From a virus (lineage: Duplodnaviria > Caudoviricetes), in IMG/VR virus record IMGVR_UViG_3300036982_000033, positions 1-28,639 of that record: a DNA stretch of 28,639 nucleotides, one strand, 5' to 3'. The position numbers and the translations under genes were made by a program. Under the pieces are notes generated by a model. The model saw nothing but the letters and a program-made list of their open reading frames with translations, was not told the DNA's origin and ran no database searches. Of this stretch, positions 1 through 28,639 are shown piece after piece. Positions within the stretch are counted from its first letter, which is position 1; each line of letters starts with the position of its first letter.

Positions 1-103
1 TAGTTCCCTTAGCCTCTCGTAGCTTTTAAACCCCCTATCCCCGCACTTTGTGTGTGTGTTGGCACCTTGTATCATCTTAACTCCCAAAGTCCCGTGAGCG
101 TGC

Positions 104-301
104 TTAAAATGCGTCATTTGCAAAGCTATTGTATTTTGTGGTGATGTTTGTCAGCTTCCATAGATGCCGTTCACTCTGCTCAATCTTATGTTGATTCATT
201 AACTCACCAAACAATTGTTCTTTCTCTGCCATATTGCCAAACATGGTGCAAGTGATTGTTTTGCCTGCTTTGGTTGCGCTAACTTCGAATAATCCTATCA
301 T
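104..301 (-). CDS. Hypothetical protein (65 aa)
   Basis: ATGA overlap with the upstream ORF; last gene of the leftward operon. Confidence 0.7.
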   Translation of the reverse strand: MIGLFEVSATKAGKTITCTMFGNMAEKEQLFGELMNQHKIEQSERHLWKLTNITTKYNSFANDAF

Positions 302-642
302 CTCAATTGTATTTTACTTTTAAAGTCTTTCACCACCTCATCTATACCAACTTCATGGATGTGTTCACTGATTGCGTGCATCTCAACTAACTTCCTGATC
401 TTGGCTTGTTGCTCGCCTATCTTGAACAAGTATTGAGCCAATAGGTCTTCATAGGTATCTAAGTCTATTGCCTGCTTATGTGCAAGGTTCAATAGGTTGT
501 CAAGGTTGCTTAGGTGTTTGGTTTGTTCTGTCTTATCACCGGTGTACTTGCTTAACTTGATCTTCATCTCCCTAATTGATCTCTCTGCTTCCTTACAAAT
601 GATTGGTTTGTTTAGTATCTCTTTAGCTTGTTGTGTGGTCAT
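298..642 (-). CDS. Hypothetical protein (114 aa, helical/coiled-coil)
   Basis: ATGA overlaps on both sides within the operon. Confidence 0.75.
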   Translation of the reverse strand: MTTQQAKEILNKPIICKEAERSIREMKIKLSKYTGDKTEQTKHLSNLDNLLNLAHKQAIDLDTYEDLLAQYLFKIGEQQAKIRKLVEMHAISEHIHEVGIDEVVKDFKSKIQLR

Positions 643-1697
643 ATCTTACTTATCCATTGGTTAAATACTTCTGTTGCTATTTGTGCTGTCATTACTGGCG
701 GCACACTCATACCTATTAAATAATGTGGTTTTAATTTCCCAAATTTATAATCTAATGGGTAACTTCCTATTTTGCAAAACTCGTTATCAATTAAATGTTC
801 TGGTTTTTCTTCTATGCAATAAGTTGAATTGCCTGCTGTTATTGTGGAGCAAACTAAATGGTTTAAAGCTTTATAAAAAAATCCAAACGTGTTGTTTTTA
901 TTTGTTTGAAACCTACCGTTTTTATCAGACATTTGCCAACGATTTGCATTTATGTCAGATAATTTTTTTCTTTTAACATTCTTTTCTTTTATTTCTTTAA
1001 AATGTATTTCTTTTTGATTAAATTCTAAATGTAATTTTGGTACTTCTGTAAACATATCCTTTTGATATAAGAAATCTTTTGCTAAGTCTTTACGTAAACA
1101 AATAAAGAATACACGCTCTCTTCGTTGTGGCACTCCCATTGTTGACGCATCTAATAACCAATGCTGACAATAATAACCAGCTTCATCAAATGCAGTGTAT
1201 ATCTTCCGAACATAATCAATTGCATTCCCCATTAACAAACCTTTTACATTTTCTGCAATAACAACTTTAGGTTGCAATTCTTTTGCAAGATCAATAAAAT
1301 CAAAAAATAAGTTATCAAGTATTTGTTCTGCTTGCCCTTCTCTAAATTTCTTTTCTTTACCCCAGTCTTTTTCCCTATTGCCTGCCATACTAAATGAACT
1401 GCATGGTGGTGATCCATCTAATATGTCAAGTTCATAAAGTTCTTTTGGTAAATCTTTTCTTTCTTTAAATGTTTGAATAGGTTCTAAAAATGCATACTTT
1501 GGATTGTGGTTTGCTTTGTATGCTTCAATCATTTTTGGATCTATTTCATTACATCCTAATACATCAAAGCCAGCTAATTTATAACCCATTGTTGAACCTC
1601 CGCCACATGCAAAGCAACTAAATACTTTGCCTTTGTCTTTGGTAAATACTGCATCTTTTAAAGTCCAATTGTATGGAAATCTATGTTCTATGTTCAT
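639..1697 (-). CDS. DNA (cytosine-5) methyltransferase, orphan
   Basis: Motif I FACGGG, motif IV DGSPPC, motif VI ENVKG, motif VIII PQRRERVF and motif X-like GMSVPP; no adjacent restriction enzyme. Confidence 0.95.
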   Translation of the reverse strand: MNIEHRFPYNWTLKDAVFTKDKGKVFSCFACGGGSTMGYKLAGFDVLGCNEIDPKMIEAYKANHNPKYAFLEPIQTFKERKDLPKELYELDILDGSPPCSSFSMAGNREKDWGKEKKFREGQAEQILDNLFFDFIDLAKELQPKVVIAENVKGLLMGNAIDYVRKIYTAFDEAGYYCQHWLLDASTMGVPQRRERVFFICLRKDLAKDFLYQKDMFTEVPKLHLEFNQKEIHFKEIKEKNVKRKKLSDINANRWQMSDKNGRFQTNKNNTFGFFYKALNHLVCSTITAGNSTYCIEEKPEHLIDNEFCKIGSYPLDYKFGKLKPHYLIGMSVPPVMTAQIATEVFNQWISKI

Positions 1698-1939
1698 TGC
1701 GTTATCAGTTTGATTGATTCAACTTTGTATTCACCTCTCTTATCTTTTAGCTTATCTATTTTCTTTGATAGCTTTTGTTTTAATGCTTCCAGTGCTTCCG
1801 GTTCATCTTTGCCGCATGATCTCATTACGTTGGTAATGTAGTGATATTGATTGTAATTGATTACCACTTGATAATAGTATTCATTCATATCCTTGATACT
1901 ATCTAAGATACTTTGTATGTTCATTGATTCTATGCTCAT
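1694..1939 (-). CDS. Hypothetical protein (81 aa)
   Basis: Tightly coupled to both neighbours (3-bp gap; ATGA overlap). Confidence 0.7.
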   Translation of the reverse strand: MSIESMNIQSILDSIKDMNEYYYQVVINYNQYHYITNVMRSCGKDEPEALEALKQKLSKKIDKLKDKRGEYKVESIKLITQ

Positions 1940-1942
1940 AAT

Positions 1943-2737
1943 TTAAAATGGTTTTGGTTCTCCTAATAACTCTACTAATTCTGGAATCCCATTGTTGTCA
2001 ATCACAATGTCAAATGATTGGAATTGTAAGCCTCTTGTATCGTTTGCGCTTATTGTGCTTCTGTTGTGTATGTCTTTGTTCTTAACTATCTTCAATACTG
2101 TTTCTGCCTTCTGTGCTAACATGGTACCTATGTGGCCCCTTGCTTTGCCATCGGATGCGTTCTCATGTAGTATGCAACTGCAATGAATATTATATTCTTT
2201 TGTGATGTGCATAATCCATTGGACCAACTCGCTGCATTCTTTTAAGTCATTGAAATCATATAGCAAATCTACTATTCCATCAATTAAAATATAGCTTATA
2301 GTTCCTTTGTGTCCCTTAAGGAAGTGTTCTATTAGTTCCTTTCGTTCTGTTGGTGTACTATCTCTAAATGCAAAGTAATAGAAATTATTTGAACCGGCCA
2401 TGTATTCAATACGTTGATTAGTTTTTTGTGCATGGTATGCGCTTTGTTCTGTGTCGAATATAGCTAAGGTTGTTCCATTTGGTGCATCTGAAACTAACAA
2501 ATCAAACTTATTCGGATTCAATAAGCTAACCGCAATTGATGAAGTGAAGAAAGTCTTTTTAGATTTCTGTCTACCTTGAATTAAACTAAGATCACCCAAA
2601 GAAAATATAGGAATATGAATTGAACTGGTCCCGCTTCTTTGTGCAACTGACAAAAGTGTTGGCGCTTTCTGTATTACCTTACTTGGATCAAGTCTGGTCT
2701 CATACAATTTGTTTGTAAGTAGGGTTAATTTATCCAT
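1943..2737 (-). CDS. AAA/RecA-like ATPase, probable replicative helicase (AAA_25-like)
   Basis: Walker A variant GRQKSKKT, FDTEQS, Walker B ILIDG, ILHEN and RGHIG. Start set at MDKLT (2737), overlapping the initiator stop, rather than 2806. Confidence 0.85.
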   Translation of the reverse strand: MDKLTLLTNKLYETRLDPSKVIQKAPTLLSVAQRSGTSSIHIPIFSLGDLSLIQGRQKSKKTFFTSSIAVSLLNPNKFDLLVSDAPNGTTLAIFDTEQSAYHAQKTNQRIEYMAGSNNFYYFAFRDSTPTERKELIEHFLKGHKGTISYILIDGIVDLLYDFNDLKECSELVQWIMHITKEYNIHCSCILHENASDGKARGHIGTMLAQKAETVLKIVKNKDIHNRSTISANDTRGLQFQSFDIVIDNNGIPELVELLGEPKPF

Positions 2738-3737
2738 TGATGAATTCATTTGCAGTTCTAACCTTTTGCCACATATCAAACTTATCGATGTACTTATCAG
2801 CATCACGGCTTACCCTTAAGAATTTACTTTTGCCGTTGCTATATCTTCCATACAAATCTTTTAAAGATGTTATACTGTCAATGTCAAAGTGTAGTTGATC
2901 ATCGTATAGTATTTCTTTTAAATATACTCCAATAGTAAATAATTTAAAGGTATCAAATTCGTGTTCCTTTTCTATCTGGTCAATGTCATACATCCATACA
3001 CCAAGATCTGCACTATTCAATAAATCTAAATTATCGTTTCTTTTTATCCTTTTAGCTATATCTGTAAATAGAACATAGAAACCAACAACTGCACGGTACT
3101 TTACACGGTGAATGTCTTTAATAGGTAATATGTCAATATCGCAGTCTTTTAATAAAATACCATTTGCACCTTCTTTCTTTGCGCTATCTTTTAAAGGAAA
3201 TACACCTTGCCAATTGTTCATAATAGATTGCTCTAAGATTTCAATTTGCGTTTGTTCATCTGCAGGTGCTAACTTTTCTAATTTAGATTTTAACAATTCA
3301 ATTGCTTTGCCTGTCATTGGTTTCTTAAGTTGTTTTCTCATAACCAAAAAAGAATCAAAAACAGAATCAAAAAGACTATTATTTATATCATTATCAGTAT
3401 CATTATCAGTATCGGCTTTTTTGGGTTCAGTTGGGTTACCAGATAACCCAGTGGGTTTTTTGGGTTCTTCTTGTTCTTCTTGCTTTGGTCTGCCACCTAA
3501 TTTACCATTTGATTTGTTTCTATTGCTAATACTTTCGTACTTTACTAAGTCACGTTTCAATTGTAATTTAATTGGTTCAAATGATAAATCAATGATTCTA
3601 TCAACTGGATTTGGATTCTCGTCATTCACATAAGAAAATATGTGTTTGATTAATTGACCTGCTTCTTGGTCGTTTAACTTATCAAAGTAACTTCTTTGAT
3701 CAGTGTAAAGCACGAATGATTTTTTGTTTAATGCCAT
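2730..3737 (-). CDS. Phage replication initiator / replisome organizer (DUF6291-like N-terminus)
   Basis: KKSFVLY...AGQLIKHIFSY, NGKLGGRPK, a low-complexity linker, and KPMT...EQSIMNNWQGVFPLK; lies directly upstream of the helicase-like gene. Confidence 0.8.
   Translation of the reverse strand: MALNKKSFVLYTDQRSYFDKLNDQEAGQLIKHIFSYVNDENPNPVDRIIDLSFEPIKLQLKRDLVKYESISNRNKSNGKLGGRPKQEEQEEPKKPTGLSGNPTEPKKADTDNDTDNDINNSLFDSVFDSFLVMRKQLKKPMTGKAIELLKSKLEKLAPADEQTQIEILEQSIMNNWQGVFPLKDSAKKEGANGILLKDCDIDILPIKDIHRVKYRAVVGFYVLFTDIAKRIKRNDNLDLLNSADLGVWMYDIDQIEKEHEFDTFKLFTIGVYLKEILYDDQLHFDIDSITSLKDLYGRYSNGKSKFLRVSRDADKYIDKFDMWQKVRTANEFING
3386..3466. repeat. Iteron-like repeats inside the initiator gene (candidate origin)
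   Basis: TGGGTT at 3422, 3432, 3452 and 3461, an inverted AACCCA at 3445, and TATCATTATCAG twice at 3386-3409. Confidence 0.6.
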
Positions 3738-3738
3738 T

Positions 3739-3853
3739 ATGTATCACGTTTTTTTTTAAAGAAACAAGGGAAGGGCGTGATACATTTTTTGAATGAACCT
3801 CCCCAAGTTTCAATATTTTAAATAAATTATTTGCTAATTTTAAATGTATCACG
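3739..3853 (-). promoter_or_regulatory. Structured 5' leader of the initiator gene (A / anti-A / A repeats plus hairpin)
   Basis: ATGTATCACG at 3739-3748 and 3844-3853, its reverse complement at 3776-3785, inside a hairpin with arms at ~3761-3774 and ~3798-3811. Confidence 0.7.
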
Positions 3854-3856
3854 ATG

Positions 3857-3864
3857 CAAATATA
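3857..3864 (-). promoter_or_regulatory. Bacteroidota -7 promoter element for the replication genes
   Basis: TATATTTG matches TAnnTTTG and sits immediately before the structured leader. Confidence 0.7.
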
Positions 3865-3909
3865 CTCTTTATTTTATCTCTTATCTACTTATTTATAATT
3901 TGTCAATAA

Positions 3910-4167
3910 CTATTTAGCCTCAACCGTTAATTCCCCAATTGGCGTGCTTAACACATCGTGATCAATAGAATCCATTATAACATTAAAGTTATGTATTATT
4001 CTTTCGTGTGTAGCCGAATCCATATCTTCCAATATGTAGCTTTGTTTAGCGGCCCAGTCTTCAATACTTCTTATTGCCTTTTTAAATCCATTGTTAGGCA
4101 TATCTACCTGATCAATGATAGTAAGTAGTCTTACAGTGCTGATGTATAATTCAATGGCTGGCTTCAT
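3910..4167 (-). CDS. Hypothetical protein (85 aa)
   Basis: ATGA overlap with the upstream ORF. Confidence 0.7.
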   Translation of the reverse strand: MKPAIELYISTVRLLTIIDQVDMPNNGFKKAIRSIEDWAAKQSYILEDMDSATHERIIHNFNVIMDSIDHDVLSTPIGELTVEAK

Positions 4168-4337
4168 AAATCAATTTGCTCATTTAATTCCATAATTGCA
4201 CCATCAATAGAACTTTGTTGAAATCCTATGCACTTCATTAAGTTAGTGAATGTTTCAAGAATTTCTGTTGCGTTTAAATTGTCTGCCTCTGTCTCAATGG
4301 AATACGTAATTCCAAAATATTTAATTGTGATTATCAT
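4164..4337 (-). CDS. Hypothetical protein (57 aa, MIITIKYFG...)
   Basis: Start reassigned to the ATG at 4337, which overlaps the SLT stop (ATGA). Confidence 0.65.
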   Translation of the reverse strand: MIITIKYFGITYSIETEADNLNATEILETFTNLMKCIGFQQSSIDGAIMELNEQIDL

Positions 4338-4756
4338 TTTATTTGTTGTTTTACTTTTTGCCAGTATTTTAATGTGCTTTTCTTTTTGTGTCCATTGCAC
4401 CCACCATTCCAATTGCGGGCAATCTTTTGATCTGTTGCATTCTTTGTGTGTGATCTTATCACATTGAACATTTCAATGCTTTTTGCCTTACTCCAACGAT
4501 CTTTTAACGTGTATTTATCTTCACCAAGTAACCTATTTACCTCTCTAACCATGATAGGGCGTATTTGCAAGCAGCCTACTGCATCTTCTTTGGAATTGTA
4601 GGCAAGTGTATCAAAATTAGATTCAACGGCCATCACGGCGTTTAAAAGTGTATCTATTGGAATAGGTTCTATAATTGGCTTATCGTACCACATAGATTGT
4701 GTACTAATAAATGCCAAAAGTGATAATGATAAGATTGTTTGTTTCTTATTTAACAT
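4334..4756 (-). CDS. Lytic transglycosylase (SLT/lysozyme-like) with N-terminal signal or anchor
   Basis: AVMAVES (catalytic Glu), AVGCLQI and ARNWNGG motifs; hydrophobic N-terminus. Confidence 0.85.
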   Translation of the reverse strand: MLNKKQTILSLSLLAFISTQSMWYDKPIIEPIPIDTLLNAVMAVESNFDTLAYNSKEDAVGCLQIRPIMVREVNRLLGEDKYTLKDRWSKAKSIEMFNVIRSHTKNATDQKIARNWNGGCNGHKKKSTLKYWQKVKQQIK

Positions 4757-4760
4757 GTGG

Positions 4761-4821
4761 CAAAAGTAATGTACAAACTATATGCAAAGTAATAGTTTAA
4801 CTATTTATAATCAATCAAAAT
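4761..4821 (-). promoter_or_regulatory. Leftward promoter with upstream 19-bp box
   Basis: -7 TACTTTTG at 4761-4768, TGCATATAGTTT at 4775-4786, and box ATTTATAATCAATCAAAAT at 4803-4821. Confidence 0.8.
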
Positions 4822-4854
4822 AGTGTACATTTAAAATACATCTATTAATATGCT

Positions 4855-4862
4855 TAAATTTG
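4855..4862 (+). promoter_or_regulatory. -7 element of the rightward promoter
   Basis: TAAATTTG lies 4 nt before the ATG at 4867. Confidence 0.55.
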
Positions 4863-4866
4863 CAGC

Positions 4867-5166
4867 ATGATTAAAAACAATATACTATTGATTGGCTTCA
4901 TCGTTGGCATCCTGCTGATGGTAATTATAGTCAACCTCACCCAGTGCCGCAAACCTGCACCACCGGAACCTGATCCAATTGAACAAATAGATTCTATTGA
5001 ATTACGAATTGACACACTACAAATAACTAAAATTAAAACCATAACCAAATTAAAAACCAAAATACAATATGAAACAAGTATTATTTCTCGCACTCCTGAC
5101 AGTGGGCAAATTATCATTCGCGCAAACCTCCGTGATTCAATCGACTTCTATTTGCATACAAGATAG
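4867..5166 (+). CDS. Membrane-anchored or lipoprotein-like protein, putative spanin component
   Basis: N-terminal hydrophobic helix, then LTQC and a Pro-rich linker; overlaps the next ORF by 98 bp. Confidence 0.6.
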   Translation: MIKNNILLIGFIVGILLMVIIVNLTQCRKPAPPEPDPIEQIDSIELRIDTLQITKIKTITKLKTKIQYETSIISRTPDSGQIIIRANLRDSIDFYLHTR

Positions 5167-5455
5167 TATTCATACGCCGGTTGAACTTTACAAAGCCGAT
5201 AACATAAGATTGAACACTTTATATCGTGAACTTCAATTATGTGATTCTTTGCGTATTTTAGAACTGTATGAACTTAATGATCAAAAAGCCATAAGTGAAA
5301 AGTACAAAAAAAGTTTAGACCTAAAAAGTCAAATGCTTAAAAACTCGGCCGCTGATACACGTGATAAAATCTTAAAACTAAGACGAACCAGAAGTATATT
5401 ATCATGGACCATTGTAGCGGTGGTTGTGGAAGCGTTTGTAATTTATATTAAATGA
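5069..5455 (+). CDS. Signal peptide, coiled coil and C-terminal TM protein; putative spanin component
   Basis: MKQVLFLALL...SFA/Q signal, helical middle region, and a C-terminal hydrophobic segment ending in K. Confidence 0.6.
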   Translation: MKQVLFLALLTVGKLSFAQTSVIQSTSICIQDSIHTPVELYKADNIRLNTLYRELQLCDSLRILELYELNDQKAISEKYKKSLDLKSQMLKNSAADTRDKILKLRRTRSILSWTIVAVVVEAFVIYIK

Positions 5456-5462
5456 AGATTTA

Positions 5463-6155
5463 ATGAAATTAAAAGAAAAGAAATGCAAAGGGCAAAACAA
5501 AGCAATCAATTTTGATGGATGCGGTGGGCTTGTGTTGGTCCGTACTTATGGACTTTGTTCAACTTGTTACGATAGTTGGTTAAAAACAACCCCAGAAGGC
5601 AAAGAACAGTTGTACAAACACGCTTTAAAACATGTCACAAATATTCGCAAAATCAAGACAGAACAAAAGTCAAAGAACAAAGAACAACTAAAAACACGAT
5701 CCGACTGGCAGAAAGATGTGCAGGTTAAAATTAACAAGATAATAAGGTTAATTGATCACGATCAAAAGTGCATTGCATCTGGTAAACATTCATTGATTAA
5801 TGATGCAGGCCATTATTATGGAAGATTAGCGCACCCCACACTTGCGTTCCATGCACACAACATATTCCAACAATCACGGCATTCCAATAGCTACAAAGGT
5901 GGTGACGATAAGCGTTACCGTGAAGGCTTAATTGACACATTTGGAGTTCAATACTTGGACTGGATTGAATCACTTCCTGCACACCCTTTAATTAAATTGA
6001 ATGTGAATGACCTGAAAGATTTGAATCTAAGGTTAAACGATTACATTAAAACAGTTGATAAGGTTTTGAGATCACCTGATGAAAGGGTGACAGAACGTAA
6101 CCGATTAAATGAATACTTAGGAATCTACCAAAAAGACCTAAGTTCTTATTTATAA
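5463..6155 (+). CDS. ninG: NinG/Rap-like recombination endonuclease
   Basis: N-terminal Cys cluster, LKTRSDW, INKIIRLID..KCIASG, DAGHY, FHAHNIFQQ, and YREGLIDTFG. Confidence 0.8.
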   Translation: MKLKEKKCKGQNKAINFDGCGGLVLVRTYGLCSTCYDSWLKTTPEGKEQLYKHALKHVTNIRKIKTEQKSKNKEQLKTRSDWQKDVQVKINKIIRLIDHDQKCIASGKHSLINDAGHYYGRLAHPTLAFHAHNIFQQSRHSNSYKGGDDKRYREGLIDTFGVQYLDWIESLPAHPLIKLNVNDLKDLNLRLNDYIKTVDKVLRSPDERVTERNRLNEYLGIYQKDLSSYL

Positions 6156-6207
6156 TCATTCTAATTGCATTAAATTAGTTTTGCATATAGTTTTAATACT
6201 ATATTTG
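6148..6207 (+). promoter_or_regulatory. Rightward promoter with upstream 19-bp box
   Basis: Box ATTTATAATCATTCTAATT at 6148-6166, TGCATATAGTTT at 6182-6193, and -7 TATATTTG at 6200-6207. Confidence 0.85.
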
Positions 6208-6229
6208 TGGCAACATAAAAGGATAAGAA

Positions 6230-6403
6230 ATGACAACAATCACAAACACAACAGGATCAAAAGCGGTAAAAGTATCTAAAAACATTGATAGAGTAATTGC
6301 AATGTATGTTCAAATCTATAACGGAACTGAACAAGTTTTAGAAAGCAAATCTTTTGCAACTGAAAAAAGAGCGTTAACATGGGCAAACTTAAAACTAAAC
6401 TAA
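6230..6403 (+). CDS. Hypothetical protein (57 aa, MTTITNTTGSKAVKV...), missing from the ORF track
   Basis: Open frame directly after the promoter, ending 4 bp before the next ATG. Confidence 0.8.
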   Translation: MTTITNTTGSKAVKVSKNIDRVIAMYVQIYNGTEQVLESKSFATEKRALTWANLKLN

Positions 6404-6407
6404 TAAA

Positions 6408-6812
6408 ATGAACCACGAACTACACAACCTCGAAAATGACTTTAACCGTTCAAGGGATTTGTCATTGCTTAACTGCTTCCTAATTGCTGAAACAACACCC
6501 CACGTTGATGGGGATTACATTGTGACCACATTCAGCAAGTACCAAGACAACGATCAATATTTGATTTGTTGCCTTGAAGATAACCACGACATGCGCATTA
6601 TGTTGGATGTGTTTATTGACACAACCGACTTCATTGACTGGATTGTTGACAATGACCTGCATTATCAGGAAGATGACGAATACAATCCATTTAGTAGTTT
6701 TGGCCATGATACAATCAAACGTGAACTTGAATTTTATGATTATTGCAATGCTCAAAATGTGCTGCACTATTTGCAGGAAGGTGGTAAAAGAAAAGTAAAA
6801 TACACAAGATGA
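6408..6812 (+). CDS. Hypothetical acidic protein (134 aa)
   Basis: Within the operon with an ATGA overlap downstream; Asp/Glu-rich. Confidence 0.75.
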   Translation: MNHELHNLENDFNRSRDLSLLNCFLIAETTPHVDGDYIVTTFSKYQDNDQYLICCLEDNHDMRIMLDVFIDTTDFIDWIVDNDLHYQEDDEYNPFSSFGHDTIKRELEFYDYCNAQNVLHYLQEGGKRKVKYTR

Positions 6813-7012
6813 AAGACATATTAGAAGAAACACGAAAGAAACCATTTAGAGGCATTCAGAAACGAATCGCAGACCAATTGGGCATACACCCCCAGACAGT
6901 TAACAATGCTTTATTAGGTAGGCTTGTACGAATGGACCAAGCAACCAGAGAGCAAATAATAAGACTTTTTAAAAACGAATATTCACAAATACAAAAAACA
7001 ATTAAAAATTAA
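6809..7012 (+). CDS. Small HTH DNA-binding protein (Cro/XRE-like)
   Basis: QKRIADQLGIHPQTVNNAL helix-turn-helix pattern. Confidence 0.8.
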   Translation: MKDILEETRKKPFRGIQKRIADQLGIHPQTVNNALLGRLVRMDQATREQIIRLFKNEYSQIQKTIKN

Positions 7013-7016
7013 AACA

Positions 7017-7628
7017 ATGGCAATTATCGCAACCAACACCGCAACATCATTTGATCGTGAACCTATCGCAGCCGGCAGCTATGCAGCACGATGTTACTCA
7101 ATGATTCAATTAGGCACCAACGAAGAAAACATTCAAGGTGTAGCAAAGAAATTAAACAAGGTAAGGATCACGTGGGAACTTCCAACAGAGACCAAAGTAT
7201 TCAAGGAAGAGAATGGAGAACAACCGCTTGTTATTAGTAAAGAATTTACCCTTTCAATGCACGAAAAATCAACCCTTCGCCAGTTTCTTGAATCATGGCG
7301 CGGAAAAACATTTACAGAAAAAGAGGCTTTGTCTTTTGATGTTACCGCACTAATTGGCAAACCTTGTTTGATTTCAATCAGTCACAAAGTTGCAAAGAAT
7401 GGCAACACCTATGCAAACTTGACCGGTGTAAACTTACTACCCAAAGGTATGGAATGCCCTGCACAAATTAACGCTGATCAAGTCCTTGCCTTTGATGATT
7501 TCAATGAGGATGTGTTTAATTCATTACCAGACTTTTTAAAAGATAAGATTGTTTCAAGTGAAGAATTCAAAGCAATGTCAAAGCCGAATGAAATCCCAGT
7601 GGATGAATCGGATGAAATACCATTTTAA
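7017..7628 (+). CDS. Putative phage ssDNA-binding protein
   Basis: AGSYAARCY, TLSMHEKSTLR..LESWRG and LIGKPC motifs; acidic tail DESDEIPF typical of SSBs. Confidence 0.7.
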   Translation: MAIIATNTATSFDREPIAAGSYAARCYSMIQLGTNEENIQGVAKKLNKVRITWELPTETKVFKEENGEQPLVISKEFTLSMHEKSTLRQFLESWRGKTFTEKEALSFDVTALIGKPCLISISHKVAKNGNTYANLTGVNLLPKGMECPAQINADQVLAFDDFNEDVFNSLPDFLKDKIVSSEEFKAMSKPNEIPVDESDEIPF

Positions 7629-7653
7629 AATACCATTTTAAAATAAGATTTTA
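7615..7653 (+). repeat. 13-bp tandem repeat, three copies
   Basis: AAATACCATTTTA, AAATACCATTTTA, AAATAAGATTTTA. Confidence 0.8.
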
Positions 7654-7857
7654 ATGAACAACCTTTTTATAAAGATAACAGAAGAACAATTTGCGCAGGT
7701 ACCTCAAGAATTTAGACAATATTTTGAGGTGCTAAAAGCAGAGCCGGATGACGATGAACTTTTTGAAGGTGACGAACATTACAAAAAGCTGGTAAGTATA
7801 TACCGCAAAGCAAGCAAAGAATTAAGGGATTATAAATTTGATAAACGTCACAAATGA
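7654..7857 (+). CDS. Hypothetical protein (67 aa)
   Basis: ATGA overlap with the next gene. Confidence 0.7.
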   Translation: MNNLFIKITEEQFAQVPQEFRQYFEVLKAEPDDDELFEGDEHYKKLVSIYRKASKELRDYKFDKRHK

Positions 7858-8267
7858 CCTTTGATCTTTCAAATAATTACGATGTGAACAAGGCCCAAAT
7901 TAAGTTTGAGGCCTTGATTGCATCAGGTAAAAAGATTGAATTGAAAGAAATCAAACAAAAACGATCGTTATCACAGAACAAATACTTTCACGTTGTGGTG
8001 ACCTTGTACGCCATTGCATACGGAAGTACACTTGAAGAAGCTAAAACCGATTTAAAGCGTGACTATGGCCTTATCTATGAAAAGAAAGGCAAGAAGTACT
8101 TAATGAGTAGCGCAGACCTTGATAGCCTTATTATGACGCAATTTATAGACTACATAAGAACAAAGGCCGCAAAAGAACTAAATACATACATCCCAACATC
8201 GGATGAGTATCTATTGAATCACTTTGCAATTGACAAAGAAATAAACACACACAAAGAATACCTATGA
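7854..8267 (+). CDS. NinB/Orf-like recombination protein
   Basis: KRSLSQNKYFH and SSADLD..MTQFIDYI motifs. Confidence 0.7.
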   Translation: MTFDLSNNYDVNKAQIKFEALIASGKKIELKEIKQKRSLSQNKYFHVVVTLYAIAYGSTLEEAKTDLKRDYGLIYEKKGKKYLMSSADLDSLIMTQFIDYIRTKAAKELNTYIPTSDEYLLNHFAIDKEINTHKEYL

Positions 8268-8806
8268 CAAATAAACAATTAAGAAAAGAAATAAACGATA
8301 ATAAACAATTGCTCACTGCAATGGGCATATACATAAATGAACTTGAAGACCGACTAAAAAAGAACGGTTATATGAGCGAACGAATAATGCAACTTAGAAC
8401 AAAACACAACCTGCAAAATTCCGATAATCAATATATGCAAATAGCTTATAGTTATGAAACAAACTTTGACTTACTTATGTCAGTTATTTCATATTACTAC
8501 AAAGAAAGCCCCGAACAAATAAAAAGTCATTGCAGAAAGCAAAGGTTTGTAATACCCCGCCACATGTTTAGTTACCTTGTTAAGCAATACATGCCTGATA
8601 TGGTACTGACTGACATTGGTTCCTATTTAGGTGGGCGTGATCATTCCAGTGTGATACATGGGCAGCAAACTATTTCCAAATTCTTAGAGTTTGACAAAAA
8701 GACTAAACGTGACTATGCCGCTATCGTTCAAATGCTAAATGATATTGCAGCAAATAACAATGACGCAAGCTATTTGCAAACACCCGCTTATTTGGAATCA
8801 GTCTAA
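8264..8806 (+). CDS. DnaA C-terminal (domain IV) HTH protein
   Basis: RKQRFVIPRHMFSYL...LTDIGSYLGGRDHSSVIHG matches the DnaA domain IV signature; no AAA domain. Confidence 0.85.
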   Translation: MTNKQLRKEINDNKQLLTAMGIYINELEDRLKKNGYMSERIMQLRTKHNLQNSDNQYMQIAYSYETNFDLLMSVISYYYKESPEQIKSHCRKQRFVIPRHMFSYLVKQYMPDMVLTDIGSYLGGRDHSSVIHGQQTISKFLEFDKKTKRDYAAIVQMLNDIAANNNDASYLQTPAYLESV

Positions 8807-8838
8807 TGACGCTGCATATAGTTTTAATATTACTTTTG
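8790..8838 (+). promoter_or_regulatory. Promoter with upstream 19-bp box
   Basis: Box ATTTGGAATCAGTCTAATG at 8790-8808, TGCATATAGTTT at 8813-8824, and -7 TACTTTTG at 8831-8838. Confidence 0.8.
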
Positions 8839-8842
8839 AACT

Positions 8843-9013
8843 ATGAAAGAAATGAAAGAATTAATTTTTAGAGTAGGCACAATGTTTATGCCTTTGGGCT
8901 TTATGGTTTCACTTGTTGACGAACCAGTATACGCAAGCATTACGTTTTTGATTGGGTTTATATCCCTGCTTGAACTTGTTAGCATAAAAAAGAATAAAAA
9001 AATTAAACTTTAA
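8843..9013 (+). CDS. Small membrane protein (56 aa), missing from the ORF track
   Basis: MKEMKELIFRVGTMFMPLGFMVSLVDEPVYASITFLIGFISLLELVSIKKNKKIKL: two hydrophobic segments and a basic tail; own promoter and terminator. Confidence 0.75.
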   Translation: MKEMKELIFRVGTMFMPLGFMVSLVDEPVYASITFLIGFISLLELVSIKKNKKIKL

Positions 9014-9041
9014 GGTATCTTTAAAATTATTGTTGTTTGTC

Positions 9042-9077
9042 AAGCGCGTTGCCGGTTAATCTGGTAGCGCGTTTTTT
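9042..9077 (+). terminator. Intrinsic terminator
   Basis: GCGCGTTGCCGG-TTAAT-CTGGTAGCGCGT stem (G-U pairs work on the + strand) followed by a T run. Confidence 0.9.
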
Positions 9078-9152
9078 GTTTAATAGTGCGGTAAAATGCT
9101 TTATTGATACTTATTTATTCGGTATTATACGTATTTGCAACCTAAAGTGTAG

Positions 9153-9398
9153 TATAAGGTACTTTTATATGCTTTAATGTAGGATATGTGACACATTAAG
9201 GGTATTAATTCGGATAATGTCGGAATTATGCAACTTAATTTTGCATAATAAACATTGCCGATATATTGTGCATTTATATCGGTTTGGATTTTTACAAAAA
9301 AGGTTTACTTATTGGTTTGGATTTATACTCAGGGTATAAAAAATGTCCAGTTTTTAAACTAATAAACTGCATGAATTTTTCCGAAAAACTAATGCAGT
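9153..9398. repeat. Array of different adjacent palindromes
   Basis: About 8 distinct inverted repeats plus one direct-repeat pair tiled through a non-coding gap. Confidence 0.8.
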
Positions 9399-9403
9399 CT
9401 ACC

Positions 9404-10516
9404 TTAAAATAAATGTGTAAACCTTGCTATTTGGCCGTGTTCTTTTGAATGCAAAAATCCTTCAATTGCTTTTGGTGCATGTTGGTACCCATTCCGATGA
9501 TGCCAAGAGTCCGTGCCACTTGGTGACCTTAGACTTTCAACTGTCACACCTTGATAATCCTTTGAGGTCTTATGATGAACATGGTGGGTGTAAACGTACC
9601 GGTGTTTGGTATTTCCCCAATCATTTGATTCCACTGCCATTAACAATGGAAGATCCTGAGCCTTTGCCCCATCGCCGTGTGTGGTTCCAATTAATGACGT
9701 GCCATAAGCAAAATACTTTCGGTGTGCAATTGAGCAATCAAATGTTATATTCTTGTTATTCCTGAACCACGAACTTATAACATCAGCCAAAAAGAAACCA
9801 CTTTGATAATCGTGATTTGAAGGATTAAAAGTAAAATGTACATCAGCCACTGGAATAAGCATTTCAAGTACATCCACATACACTTGTTTAGCTTTTAAGA
9901 AATTAGAATACCACATTCCATCAGTATCTTGTGGTGTGCCTGATGTGGTTTGTCTTTTGGGATTATCAATGTGCAAAATATCGTTGCCACCGATGAATAG
10001 TATCTTATCTATGTTATACCCTTGTGACTTATCAATGATGCCTTGTACCCCCTCTAAAACGCGTCTCACGGCAATGTTTGTATCATAGTCTTCACCCGTT
10101 TCAAATGCTTCACATAATTTGCCAATGTGAACATCAGCAGGATCAATAACTAATAAGTGACCTTCTTTTGATTTGTTCCTTTTTATTGTAGGGTATTTAG
10201 GGGAATAGCTTTTTAACTCTGCAATTAATTTGTCTCTGATTTGATCGTATGAAACCGCACCTTCGTAATCGGGATTAGTAAAGAATAGTGAAGTGTCTTT
10301 TGTTTTTACCCAGCCGTGTTTGACGTCTTTGGTTGCAACCCCTGCATCTTCGCAATACTGATCTACTTTTGATTTGTAAAGTGAATAATGGTCTTTTACG
10401 GTTAGCGGTGATTTGCCAACAATTGCACTGATCCTATCATAATAAGCATTTTTATACTCTTCTGTTTGTCGGGGATGTTCTGCAAAGATTTTGAATGTTA
10501 TGTCGTATTGGCTCAT
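9404..10516 (-). CDS. Calcineurin-like metallophosphoesterase with N-terminal extension
   Basis: ADVHIG, GGNDILH, SNHD, THGD and HHVHH metal-binding motifs. Confidence 0.85.
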   Translation of the reverse strand: MSQYDITFKIFAEHPRQTEEYKNAYYDRISAIVGKSPLTVKDHYSLYKSKVDQYCEDAGVATKDVKHGWVKTKDTSLFFTNPDYEGAVSYDQIRDKLIAELKSYSPKYPTIKRNKSKEGHLLVIDPADVHIGKLCEAFETGEDYDTNIAVRRVLEGVQGIIDKSQGYNIDKILFIGGNDILHIDNPKRQTTSGTPQDTDGMWYSNFLKAKQVYVDVLEMLIPVADVHFTFNPSNHDYQSGFFLADVISSWFRNNKNITFDCSIAHRKYFAYGTSLIGTTHGDGAKAQDLPLLMAVESNDWGNTKHRYVYTHHVHHKTSKDYQGVTVESLRSPSGTDSWHHRNGYQHAPKAIEGFLHSKEHGQIARFTHLF

Positions 10517-10535
10517 GTTATGTGTGTGTTTGTGT

Positions 10536-11003
10536 TTATTTTCTTAGCTGAAAGTGTTGCCAGTCATAATTCTTTTCTATTCCCAGACTGACAAAGCCAT
10601 GCCTATAAAATATGTCAATCATTTTTTGATATTCTGGCTGCGCAAATCTTGCAGTCTTTGCGGTTTCTTTTAATTTATTTCTTGCAGGGTCAAGGTCAAT
10701 TGCTATGGCCCAAGCGTGTGTGGACCAACTTGTTCCGCCCCTCATCTTTCTGTAGTTGAAACACCCACCAAACAAATCAATTCCAAGCCGTTCTATTTCC
10801 TTTAAACCATACTCAGCTAACAAATCATTGAACACGTTTAAAAATGGTTCTGCGGCTAACTTATGGCATCTCATTTTAGCAACCTTCGTGTCTACATCCC
10901 ACGCCAAACGCATTGGATAAGGTAAAAGAATTGTGGTCAAATAACCTTCACCAGTTTCATTTGGCTTGCCGTACTTTTTTACGATGTCGTTTGTGTTCAT
11001 CAT
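10536..11003 (-). CDS. Endolysin, M15 family peptidase
   Basis: FNYRKMRGG..WSTHAWAIAIDLD and DWQHFQ motifs; follows holin-like genes. Confidence 0.9.
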   Translation of the reverse strand: MMNTNDIVKKYGKPNETGEGYLTTILLPYPMRLAWDVDTKVAKMRCHKLAAEPFLNVFNDLLAEYGLKEIERLGIDLFGGCFNYRKMRGGTSWSTHAWAIAIDLDPARNKLKETAKTARFAQPEYQKMIDIFYRHGFVSLGIEKNYDWQHFQLRK

Positions 11004-11185
11004 TTTTTCAATCTTTCTACAATGTTAGTTACACCTTCAATTGCTATGTATGCCGTTGAAATTATCACCCAATCTTCCGACCTTACCGAATTGGTAAAAA
11101 GTCCAATGGATGCCACAACAAACACGGTTAGTTTGCGGCTCACCCACTTGGACAAGATAATATCAATCTTTTCTTTGCGGCTCAT
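11000..11185 (-). CDS. Holin-like two-TM protein (61 aa)
   Basis: SRKLTVFVVASIGLF and WVIISTAYIAIEG segments; ATGA overlap with the endolysin. Confidence 0.7.
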   Translation of the reverse strand: MSRKEKIDIILSKWVSRKLTVFVVASIGLFTNSVRSEDWVIISTAYIAIEGVTNIVERLKK

Positions 11186-11330
11186 TCTTTCTTAGTTTAA
11201 TCCATCGTTCAATCGTGTACCCAATTGACACCACTAAAAGAATAAATTTAAGTGCCATATCAAGATCACTAAATGACACCGCGAATGAAAGAATGTTTAA
11301 TAAGTAAACTTTAAGATCCGACAACATCAT
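11163..11330 (-). CDS. Small membrane protein (55 aa), holin/antiholin-like; missing from the ORF track
   Basis: MMLSDLKVYLLNILSFAVSFSDLDMALKFILLVVSIGYTIERWIKLRKNEPQRKD fills the gap between the flanking ORFs. Confidence 0.7.
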   Translation of the reverse strand: MMLSDLKVYLLNILSFAVSFSDLDMALKFILLVVSIGYTIERWIKLRKNEPQRKD

Positions 11331-11706
11331 TTACCTCAGGAATAACGCAAAATTCACTATCAGGATTCACCTCACAATAAGACTTGAAATAAGCCGCCTC
11401 ATAGCCTCCAAATATATGAAGTTGTGTGGTAGGCTTTGGGAACACTTCAAATGGCTTAAACGATGGCAAAGGGGTTCTAAACCATAATATGTCCACCGCC
11501 CAAGTTGTGGCAAGGTCTGAGCATACTTTATCACCTTCTTCGTTTAGTTCGTATGCCTTGCATATATGCCCTAACTCAACTACTGCAACATCTTTGTAAT
11601 TGTAGATTTCGTTACCTTCTAAATCGGTTGTTTTTACTTGTATCTTAGTTTGGAATTTAGACCATTCTGCTTGGTCTGTAAACTCATATTTGGAATATTT
11701 GTTCAT
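11311..11706 (-). CDS. Hypothetical protein following the fiber (possible fiber chaperone)
   Basis: Position directly after the fiber gene; function inferred from synteny only. Confidence 0.6.
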   Translation of the reverse strand: MNKYSKYEFTDQAEWSKFQTKIQVKTTDLEGNEIYNYKDVAVVELGHICKAYELNEEGDKVCSDLATTWAVDILWFRTPLPSFKPFEVFPKPTTQLHIFGGYEAAYFKSYCEVNPDSEFCVIPEVNDVVGS

Positions 11707-11720
11707 ATTGTATTACAATT

Positions 11721-13412
11721 TTATAGTGTAGTTAGTGAGGCAAGTTCTGCGTTTGTTAAGCGGGTTTTGAATAGCACGGCTTGGCCAGTTTTTACTGATT
11801 CATTGTATACATTTTCCCAGTTTGCAAGGTAGACACTGCTTAAAGCTGGAATAGTTACGCTGTTGTCGGTGTGTACGAGCGTTCCATTTATATAAATAAC
11901 GATTTGCGAAGCGTTGTAACCGATTGCTATTTTATAATTTCCTGCTGCGCTTGTTGAATTATAGAGCATTGATGCAACGTAGGCATTTCTTATTTCAAAA
12001 GTAAAGCCTCCGTTATAGCTTAAAATATATATCCAATAACCCGGTGAGCCCTGAAGCACTAAACAAGTGCCAAAACTTGCATTATTCTCGCTATATCCTT
12101 CCCAATACATAGTTCCCTCCGTCTGCCCAATCAAACTACTTATCCCCGTCTTAAATGCCGCATCGGCTAAACGAGTCACGCTGCTTGCAAGGGTTGGGAT
12201 GTAGGATGAAACGTAACTGCCCGCTTCTAATTGTGCGCCCCATATATAAACATTAGTTCCTACAACTCCATTAAAACTATTTGCAGTTCCAACGCCAATC
12301 CCCGAAACACTATCTAAAATAGGTGTGCTTTGTGTTGCAGTAATTCTATACCATCCATTACCTACTGAAGTAATTGAATATGATGATGGGGCATTTGATA
12401 CGCTTGTAACATAAACGCCCGTATCTAAATTAAATATGGCATTATAGCCATTCAAATAAATCCAACAAAAATTGCTTGTTCCCTTTTTTGCATAAAAACT
12501 AATCGTGTGACTTCCCACTAATGTGGGTGTATTGCGAAAAACAAATGATGTTGACCCGCTCGAAGTTATTGTGTCGGCATTTTGTGTGCCATCGGGCGAA
12601 ACCAAACTATTTGCAGTTATTGAAACATTATTTTTACTCCAAGCCGCATTATCAAACTGCTCTGAGTACAAAGCTAAATTCGTTCTCTGCGGTTCCAAAA
12701 GTAATTTTCCGCAGCCTCCACCCGTGTAGTCTATTCGGGGAACGTTTAAGCGGTCTGTGGTTGGGAAGTAAGGTTTAGCGGTTGCGCCGATGTTTAGTTG
12801 TGAATTAAAAATGTAAATCGAACCACTTGCACCCGTTACATTGCCATTGCCGTCGGATTGATAAATTTGTATAATGCCCGATGCAATGAGATTTGTTGAT
12901 GTAACACTACATTTATACCACCCATTACCTACGCTTTCAATTGCACCCGTTGAAGAATTTTGTACACCTACTGCGCCCGTGCTTAAATTAAACCAACATT
13001 CGTGCGATGTTGTGCCATCAAAAACATTTATTAAAATATAATCGCTTGTATTCTTTTTGGCATAAATAAAAAATGTTTGCACACCCCCAACATTTACGGT
13101 TTGTTGTATTCTACCCGTTGCCCCAAGTTTAGACAATAACCAAGCATTTGAACCCGCATTTGGGTCGGTTTGTCCGCTTGTTATTGTTGCCCCTGGTCCC
13201 GCACTTACCCAAGTTGTATTAAAAGTATTACTTTGCTGCAACAAATTAACGGGGCTTGTTTCAATCAATCCGTCAGCATTTACCCTTGTTGCGGTGCTTG
13301 CTCTTGTGAAGGTCAAATCGCCACTTCCGTCTGTTGGCTTAAGGCTATATATTTTGTCCTCTTTGTATCCCGATGGGAACATTATAAGGCTGGCGTCAGT
13401 GTATAAACTCAT
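11721..13412 (-). CDS. Fiber / receptor-binding protein with duplicated beta-sandwich domain
   Basis: FTRASTATRVNADGLIE, PRIDY..LLLEPQRTNL, two SVGNGWY-containing repeats and a LamG-like C-terminus. Confidence 0.75.
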   Translation of the reverse strand: MSLYTDASLIMFPSGYKEDKIYSLKPTDGSGDLTFTRASTATRVNADGLIETSPVNLLQQSNTFNTTWVSAGPGATITSGQTDPNAGSNAWLLSKLGATGRIQQTVNVGGVQTFFIYAKKNTSDYILINVFDGTTSHECWFNLSTGAVGVQNSSTGAIESVGNGWYKCSVTSTNLIASGIIQIYQSDGNGNVTGASGSIYIFNSQLNIGATAKPYFPTTDRLNVPRIDYTGGGCGKLLLEPQRTNLALYSEQFDNAAWSKNNVSITANSLVSPDGTQNADTITSSGSTSFVFRNTPTLVGSHTISFYAKKGTSNFCWIYLNGYNAIFNLDTGVYVTSVSNAPSSYSITSVGNGWYRITATQSTPILDSVSGIGVGTANSFNGVVGTNVYIWGAQLEAGSYVSSYIPTLASSVTRLADAAFKTGISSLIGQTEGTMYWEGYSENNASFGTCLVLQGSPGYWIYILSYNGGFTFEIRNAYVASMLYNSTSAAGNYKIAIGYNASQIVIYINGTLVHTDNSVTIPALSSVYLANWENVYNESVKTGQAVLFKTRLTNAELASLTTL

Positions 13413-13570
13413 TGTATTCTCGTAAGTTGTTTTATTGCGTTAACCGTGCAGTTTTCATTTTCTACTATTCCGCCATCACTTTCAACGCGTAATCGATAGG
13501 CATCAAATATTATTTGCCCTAATGACACCCCGCCTTTAATGGCACTATATTGATACCCGTACCCAAACAT
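13409..13570 (-). CDS. Small virion adaptor-like protein (53 aa), missing from the ORF track
   Basis: MFGYGYQYSAIKGGVSLGQIIFDAYRLRVESDGGIVENENCTVNAIKQLTRIQ; abuts the upstream stop and has an ATGA overlap with the fiber. Confidence 0.8.
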   Translation of the reverse strand: MFGYGYQYSAIKGGVSLGQIIFDAYRLRVESDGGIVENENCTVNAIKQLTRIQ

Positions 13571-13846
13571 TTATAGTTTGATTAAAAGTACTGATCCGCT
13601 TGTGATTGTTACCGTTTTAAATGGTTTACCGCTTGCAGGTGCTAACACCATACCGCTTGTGATAGTCTTTCCAGAAATACCCCATTCAGTCAACACATTG
13701 TTATCATCTGTGTCTGTTAATGCGGTGAAAACCACATCGTCATTTACAACTAAAAATCTATAATTTGTGCTATTTGTTCCAGTTACTGTTGCACCGCTAT
13801 CTGCATATTTGCCACCCTTGAGTGCAACTAATTCTTCTATTGTCAT
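13571..13846 (-). CDS. Small beta-rich structural protein (91 aa), possible spike base
   Basis: T/V/G-rich, ends in TVTITSGSVLLIKL; upstream of the adaptor and fiber genes. Confidence 0.6.
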   Translation of the reverse strand: MTIEELVALKGGKYADSGATVTGTNSTNYRFLVVNDDVVFTALTDTDDNNVLTEWGISGKTITSGMVLAPASGKPFKTVTITSGSVLLIKL

Positions 13847-13857
13847 TTTCTTTTATT

Positions 13858-14256
13858 TTAAGTTAAATTTTCTCTAATACTATATTCCATGATAATCCTT
13901 GCACATTGGCTTGAATTATCAAATAAGATTTCTTGATTGCTCAACAATGTTTGATCTATTCTTTTGCCGCTTACTGTCCCTTTGTATCGGTAAAGGATTA
14001 ATTCAATCTCATCCGCTATGTTTGAGGCTTGTAAAAAACCACCATTTCCATCTTTAGCCTTTGAGGCGTAAATGTTAATTTCAACATCGTGATTGATGAT
14101 TGAATACCCATCTTTGTAATTCTCCGGTGTGCTTCTTTCTGTTATTACAATGCGCGGAAATAAGTTTTCTTGCGGTGCTAACCCATAGTTCAACTGCTCT
14201 ACTAAATTAGTTATTGCAGGAACATTAAGAAGATAATATATTGCACCGCCGATCAT
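13858..14256 (-). CDS. Tail terminator/completion protein (DUF3168-like), displaced
   Basis: AIYYLL, APQENLFPRIVI and VEINIYA pattern; start set at the ATG at 14256. Confidence 0.7.
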   Translation of the reverse strand: MIGGAIYYLLNVPAITNLVEQLNYGLAPQENLFPRIVITERSTPENYKDGYSIINHDVEINIYASKAKDGNGGFLQASNIADEIELILYRYKGTVSGKRIDQTLLSNQEILFDNSSQCARIIMEYSIRENLT

Positions 14257-14262
14257 TATGTG

Positions 14263-14307
14263 CAAATATCTTTAAATGACTTTTGTTTTAATTGTAATTA
14301 TTTTAAC
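14263..14307 (-). promoter_or_regulatory. Late-type promoter 3
   Basis: GTTAAAATAATTACAA-N21-GATATTTG. Confidence 0.8.
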
Positions 14308-14325
14308 ATTCTTTGTATAGCAACG

Positions 14326-14649
14326 CTATTTAAGCATTCTTTGATTAGAAGATTGCTTCGCGGTTTTACTTCCGTTGCAACTTTTACATAATGCCTGAAA
14401 ATTATCTTCATTCCATTCATCACCACCTTGTGACATTGGTATGATGTGATCGGTGTAGTATGATGGTTGATTGCACCCCTCAACCTCACACACCGGATGT
14501 TTCATTTTATAGCTTAAAGATAGGTGCCGCCATGCCTTTGAATTGTAGAACTTTTCGTGTTCCTTATCTTTTAACCAATTCTTTTGCTCTGCTTGCTTGT
14601 TTTGCTTCTGTGGTGTAAATCCATACACCTTTTTTGGCATTGATGGCAT
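14326..14649 (-). CDS. HNH endonuclease, HK97 gp74-like
   Basis: FYNSKAWR, CEVEGC, DHIIP..GG and NFQALCKSCN motifs. Confidence 0.9.
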   Translation of the reverse strand: MPSMPKKVYGFTPQKQNKQAEQKNWLKDKEHEKFYNSKAWRHLSLSYKMKHPVCEVEGCNQPSYYTDHIIPMSQGGDEWNEDNFQALCKSCNGSKTAKQSSNQRMLK

Positions 14650-17429
14650 TAAGGGTTTAATTTTGCCCCGTTGAATTTGTAAACAAATCCATCAATTGGG
14701 TTTCTATAATAAGCGTGTTTATCGTAAAAAACAAACTCGCCGTCTTGCAAATAATCATGAAATTTTGGATCTAATGCGTTACCTTTCATTTGGAAGATGT
14801 TTGCACGTACACGATTTGATTCCATTGTTTCACCTTTCTTATAAACAACAATACTGCCCTCTCTCATTGGGAATGTGGTTGTTTTTGAATCAACCAAAAT
14901 TTCAATATCATCAATTTCCACATTTTCACGTACTGTGAAAAATTCAATTTCGCTTGTATTGTTTGGATCAAAAATGCTTATCACATCACCTTTGAAAAGT
15001 CTATCACCTTGATATGGATTAATAGGTAGTGTATCGTGTGTTCCTATTTCAACATTGTCAATGAATCCAATTGCATCCCTTGAATTAAATGCACCAACCG
15101 TGTTGTGTTTTTCTTCACCACTAAATGGTTTAATGTCATCAACTGTACCAATGTAGTCCGTAATTATGTTGTGTGATGCTGCCGGCATTGCTGAAATAAC
15201 CTCAAACCATTCGCCTTGCACCTCATCCATTGTATAGTCTTTGGTGCAACCGCTAAACACATACACTTTGTCATTGTAAGCAAGTGAATAAAAGGGATAG
15301 TAATCACCTACTATTGTTGACATCATTCGTTCAACTGGTTTGTATTGCAAAGACATTGCCTCATACACCCGCATAATAGAAAGGAACAAATACAATGGAT
15401 CGCCATTTTCTTGCAGAAATCCACCGTCAAATGTGGTTGTTGGTACTAATGAAACACCCCCAGAATTATAAGCCGAATTAATTTGTATTTTTACAACCGT
15501 GCTTGTATCGGCCGCACTATCTATAAATAATAAAGGATCAAGTTCAACTTCTTTTGTAAAGAATCCAGTGGGATTGTCTAACTCAATATATTTATCATAA
15601 TTCTCATTAACCTCAGTCAAAGGAAATAATATACGCACTCTGGTGACATCCATTGCTTTTGCATATTGCAACAAACCTATTTTTGCATTTTGCCCAATGT
15701 ATTCAAAAGTGATACTAATTTCAAAATCATCGTCAAAATTAATGACCGGAGTGTTTACAAATAAGGTTGTGTTGTTTCCCCCACTTTGAACATAACGAAC
15801 AACATTCCTTTCATCCGCTGGAACAACTAAATCTTCTGTCCATTCGTTCTCGTATTGCGAAAAAGTTCGTGGTGTTGTTCCCCTCAAATATCTGTTGCCG
15901 GTTGTGCTATAAATAGCGACCATAACTTTCACAACATAGTTGGTTACTTTTATAGGGTTTAAAAACGTATCGTCTAATGTGTTGCCATCAAGAATACTAT
16001 CACGGCCATGTGAATCAAAGATTGGAATTGCAACTTGTATATTGCCTAATCCATCACCATTTATTTTGCCGATTGGGAATGTATAAGAATCTTGTGATGT
16101 AGGATCATCGTTTGCAATTACGCTTTTAACATCTTCATTTATGTGGCTTCCTTCAAAATGTCTTTTTTGTTCCATTTTGACTTTATAGGCACCGGCATAA
16201 TACCCAAATGTTCCACCCGCTAAAATATTGAAATCTTCCGTTGTATTTCCGACACTTCTTTGATGTGTGTAATTGCCTTCTGAATAAGTATAATTATTAC
16301 TTGAATCAACTAAATATTCTCTAAAAGTAATACTTTCGTTTTTAAAGTTACGTACCTGTTGAATATAATAAACACCATTTGCAATGTACATCCTGCATGA
16401 GTAAATGTCTAAAATGCCTTTTAAAACATCGTAATATGATTTGAATTTTGTAGGGAATTTATTTGCGTCTTCAATAAAAAAGTTATCAGAAATATACGTG
16501 TAGTCAAGTGGTGAATCTGCATCCGTTGTGGTTGCTGATAAGACCCTACTTTTGTATTCTATACTTTCACGAAGATAAGCATCGGTTGCACCCCAGAACT
16601 TATATAAGTCTAAAAGTCCAAGTATATCAAACACGTTTCTGATAGCTGTGTTCTGTTCTAAGGTTTCTTGTGTGTATTCATAGAACTTAAGCGCTGCAAG
16701 TCCGTCAATAGCCTTAAAAGTGTACGGAATAGGCTTTGAATCGTTGGCCCATTCAACCAAGTCCATCACAATGATACCGGCCCAATCTAAATCCCATGCC
16801 GCACCATCTTCTTTGTAGATTAAAAATTTAAGTTTGTTGTCTTGTGTAATTTTATATTGCTCAAAGAAACGATCAAACCAAACGTCATTATTTGCATAGG
16901 TTATTGTACTACTTGAATCTTTAATTGCACCAAGTATCTCATCACCTTCACCACCCCACTCAGTATTAAGTGCCATTATATCCGGTGCAAATGTTGGTGC
17001 GTATTGTTCGGATGGTGCTAAACTGCTTCCTATTGACGTATATGAGCCACTGTAAGCAATATCTAATGTTATTAATGTAGTTGGCCCGCTTGAATAAATT
17101 GCCGTGATTGTGGCCGTTGTATAAGCTAATGAACCAATGGCAACAATTGCGCAGTCATCATTCTCAACAATTCCACTATCAGCAACAACCCTTGCTTTGT
17201 AAGTATTAAATGTATCGACTGGATTTAATGTTTCACCGCCGGTGTATAAATAAAGAACCTGACCAACTTCTAAAAAATCTGTCCAATCTTTAGAAACAAT
17301 ATAAGTATTACCAGAACCGCTAACAATAGCAACTTTTGGGAAACCGATATAGTCTTCACCGTATAATTCTGCTTTGTACGTTATGCCATCACTTGAAATT
17401 AATTGACTGCTAAAAATTGTGTTGCCCAT
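14649..17429 (-). CDS. Large tail tip / hub protein (926 aa)
   Basis: Immediately after the tape measure gene; FKAIDGLAALK and YIANGVYYIQQ hub-like segments. Confidence 0.75.
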   Translation of the reverse strand: MGNTIFSSQLISSDGITYKAELYGEDYIGFPKVAIVSGSGNTYIVSKDWTDFLEVGQVLYLYTGGETLNPVDTFNTYKARVVADSGIVENDDCAIVAIGSLAYTTATITAIYSSGPTTLITLDIAYSGSYTSIGSSLAPSEQYAPTFAPDIMALNTEWGGEGDEILGAIKDSSSTITYANNDVWFDRFFEQYKITQDNKLKFLIYKEDGAAWDLDWAGIIVMDLVEWANDSKPIPYTFKAIDGLAALKFYEYTQETLEQNTAIRNVFDILGLLDLYKFWGATDAYLRESIEYKSRVLSATTTDADSPLDYTYISDNFFIEDANKFPTKFKSYYDVLKGILDIYSCRMYIANGVYYIQQVRNFKNESITFREYLVDSSNNYTYSEGNYTHQRSVGNTTEDFNILAGGTFGYYAGAYKVKMEQKRHFEGSHINEDVKSVIANDDPTSQDSYTFPIGKINGDGLGNIQVAIPIFDSHGRDSILDGNTLDDTFLNPIKVTNYVVKVMVAIYSTTGNRYLRGTTPRTFSQYENEWTEDLVVPADERNVVRYVQSGGNNTTLFVNTPVINFDDDFEISITFEYIGQNAKIGLLQYAKAMDVTRVRILFPLTEVNENYDKYIELDNPTGFFTKEVELDPLLFIDSAADTSTVVKIQINSAYNSGGVSLVPTTTFDGGFLQENGDPLYLFLSIMRVYEAMSLQYKPVERMMSTIVGDYYPFYSLAYNDKVYVFSGCTKDYTMDEVQGEWFEVISAMPAASHNIITDYIGTVDDIKPFSGEEKHNTVGAFNSRDAIGFIDNVEIGTHDTLPINPYQGDRLFKGDVISIFDPNNTSEIEFFTVRENVEIDDIEILVDSKTTTFPMREGSIVVYKKGETMESNRVRANIFQMKGNALDPKFHDYLQDGEFVFYDKHAYYRNPIDGFVYKFNGAKLNP

Positions 17430-17436
17430 TTATTTT

Positions 17437-19809
17437 TTATCTTCTAAAGTTGTTTGATCTACTTTGAACAAGGACTAAATCCCTGCCACTTATTTTTGTT
17501 TCCAAAACTATTGGTTGCATGTTTGAAGTGTTCATTGATGAATATCCACCTGCAAAGGATGATGGATTTGATGCACCACTTTTGTCTATTCCTTTTTGAC
17601 TTAGATTTGATATTGCGGCCCCTGCTGCAACTAATGCAACACCGCCTATTATAGCAAGTGCAGGATTGAATGATTTGATCGCTACATCTAACATAACTTG
17701 CGCTATACCCATTGCGATCATTGCTTCACCAAATTGGCCCATGAACTTACCTAATGAATCTAACAAGCCTTTACCGAAGTCTTTCACAGTCATATCCCCT
17801 CCACTTATTACAGTGCCTAAGAAGTCACCAAATTGCGTTAAACCTTCGGTTGCTAATGATTTCAATCCAGAACTTAATGCGTCACCCATTTCTTCACCTA
17901 AATCAGCCGCCTGTCTTTTTGCTGCTGCCATTGCTTGTTGGTCAAAAAGTTCTTCTGGCAATTCAATAGGTTTAATGTCTATTTGAACCGGTGCTTTTAT
18001 TGGTTGATCAAATTTAAAACCTTTTGATTTTAACTCTTTTTGGATTGCATCAATTGCAGGATTTTGTAAATTAGCTGCTTCAATTCCTTTTGAAAAGTCA
18101 ATACCTAATTGTTTAATTTCTGTGCTTATTGCTTTAACTTCACCAACAACCGGAGTAAGTTTTACTTCGCTTAATGTTTGCAATTGCGCTTCAAGGTCCT
18201 TTGTGGCTTGACCTGCTGCAATCATTTGTTGTTGCGCTGCACTAATTTCAATGTTTAATTGATTAATGCTTTCTTGCGTTTTTTTAGTTTCAACCACATT
18301 TGTCATTGCGGTTGTTCCACTTCCAAAAGTAAAGGTTTTACCTTCGTGCAGTTTCTTTCTTTGTTTTAATTCATCAAGTAGTGCTTGTCTTTTTTCATAG
18401 GCATCTTTAACTGTTGCCGCAGTTGTAAGCATTATTGACCTTGTTTCTGATATGTTTGCCTTTATAGCTTCACCAGATGCAAGTACGCCTTGTTGTTTTA
18501 ATCCATTTATTTTTCCTATTTGCTCACCAAGTTTCTCATAGGAAGTTTTCATCGTTTTAATAGATGCTTCAACTTGCGGGAATACCTGACTTGTGTGTGC
18601 CATTGCTACACCTAACGCAACCGCAGCCGCAGTAATTGCAGTAAATAAAATCACATAAGGTGCAATAGGTATTGCCAACATTGCCATTGCGCTTGTTAAT
18701 AATCCAATGCCATAAACCAAAGGACCAATTGCAGCCGCTAACCCTGCAACAATTAGAATAAAATCTTGTGTCTGTGGGCTTAAATTTGTGAAACCAGTTG
18801 CAATTTGTCCAATAACATTTGCAACTTTACTAATTGCCGGCGCTAATGCTTCACCAAAAGAAATTGCAACACCTTCAATTGCAGATTTCATTCTAAACAT
18901 AGAACCCTGCAATGTGTCATCCATGATTGCAGCCATTGCAGCAGTTGCGCCATCTACATTTTTAAATTCTTGTGTTAATGGTTTTATTTGGTTAACTCCT
19001 TTACCTAAGACAATTAATGCAGTTTGCGCAGTTCGACCAACCTCATCCATTGCATTTTCAAGTGTTAAACCTTTATTTGCAAGATTCCCAATTGCACCCG
19101 CAACATCACCACCAGTGGAACCTAAATCTGTAATAATTCGCCTTAATGATGTACCGGCCTGCGATCCTTTTATACCATTGTTTGCAAGAATAGCAAGCAT
19201 TGCACTTGCTTCTTCAAGTGATATGCCTGCAAGGGTTGCAACTGGTCCCACATATTTCATTGAATCGGCAAAAGTATCCAAGCCAAGAGTAGATTTATTA
19301 AATGCTTGCGCCATTACATCAGTAACGTGCAACATCTGACTTGCATCTAAACCAAAAGCCCTTAATGTGCTACCGGCAACCTCAGCACTTTTTGCTAAGT
19401 CCTCGCCGGTTGCAAGTGAAAGGTTTAATGTGGCTTGTGTTATTGATTCAATCTCAGTTGCTGAAAATCCCAACTTTGAGTATTCAAGCATTAAGTCTGA
19501 TACTTCCGTTGCCGTGAATCTTGTGCTTGCGCCTAATTCTTTGGCAAGATTATTAAGGCTTTTAAATTCGTTTCCAGTTGCACCACTTACGGCTTTAACC
19601 TTTGCCATTGATTGCTCAAAGTCTGCAAAACTTTTAACGGCTAACCCTCCCATCAAAGCTAATGGCGCAGTGATATTCATTGACATTTCTTTGCCAATGG
19701 ATTTCATTTGACTTGCGGTTTTTCTTAAGCCACGAATTAAATTTTGGTGTGATTCAGAAAAGTGACTTAAGTCAAACCCTGCGCGTATGTTTATCTGCTT
19801 TCTTGCCAT
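17437..19809 (-). CDS. Tail tape measure protein (TP901-type core)
   Basis: FEQSMAKVKAVSGATG and GIKGSQAGTSLR motifs; Ala/Gly-rich helices with hydrophobic segments. Confidence 0.95.
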   Translation of the reverse strand: MARKQINIRAGFDLSHFSESHQNLIRGLRKTASQMKSIGKEMSMNITAPLALMGGLAVKSFADFEQSMAKVKAVSGATGNEFKSLNNLAKELGASTRFTATEVSDLMLEYSKLGFSATEIESITQATLNLSLATGEDLAKSAEVAGSTLRAFGLDASQMLHVTDVMAQAFNKSTLGLDTFADSMKYVGPVATLAGISLEEASAMLAILANNGIKGSQAGTSLRRIITDLGSTGGDVAGAIGNLANKGLTLENAMDEVGRTAQTALIVLGKGVNQIKPLTQEFKNVDGATAAMAAIMDDTLQGSMFRMKSAIEGVAISFGEALAPAISKVANVIGQIATGFTNLSPQTQDFILIVAGLAAAIGPLVYGIGLLTSAMAMLAIPIAPYVILFTAITAAAVALGVAMAHTSQVFPQVEASIKTMKTSYEKLGEQIGKINGLKQQGVLASGEAIKANISETRSIMLTTAATVKDAYEKRQALLDELKQRKKLHEGKTFTFGSGTTAMTNVVETKKTQESINQLNIEISAAQQQMIAAGQATKDLEAQLQTLSEVKLTPVVGEVKAISTEIKQLGIDFSKGIEAANLQNPAIDAIQKELKSKGFKFDQPIKAPVQIDIKPIELPEELFDQQAMAAAKRQAADLGEEMGDALSSGLKSLATEGLTQFGDFLGTVISGGDMTVKDFGKGLLDSLGKFMGQFGEAMIAMGIAQVMLDVAIKSFNPALAIIGGVALVAAGAAISNLSQKGIDKSGASNPSSFAGGYSSMNTSNMQPIVLETKISGRDLVLVQSRSNNFRR

Positions 19810-19810
19810 T

Positions 19811-20143
19811 TTATTTGAACCAGTTTGGTTTTTGTTTTTTTAGTTGTTGTATTTCTGCCTTTGTCCAAGCATTGTTGCCAGTGCCTTTTTTATCTTCTTG
19901 TTGTTCCCAGTCAAACTTTATCAGGTCTTGTGGTTTGTGCATTCTTTTATTTCCTGCACTTTTCAATGTTACAAAAGAAACAAATCTTGCAGTTTCCCAT
20001 TGTGTGCGTGCCTTTATGTTTTCGCCTATTGTATGCCCTATGTAGGCATCGAATATGGCCGCCATTGTATATTCGTCTAAAGATAGTGGGGATTGCTTTA
20101 AAACGCCTAAAACAAACCCCCTTATCCATGTCGATAATGGCAA
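19811..20143 (-). CDS. Tail assembly chaperone, frameshift extension (gpT-like)
   Basis: In the -1 frame relative to the upstream chaperone with only a TTG start; lies just before the tape measure gene. Confidence 0.8.
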   Translation of the reverse strand: MPLSTWIRGFVLGVLKQSPLSLDEYTMAAIFDAYIGHTIGENIKARTQWETARFVSFVTLKSAGNKRMHKPQDLIKFDWEQQEDKKGTGNNAWTKAEIQQLKKQKPNWFK

Positions 20144-20145
20144 TT

Positions 20146-20433
20146 TTACTTTTTTGCTTCCTTACCCATATTATTAAGCGCTGCCATATCTTCCTGCATT
20201 GCTTGTGTAAATACGTTAATAAGTGCAAAATCTTCATCAATGGCATCGATAACAAAATCCTTTGTAACATTTTCGCCTGCTGCCTTTAAACCGCAATATG
20301 CAATGTCAACCAATGTACTCATGTTGATGTTGTCACCAATTGCAGAAACGCTTGAACCGGTTTCCTTTTCGTACATTAGTAACGCTTTGAATCCGAATTT
20401 GAACTTGTACTCCTTGTTTTTAATTTTAATCAT
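20146..20433 (-). CDS. Tail assembly chaperone (gpG-like)
   Basis: Between the major tail and tape measure genes; ends in GCA AAA AAG TAA. Confidence 0.85.
   Translation of the reverse strand: MIKIKNKEYKFKFGFKALLMYEKETGSSVSAIGDNINMSTLVDIAYCGLKAAGENVTKDFVIDAIDEDFALINVFTQAMQEDMAALNNMGKEAKK
20149..20155 (-). other. -1 programmed frameshift slippery site A AAA AAG
   Basis: X XXY YYZ heptamer just before the stop; the -1 frame reads KVKLPLSTW into the downstream ORF. Confidence 0.85.
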
Positions 20434-20492
20434 TTTTGTGTATTTAATTTTAATTTGTTGTGTGTTAAATGTAATTTATAAAGTTAATGGTT

Positions 20493-20520
20493 AAAAAAAA
20501 AGGTGGGCAAAATACCCACC
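20493..20520 (-). terminator. Intrinsic terminator after the major tail gene
   Basis: GGTGGGTA-TTT-TGCCCACC followed by T9. Confidence 0.85.
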
Positions 20521-20549
20521 CCTTCAATCACACATTAACAAGATAAAAA

Positions 20550-20960
20550 TTAAGCCACTGTCGCTTTTGTCACCGCGCCAGTTCCTTCAAAAGACACTGA
20601 AAAGGTGCTTGATTCTTCAAGACCATCAGTTCTTCCCAATGACGTAATGTGACAAGATCCACTGTATTCTTTGTCACCAACTACATCCGTTGTCCATGTT
20701 ATAACAACTGCTGCGCGTGTTATAAAAGCATCGTATAAATCTTCAAAACCATAGGTTGCATCTTCTGCAAAGAATCCTTCACCGCTTCCGCTGAATGATC
20801 TTTGTCCTTCTAAACTTTGTTTCCATCCTGCTGAATCTTTAGTGCTTGCGTCACGGGTTGCCATGTCGAAAGTTAAAGAGTTAGATGTTAGGTGTGCAAC
20901 TGTTACACCTGCAACTTGTATTTTGGCGATTGTGCCATTCAATATTCCTGTACTTGCCAT
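20550..20960 (-). CDS. Major tail tube protein (TP901-1-like)
   Basis: DASTKDSAGW, YSGSCHITSL and TFSVSFEGTG motifs. Confidence 0.9.
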   Translation of the reverse strand: MASTGILNGTIAKIQVAGVTVAHLTSNSLTFDMATRDASTKDSAGWKQSLEGQRSFSGSGEGFFAEDATYGFEDLYDAFITRAAVVITWTTDVVGDKEYSGSCHITSLGRTDGLEESSTFSVSFEGTGAVTKATVA

Positions 20961-20991
20961 TTTCTTATATTTTAAACAAAAATAATTTGTA

Positions 20992-21216
20992 TTACTTCTT
21001 TACCTTAGTAATTTTTTTAACTTTGGGTTTTTCCTCATTATCAAACGCTATTTCAAGAATGTGTTCAACCCTTTCTTCCTTTGTGTAGTCACCAAATTCC
21101 TTTGCAACTTCTAATTCAATTAATTCTGCGCCTAACTTATTGCTCACGCGTAATTCTGTTCCTTCTGTCAACACCTTTAGTGCAACCGCATAATCTTTTA
21201 TTAATACTATTCTCAT
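20992..21216 (-). CDS. Hypothetical protein (74 aa)
   Basis: ATGA overlap with the upstream gene; lies in the neck/tail module. Confidence 0.7.
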   Translation of the reverse strand: MRIVLIKDYAVALKVLTEGTELRVSNKLGAELIELEVAKEFGDYTKEERVEHILEIAFDNEEKPKVKKITKVKK

Positions 21217-21668
21217 AAATTTAATGTCTCTGCTTTTTTATAAATATATTTTTCTAATTCGTCACTCATTGTGGTGTTTACTGATCCCATTAATGGTTCT
21301 GCTGCATTGCTTATAAAATTGGTTGCCGGTATGTCATAAGCCCCGTACTCAATCCAAAACGCATAAAAACCATCGTACTTTGCACTGTTGCCTTTTCTTG
21401 GTCCAACTAAAACATTTGGATATTTTTTCATCGGGCTTGTTTTAATTGCAAAAGATTTCTTTAAATTCTCTGGTTCGTAAACTTTTCCGTTTCTGCCTTT
21501 TATTGTTTTTGTCGCTATTGGTGTGTTTGCTTTTACTGCTGCCAATATTGGTTTCATTTGCCTTCTTAAAATCTTCAATATTTCCAAACGTTTCATGCGA
21601 TCATCAGACAATAATTTTATCTCATTAATCACACCTTCCATTCCTAAAATTTGAAAATCTTTACTCAT
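21213..21668 (-). CDS. HK97 gp10-like tail component
   Basis: KANTPI, NLKKSF and FYAFWIEYG...PATNFI motifs. Confidence 0.85.
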   Translation of the reverse strand: MSKDFQILGMEGVINEIKLLSDDRMKRLEILKILRRQMKPILAAVKANTPIATKTIKGRNGKVYEPENLKKSFAIKTSPMKKYPNVLVGPRKGNSAKYDGFYAFWIEYGAYDIPATNFISNAAEPLMGSVNTTMSDELEKYIYKKAETLNL

Positions 21669-21976
21669 AGCGTTCTTGTAGCGGTTAAAAATAACCCTTC
21701 ACGATCCAATTCTTGGATTTCAATAATGTCGTAATTTGTGGCATTGTAAACTATTCGCATGCTTTCGTTTATTCCCGCAAAGTATCTAATTTTAAACCTT
21801 ACCTTATTGGTTGCCGTTACCTGATCCGCGTTGATTGCTTCCATTCCGCTTACCTTTTGAACATTAGCAAATGCGTTGTGAAAAGTATCCCAAGTGGTTG
21901 TGTATTCACCTATGGAATTTGTGGTGAAGTTTTGTACTTGGATTACTATCTTCCTATCTAAGCGACCTATGTTCAT
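21665..21976 (-). CDS. Head closure protein (SPP1 gp16-like)
   Basis: IGRLDRKIVIQ and FKIRY..GINESMRIVY motifs. Confidence 0.9.
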   Translation of the reverse strand: MNIGRLDRKIVIQVQNFTTNSIGEYTTTWDTFHNAFANVQKVSGMEAINADQVTATNKVRFKIRYFAGINESMRIVYNATNYDIIEIQELDREGLFLTATRTL

Positions 21977-22530
21977 TATATTTCTGTTCTTTGACTAATT
22001 AGTGAAAGTTGGTACATGGTGCCGCGTGAAATGATTCTTCCGGTTGAACCAAGAATTTCATTTTGTCTATTTTCAAACATATCAGCAACTAACATCCTAA
22101 GTGCTTGTTTAACCATTGGATCCGTGTTTGCAAGTGTGGTTATTTCAACCTCTATTGCAAAATCTTTCACGTAAAGTGATGGCAAATTACCTTTTAATTC
22201 AATGTAAGAATATAACCCATTGTTCCAATGATAATTGCTTGAACTTAACAGTGTTCTTGTATTGTCCAAATCGTAATAGTAAATGGCTAATGTATCTACT
22301 TTTGCAACATCAACACGGAAATCATCCCATTCTTGCATGTAGCCCAATATAGAGCCTTTTACAAAGATTGCAGTCTCATTGTATAGCCATACGTGCGCAC
22401 TTGCCAAATAGTCATTTATAAGGTCATCAAATGAATCATCAAGAATGTTCAAATGTCTTTTAGCTTCAACTAATGTCAAGGCCCAATTTTGTGTTGGCGT
22501 GTATGCGGTTATTTTTTTATTTCTTATCAT
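21976..22530 (-). CDS. Head-tail connector (gp6/gp15-like)
   Basis: LTLVEAKRHLNI..DDLI and VKQALRMLVADMFENR motifs. Confidence 0.9.
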   Translation of the reverse strand: MIRNKKITAYTPTQNWALTLVEAKRHLNILDDSFDDLINDYLASAHVWLYNETAIFVKGSILGYMQEWDDFRVDVAKVDTLAIYYYDLDNTRTLLSSSNYHWNNGLYSYIELKGNLPSLYVKDFAIEVEITTLANTDPMVKQALRMLVADMFENRQNEILGSTGRIISRGTMYQLSLISQRTEI

Positions 22531-22541
22531 TTTTAAAGTAT

Positions 22542-22575
22542 AAAAAAAGGGATAGGCACAACACCCACCCCTTTT
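22542..22575 (-). terminator. Intrinsic terminator after the capsid gene
   Basis: AAAAGGGGTGGGTG-TTG-TGCCTATCCCTTTTTTT. Confidence 0.85.
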
Positions 22576-22596
22576 ATATTTAGTTATTATTTAGGA

Positions 22597-23802
22597 TTAA
22601 CCGAATGTTCCAACTGAAATTGCAGCATCTTGAACAAGTGCCATATCCCAGTAAGAGTTAAGGATTAATCTATTGGTTCCTTGTATTGCTTGAGTGTAAG
22701 GATCCATAAGGATTTCAATACCACCGAACTGAGCAACGTAAACTTTTGACCAATCTCCGTAATAAACCGCAGGGTTTGTAATGTCAGCAATTTGGTTGCT
22801 GAATTTAGCCATTATGCCCATGATCATTTCGTTTGTGATAAGTGGACTAACACCAGATACTTGTGCTGCTGCATATACATCGCTGAATACATCGTTAGAC
22901 AATGCAAAACCTAAGTTACCACGATTGTGGTTGTTAGATTGTACTTCTTCCATAAGAGCCAAAACAAGTGCGCTTATTGATGCGTTTGTCACTGGAGTTT
23001 TATCATTTCCTAACCATTCAAATGCACCGTTTGCGGTATCATCTGTGAATGCTGCATATTCAAATTTAGCTGCAACCGCTTGAGCGATTGAATTTCTAAG
23101 CGCACTCTCTAAAGAGAAATTAGCTTGAAGTGCTGCTTGTTTTGAATAATCAACATAAGCTGCAAGTCTTCTTGGTGCAAGGTCTTTTTTAGTCATTGCA
23201 GTTCCGCCATCGATTGCTGCTGATACCTCAGTTTCCCATTGTGTAGATACTGCACCTAAGATTGGAATACGTTGGTCTGTTGATGTAGAGATTCTTGTAA
23301 CTCCAAGATCACCTAAGATTGTATTTGCATAAACTGCATCTACAAAAGATAATTGCTCAACACCGGTTGTTCCGTTTTCAGTGATAACTGCTCTATTCAA
23401 GATCATTGAAGGAATAACAACACCATTGGAACTTCTTCCGATTGCGTTCATTTCTTTCTCACCTTCTTGAGCCATTTCTAACTCAACACCTTCTAACTTA
23501 CCACCAAATGCGGCACGAACTGCTTTACCGAAAGAAAAGTCTCTTACTATTTCTTTTTCCTCTTTACTTGCTGATGCAACTGGTGCGCCTGCTAAATTTG
23601 CTGCTTTCAATCTGATTTCTTCTAATTTTTCTGTTTTTGGTAACTCTTCAACCAAAGTTGTAAGTCTTTCCATGTTTGTATCAAAAGATACTTTTTCTTC
23701 TGCGGTAAAATCTCTATTTTCAGAAGAAACCAAAGTTTCTAATGAATCAAGGATATTTTTAACGCTTCCGATTTCTTCACGTATTTCTAAACTATTTTTC
23801 AT
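22597..23802 (-). CDS. Major capsid protein, HK97 fold
   Basis: N-terminal coiled-coil delta domain, LAPRRLAA, YYGDWS and ILMDPYTQ; follows the protease. Confidence 0.95.
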   Translation of the reverse strand: MKNSLEIREEIGSVKNILDSLETLVSSENRDFTAEEKVSFDTNMERLTTLVEELPKTEKLEEIRLKAANLAGAPVASASKEEKEIVRDFSFGKAVRAAFGGKLEGVELEMAQEGEKEMNAIGRSSNGVVIPSMILNRAVITENGTTGVEQLSFVDAVYANTILGDLGVTRISTSTDQRIPILGAVSTQWETEVSAAIDGGTAMTKKDLAPRRLAAYVDYSKQAALQANFSLESALRNSIAQAVAAKFEYAAFTDDTANGAFEWLGNDKTPVTNASISALVLALMEEVQSNNHNRGNLGFALSNDVFSDVYAAAQVSGVSPLITNEMIMGIMAKFSNQIADITNPAVYYGDWSKVYVAQFGGIEILMDPYTQAIQGTNRLILNSYWDMALVQDAAISVGTFG

Positions 23803-23827
23803 TTTATGTATTTTTTAATTTACCTTA

Positions 23828-23872
23828 CAAAAATTGCCATTTAAATTATAGGTATTTTGTAACTATTTTAAC
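23828..23872 (-). promoter_or_regulatory. Late-type promoter 2
   Basis: GTTAAAATAGTTACAA-N21-AATTTTTG. Confidence 0.8.
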
Positions 23873-24451
23873 CTTTGCATAATTTCGCAAATCTGCTTTT
23901 GTATTTACACCCATTTCAACCGGTGCAGCCTCTTCAATTACTTCCAAAGTCTTTTTAAGTTCATCAACTTGGTCTGCACTTCTTTTGAATGCGTCTTTGT
24001 TTGATCCTGCACTAACTATTGACCATTCAATTAGTTCTTGACGTGTGAAATAAATAGTACCACTATCTTCACCATTGTCAACATTGCCGTAACGATACTC
24101 ATGTGGAATTGCGCCAACTGATGCCATCTTCAAAATACCATCTTGCATTTTATTAAATACTTTGTCTGCAAGTGGATTGTTACCTTCACGCTCAAAAGTA
24201 ACTTCACCAATCAATGAATCATCTTCTATGTAAACTCTGGATGTTCCAATTATTGTGTCTGGATTCGAATCACTTGTAACATGGTTGTATGCCACTATTG
24301 GGTTTCTGTTATAATTCTCTAAATCCCAACCGGCTAATTTAAACACGGTTCCGTGTCTGTCTATTGATTCGGTTGATATTACAAATTGTGCAGTTCTATT
24401 TTCAGCATTAACACCGCGAACCTCTGCAATTCTTTCTATTTTATTCATCAT
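23846..24451 (-). CDS. Prohead protease (HK97 family)
   Basis: STESIDRHG, NPIVAYNH, ASVG and ELIEWSIV motifs. Confidence 0.93.
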   Translation of the reverse strand: MMNKIERIAEVRGVNAENRTAQFVISTESIDRHGTVFKLAGWDLENYNRNPIVAYNHVTSDSNPDTIIGTSRVYIEDDSLIGEVTFEREGNNPLADKVFNKMQDGILKMASVGAIPHEYRYGNVDNGEDSGTIYFTRQELIEWSIVSAGSNKDAFKRSADQVDELKKTLEVIEEAAPVEMGVNTKADLRNYAKVKIVTKYL

Positions 24452-25665
24452 TTTGGTATGTCTTTTTTATAATATTCTGCCATTTGTTCAATTGGTATTC
24501 TGTTTATTTGAACATATCGTTCATCCCCGTTATCAACTGAATTTCTATCTTCCAATTCAAGTACGTCATTAATTGTGTAAGCCCCGATGTCGGTCATTAA
24601 TCTATAATACTCACCTTTGGTTTTTACATCGGTACGAAGTAAGCGATCAACATTGTGTTTGAAATAATGGTTGCGTTTTTCGCTTTCTTTTAATAACTTT
24701 CTTCTATACTCCTGCTCAATCTTTTCAATCCATGAGCCAATGCCATAAGTTACAAATTCTATACTTTGGTGTTCAATGTTTGAAAAGGTAGCACCATCCA
24801 TCTCATTGATCATGTGTGAAGGTATTCCCAGAATTGTAGCTATTTCATTTTTTTGGAATTTACGTGTCTCAATAAATTGCGCATCTTGCGGTGGTAATCC
24901 TAAACGGTGATACTTTGAACCTGCATCCAATATGGCCGTGCCACGTGTTCCGTTTGCACCATAGTTGTTTGTCCATTGCTGATTGATAGCATCTTTGGTC
25001 TCTGGCTTTAAAACACCGGCATATTCAATGTAACCATCTATTCTTGTGCCTTTGTTGTAAAAATCGGCCCCGTAATCTTGTGCAGCTATCGAAAGCCCTA
25101 AATTCTGCCTATGTGCCTGAATTGCGCTAATACCAACTACGGGATCCGATCCAAAGCCCCTAAGATTAATTATGTCTCTATCTTTTACGAGCAAACTTTC
25201 TGTTTTGTTTGCCGCTTCTTTTACTTCAACCTTCCAGTAAAGTTCATCGTCATATTTCAACGGTTCACATATTTCACGTGATACGTTTACAAGTCCGGTT
25301 GGTGTTCCAAATCTGTCACGTTCTATTATTGCTAAACCATTGCCGTGATTAATTGCTGATGTAATTAAGATTTGTGTGAAATCAAATGCGCAGGTTTGAT
25401 AGTTTGCTTCTGCATTAAGTAGGTATTCCACAGGATGGTCAACCATTGAACGTGTGCCATTGACCTTTTTAAATACATCAACTGGCAACATTGCCACTGA
25501 TTCAGATATTCTTCTTACACCGGCCCAATATGCTGAAAGACCAAATACACTTGTTTCGCTCACTGGTGTACGCCCAACCATGCCGCCAAAATTGGCATTT
25601 AAGAAACCGGTCTTTTCTTGCACAAATGGATTAATACGCCTTACTTCGAATCCTAATATATTCAT
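24448..25665 (-). CDS. Portal protein (HK97 family)
   Basis: ISESVAMLP, HGNG, DAQFIETRKFQ..EIA and TFSNIEHQ motifs. Confidence 0.96.
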   Translation of the reverse strand: MNILGFEVRRINPFVQEKTGFLNANFGGMVGRTPVSETSVFGLSAYWAGVRRISESVAMLPVDVFKKVNGTRSMVDHPVEYLLNAEANYQTCAFDFTQILITSAINHGNGLAIIERDRFGTPTGLVNVSREICEPLKYDDELYWKVEVKEAANKTESLLVKDRDIINLRGFGSDPVVGISAIQAHRQNLGLSIAAQDYGADFYNKGTRIDGYIEYAGVLKPETKDAINQQWTNNYGANGTRGTAILDAGSKYHRLGLPPQDAQFIETRKFQKNEIATILGIPSHMINEMDGATFSNIEHQSIEFVTYGIGSWIEKIEQEYRRKLLKESEKRNHYFKHNVDRLLRTDVKTKGEYYRLMTDIGAYTINDVLELEDRNSVDNGDERYVQINRIPIEQMAEYYKKDIPK

Positions 25666-25670
25666 CCTTG

Positions 25671-25715
25671 CAAAAATCTTTTAATTTTATTTGGTTTAAT
25701 TGTAATTTATTTAAC
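25671..25715 (-). promoter_or_regulatory. Late-type promoter 1
   Basis: GTTAAATAAATTACAA-N21-GATTTTTG. Confidence 0.8.
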
Positions 25716-26035
25716 TAAAAGTTCTTATCATAGTTTTTACGCTCAACTTCAAGTTTAAAATAATGAAATGATGCAAGTCCATTAATATGTGAATCAGTTG
25801 GGAAAAAATACTTCCAACCTTTTGAATATCCCCTTGCAATGTAATAAAAAAACGCTGCTGCTAATTTGCCACTTGATTTTTTAAACACAACTGTTGCGGT
25901 GTGGTCTGACATTGAAATTATTTCATCGACTTCAAAAGTTTCATTGTTAAAATTACCCTCACGATCTGGCCTTGAAAATCTTTGTGCAACATTTTTACAT
26001 TCTGCATCTAATTCTTTTGCAATTTCTTTGTTCAT
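25715..26035 (-). CDS. Hypothetical protein (106 aa)
   Basis: ATGA overlap with the upstream ORF; lies between terL and portal. Confidence 0.75.
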   Translation of the reverse strand: MNKEIAKELDAECKNVAQRFSRPDREGNFNNETFEVDEIISMSDHTATVVFKKSSGKLAAAFFYYIARGYSKGWKYFFPTDSHINGLASFHYFKLEVERKNYDKNF

Positions 26036-26505
26036 TTAGTTTTTTTTACAATACGTTTTTTCTTCTCAATCGATTTGTTTTTGTGCCTGATGCTTTCGCT
26101 TGCCTTGTAGCTTTGGTAATTCTTGTGTGGCTTGTAGTGCGGGAAGTAAATATTAATTTCTTTCACACACGCATCATATGCCATTTTTCTCACTTTTACC
26201 CTTTTAAGGTGTTTATGAAATAGTTCATCTATTCCCTTACAAATTGCATCAATCACATCCATTGGAATATCAAGATTTGGTTTGTAGTTACTTACTACCG
26301 GACCGCGATCTTGACTATTTGCCAAAATAACACGATATGAATCAAAGTCTTTGTAGTGTTTGAAATTAGGTGCATATTCCCGAACTAAATCAAGAGCAGC
26401 ATCATAAGCATCTTCTTGATTGTTGTTTTTTAACATTTGTAAAAAAATAAAATCAAAATTCTTTTTGTAATTGAGTACATTGTACACTGGTTCTGTAAGT
26501 ATCAT
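26032..26505 (-). CDS. Hypothetical protein with tandem duplicated helical domain (157 aa)
   Basis: AYDA...HYKDFDSYR and AYDA...HKNYQSYK repeats; basic tail. Confidence 0.75.
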   Translation of the reverse strand: MILTEPVYNVLNYKKNFDFIFLQMLKNNNQEDAYDAALDLVREYAPNFKHYKDFDSYRVILANSQDRGPVVSNYKPNLDIPMDVIDAICKGIDELFHKHLKRVKVRKMAYDACVKEINIYFPHYKPHKNYQSYKASESIRHKNKSIEKKKRIVKKTK

Positions 26506-28100
26506 ATAATATAAAGGTTGCCTTGTTCTAAATAACTATTGGTTTCTTCTGGATTGTCTAACCATAGGCCATAAGCCATGACGTTTGAAATTAATCCATC
26601 TATTTTTTTACTTGGTGCCTTAAAATCCTTTTCAAGTTTAATGTTTCCAGCAGGATCACTTTTTACACTTGCATTGCCTGCCATCCATCTTAACACCGGA
26701 TTGCCAAAATGATTGAACTTTCTACTTTCGATTGCGGCCTGCATTTCCTTTGTTGGTGCATTCATTGACTTAAATCCTTGCCTAAATTCAATCAAATCAA
26801 GGCCCTCATCCATTAAGCGCGGTGCAATGTGGTGTGAGTTCCAATTATCATATGCAATGGACTTAATTTGATAAGTTTTGTTTAATTCACCAAGTTTGTA
26901 AATGATAAAGTCATAATCGACCACATTCCCATTTGTTTCTTCAATATGGCCATCTCGCACCCATTCACGATACTGAATGTTGTTTGTGTCTGCTGATTGT
27001 GTGCCTTTGTCTTCTGGCAACCAAAACCAATTTTTTGAATAGTATTTATCTTCTATTTGCCATACCAAACTGAATGCGGTTATGTCTGAGCGTGAAGAAA
27101 GGTCCAACCCACCATAACACGGATAATCTTTTAAAATACTTTCATCCATTTCCCATTGGCTTGCGTTCCAAATTTCATCATTTATCCAACCATCTTTTGA
27201 TTGTGTCCAAATATTTAGATAATATCGTTTGAATGAATTTAGACTTGATGCGCTTACCATTGCTTTTGCCGCTTCCTTTTCGTAAGCCCTTTTACCAATA
27301 CTTATGTTATAATTTGGATTTGCCTTAATCCAAACCTTTTCATCATAAGGATCATCTTCATAATCGGCACCATAAACACATACAAGTTGTGATTCGTCTG
27401 TTGTTACTCCTTTTGCAACATTAATGGCGTTTTCATGCCTTTGGTATCCGATACCGTACAAATCAGATCCTGCCGTTGTAATTATGAAAGATAAAGGTTG
27501 TTTTCTGGCCCCTTGTGACTTTTCAACCATTTCCAGAACTTCATTGTTCTTGTGTACGTGTAACTCATCAATAATTGCCAATTGTGGGTTAATACCATCC
27601 TCGCCCCCTGCTTCCTTGCTTAATATCTGGTAAGTTTTCAAACCACCAATGTGATCCGGTGCCGTTATTGAATTACGGTAGATGTTACACTTTGATTTTA
27701 ATCTTGGGCTTTTTTGAATTACTTGCTTTGTTGCCTCAAATACTAAACCCGCTTGTTTGCGGCCCCATGCCACACCAACAATTTCGGAACCTCCTTCGCG
27801 TTCAATGTCTATAAAAATACACGCAACTGATGCAGCAAGAAACGATTTACCACTTTTCTTTGGAATTTCAATATATGCACTTGTGTATTTTCTCAATCCA
27901 GTGTCAATGTGCTTCCAACCAAACAAAGGCCTAATGATGTCGTTCTTTTGCCATTCTTCCAAAATGAAAGGTTTACCGGCCAAATCACCTTTCACGTGCT
28001 TTACATTTTCTTCGATATACTTTACCACCGTATTTGCGGTTTTGTCATCAAAGAAATACTTATCTAAGTCTATTTTTAAAAAGTCTGTTTTATAAGCCAT
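26502..28100 (-). CDS. terL: Terminase large subunit
   Basis: LEEWQ, Walker A IPKKSGKS, Walker B IIDELH, ITTAG, GGLDLS and KIDG motifs. Confidence 0.97.
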   Translation of the reverse strand: MAYKTDFLKIDLDKYFFDDKTANTVVKYIEENVKHVKGDLAGKPFILEEWQKNDIIRPLFGWKHIDTGLRKYTSAYIEIPKKSGKSFLAASVACIFIDIEREGGSEIVGVAWGRKQAGLVFEATKQVIQKSPRLKSKCNIYRNSITAPDHIGGLKTYQILSKEAGGEDGINPQLAIIDELHVHKNNEVLEMVEKSQGARKQPLSFIITTAGSDLYGIGYQRHENAINVAKGVTTDESQLVCVYGADYEDDPYDEKVWIKANPNYNISIGKRAYEKEAAKAMVSASSLNSFKRYYLNIWTQSKDGWINDEIWNASQWEMDESILKDYPCYGGLDLSSRSDITAFSLVWQIEDKYYSKNWFWLPEDKGTQSADTNNIQYREWVRDGHIEETNGNVVDYDFIIYKLGELNKTYQIKSIAYDNWNSHHIAPRLMDEGLDLIEFRQGFKSMNAPTKEMQAAIESRKFNHFGNPVLRWMAGNASVKSDPAGNIKLEKDFKAPSKKIDGLISNVMAYGLWLDNPEETNSYLEQGNLYII

Positions 28101-28102
28101 AA

Positions 28103-28579
28103 TTATATGCCATCTGAATATTGGTCTGTGTTTTCGTCTGGTTTATTTTGCAAGGTTATTCGTGTGCGTGCGCTTGGACTAAATCCAAACTCTTGTGAAA
28201 GTCTAATGAAATCCTTTCTAAGTTTGTTCAGTTCCATGTATAAAGGATCTAATCTAATGGTGCCTTTGTCGTCCGTGTATGTTCTGCCTTTGGTGTGTTC
28301 TTTCAAGTATTCCATTTCACCATACACATAGCAATATTCCTTAAACATTGATAAGTCTATAAATGAAATGTAGCCGTATAGTTTTAAGGCTTGACTTAAT
28401 TGTGTAATCCATATTTCCTTTCCTTTTTCACTTAAATCTTCTGGTGGTGTTGGCAATTCATTATGAACAAATTTAAGTTTGTCCGAATCCCCAATGTCAT
28501 CACCATGCCTTGATGGCTGATAATAACCTTTTTTGACTACAAGTGATTTTGGTGGTGGTGCTGGCCCTCGTGTTCCCAT
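28103..28579 (-). CDS. terS: Terminase small subunit (P27 family)
   Basis: MGTRGPAPPP, PPEDLS and EFGFSPSARTRI motifs. Confidence 0.93.
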   Translation of the reverse strand: MGTRGPAPPPKSLVVKKGYYQPSRHGDDIGDSDKLKFVHNELPTPPEDLSEKGKEIWITQLSQALKLYGYISFIDLSMFKEYCYVYGEMEYLKEHTKGRTYTDDKGTIRLDPLYMELNKLRKDFIRLSQEFGFSPSARTRITLQNKPDENTDQYSDGI

Positions 28580-28639
28580 GTTTTATTCTATTTTAACCCT
28601 ATTTTCAAAATTCAAAACTAACTTATGCGAAATAAAGTG

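What the first reader, a model, noticed from the sequence alone, without database searches (positions are those of the whole stretch)
3735..3864. Three-way A / anti-A / A leader: candidate RNA switch controlling the replication initiator
Seen: right after a -7 element, the minus transcript would begin with CGUGAUACAUUU (3853-3842). It then forms a hairpin (GAAAC-UU-GGGGAGG / CCUUCCC-UU-GUUUC) whose large loop contains the exact 12-nt complement AAAUGUAUCACG (3787-3776). It repeats CGUGAUACAU (3748-3739) one base before the AUG. Inference: the loop can pair either with the 5' copy (start codon free) or with the 3' copy (start occluded), giving two exclusive pseudoknot-like states. This is conceptually like plasmid rep pseudoknot control. 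Three exact 10-mers in 115 bp are unlikely to be chance. An alternative is three protein operator sites.
Basis: partly seen in the sequence, partly recalled or inferred. Interest (0 to 1): 0.8.

Follow-up and report, generated by a model that had tools for sequence, protein, structure and literature searches.

The report
Three-site RNA switch before phage initiator
In front of this phage's probable replication-initiator gene lies a 120-base leader whose hairpin loop matches both the start of a hidden short reading frame and the start of the initiator; the three matching sites change together in related phages, so it is likely an RNA switch, predicted to turn the initiator on when a ribosome reads the short frame and off when the loop covers either start.

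Summary
The element belongs to a widespread leader class of Bacteroidota-type phages with no Rfam match. In 47 of 55 non-redundant homologous leaders the hairpin loop pairs best, or nearly best, with its own 5' end. A three-site subgroup uses about a dozen codes that do not cross-pair and that change at all three sites together; sister phages exchange the whole leader. All 9 long three-site leaders have such a frame (0.8 expected), as do 4 of 4 fetched afterwards, with unrelated peptides. The loop therefore matches both start codons. Most likely a ribosome on the short frame melts the hairpin (on) and either pairing represses (off), as tap does for repA in plasmid R1, but with a same-strand 'antisense' as in phage P4. 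It is a member of neither family. Action in trans is open, and no usable RNA data were found. This scan noted the leader class before on other DNA; my look-ups returned no note of the short frame.

The parts
3857..3864 (-). Bacteroidota -7 promoter box TATATTTG; predicted start site G3852 (or T3851)
   Evidence: Sequence; consensus and 4-5 nt spacing from PMC6847099 and PMC7366714; same box before 60 non-redundant homologous leaders. Start site not mapped.
3842..3852 (-). A1: first copy, at the predicted 5' end; contains the GUG that opens the leader frame
3700..3852 (-). Unannotated leader reading frame, GTG...TGA, 50 codons, running through the hairpin and 35 nt past the initiator AUG in another frame; translation inferred, not shown
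   Evidence: no PHROG match
3761..3811 (-). Hairpin: 5-bp lower stem, 2x2 U internal loop, 7-bp upper stem, 23-nt loop
3776..3787 (-). anti-A in the hairpin loop, complementary to A1 (11 bp from the predicted +1) and to A3 (10 bp)
3749..3757 (-). A9 tract at -20 to -12 of the initiator AUG (typical Bacteroidota initiation signal; would also be the linker of a hairpin-A3 pseudoknot)
   Evidence: Sequence; adenines at -12/-13 favour initiation, PMC6847099
3739..3748 (-). A3: third site, covering -11 to -2 of the initiator start
2730..3737 (-). Probable replication initiator, 335 aa
   Evidence: Pfam DUF6291 E 1.4e-22; PHROG 678 'replication initiation O-like' E 4.1e-16; homologues in cultured Flavobacterium elemo phages are annotated 'replication protein'
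1943..2806 (-). Next gene of the operon, weakly DnaB-like (true start probably near 2737-2749)
   Evidence: PHROG 243 E 3.7e-4

Best explanation
The leader is an RNA switch whose hairpin loop is complementary to two start regions, that of a short leader reading frame (A1) and that of the probable initiator (A3), and it likely works by leader-peptide coupling: a ribosome that loads on the short frame would melt the hairpin and leave the initiator start open, whereas pairing of the loop with A1 or A3 would block the respective start. Shown by sequence comparison: the three-way complementarity, its co-variation, the open frame and the exchange of leaders between sister phages. Inferred: the start site at G3852, translation of the frame, the sign of each pairing, and a hairpin-A3 pseudoknot (loop 11 nt / 1 nt / about 12 nt, H-type geometry). 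In cis, ribosome loading at +1 would race against A1:anti-A pairing, which becomes possible about 65-75 nt later; this would limit initiator output per transcript and tie it to the host's translation capacity. A released hairpin RNA acting in trans on new transcripts would sharpen the shut-off, but that step has no direct evidence.
For: (1) Specific pairing: in 47 of 55 non-redundant leaders with a stable hairpin, at most 2 of 54 foreign 5' regions pair with the loop as well as the leader's own. (2) Three-site form: 17 of 706 distinct promoter-like sites against 0-3 in 20 5'-swap controls; the code matrix of 18 three-site leaders is block-diagonal; L082 versus L275 swap the same two bases at all three sites. 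(3) RNA, sense strand: G.U pairs in A1:anti-A of L086/L002/L091 and L279; sense fold more stable than antisense in 44 of 55. (4) Leader frame: 9 of 9 long three-site leaders have an AUG/GUG frame open through the hairpin, 0.78 expected, 0 of 200,000 simulations; in 10 of 10 it is the only AUG/GUG before the hairpin, joint P about 3e-7 over 7 lineages under local shuffles; 4 of 4 leaders fetched after the idea arose agree; all indels among four L081-type leaders fall outside the frame; phi19:3 and phi13:2 differ by a +1/-1 pair that restores the frame and stop. (5) A1 overlaps -6..+5 of the frame's start in 15 of 19 leaders, permutation P = 0.0012; where A1 lacks GUG (L081, L082, L255, L275, L277-279) an AUG follows it. 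(6) The frame's stop varies from -30 to +61 of the main AUG but always lies at or beyond the hairpin end, which fits melting rather than occlusion. (7) Precedent: R1 tap-repA and IncI repY-repZ coupling (passages in PMC12361487 and PMC8053102).
Against: No RNA or ribosome data: start site, translation and structures are unmeasured. In the window the frame would be a leaderless GUG start, whereas 87% of Flavobacterium transcripts have leaders over 10 nt. Only 2 of 6 short three-site leaders and 14 of 47 other leaders have a through frame (at least L009 and L070 among the 14 look incidental), so the frame is not universal in the class. The four held-out leaders are 76-96% identical to types already seen. 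The frame idea arose after looking at these sequences, although the group was defined before. A 10-bp loop pairing is near a full helical turn and may form only in part. Nearest-neighbour folding cannot rank pseudoknots; the nested A1:anti-A fold and the hairpin differ by only 2 kcal/mol in the window.
Confidence: 0.55

Rival explanations
1. Decoy switch: A1 captures anti-A during transcription and so keeps A3 and the initiator start free (on); when A1 is unavailable, for example because a ribosome on the leader frame or another RNA covers it, the loop pairs with A3 (off). The leader frame would then be inhibitory.
For: Prefix folding: A1:anti-A has probability near 1 until about 12 nt past anti-A are made, in all 12 long three-site leaders; A1:anti-A is at least as long as anti-A:A3 in 11 of those 12; A1 sits at a free 5' end that could thread the loop.
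Against: A ribosome on the frame also passes through anti-A and usually A3, which should break the off state; in two-site leaders with a U-tract (L093, L103, L263, phi19:3) the frame crosses the terminator, where translation is expected to prevent termination (established knowledge, recalled); the frame often stops before the main AUG (L081, L082, L083, L277-279), so it cannot act by overlap.
Confidence: 0.22
2. Plain transcription attenuator: the hairpin is an intrinsic terminator, A1:anti-A is its antiterminator, and the frame and A3 are secondary.
For: 35 of 42 two-site or other leaders have at least 6 U in the 8 nt after a G-C pair of the 3' arm; in the window the upper stem is followed by 6 U of 8.
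Against: Only 5 of 12 long three-site leaders reach 6 U and 1 of 12 reaches 7; the window hairpin has a 23-nt loop and was not called by the terminator scan, which allows loops of 3-8 only; A3 lies downstream of the putative stop point yet co-varies.
Confidence: 0.1
3. Plasmid-style control by an antisense RNA made from the opposite strand.
For: The plus strand of 3739-3785 folds into a long G.U-rich hairpin followed by a U run; a frame with a start crosses the hairpin on the antisense strand in 2 of 6 long leaders.
Against: No antisense TAnnTTTG box in the leader or first 350 nt of the gene in 9 of 10 leaders; sense folds are more stable in 44 of 55; an opposite-strand RNA would not need repeated copies on the sense strand.
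Confidence: 0.04
4. Three DNA operator sites for a repressor or for the initiator itself.
For: A1 overlaps the start site, as operators often do.
Against: Phages with 94-100% identical initiator 5' ends carry unrelated 10-mers (WIN, L081, L082); orientation is always A / anti-A / A with anti-A in a loop; G.U wobbles are accepted; no further exact copy in the window; no HTH_3 repressor above cut-off in 5 near-complete relatives.
Confidence: 0.02

Closest known systems
Satellite phage P4 immunity: CI RNA with targets seqA and seqC (passage read in PMC4825925; the primary paper PMC176756 was not held)
   Same: Target / antisense / target order on one strand in the leader of replication genes; no opposite-strand RNA needed.
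   Different: No sequence or Rfam similarity; Bacteroidota promoter and hosts; one loop in a simple hairpin; both targets are start-codon regions and a reading frame crosses the hairpin; processing and action in trans not shown; carriers mostly lack lysogeny genes.
Phage P1/P7 C4 antisense RNA (passages read in PMC5320573; Rfam RF01695 per PMC2864571)
   Same: A variable loop sequence sets specificity between related phages; a target overlaps a translation start.
   Different: C4 has three stem-loops, two pairing loops (a', b') and RNase P processing; here one loop, no Rfam match, processing unknown.
Plasmid R1 tap-repA and IncI/IncB repY-repZ leader-peptide coupling (passages in PMC12361487, PMC8053102, PMC8383071)
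   Same: A short leader frame ends near the initiator start; blocking the leader start would block the initiator; peptide sequence appears unimportant.
   Different: There the inhibitor is a separate opposite-strand RNA (CopA, Inc); here the complementary element lies inside the leader frame on the same strand and also matches the initiator start. The IncI pseudoknot activates; the hairpin-A3 pairing here would repress.
Gifsy-1 IsrK-orf45-anrP (abstract and two passages of PMC4825925)
   Same: Phage leader with a short upstream frame coupled to the next gene and a same-strand short RNA acting on the read-through transcript.
   Different: IsrK activates in trans and controls an antiterminator; no similarity found by Rfam.
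Leader attenuators such as pT181 and the pLS20 zipper-type attenuator (abstract of PMC13401043; passage in PMC8383071)
   Same: Alternative folds in a 5' leader; the two-site relatives end in terminator-like hairpins.
   Different: Pairing here is to the loop, not the stem arm; the window's subgroup lacks a conserved U-tract.

Membership tests
P4 CI / seqA / seqC immunity | Antisense element flanked by two complementary targets on the same strand, upstream of replication genes | tested here: met
P4 CI / P1 C4 RNAs | Homology to the C4/CI structure families in Rfam | tested here: not met
   0 hits at gathering score in the window and in 20 homologous loci; best E 3.9 in 3600-4000
P4 CI / P1 C4 RNAs | Processed small RNA that acts in trans | not testable with these tools
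   Only assembled contigs of two runs were available
P4 CI / P1 C4 RNAs | Role in lysogeny: integrase or repressor in the same genome | tested here: not met
   Tyrosine integrase 0 of 5, serine resolvase 0 of 5, HTH_3 0 of 5 over cut-off in near-complete relatives; integrase in 1 of 3 cultured carriers. The window itself is a partial genome.
P1 C4 RNA | Three stem-loops with two pairing loops | tested here: not met
   One hairpin, one pairing loop
R1 tap-repA / IncI repY-repZ | Leader reading frame ending near or overlapping the initiator start | tested here: met
   (sequence level only)
R1 tap-repA / IncI repY-repZ | Antisense RNA from a promoter on the opposite strand | tested here: not met
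   No antisense -7 box in 9 of 10 leaders; other promoter types not excluded
R1 tap-repA / IncI repY-repZ | Initiator translation depends on leader translation | not testable with these tools
   Needs reporter fusions
Intrinsic-terminator attenuator | Hairpin followed by a conserved U-tract | tested here: inconclusive
   Window 6 of 8 U after the upper stem, 3 of 8 after the lower; 5 of 12 long three-site leaders reach 6 U, against 35 of 42 others
DNA operator array | Site sequence conserved among phages with the same cognate protein | tested here: not met

The most novel reading that the evidence does not exclude
A protein-free self-recognition system of Bacteroidota phages: the hairpin is cut out of the AU-rich leader, accumulates with phage copy number, and its loop blocks both the leader-peptide start and the initiator start on any new transcript with the same code. 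The 120-nt leader is then an exchangeable incompatibility cassette that counts genomes and excludes same-code superinfecting phages, even in virulent phages; swapping it lets a sister phage escape.
Probability: 0.35. Interest if true: 0.9.

Novelty: new variant of a known kind. Interest (0 to 1): 0.76.

Why it matters
Bacteroidota ribosomes do not use Shine-Dalgarno pairing, and little is known of how their phages control replication genes. This is a compact, very common control element (most homologous initiators with their own promoter carry a form of it) that standard covariance searches can miss because only complementarity, not sequence, is kept. It joins two principles known separately: same-strand antisense (P4, P1) and leader-peptide coupling (R1, IncI). 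Cultured phages carry versions of it (Cellulophaga phi19:3 and phi13:2 with the leader frame; Flavobacterium elemoA and lillamy9-3 without), so it can be tested now. About a dozen codes that do not cross-pair would also be a natural set of orthogonal translation switches for Flavobacterium and Bacteroides genetics. If it acts in trans it would be an RNA-only incompatibility system among phages.

Tried and rejected
Diversifying selection on the code: one search seemed to show the code changing twice as fast as the rest of the leader, but its pairs were not independent and were binned on the rest; with 15 independent pairs the code diverged less (0.154 against 0.207; 4895 of 5000 null draws as high or higher), though 9 of 15 pairs had changed both sites. 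Rejected as evidence for action in trans. RNA data: the one run search gave one RNA run with a 0.05 share and one run of unknown kind, both contigs only; laying them cannot show ends, strand or level; one contig of the RNA run covers part of an L275-type leader and the initiator start, which may be DNA. Formal stem covariation: the MAFFT alignment of 7 hairpins was out of register for the L086 group, and RNAalifold found 2 of 7 pairs with double changes; stems were therefore judged per sequence. DNA pattern scan of viral contigs: 19 hits, of which 3 were leaders (two already held, plus L179), the rest chance. Trans targets elsewhere in the window: no further exact copy; 32 matches at up to 2 mismatches against 23.8 expected. 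HNH gene as the carrier of a fixed leader: L293 has an 84% identical HNH behind a different, two-site leader. Cultured three-site example: none by blastn of the window leader. Prophages in species genomes: 9 loci; two Bacteroidota MAG leaders (L263, L265) show the two-site form, the Sphingobacterium and Chryseobacterium loci have no promoter directly upstream. Literature: 10 full-text searches; the two aimed at this element returned 0 papers. Main-text term searches of two motif surveys (PMC2864571, PMC5737381) and of PMC10690425 showed no such element. The supplement of PMC5737381 could not be read. In PMC10690425 three of the supplementary files, two too large and one beyond the fetch limit, were not searched, and its table lists candidate RNAs just upstream of DUF1376/DUF4373 genes (DNAVirus_187, DNAVirus_4548) that could be pieces of this class.

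Full report
Setting. The window is a phage contig (terminase, portal and capsid genes) and is the whole record held. The finding lies between an 85-aa gene (4167-3910) and a 335-aa gene (3737-2730) with a DUF6291 N-terminus and similarity to O-like initiators, followed by a weakly DnaB-like gene. The TAnnTTTG promoter box and the hosts of relatives (Bacteroidota genomes, Flavobacterium and Cellulophaga phages) point to a Bacteroidota host; this is inferred.

Observation. It is the only exact 10-mer A / anti-A / A triplet in the window; 0 of 100 shuffled windows and 1 of 20,000 local shuffles give one. Rfam finds nothing in the window, in 20 homologous loci, or below E 3.9 locally. With 4-5 nt between the -7 box and the start site (PMC6847099), +1 is probably G3852, which puts A1 at the extreme 5' end.

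A leader class. I fetched 250 loci by initiator homology and 19 by a DNA pattern. Of these 269 loci plus the window, 232 had at least 150 nt upstream of an initiator start; they formed 115 clusters, of which 39 had no promoter box directly upstream and 60 had a strict one. Of the 60, 55 had a hairpin of -8 kcal/mol or better. In 47 of 55, at most 2 of the 54 foreign 5' regions paired with the loop as well as the leader's own did. The pairing sequences differ freely between leaders. Most of these are two-site leaders, often with A in the loop of a small 5' hairpin and a U-tract after the large one (35 of 42 with at least 6 U of 8). Cultured phages carry them: Cellulophaga phi19:3 and phi13:2, Flavobacterium elemoA and lillamy9-3.

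The three-site form. A detector requiring promoter, A, anti-A and a third copy before an open AUG found 17 of 706 distinct promoter-like sites, against 0-3 in each of 20 swap controls (one listed hit, L261, is low-complexity and was set aside). Codes include GUGAUACA (window, L083, L090), GCGAAACA (L081), AACAUCAC (L082), CGUGCAACA (L084, L089), GUGAACAG (L179), GUGACAGACA with GACAAACA as third site (L086 group), AAGCUAC (L255) and five shorter ones; each loop pairs well with its own code group and, apart from a few partial A1 matches, poorly with others. L082 and L275 differ by the same two-base swap at all three sites. G.U pairs occur in A1:anti-A of the L086 group and L279, and the sense strand folds better than the antisense in 44 of 55 leaders. 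This is RNA pairing on the transcribed strand and rules out operators.

The leader is an exchangeable cassette. The window, L081, L082 and L083 share 78-96% identity in the 45 nt ending at the -7 box and 94-100% in the first 240 nt of the initiator, yet hold three leader types at 53-58% identity, close to the shuffled baseline of 49% (maximum 55%). L090 has the window's code with unrelated upstream DNA. Of 16 families of sister loci, 8 hold two or more codes (for the L017 family the codes come). The L081-type leader stands before an HNH gene and before three other initiator-like proteins. Within leaders, however, the code does not change faster than stems and linkers, so exchange of whole leaders, not rapid point change, produces the variety. 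This fits selection for rare codes but also ordinary phage mosaicism.

The missed leader frame. From the predicted +1 the window reads GTG and stays open for 50 codons, through the hairpin and 35 nt past the initiator AUG. All 9 long three-site leaders tested have an AUG- or GUG-started frame open through the hairpin, where shuffles predict 0.78; short three-site leaders have 2 of 6 (0.87 expected) and the others 14 of 47 (5.8 expected, P = 0.0008). In 10 of 10 long leaders that start is the only AUG/GUG before the hairpin, and the joint chance under local shuffles over 7 lineages is about 3e-7. Four distinct three-site leaders fetched afterwards through the upstream gene (5 of 18 loci had a leader there, two identical) all agree, though they are 76-96% identical to known types. 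Indels among four L081-type leaders all fall outside the frame, and phi19:3 and phi13:2 differ by a +1/-1 pair that changes three residues but keeps frame and stop. Peptides of different leader types are unrelated. A1 overlaps -6..+5 of the frame's start in 15 of 19 leaders (20 had a through frame; L009, with no loop pairing, was dropped), P = 0.0012; the antisense control gives 3 of 55. The stop lies anywhere from -30 to +61 of the main AUG, always at or past the hairpin end.

Mechanism. Shown: the loop is complementary to both start regions, and selection keeps the complementarity and the open frame. Inferred: the frame is translated; its ribosome melts the hairpin, so that A3 and the A-rich initiation region (adenines at -3, -6, -12, -13 and low structure favour initiation; PMC6847099) stay free; the hairpin alone ends about 20 nt before the AUG, so repression needs the loop-A3 pairing. 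Prefix folding shows A1:anti-A forming first and the hairpin winning later by about 0-6 kcal/mol in the long leaders, 2 in the window (equilibrium folds, no pseudoknots, no polymerase). I therefore favour: ribosome on the frame = on, either pairing = off (0.55). A pure terminator role is weak for this subgroup (5 of 12 with 6 U or more).

Cis or trans. The layout is that of P4 seqA / CI / seqC, and specificity by a variable loop recalls P1 and P7 C4. In favour of action in trans: non-cross-pairing codes exchanged between sister phages, and AU-rich linkers on both sides of the hairpin. Against or neutral: no accelerated code change; no integrase, resolvase or HTH_3 repressor over cut-off in 5 near-complete relatives; an integrase in only 1 of 3 cultured carriers; the Baltic Flavobacterium isolates are described as virulent (abstract and passages of PMC7077304; I did not see the passage on lillamy9-3 itself). 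So classical lysogenic immunity is unlikely as the general purpose; limiting or timing initiator synthesis, with possible exclusion of same-code phages, is more likely. I put action in trans at about 0.35.

Novelty. It works like a union of R1 tap-repA coupling and P4-type same-strand antisense, but fails defining tests of both (no opposite-strand promoter box in 9 of 10; no Rfam homology). The searches listed under Tried and rejected found no description; unread supplements of two motif surveys may hold fragments of the class. Earlier notes of this scan report the kissing-loop and three-site leaders on other DNA; a look-up for a leader-peptide version returned none, and no look-alike of this stretch was on record. 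Verdict: a real, apparently undescribed RNA control element; new variant of a known kind; interest 0.76.

Noticed in passing
window 3386-3467: Direct repeats inside the initiator gene (two 15-nt copies at 3414-3428 and 3453-3467, two 12-nt copies at 3386-3409, and an inverted repeat at 3439-3463), placed like the origin iterons within lambda O-type genes.
   Followed up: partly
window 2730-3737 versus L082, L083, L275: Sister initiators share the N-terminus but differ in length (335 aa here, 198 aa in L082 and L083, 288 aa in L275), so the C-terminal part is also exchanged.
   Followed up: no
L081:833-1198; L255; L293: HNH endonuclease genes inserted between leader and initiator, taking the first position after the leader.
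   Followed up: partly
L004, L010, L012, L241, L245, about 90 nt before the initiator: A different leader design with a weak hairpin and, in L004, L241 and L245, a repeated motif just before the AUG that is complementary to an upstream segment.
   Followed up: no
L271:1088-1201, L274:1087-1201, L272:823-960, L273:1132-1286: Two-site leaders in cultured phages phi19:3, phi13:2, elemoA_1-9A and lillamy9-3; the first two include a 31-codon leader frame ending 5 nt past the initiator AUG.
   Followed up: yes
run X2 laid on L275:1514 and 1638; run X1 laid on window 3738: Contigs leave the reference exactly after the -7 box or at the AUG, matching the cassette boundaries; one continues with an AUG two bases after the predicted start site.
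   Followed up: no
window 8650-8659: One-mismatch copy of the 10-mer inside the DnaA C-terminal-domain gene; probably due to its coding motif.
   Followed up: no
window 4756-4867: Back-to-back TAnnTTTG-like boxes between divergent genes (SLT-domain gene on minus, 99-aa gene on plus), with no leader structure.
   Followed up: no
L039, L119, L136: Longer leaders with two separate loop pairings and a through frame whose AUG follows one of the pairing sites.
   Followed up: partly

Follow-up and report, generated by a model that had tools for sequence, protein, structure and literature searches.

Some AbiE-like systems stop phages. To our knowledge, the answers of phages to toxin-antitoxin defence are either proteins or antitoxin-like RNAs.

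Two of the systems closest to the locus described here are controlled by their own antitoxins on operator DNA. AbiEi has been described to repress its own operon via inverted repeats in the promoter (PMC3985639, PMC13064643), and HipB as well as the HipA-HipB complex have been reported to bind operator repeats, with HipA dimerising in the operator complexes and loss of the antitoxin relieving repression (PMC7029023). Lactococcal AbiE defence is reported to require both genes, AbiEi included (bioRxiv 10.64898/2026.01.19.700257), which would make AbiEi a protein worth capturing.

The locus belongs to a stretch of 28,639 nucleotides (the window), which represents most of the genome of a small tailed phage, the contig possibly being incomplete. 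A leftward arm encodes terminase, portal, capsid, tail tube, tape measure and endolysin, a rightward arm carries NinG and a DnaA-type helix-turn-helix gene, and no integrase was found among the 37 open reading frames (ORFs) scanned in the window. We infer a Bacteroidota host for this phage. The sequencing runs containing the region are aquatic or sediment metagenomes, and a contig of run X1, possibly the source of this DNA, is identical across positions 8700–9700. The palindromes lie in the gap where the two arms converge, with the following features at its sides:

8264–8806, + strand: phage gene with a DnaA C-terminal helix-turn-helix domain (Pfam PF08299, E = 2.5e-17), near the end of the rightward arm
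8843–9013, + strand: final small gene of the rightward arm, 56 amino acids (aa), no family, retained in relatives
about 9042–9078, + strand: intrinsic terminator of the rightward arm and left boundary of the array, the sole terminator-like site in 8950–9500
9404–10516, − strand: gene that ends the leftward arm (structure and lysis) and forms the right boundary of the array

The DnaA C-terminal DNA-binding domain stands alone in the protein encoded at 8264–8806, and the letters of the terminator stem change on both sides in relatives. The 370-aa product of the gene 9404–10516 matched no Pfam, NCBIfam or PADLOC family; the 3′ part of the gene shares 72.9% identity with Flavobacterium phage genes labelled DNA repair exonuclease or hypothetical, and in a search among named phages this flanking gene was the only match. 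Situated after the lysis genes, it is very frequent in aquatic phages, with about 1500 stretches estimated. A search of the window with 95 antitoxin queries revealed no homologue save one 28-residue match at 11542–11622, which was taken as chance.

The first-pass annotation had described the gap as non-coding, enclosed by converging arms and packed with palindromes, and each of these points was borne out. The genes 8843–9013(+) and 9404–10516(−) both end there, no gene starts behind the array, and the longest stop-to-stop frame inside it does not exceed 59 codons. All the inverted repeats and the direct repeat listed originally are present. With arms of at least 6 bases, spacers of at most 14 bases and 2000 dinucleotide shuffles, eight perfect inverted repeats were counted in 9081–9400 versus 2.9 ± 1.7 in shuffled sequence (P = 0.013). 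Inverted repeats cover 49% of these bases compared to 15% after shuffling, a coverage reached by none of the 2000 shuffles, and 9081–9400 is the highest-scoring 320-base window of the contig. As originally noted, a CRISPR-like repeat unit is absent, the direct repeats being short and in two copies only. The list of palindromes itself needed revision, because it missed the most widespread unit after A (C, 9242–9272) and because two of its entries, 9225–9249 and 9258–9282, are present but better read as by-products of overlapping neighbour units. A second, weaker cluster of inverted repeats (five with arms of at least 6 bases per 320 bases) is found at 4521–5040, where the arms diverge.

The units of the gap are as follows, the repeats being given without strand and the identities to host loci as fractions:

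9081–9106: unit M, similar to the palindrome that precedes a 72-aa XRE antitoxin gene and a HipA N-terminal gene, 18/24 identical to L591
9108–9141: unit L, conserved in 17/27 relatives, its right part resembling with low confidence sites before 67–81-aa XRE and HipA N-terminal genes
9142–9167: unit K, second site of the family of M, containing the palindrome first listed at 9153–9169; rank 3, 8.2 bits, 17/24 to L591
9162–9187: unit O, chiefly a half-site of an operator-like palindrome that precedes 67–81-aa XRE and HipA N-terminal genes
9174–9199: unit J1, look-alike of the repeated palindrome before 108–118-aa XRE antitoxin and full-length HipA genes; rank 2, 10.9 bits, 19/24 to L602
9206–9228: unit D, best match the promoter palindrome of a 213-aa AbiEi and AbiEii operon, 17/23 to L510
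9214–9239: unit J2, the better of the two J-family sites, which overlaps both D and C and is absent from the first list, 20/26 to L594
9236–9243, + strand: minus-7 box, the only Bacteroidota-type one in the gap, in the left flank of C as in many host copies
9242–9272: unit C, 31-base palindrome, 25/31 to the best hosts
9251–9276: unit N, site of a 93–96-aa XRE and HipA family over the spacer and right arm of C, 13/18
9281–9324: unit F, direct repeat with 33-base spacing, in 2/27 relatives
9322–9340: unit B, palindrome first read as CsoR-like, in 7/27 relatives
9344–9369: unit E, almost a copy of the palindrome at the operator position of a 241-aa AbiEi and AbiEii operon, 27/30 identical to four host loci, spacer included
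9368–9396: unit A, look-alike of the palindrome before a 189–197-aa AbiEi and AbiEii operon, 24/29 identical to host locus L376

In their sequence, ten of these units resemble promoter palindromes of Bacteroidota toxin-antitoxin operons. The matched operon types comprise three AbiE (AbiEi-AbiEii) subfamilies, one winged-helix and nucleotidyltransferase pair and four HipBA-like subfamilies. The ten assigned units overlap and span 202 of the 320 bases, with B, F and most of L outside them. Given these overlaps, simultaneous occupancy of all units would be impossible, and several of the phage copies appear as imperfect or half-sites.

A gap of this kind might also yield a transcript in the form of a structured non-coding RNA or of consecutive hairpins acting as terminators or antitoxin-like RNA. 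Read-through from the late arm would cover the gap, and its predicted folding is somewhat better than that of shuffled sequences (z = −1.72 on the + strand and −2.35 on the − strand). Against this stands the outcome that no RNA family or conserved peptide accounts for the region when Rfam, the reading frames and the relatives are considered; six Rfam matches in the gap all failed to reach the gathering score. The mismatches in the stems show no G-U bias, with 7 G-T versus 7 A-C for A (67 sites) and 10 versus 19 for C (30 sites). In addition, some relatives have the spacer of C in inverted orientation; like the missing G-U bias, this is what symmetric double-stranded sites would show. Across unrelated phages and hosts the arms do not covary but retain their sequence, and units that overlap would be mutually exclusive as hairpins. 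We therefore regard an RNA as very improbable.

The relation of the units to host promoters was analysed with palindrome models that contain no phage input. From searches with the AbiEii and HipA N-terminal domain families, 95 distinct upstream regions were obtained after loci without a clear first gene or too close to a contig edge had been dropped; a search with AbiEi_2, positive in one of 101 genomes, was left out of the models. The regions were clustered by antitoxin, one model was built for each cluster of at least two, and the 28.6-kb window was scanned. For six of the 14 toxin-antitoxin models the best site of the window is inside the array, with 0.25 expected from column-permuted models. 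Five distinct sites were ranked first, namely E (by two models), J2, M, N and O. The P value of about 7e-8 is nominal, as the families were picked after pattern hits and the clustering thresholds were hand-tuned. The remaining eight models do not rank the array first, and two of the six successes are marginal. Among seven single-promoter models, the one from L510 ranks unit D first and the other six do not rank the array first. None of six control models from S24/LexA-like/UmuD and Fic promoters has its best site in the array, which ranks 10th to 212th with them. Alignment of AbiE upstream regions to the array reached a score of at least 16 for 7 of 74 regions versus none in four shuffles and the reversed array. 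The units thus match promoters of Bacteroidota defence-type operons. The initial idea of a collection of host operators is narrowed to toxin-antitoxin operons (AbiE and HipBA) by all units that could be assigned, with C also before other defence genes; no assigned unit indicates a general regulator.

For the AbiE-type units, the host copies of A, D and E are located just upstream of the minus-7 box of abiEi-abiEii operons, where an AbiEi operator would lie; Pfam and PADLOC served to assign the operons of A and E, and a genome search with PF08843 those of D. Unit E is closest to its hosts. Its host-only model ranks it first with 25.7 bits versus −6.0 at the best site outside the array, compared to a leave-one-out mean of 42.5 bits for the hosts themselves; the identities to host loci are 24/29 for A and 17/23 for D. 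The last four bases of unit E are replaced by unit A. The pattern of E was found in 20 of 151 Flavobacteriales genomes versus 7 for the control, and of these 20 loci 12 are inside genes, five before AbiEi and three elsewhere. In the five AbiEi loci the site lies about 30 bases before the start of AbiEi (a later start codon being used in one), a minus-7 box follows 6–8 bases after the site, and the host operons linked to E belong to PADLOC families PDLC02226 and PDLC02292. An E-like palindrome at L320:1500-1530 is flanked by a WYL-domain gene and an XRE gene and does not precede an AbiE operon.

Unit A is the most widespread unit in phages. In a metagenome scan, 10 of 92 matches to its pattern precede AbiEi-AbiEii operons (PADLOC PDLC02234, E about 1e-85), most of the others looking like phage contigs, and an A-type site was also recovered in L516 without using the phage motif. 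The 301 Bacteroidota genomes gave 12 matches versus one for the control, ten of them in ORFs and none before a toxin-antitoxin operon, and the host context of A is consequently taken from the metagenome scan only. The pattern of unit D, placed first by the single-site model from L510, showed no excess over the control in genomes. Upstream of AbiE operons in Flavobacteriales-type genomes (L323, L324, L325, L343, L347 and L490), a common non-coding repeat was observed which looks like a cassette-boundary repeat.

For the HipBA-type units, the search with the HipA N-terminal domain revealed spaced repeated palindromes upstream of the XRE antitoxin and HipA gene in the host loci, the arrangement of HipB operators. 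With four HipBA subfamily models the array comes out first, in two cases by a narrow margin. Unit J2 is ranked first with 18.5 versus 7.7 bits outside the array, and the model of M (from L577, L586 and L591) ranks it first in the window with 10.5 versus 9.3 bits outside. The marginal cases are O, with 6.1 versus 5.3 bits and 14/14 positions identical to L587 over 9163–9176, and N, with 7.4 versus 7.3 bits. Unit N would explain the palindrome originally listed at 9258–9282 and the phage-specific arm of C. Unit L is 16/20 identical to L589 and is not called by the model. Phased cooperative HipB operators were not recognised in the phage, where no family has more than two sites; J1 and J2 are spaced by 40 bases and M and K by 61 bases. 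Pattern searches for these units returned little: the K/M pattern matched in one of 151 genomes at a site that is no toxin-antitoxin promoter, and the J pattern at two mismatches was too loose, with matches in 81 of 81 genomes and an equal control. Of 15 J sites examined, 12 are in ORFs and two before HipBA-like operons.

Unit C, built as 12-7-12 with outer repeats, has 49 exact genome matches, 42 of them in Bacteroidota. As a gene for a 332–340-aa winged-helix protein follows shortly in only 16 of the 42 Bacteroidota loci (broken in one), the binder of C is uncertain. In 12 of these 16 a nucleotidyltransferase-like gene comes next. Other defence genes follow in 14 loci, namely AlbA_2-HATPase (6), SoFic (5), DUF3800 (2) and HsdS (1), and 12 loci have no near gene start. 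The first protein has a central winged helix and a weak match to an AbiEi_2 protein (E = 0.011). In the second, the nucleotidyltransferase motifs are present, the match to PF08843 is weak (best E = 0.001, in two of nine), the Atlas neighbours are named AbiEii-like, and no solved relative was found. The pair of winged-helix (332–340 aa) and nucleotidyltransferase-like (about 255 aa) genes at L171:2047-3817 and 11 similar loci belongs to no confident Pfam, NCBIfam or PADLOC family and is a candidate for an undescribed toxin-antitoxin subfamily.

The host loci of C (L157-L204) have very different defence-type genes separated by the palindrome with its outer repeats, usually directly 3′ of a gene for a 250–263-aa metallophosphoesterase. 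L176 and L195 share C letter by letter, including the spacer, with unrelated genes on both sides. Possible roles of unit C in hosts are a mobile promoter-operator and a site of gene shuffling. An integron attC or tyrosine-recombinase cassette site was considered for C and rejected, as only one site per genome was found in five of five genomes at up to two mismatches. In three viral contigs of about 97 kb (L084, L101 and L135), C and E overlap and, judged by eye, start at the 3′ end of an apparent tRNA-Arg gene.

Units B and F carry no operon assignment. The 33-base spacing of F recurs in the unrelated lineage L211. The right end of B is identical in 14/14 positions (9331–9344) to L573, a half-site before a 68–82-aa XRE gene, with a different spacing, and the model of the 68–82-aa XRE family does not call it. 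Unit B had been likened to a CsoR/RcnR operator. Compared with what we take to be the consensus of such operators, this reading found no support: relatives show a different, shorter-spaced palindrome, and PF02583 was found in none of five genomes.

Unit D had been taken for an SOS-type box, which was not upheld either. It shares the short core and spacing of the Bacteroidetes SOS box GGA-N5-TCC, for which dyad changes are reported to abolish binding in EMSAs (PMC8565304), and some relatives have a perfect core; unlike that box, D of the window has a mismatch in one dyad half and flanks that match an AbiE promoter. A LexA-like model, built from another order and from promoters other than those of the Flavobacteriaceae regulator itself, ranks the array 65th. 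No intact SOS box was seen before ten dinB/umuC loci of four genomes, and none of the SOS promoters examined matched the array. The extended SOS-box pattern occurs in 15 of 151 genomes versus 12 for the control, with 13 of the 15 listed sites in ORFs. Given the intact cores in some relatives, a double role of D as an SOS-type and an AbiE site is possible.

The commonest gapped 8-mer of the host promoters, present in 63 of 95, presumably represents the Bacteroidota minus-7 box. At a distance of up to 30 bases, such a box accompanies all 9 host A sites (a set without L406 and without L401, which lies at a contig edge) and 12 of the 14 host E sites, versus 4 of 39 non-coding phage A lineages and none of 8 phage E lineages. 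The phage copies of A and E are thus mostly devoid of promoter boxes, which argues against units acting in cis, where bound antitoxins would repress, block or time phage transcription and thereby read the defence content of the host. The box that is present, 9236–9243, faces the end of the late arm and is overlapped by J2 and C, in favour of a cis-acting role; no minus-33 box was seen upstream of it. In other phages, a gene starts within 80 bases of an anchor unit in 18 of 68 lineages, and in 37 of 68 the array lies between genes of the same direction. In the window, both flanking genes end at the array and the terminator closes the rightward arm before it. The inverted spacer of C in some relatives also speaks against this role, and a host signal as patchy as the E-type site, which precedes AbiEi in 5 of 151 genomes, would be a poor general one. 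We consider action in cis improbable as a general explanation; regulation of this kind is possible mainly in the 18 lineages with a nearby gene start.

The distribution of the units among phages is modular. Of 80 loci with the flanking protein, the seven closest (91–94% identity) hold subsets of the same units and the distant ones none. The 27 non-redundant related arrays display 19 presence patterns (two scoring no unit), and contigs from other runs skip 9173–9205, 9275–9364 or 9133–9240, the first of these segments removing the whole of J1 in runs X2 and X3. Scans with the units yielded 75 viral loci for C and 78 for A, which form 48 lineages by flank similarity. With one representative per lineage, E was found in 7, D in 8 of the 48, B in 4 and J in 3, with 0–0.15 expected (0.15 for D); A and C were the scan anchors, and their lineage counts are true by construction. 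The prediction of the first annotation that related phages would carry the same units in shuffled order and number agrees with the varying numbers among relatives and the other orders and overlaps in unrelated lineages. Locus L108, from a contig of 93,957 bases, shares 245 bases (9085–9329) at 84% and nothing else in the 2.4 kb compared. As the array is shared but not its flanks, this suggests transfer of the whole cassette between phages. Across 68 phage lineages, the density of host-model sites of at least 12 bits is 5.6-fold higher up to 250 bases from an A or C unit (30 sites in 33 kb) than at greater distances (21 sites in 129 kb), and the sites near these anchors include families absent from this window. 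Longer arrays with extra palindromes were seen in the unrelated phages L106, L225, L227, L232, L221, L364 and L365, some of the extra palindromes matching the AbiE promoter families L329, L495 and L504 and others having no assignment.

The free loss of units among relatives would also be expected of neutral relics, i.e. promoter pieces from host defence islands or recombination and cassette-junction sites. Unit C in particular fits such an origin by its 12-7-12 layout, its outer repeats, its differing host neighbours and its copies beside tRNA ends and integrases. Relics would hardly explain why palindromes alone were retained and not promoter boxes or gene fragments, why units from different systems are interleaved base by base, or why the same units recur in unrelated lineages far beyond chance; C itself, found once per genome in five of five genomes (up to two mismatches), forms no cassette array. 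A neutral origin is accordingly judged quite unlikely.

We propose, largely in line with the first annotation, that the array is a DNA decoy which would bind the antitoxin repressors of whichever matched operons the cell carries, to the benefit of the phage, and we assign this reading a probability of roughly 0.6. Its first part is considerably firmer: the host palindromes are very probably antitoxin operators, and the phage copies can be expected with the same confidence to bind the antitoxins. Replicating phage DNA would supply operator copies that outnumber the single host operator. Titration would lift autorepression, the supply of antitoxin would continue and the toxin would stay neutralised, with antitoxin or antitoxin-toxin complexes parked on phage DNA. 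One compact cassette might thus cover many patchily distributed putative defence systems without any phage protein. Two observations run counter to this proposal: AbiEi is described as stable, and AbiE of S. agalactiae is described as giving no defence against 32 coliphages in E. coli (both bioRxiv 10.64898/2026.01.19.700257).

The same binding could have the opposite effect. Units that capture antitoxins might switch on or raise the toxins (AbiEii, HipA) and thereby slow host translation or arm the cell against competing phages. The sequence evidence for the putative binding fits this possibility equally well, and activation of the toxin by viral DNA sequestering AbiEi has been speculated on (bioRxiv 10.64898/2026.01.19.700257). 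Selection for activating at least eight systems is harder to explain for toxins that act on a process the phage itself depends on. AbiE- and HipA-type toxins block translation, which a small tailed phage needs. Toxin activation is hence unlikely, if slightly less so than action in cis, and a decoy that keeps the toxins neutralised is preferred.

The array is real and conserved, and it is explained as to what its units appear to copy; its putative function is strongly suggested. There is a somewhat better than even chance that it exemplifies a widespread protein-free counter-defence, in which mobile modular cassettes of antitoxin operators are traded among unrelated aquatic Bacteroidota phages and disarm many AbiE- and HipBA-type systems. 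If this is true, the list of units would be a readout of the toxin-antitoxin systems truly acting against phages in nature, and units without a match would point to undiscovered defence regulators. How AbiE and HipBA sense phages, and whether HipBA defends at all, are general questions on which the array bears. As it names exact sites and partner families, single units of 25–30 bases are testable, whichever the direction of the effect.

Among described systems, the abiE operator of S. agalactiae (PMC3985639) is a long inverted repeat over the abiEi-abiEii promoter, and A, D and E are placed likewise in their hosts. Sequences and subfamilies differ, and the phage carries these sites without the operon, stripped of their promoters and mixed with sites of other systems. 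The hipBA operators described for E. coli and Caulobacter (PMC7029023) are spaced repeated palindromes before an XRE antitoxin and HipA, to which J1, J2, K, M, N and O are similar. Hosts have several phased copies, as opposed to one or two per family in the phage, which are not in phase and overlap other units. With sites so few, unphased and overlapping, higher-order HipB complexes may not form on the phage DNA. The pseudo-ToxI repeats of phage PhiTE (PMC3475682) are likewise a non-coding phage copy of a host toxin-antitoxin element, whose copy-number variation is described to allow escape from abortive infection. They consist of one repeated RNA unit acting on one toxin; here, the units are many and different, and their predicted action is that of double-stranded DNA, with antitoxin repressors as the targets. 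Synthetic DNA sponges and decoy sites (PMC7686491, PMC8599769) show that extra binding sites titrate a transcription factor and alter expression of its targets; the examples given in the available text of these sources are engineered or chromosomal, and none is a natural phage cassette against defence operons. A search of the full-text literature within its reach, which excludes most subscription papers, retrieved no description of toxin-antitoxin operators arrayed in a natural phage. Operator DNA in the form of a cassette would represent a third chemistry, besides proteins and RNAs, by which phages answer toxin-antitoxin defence.
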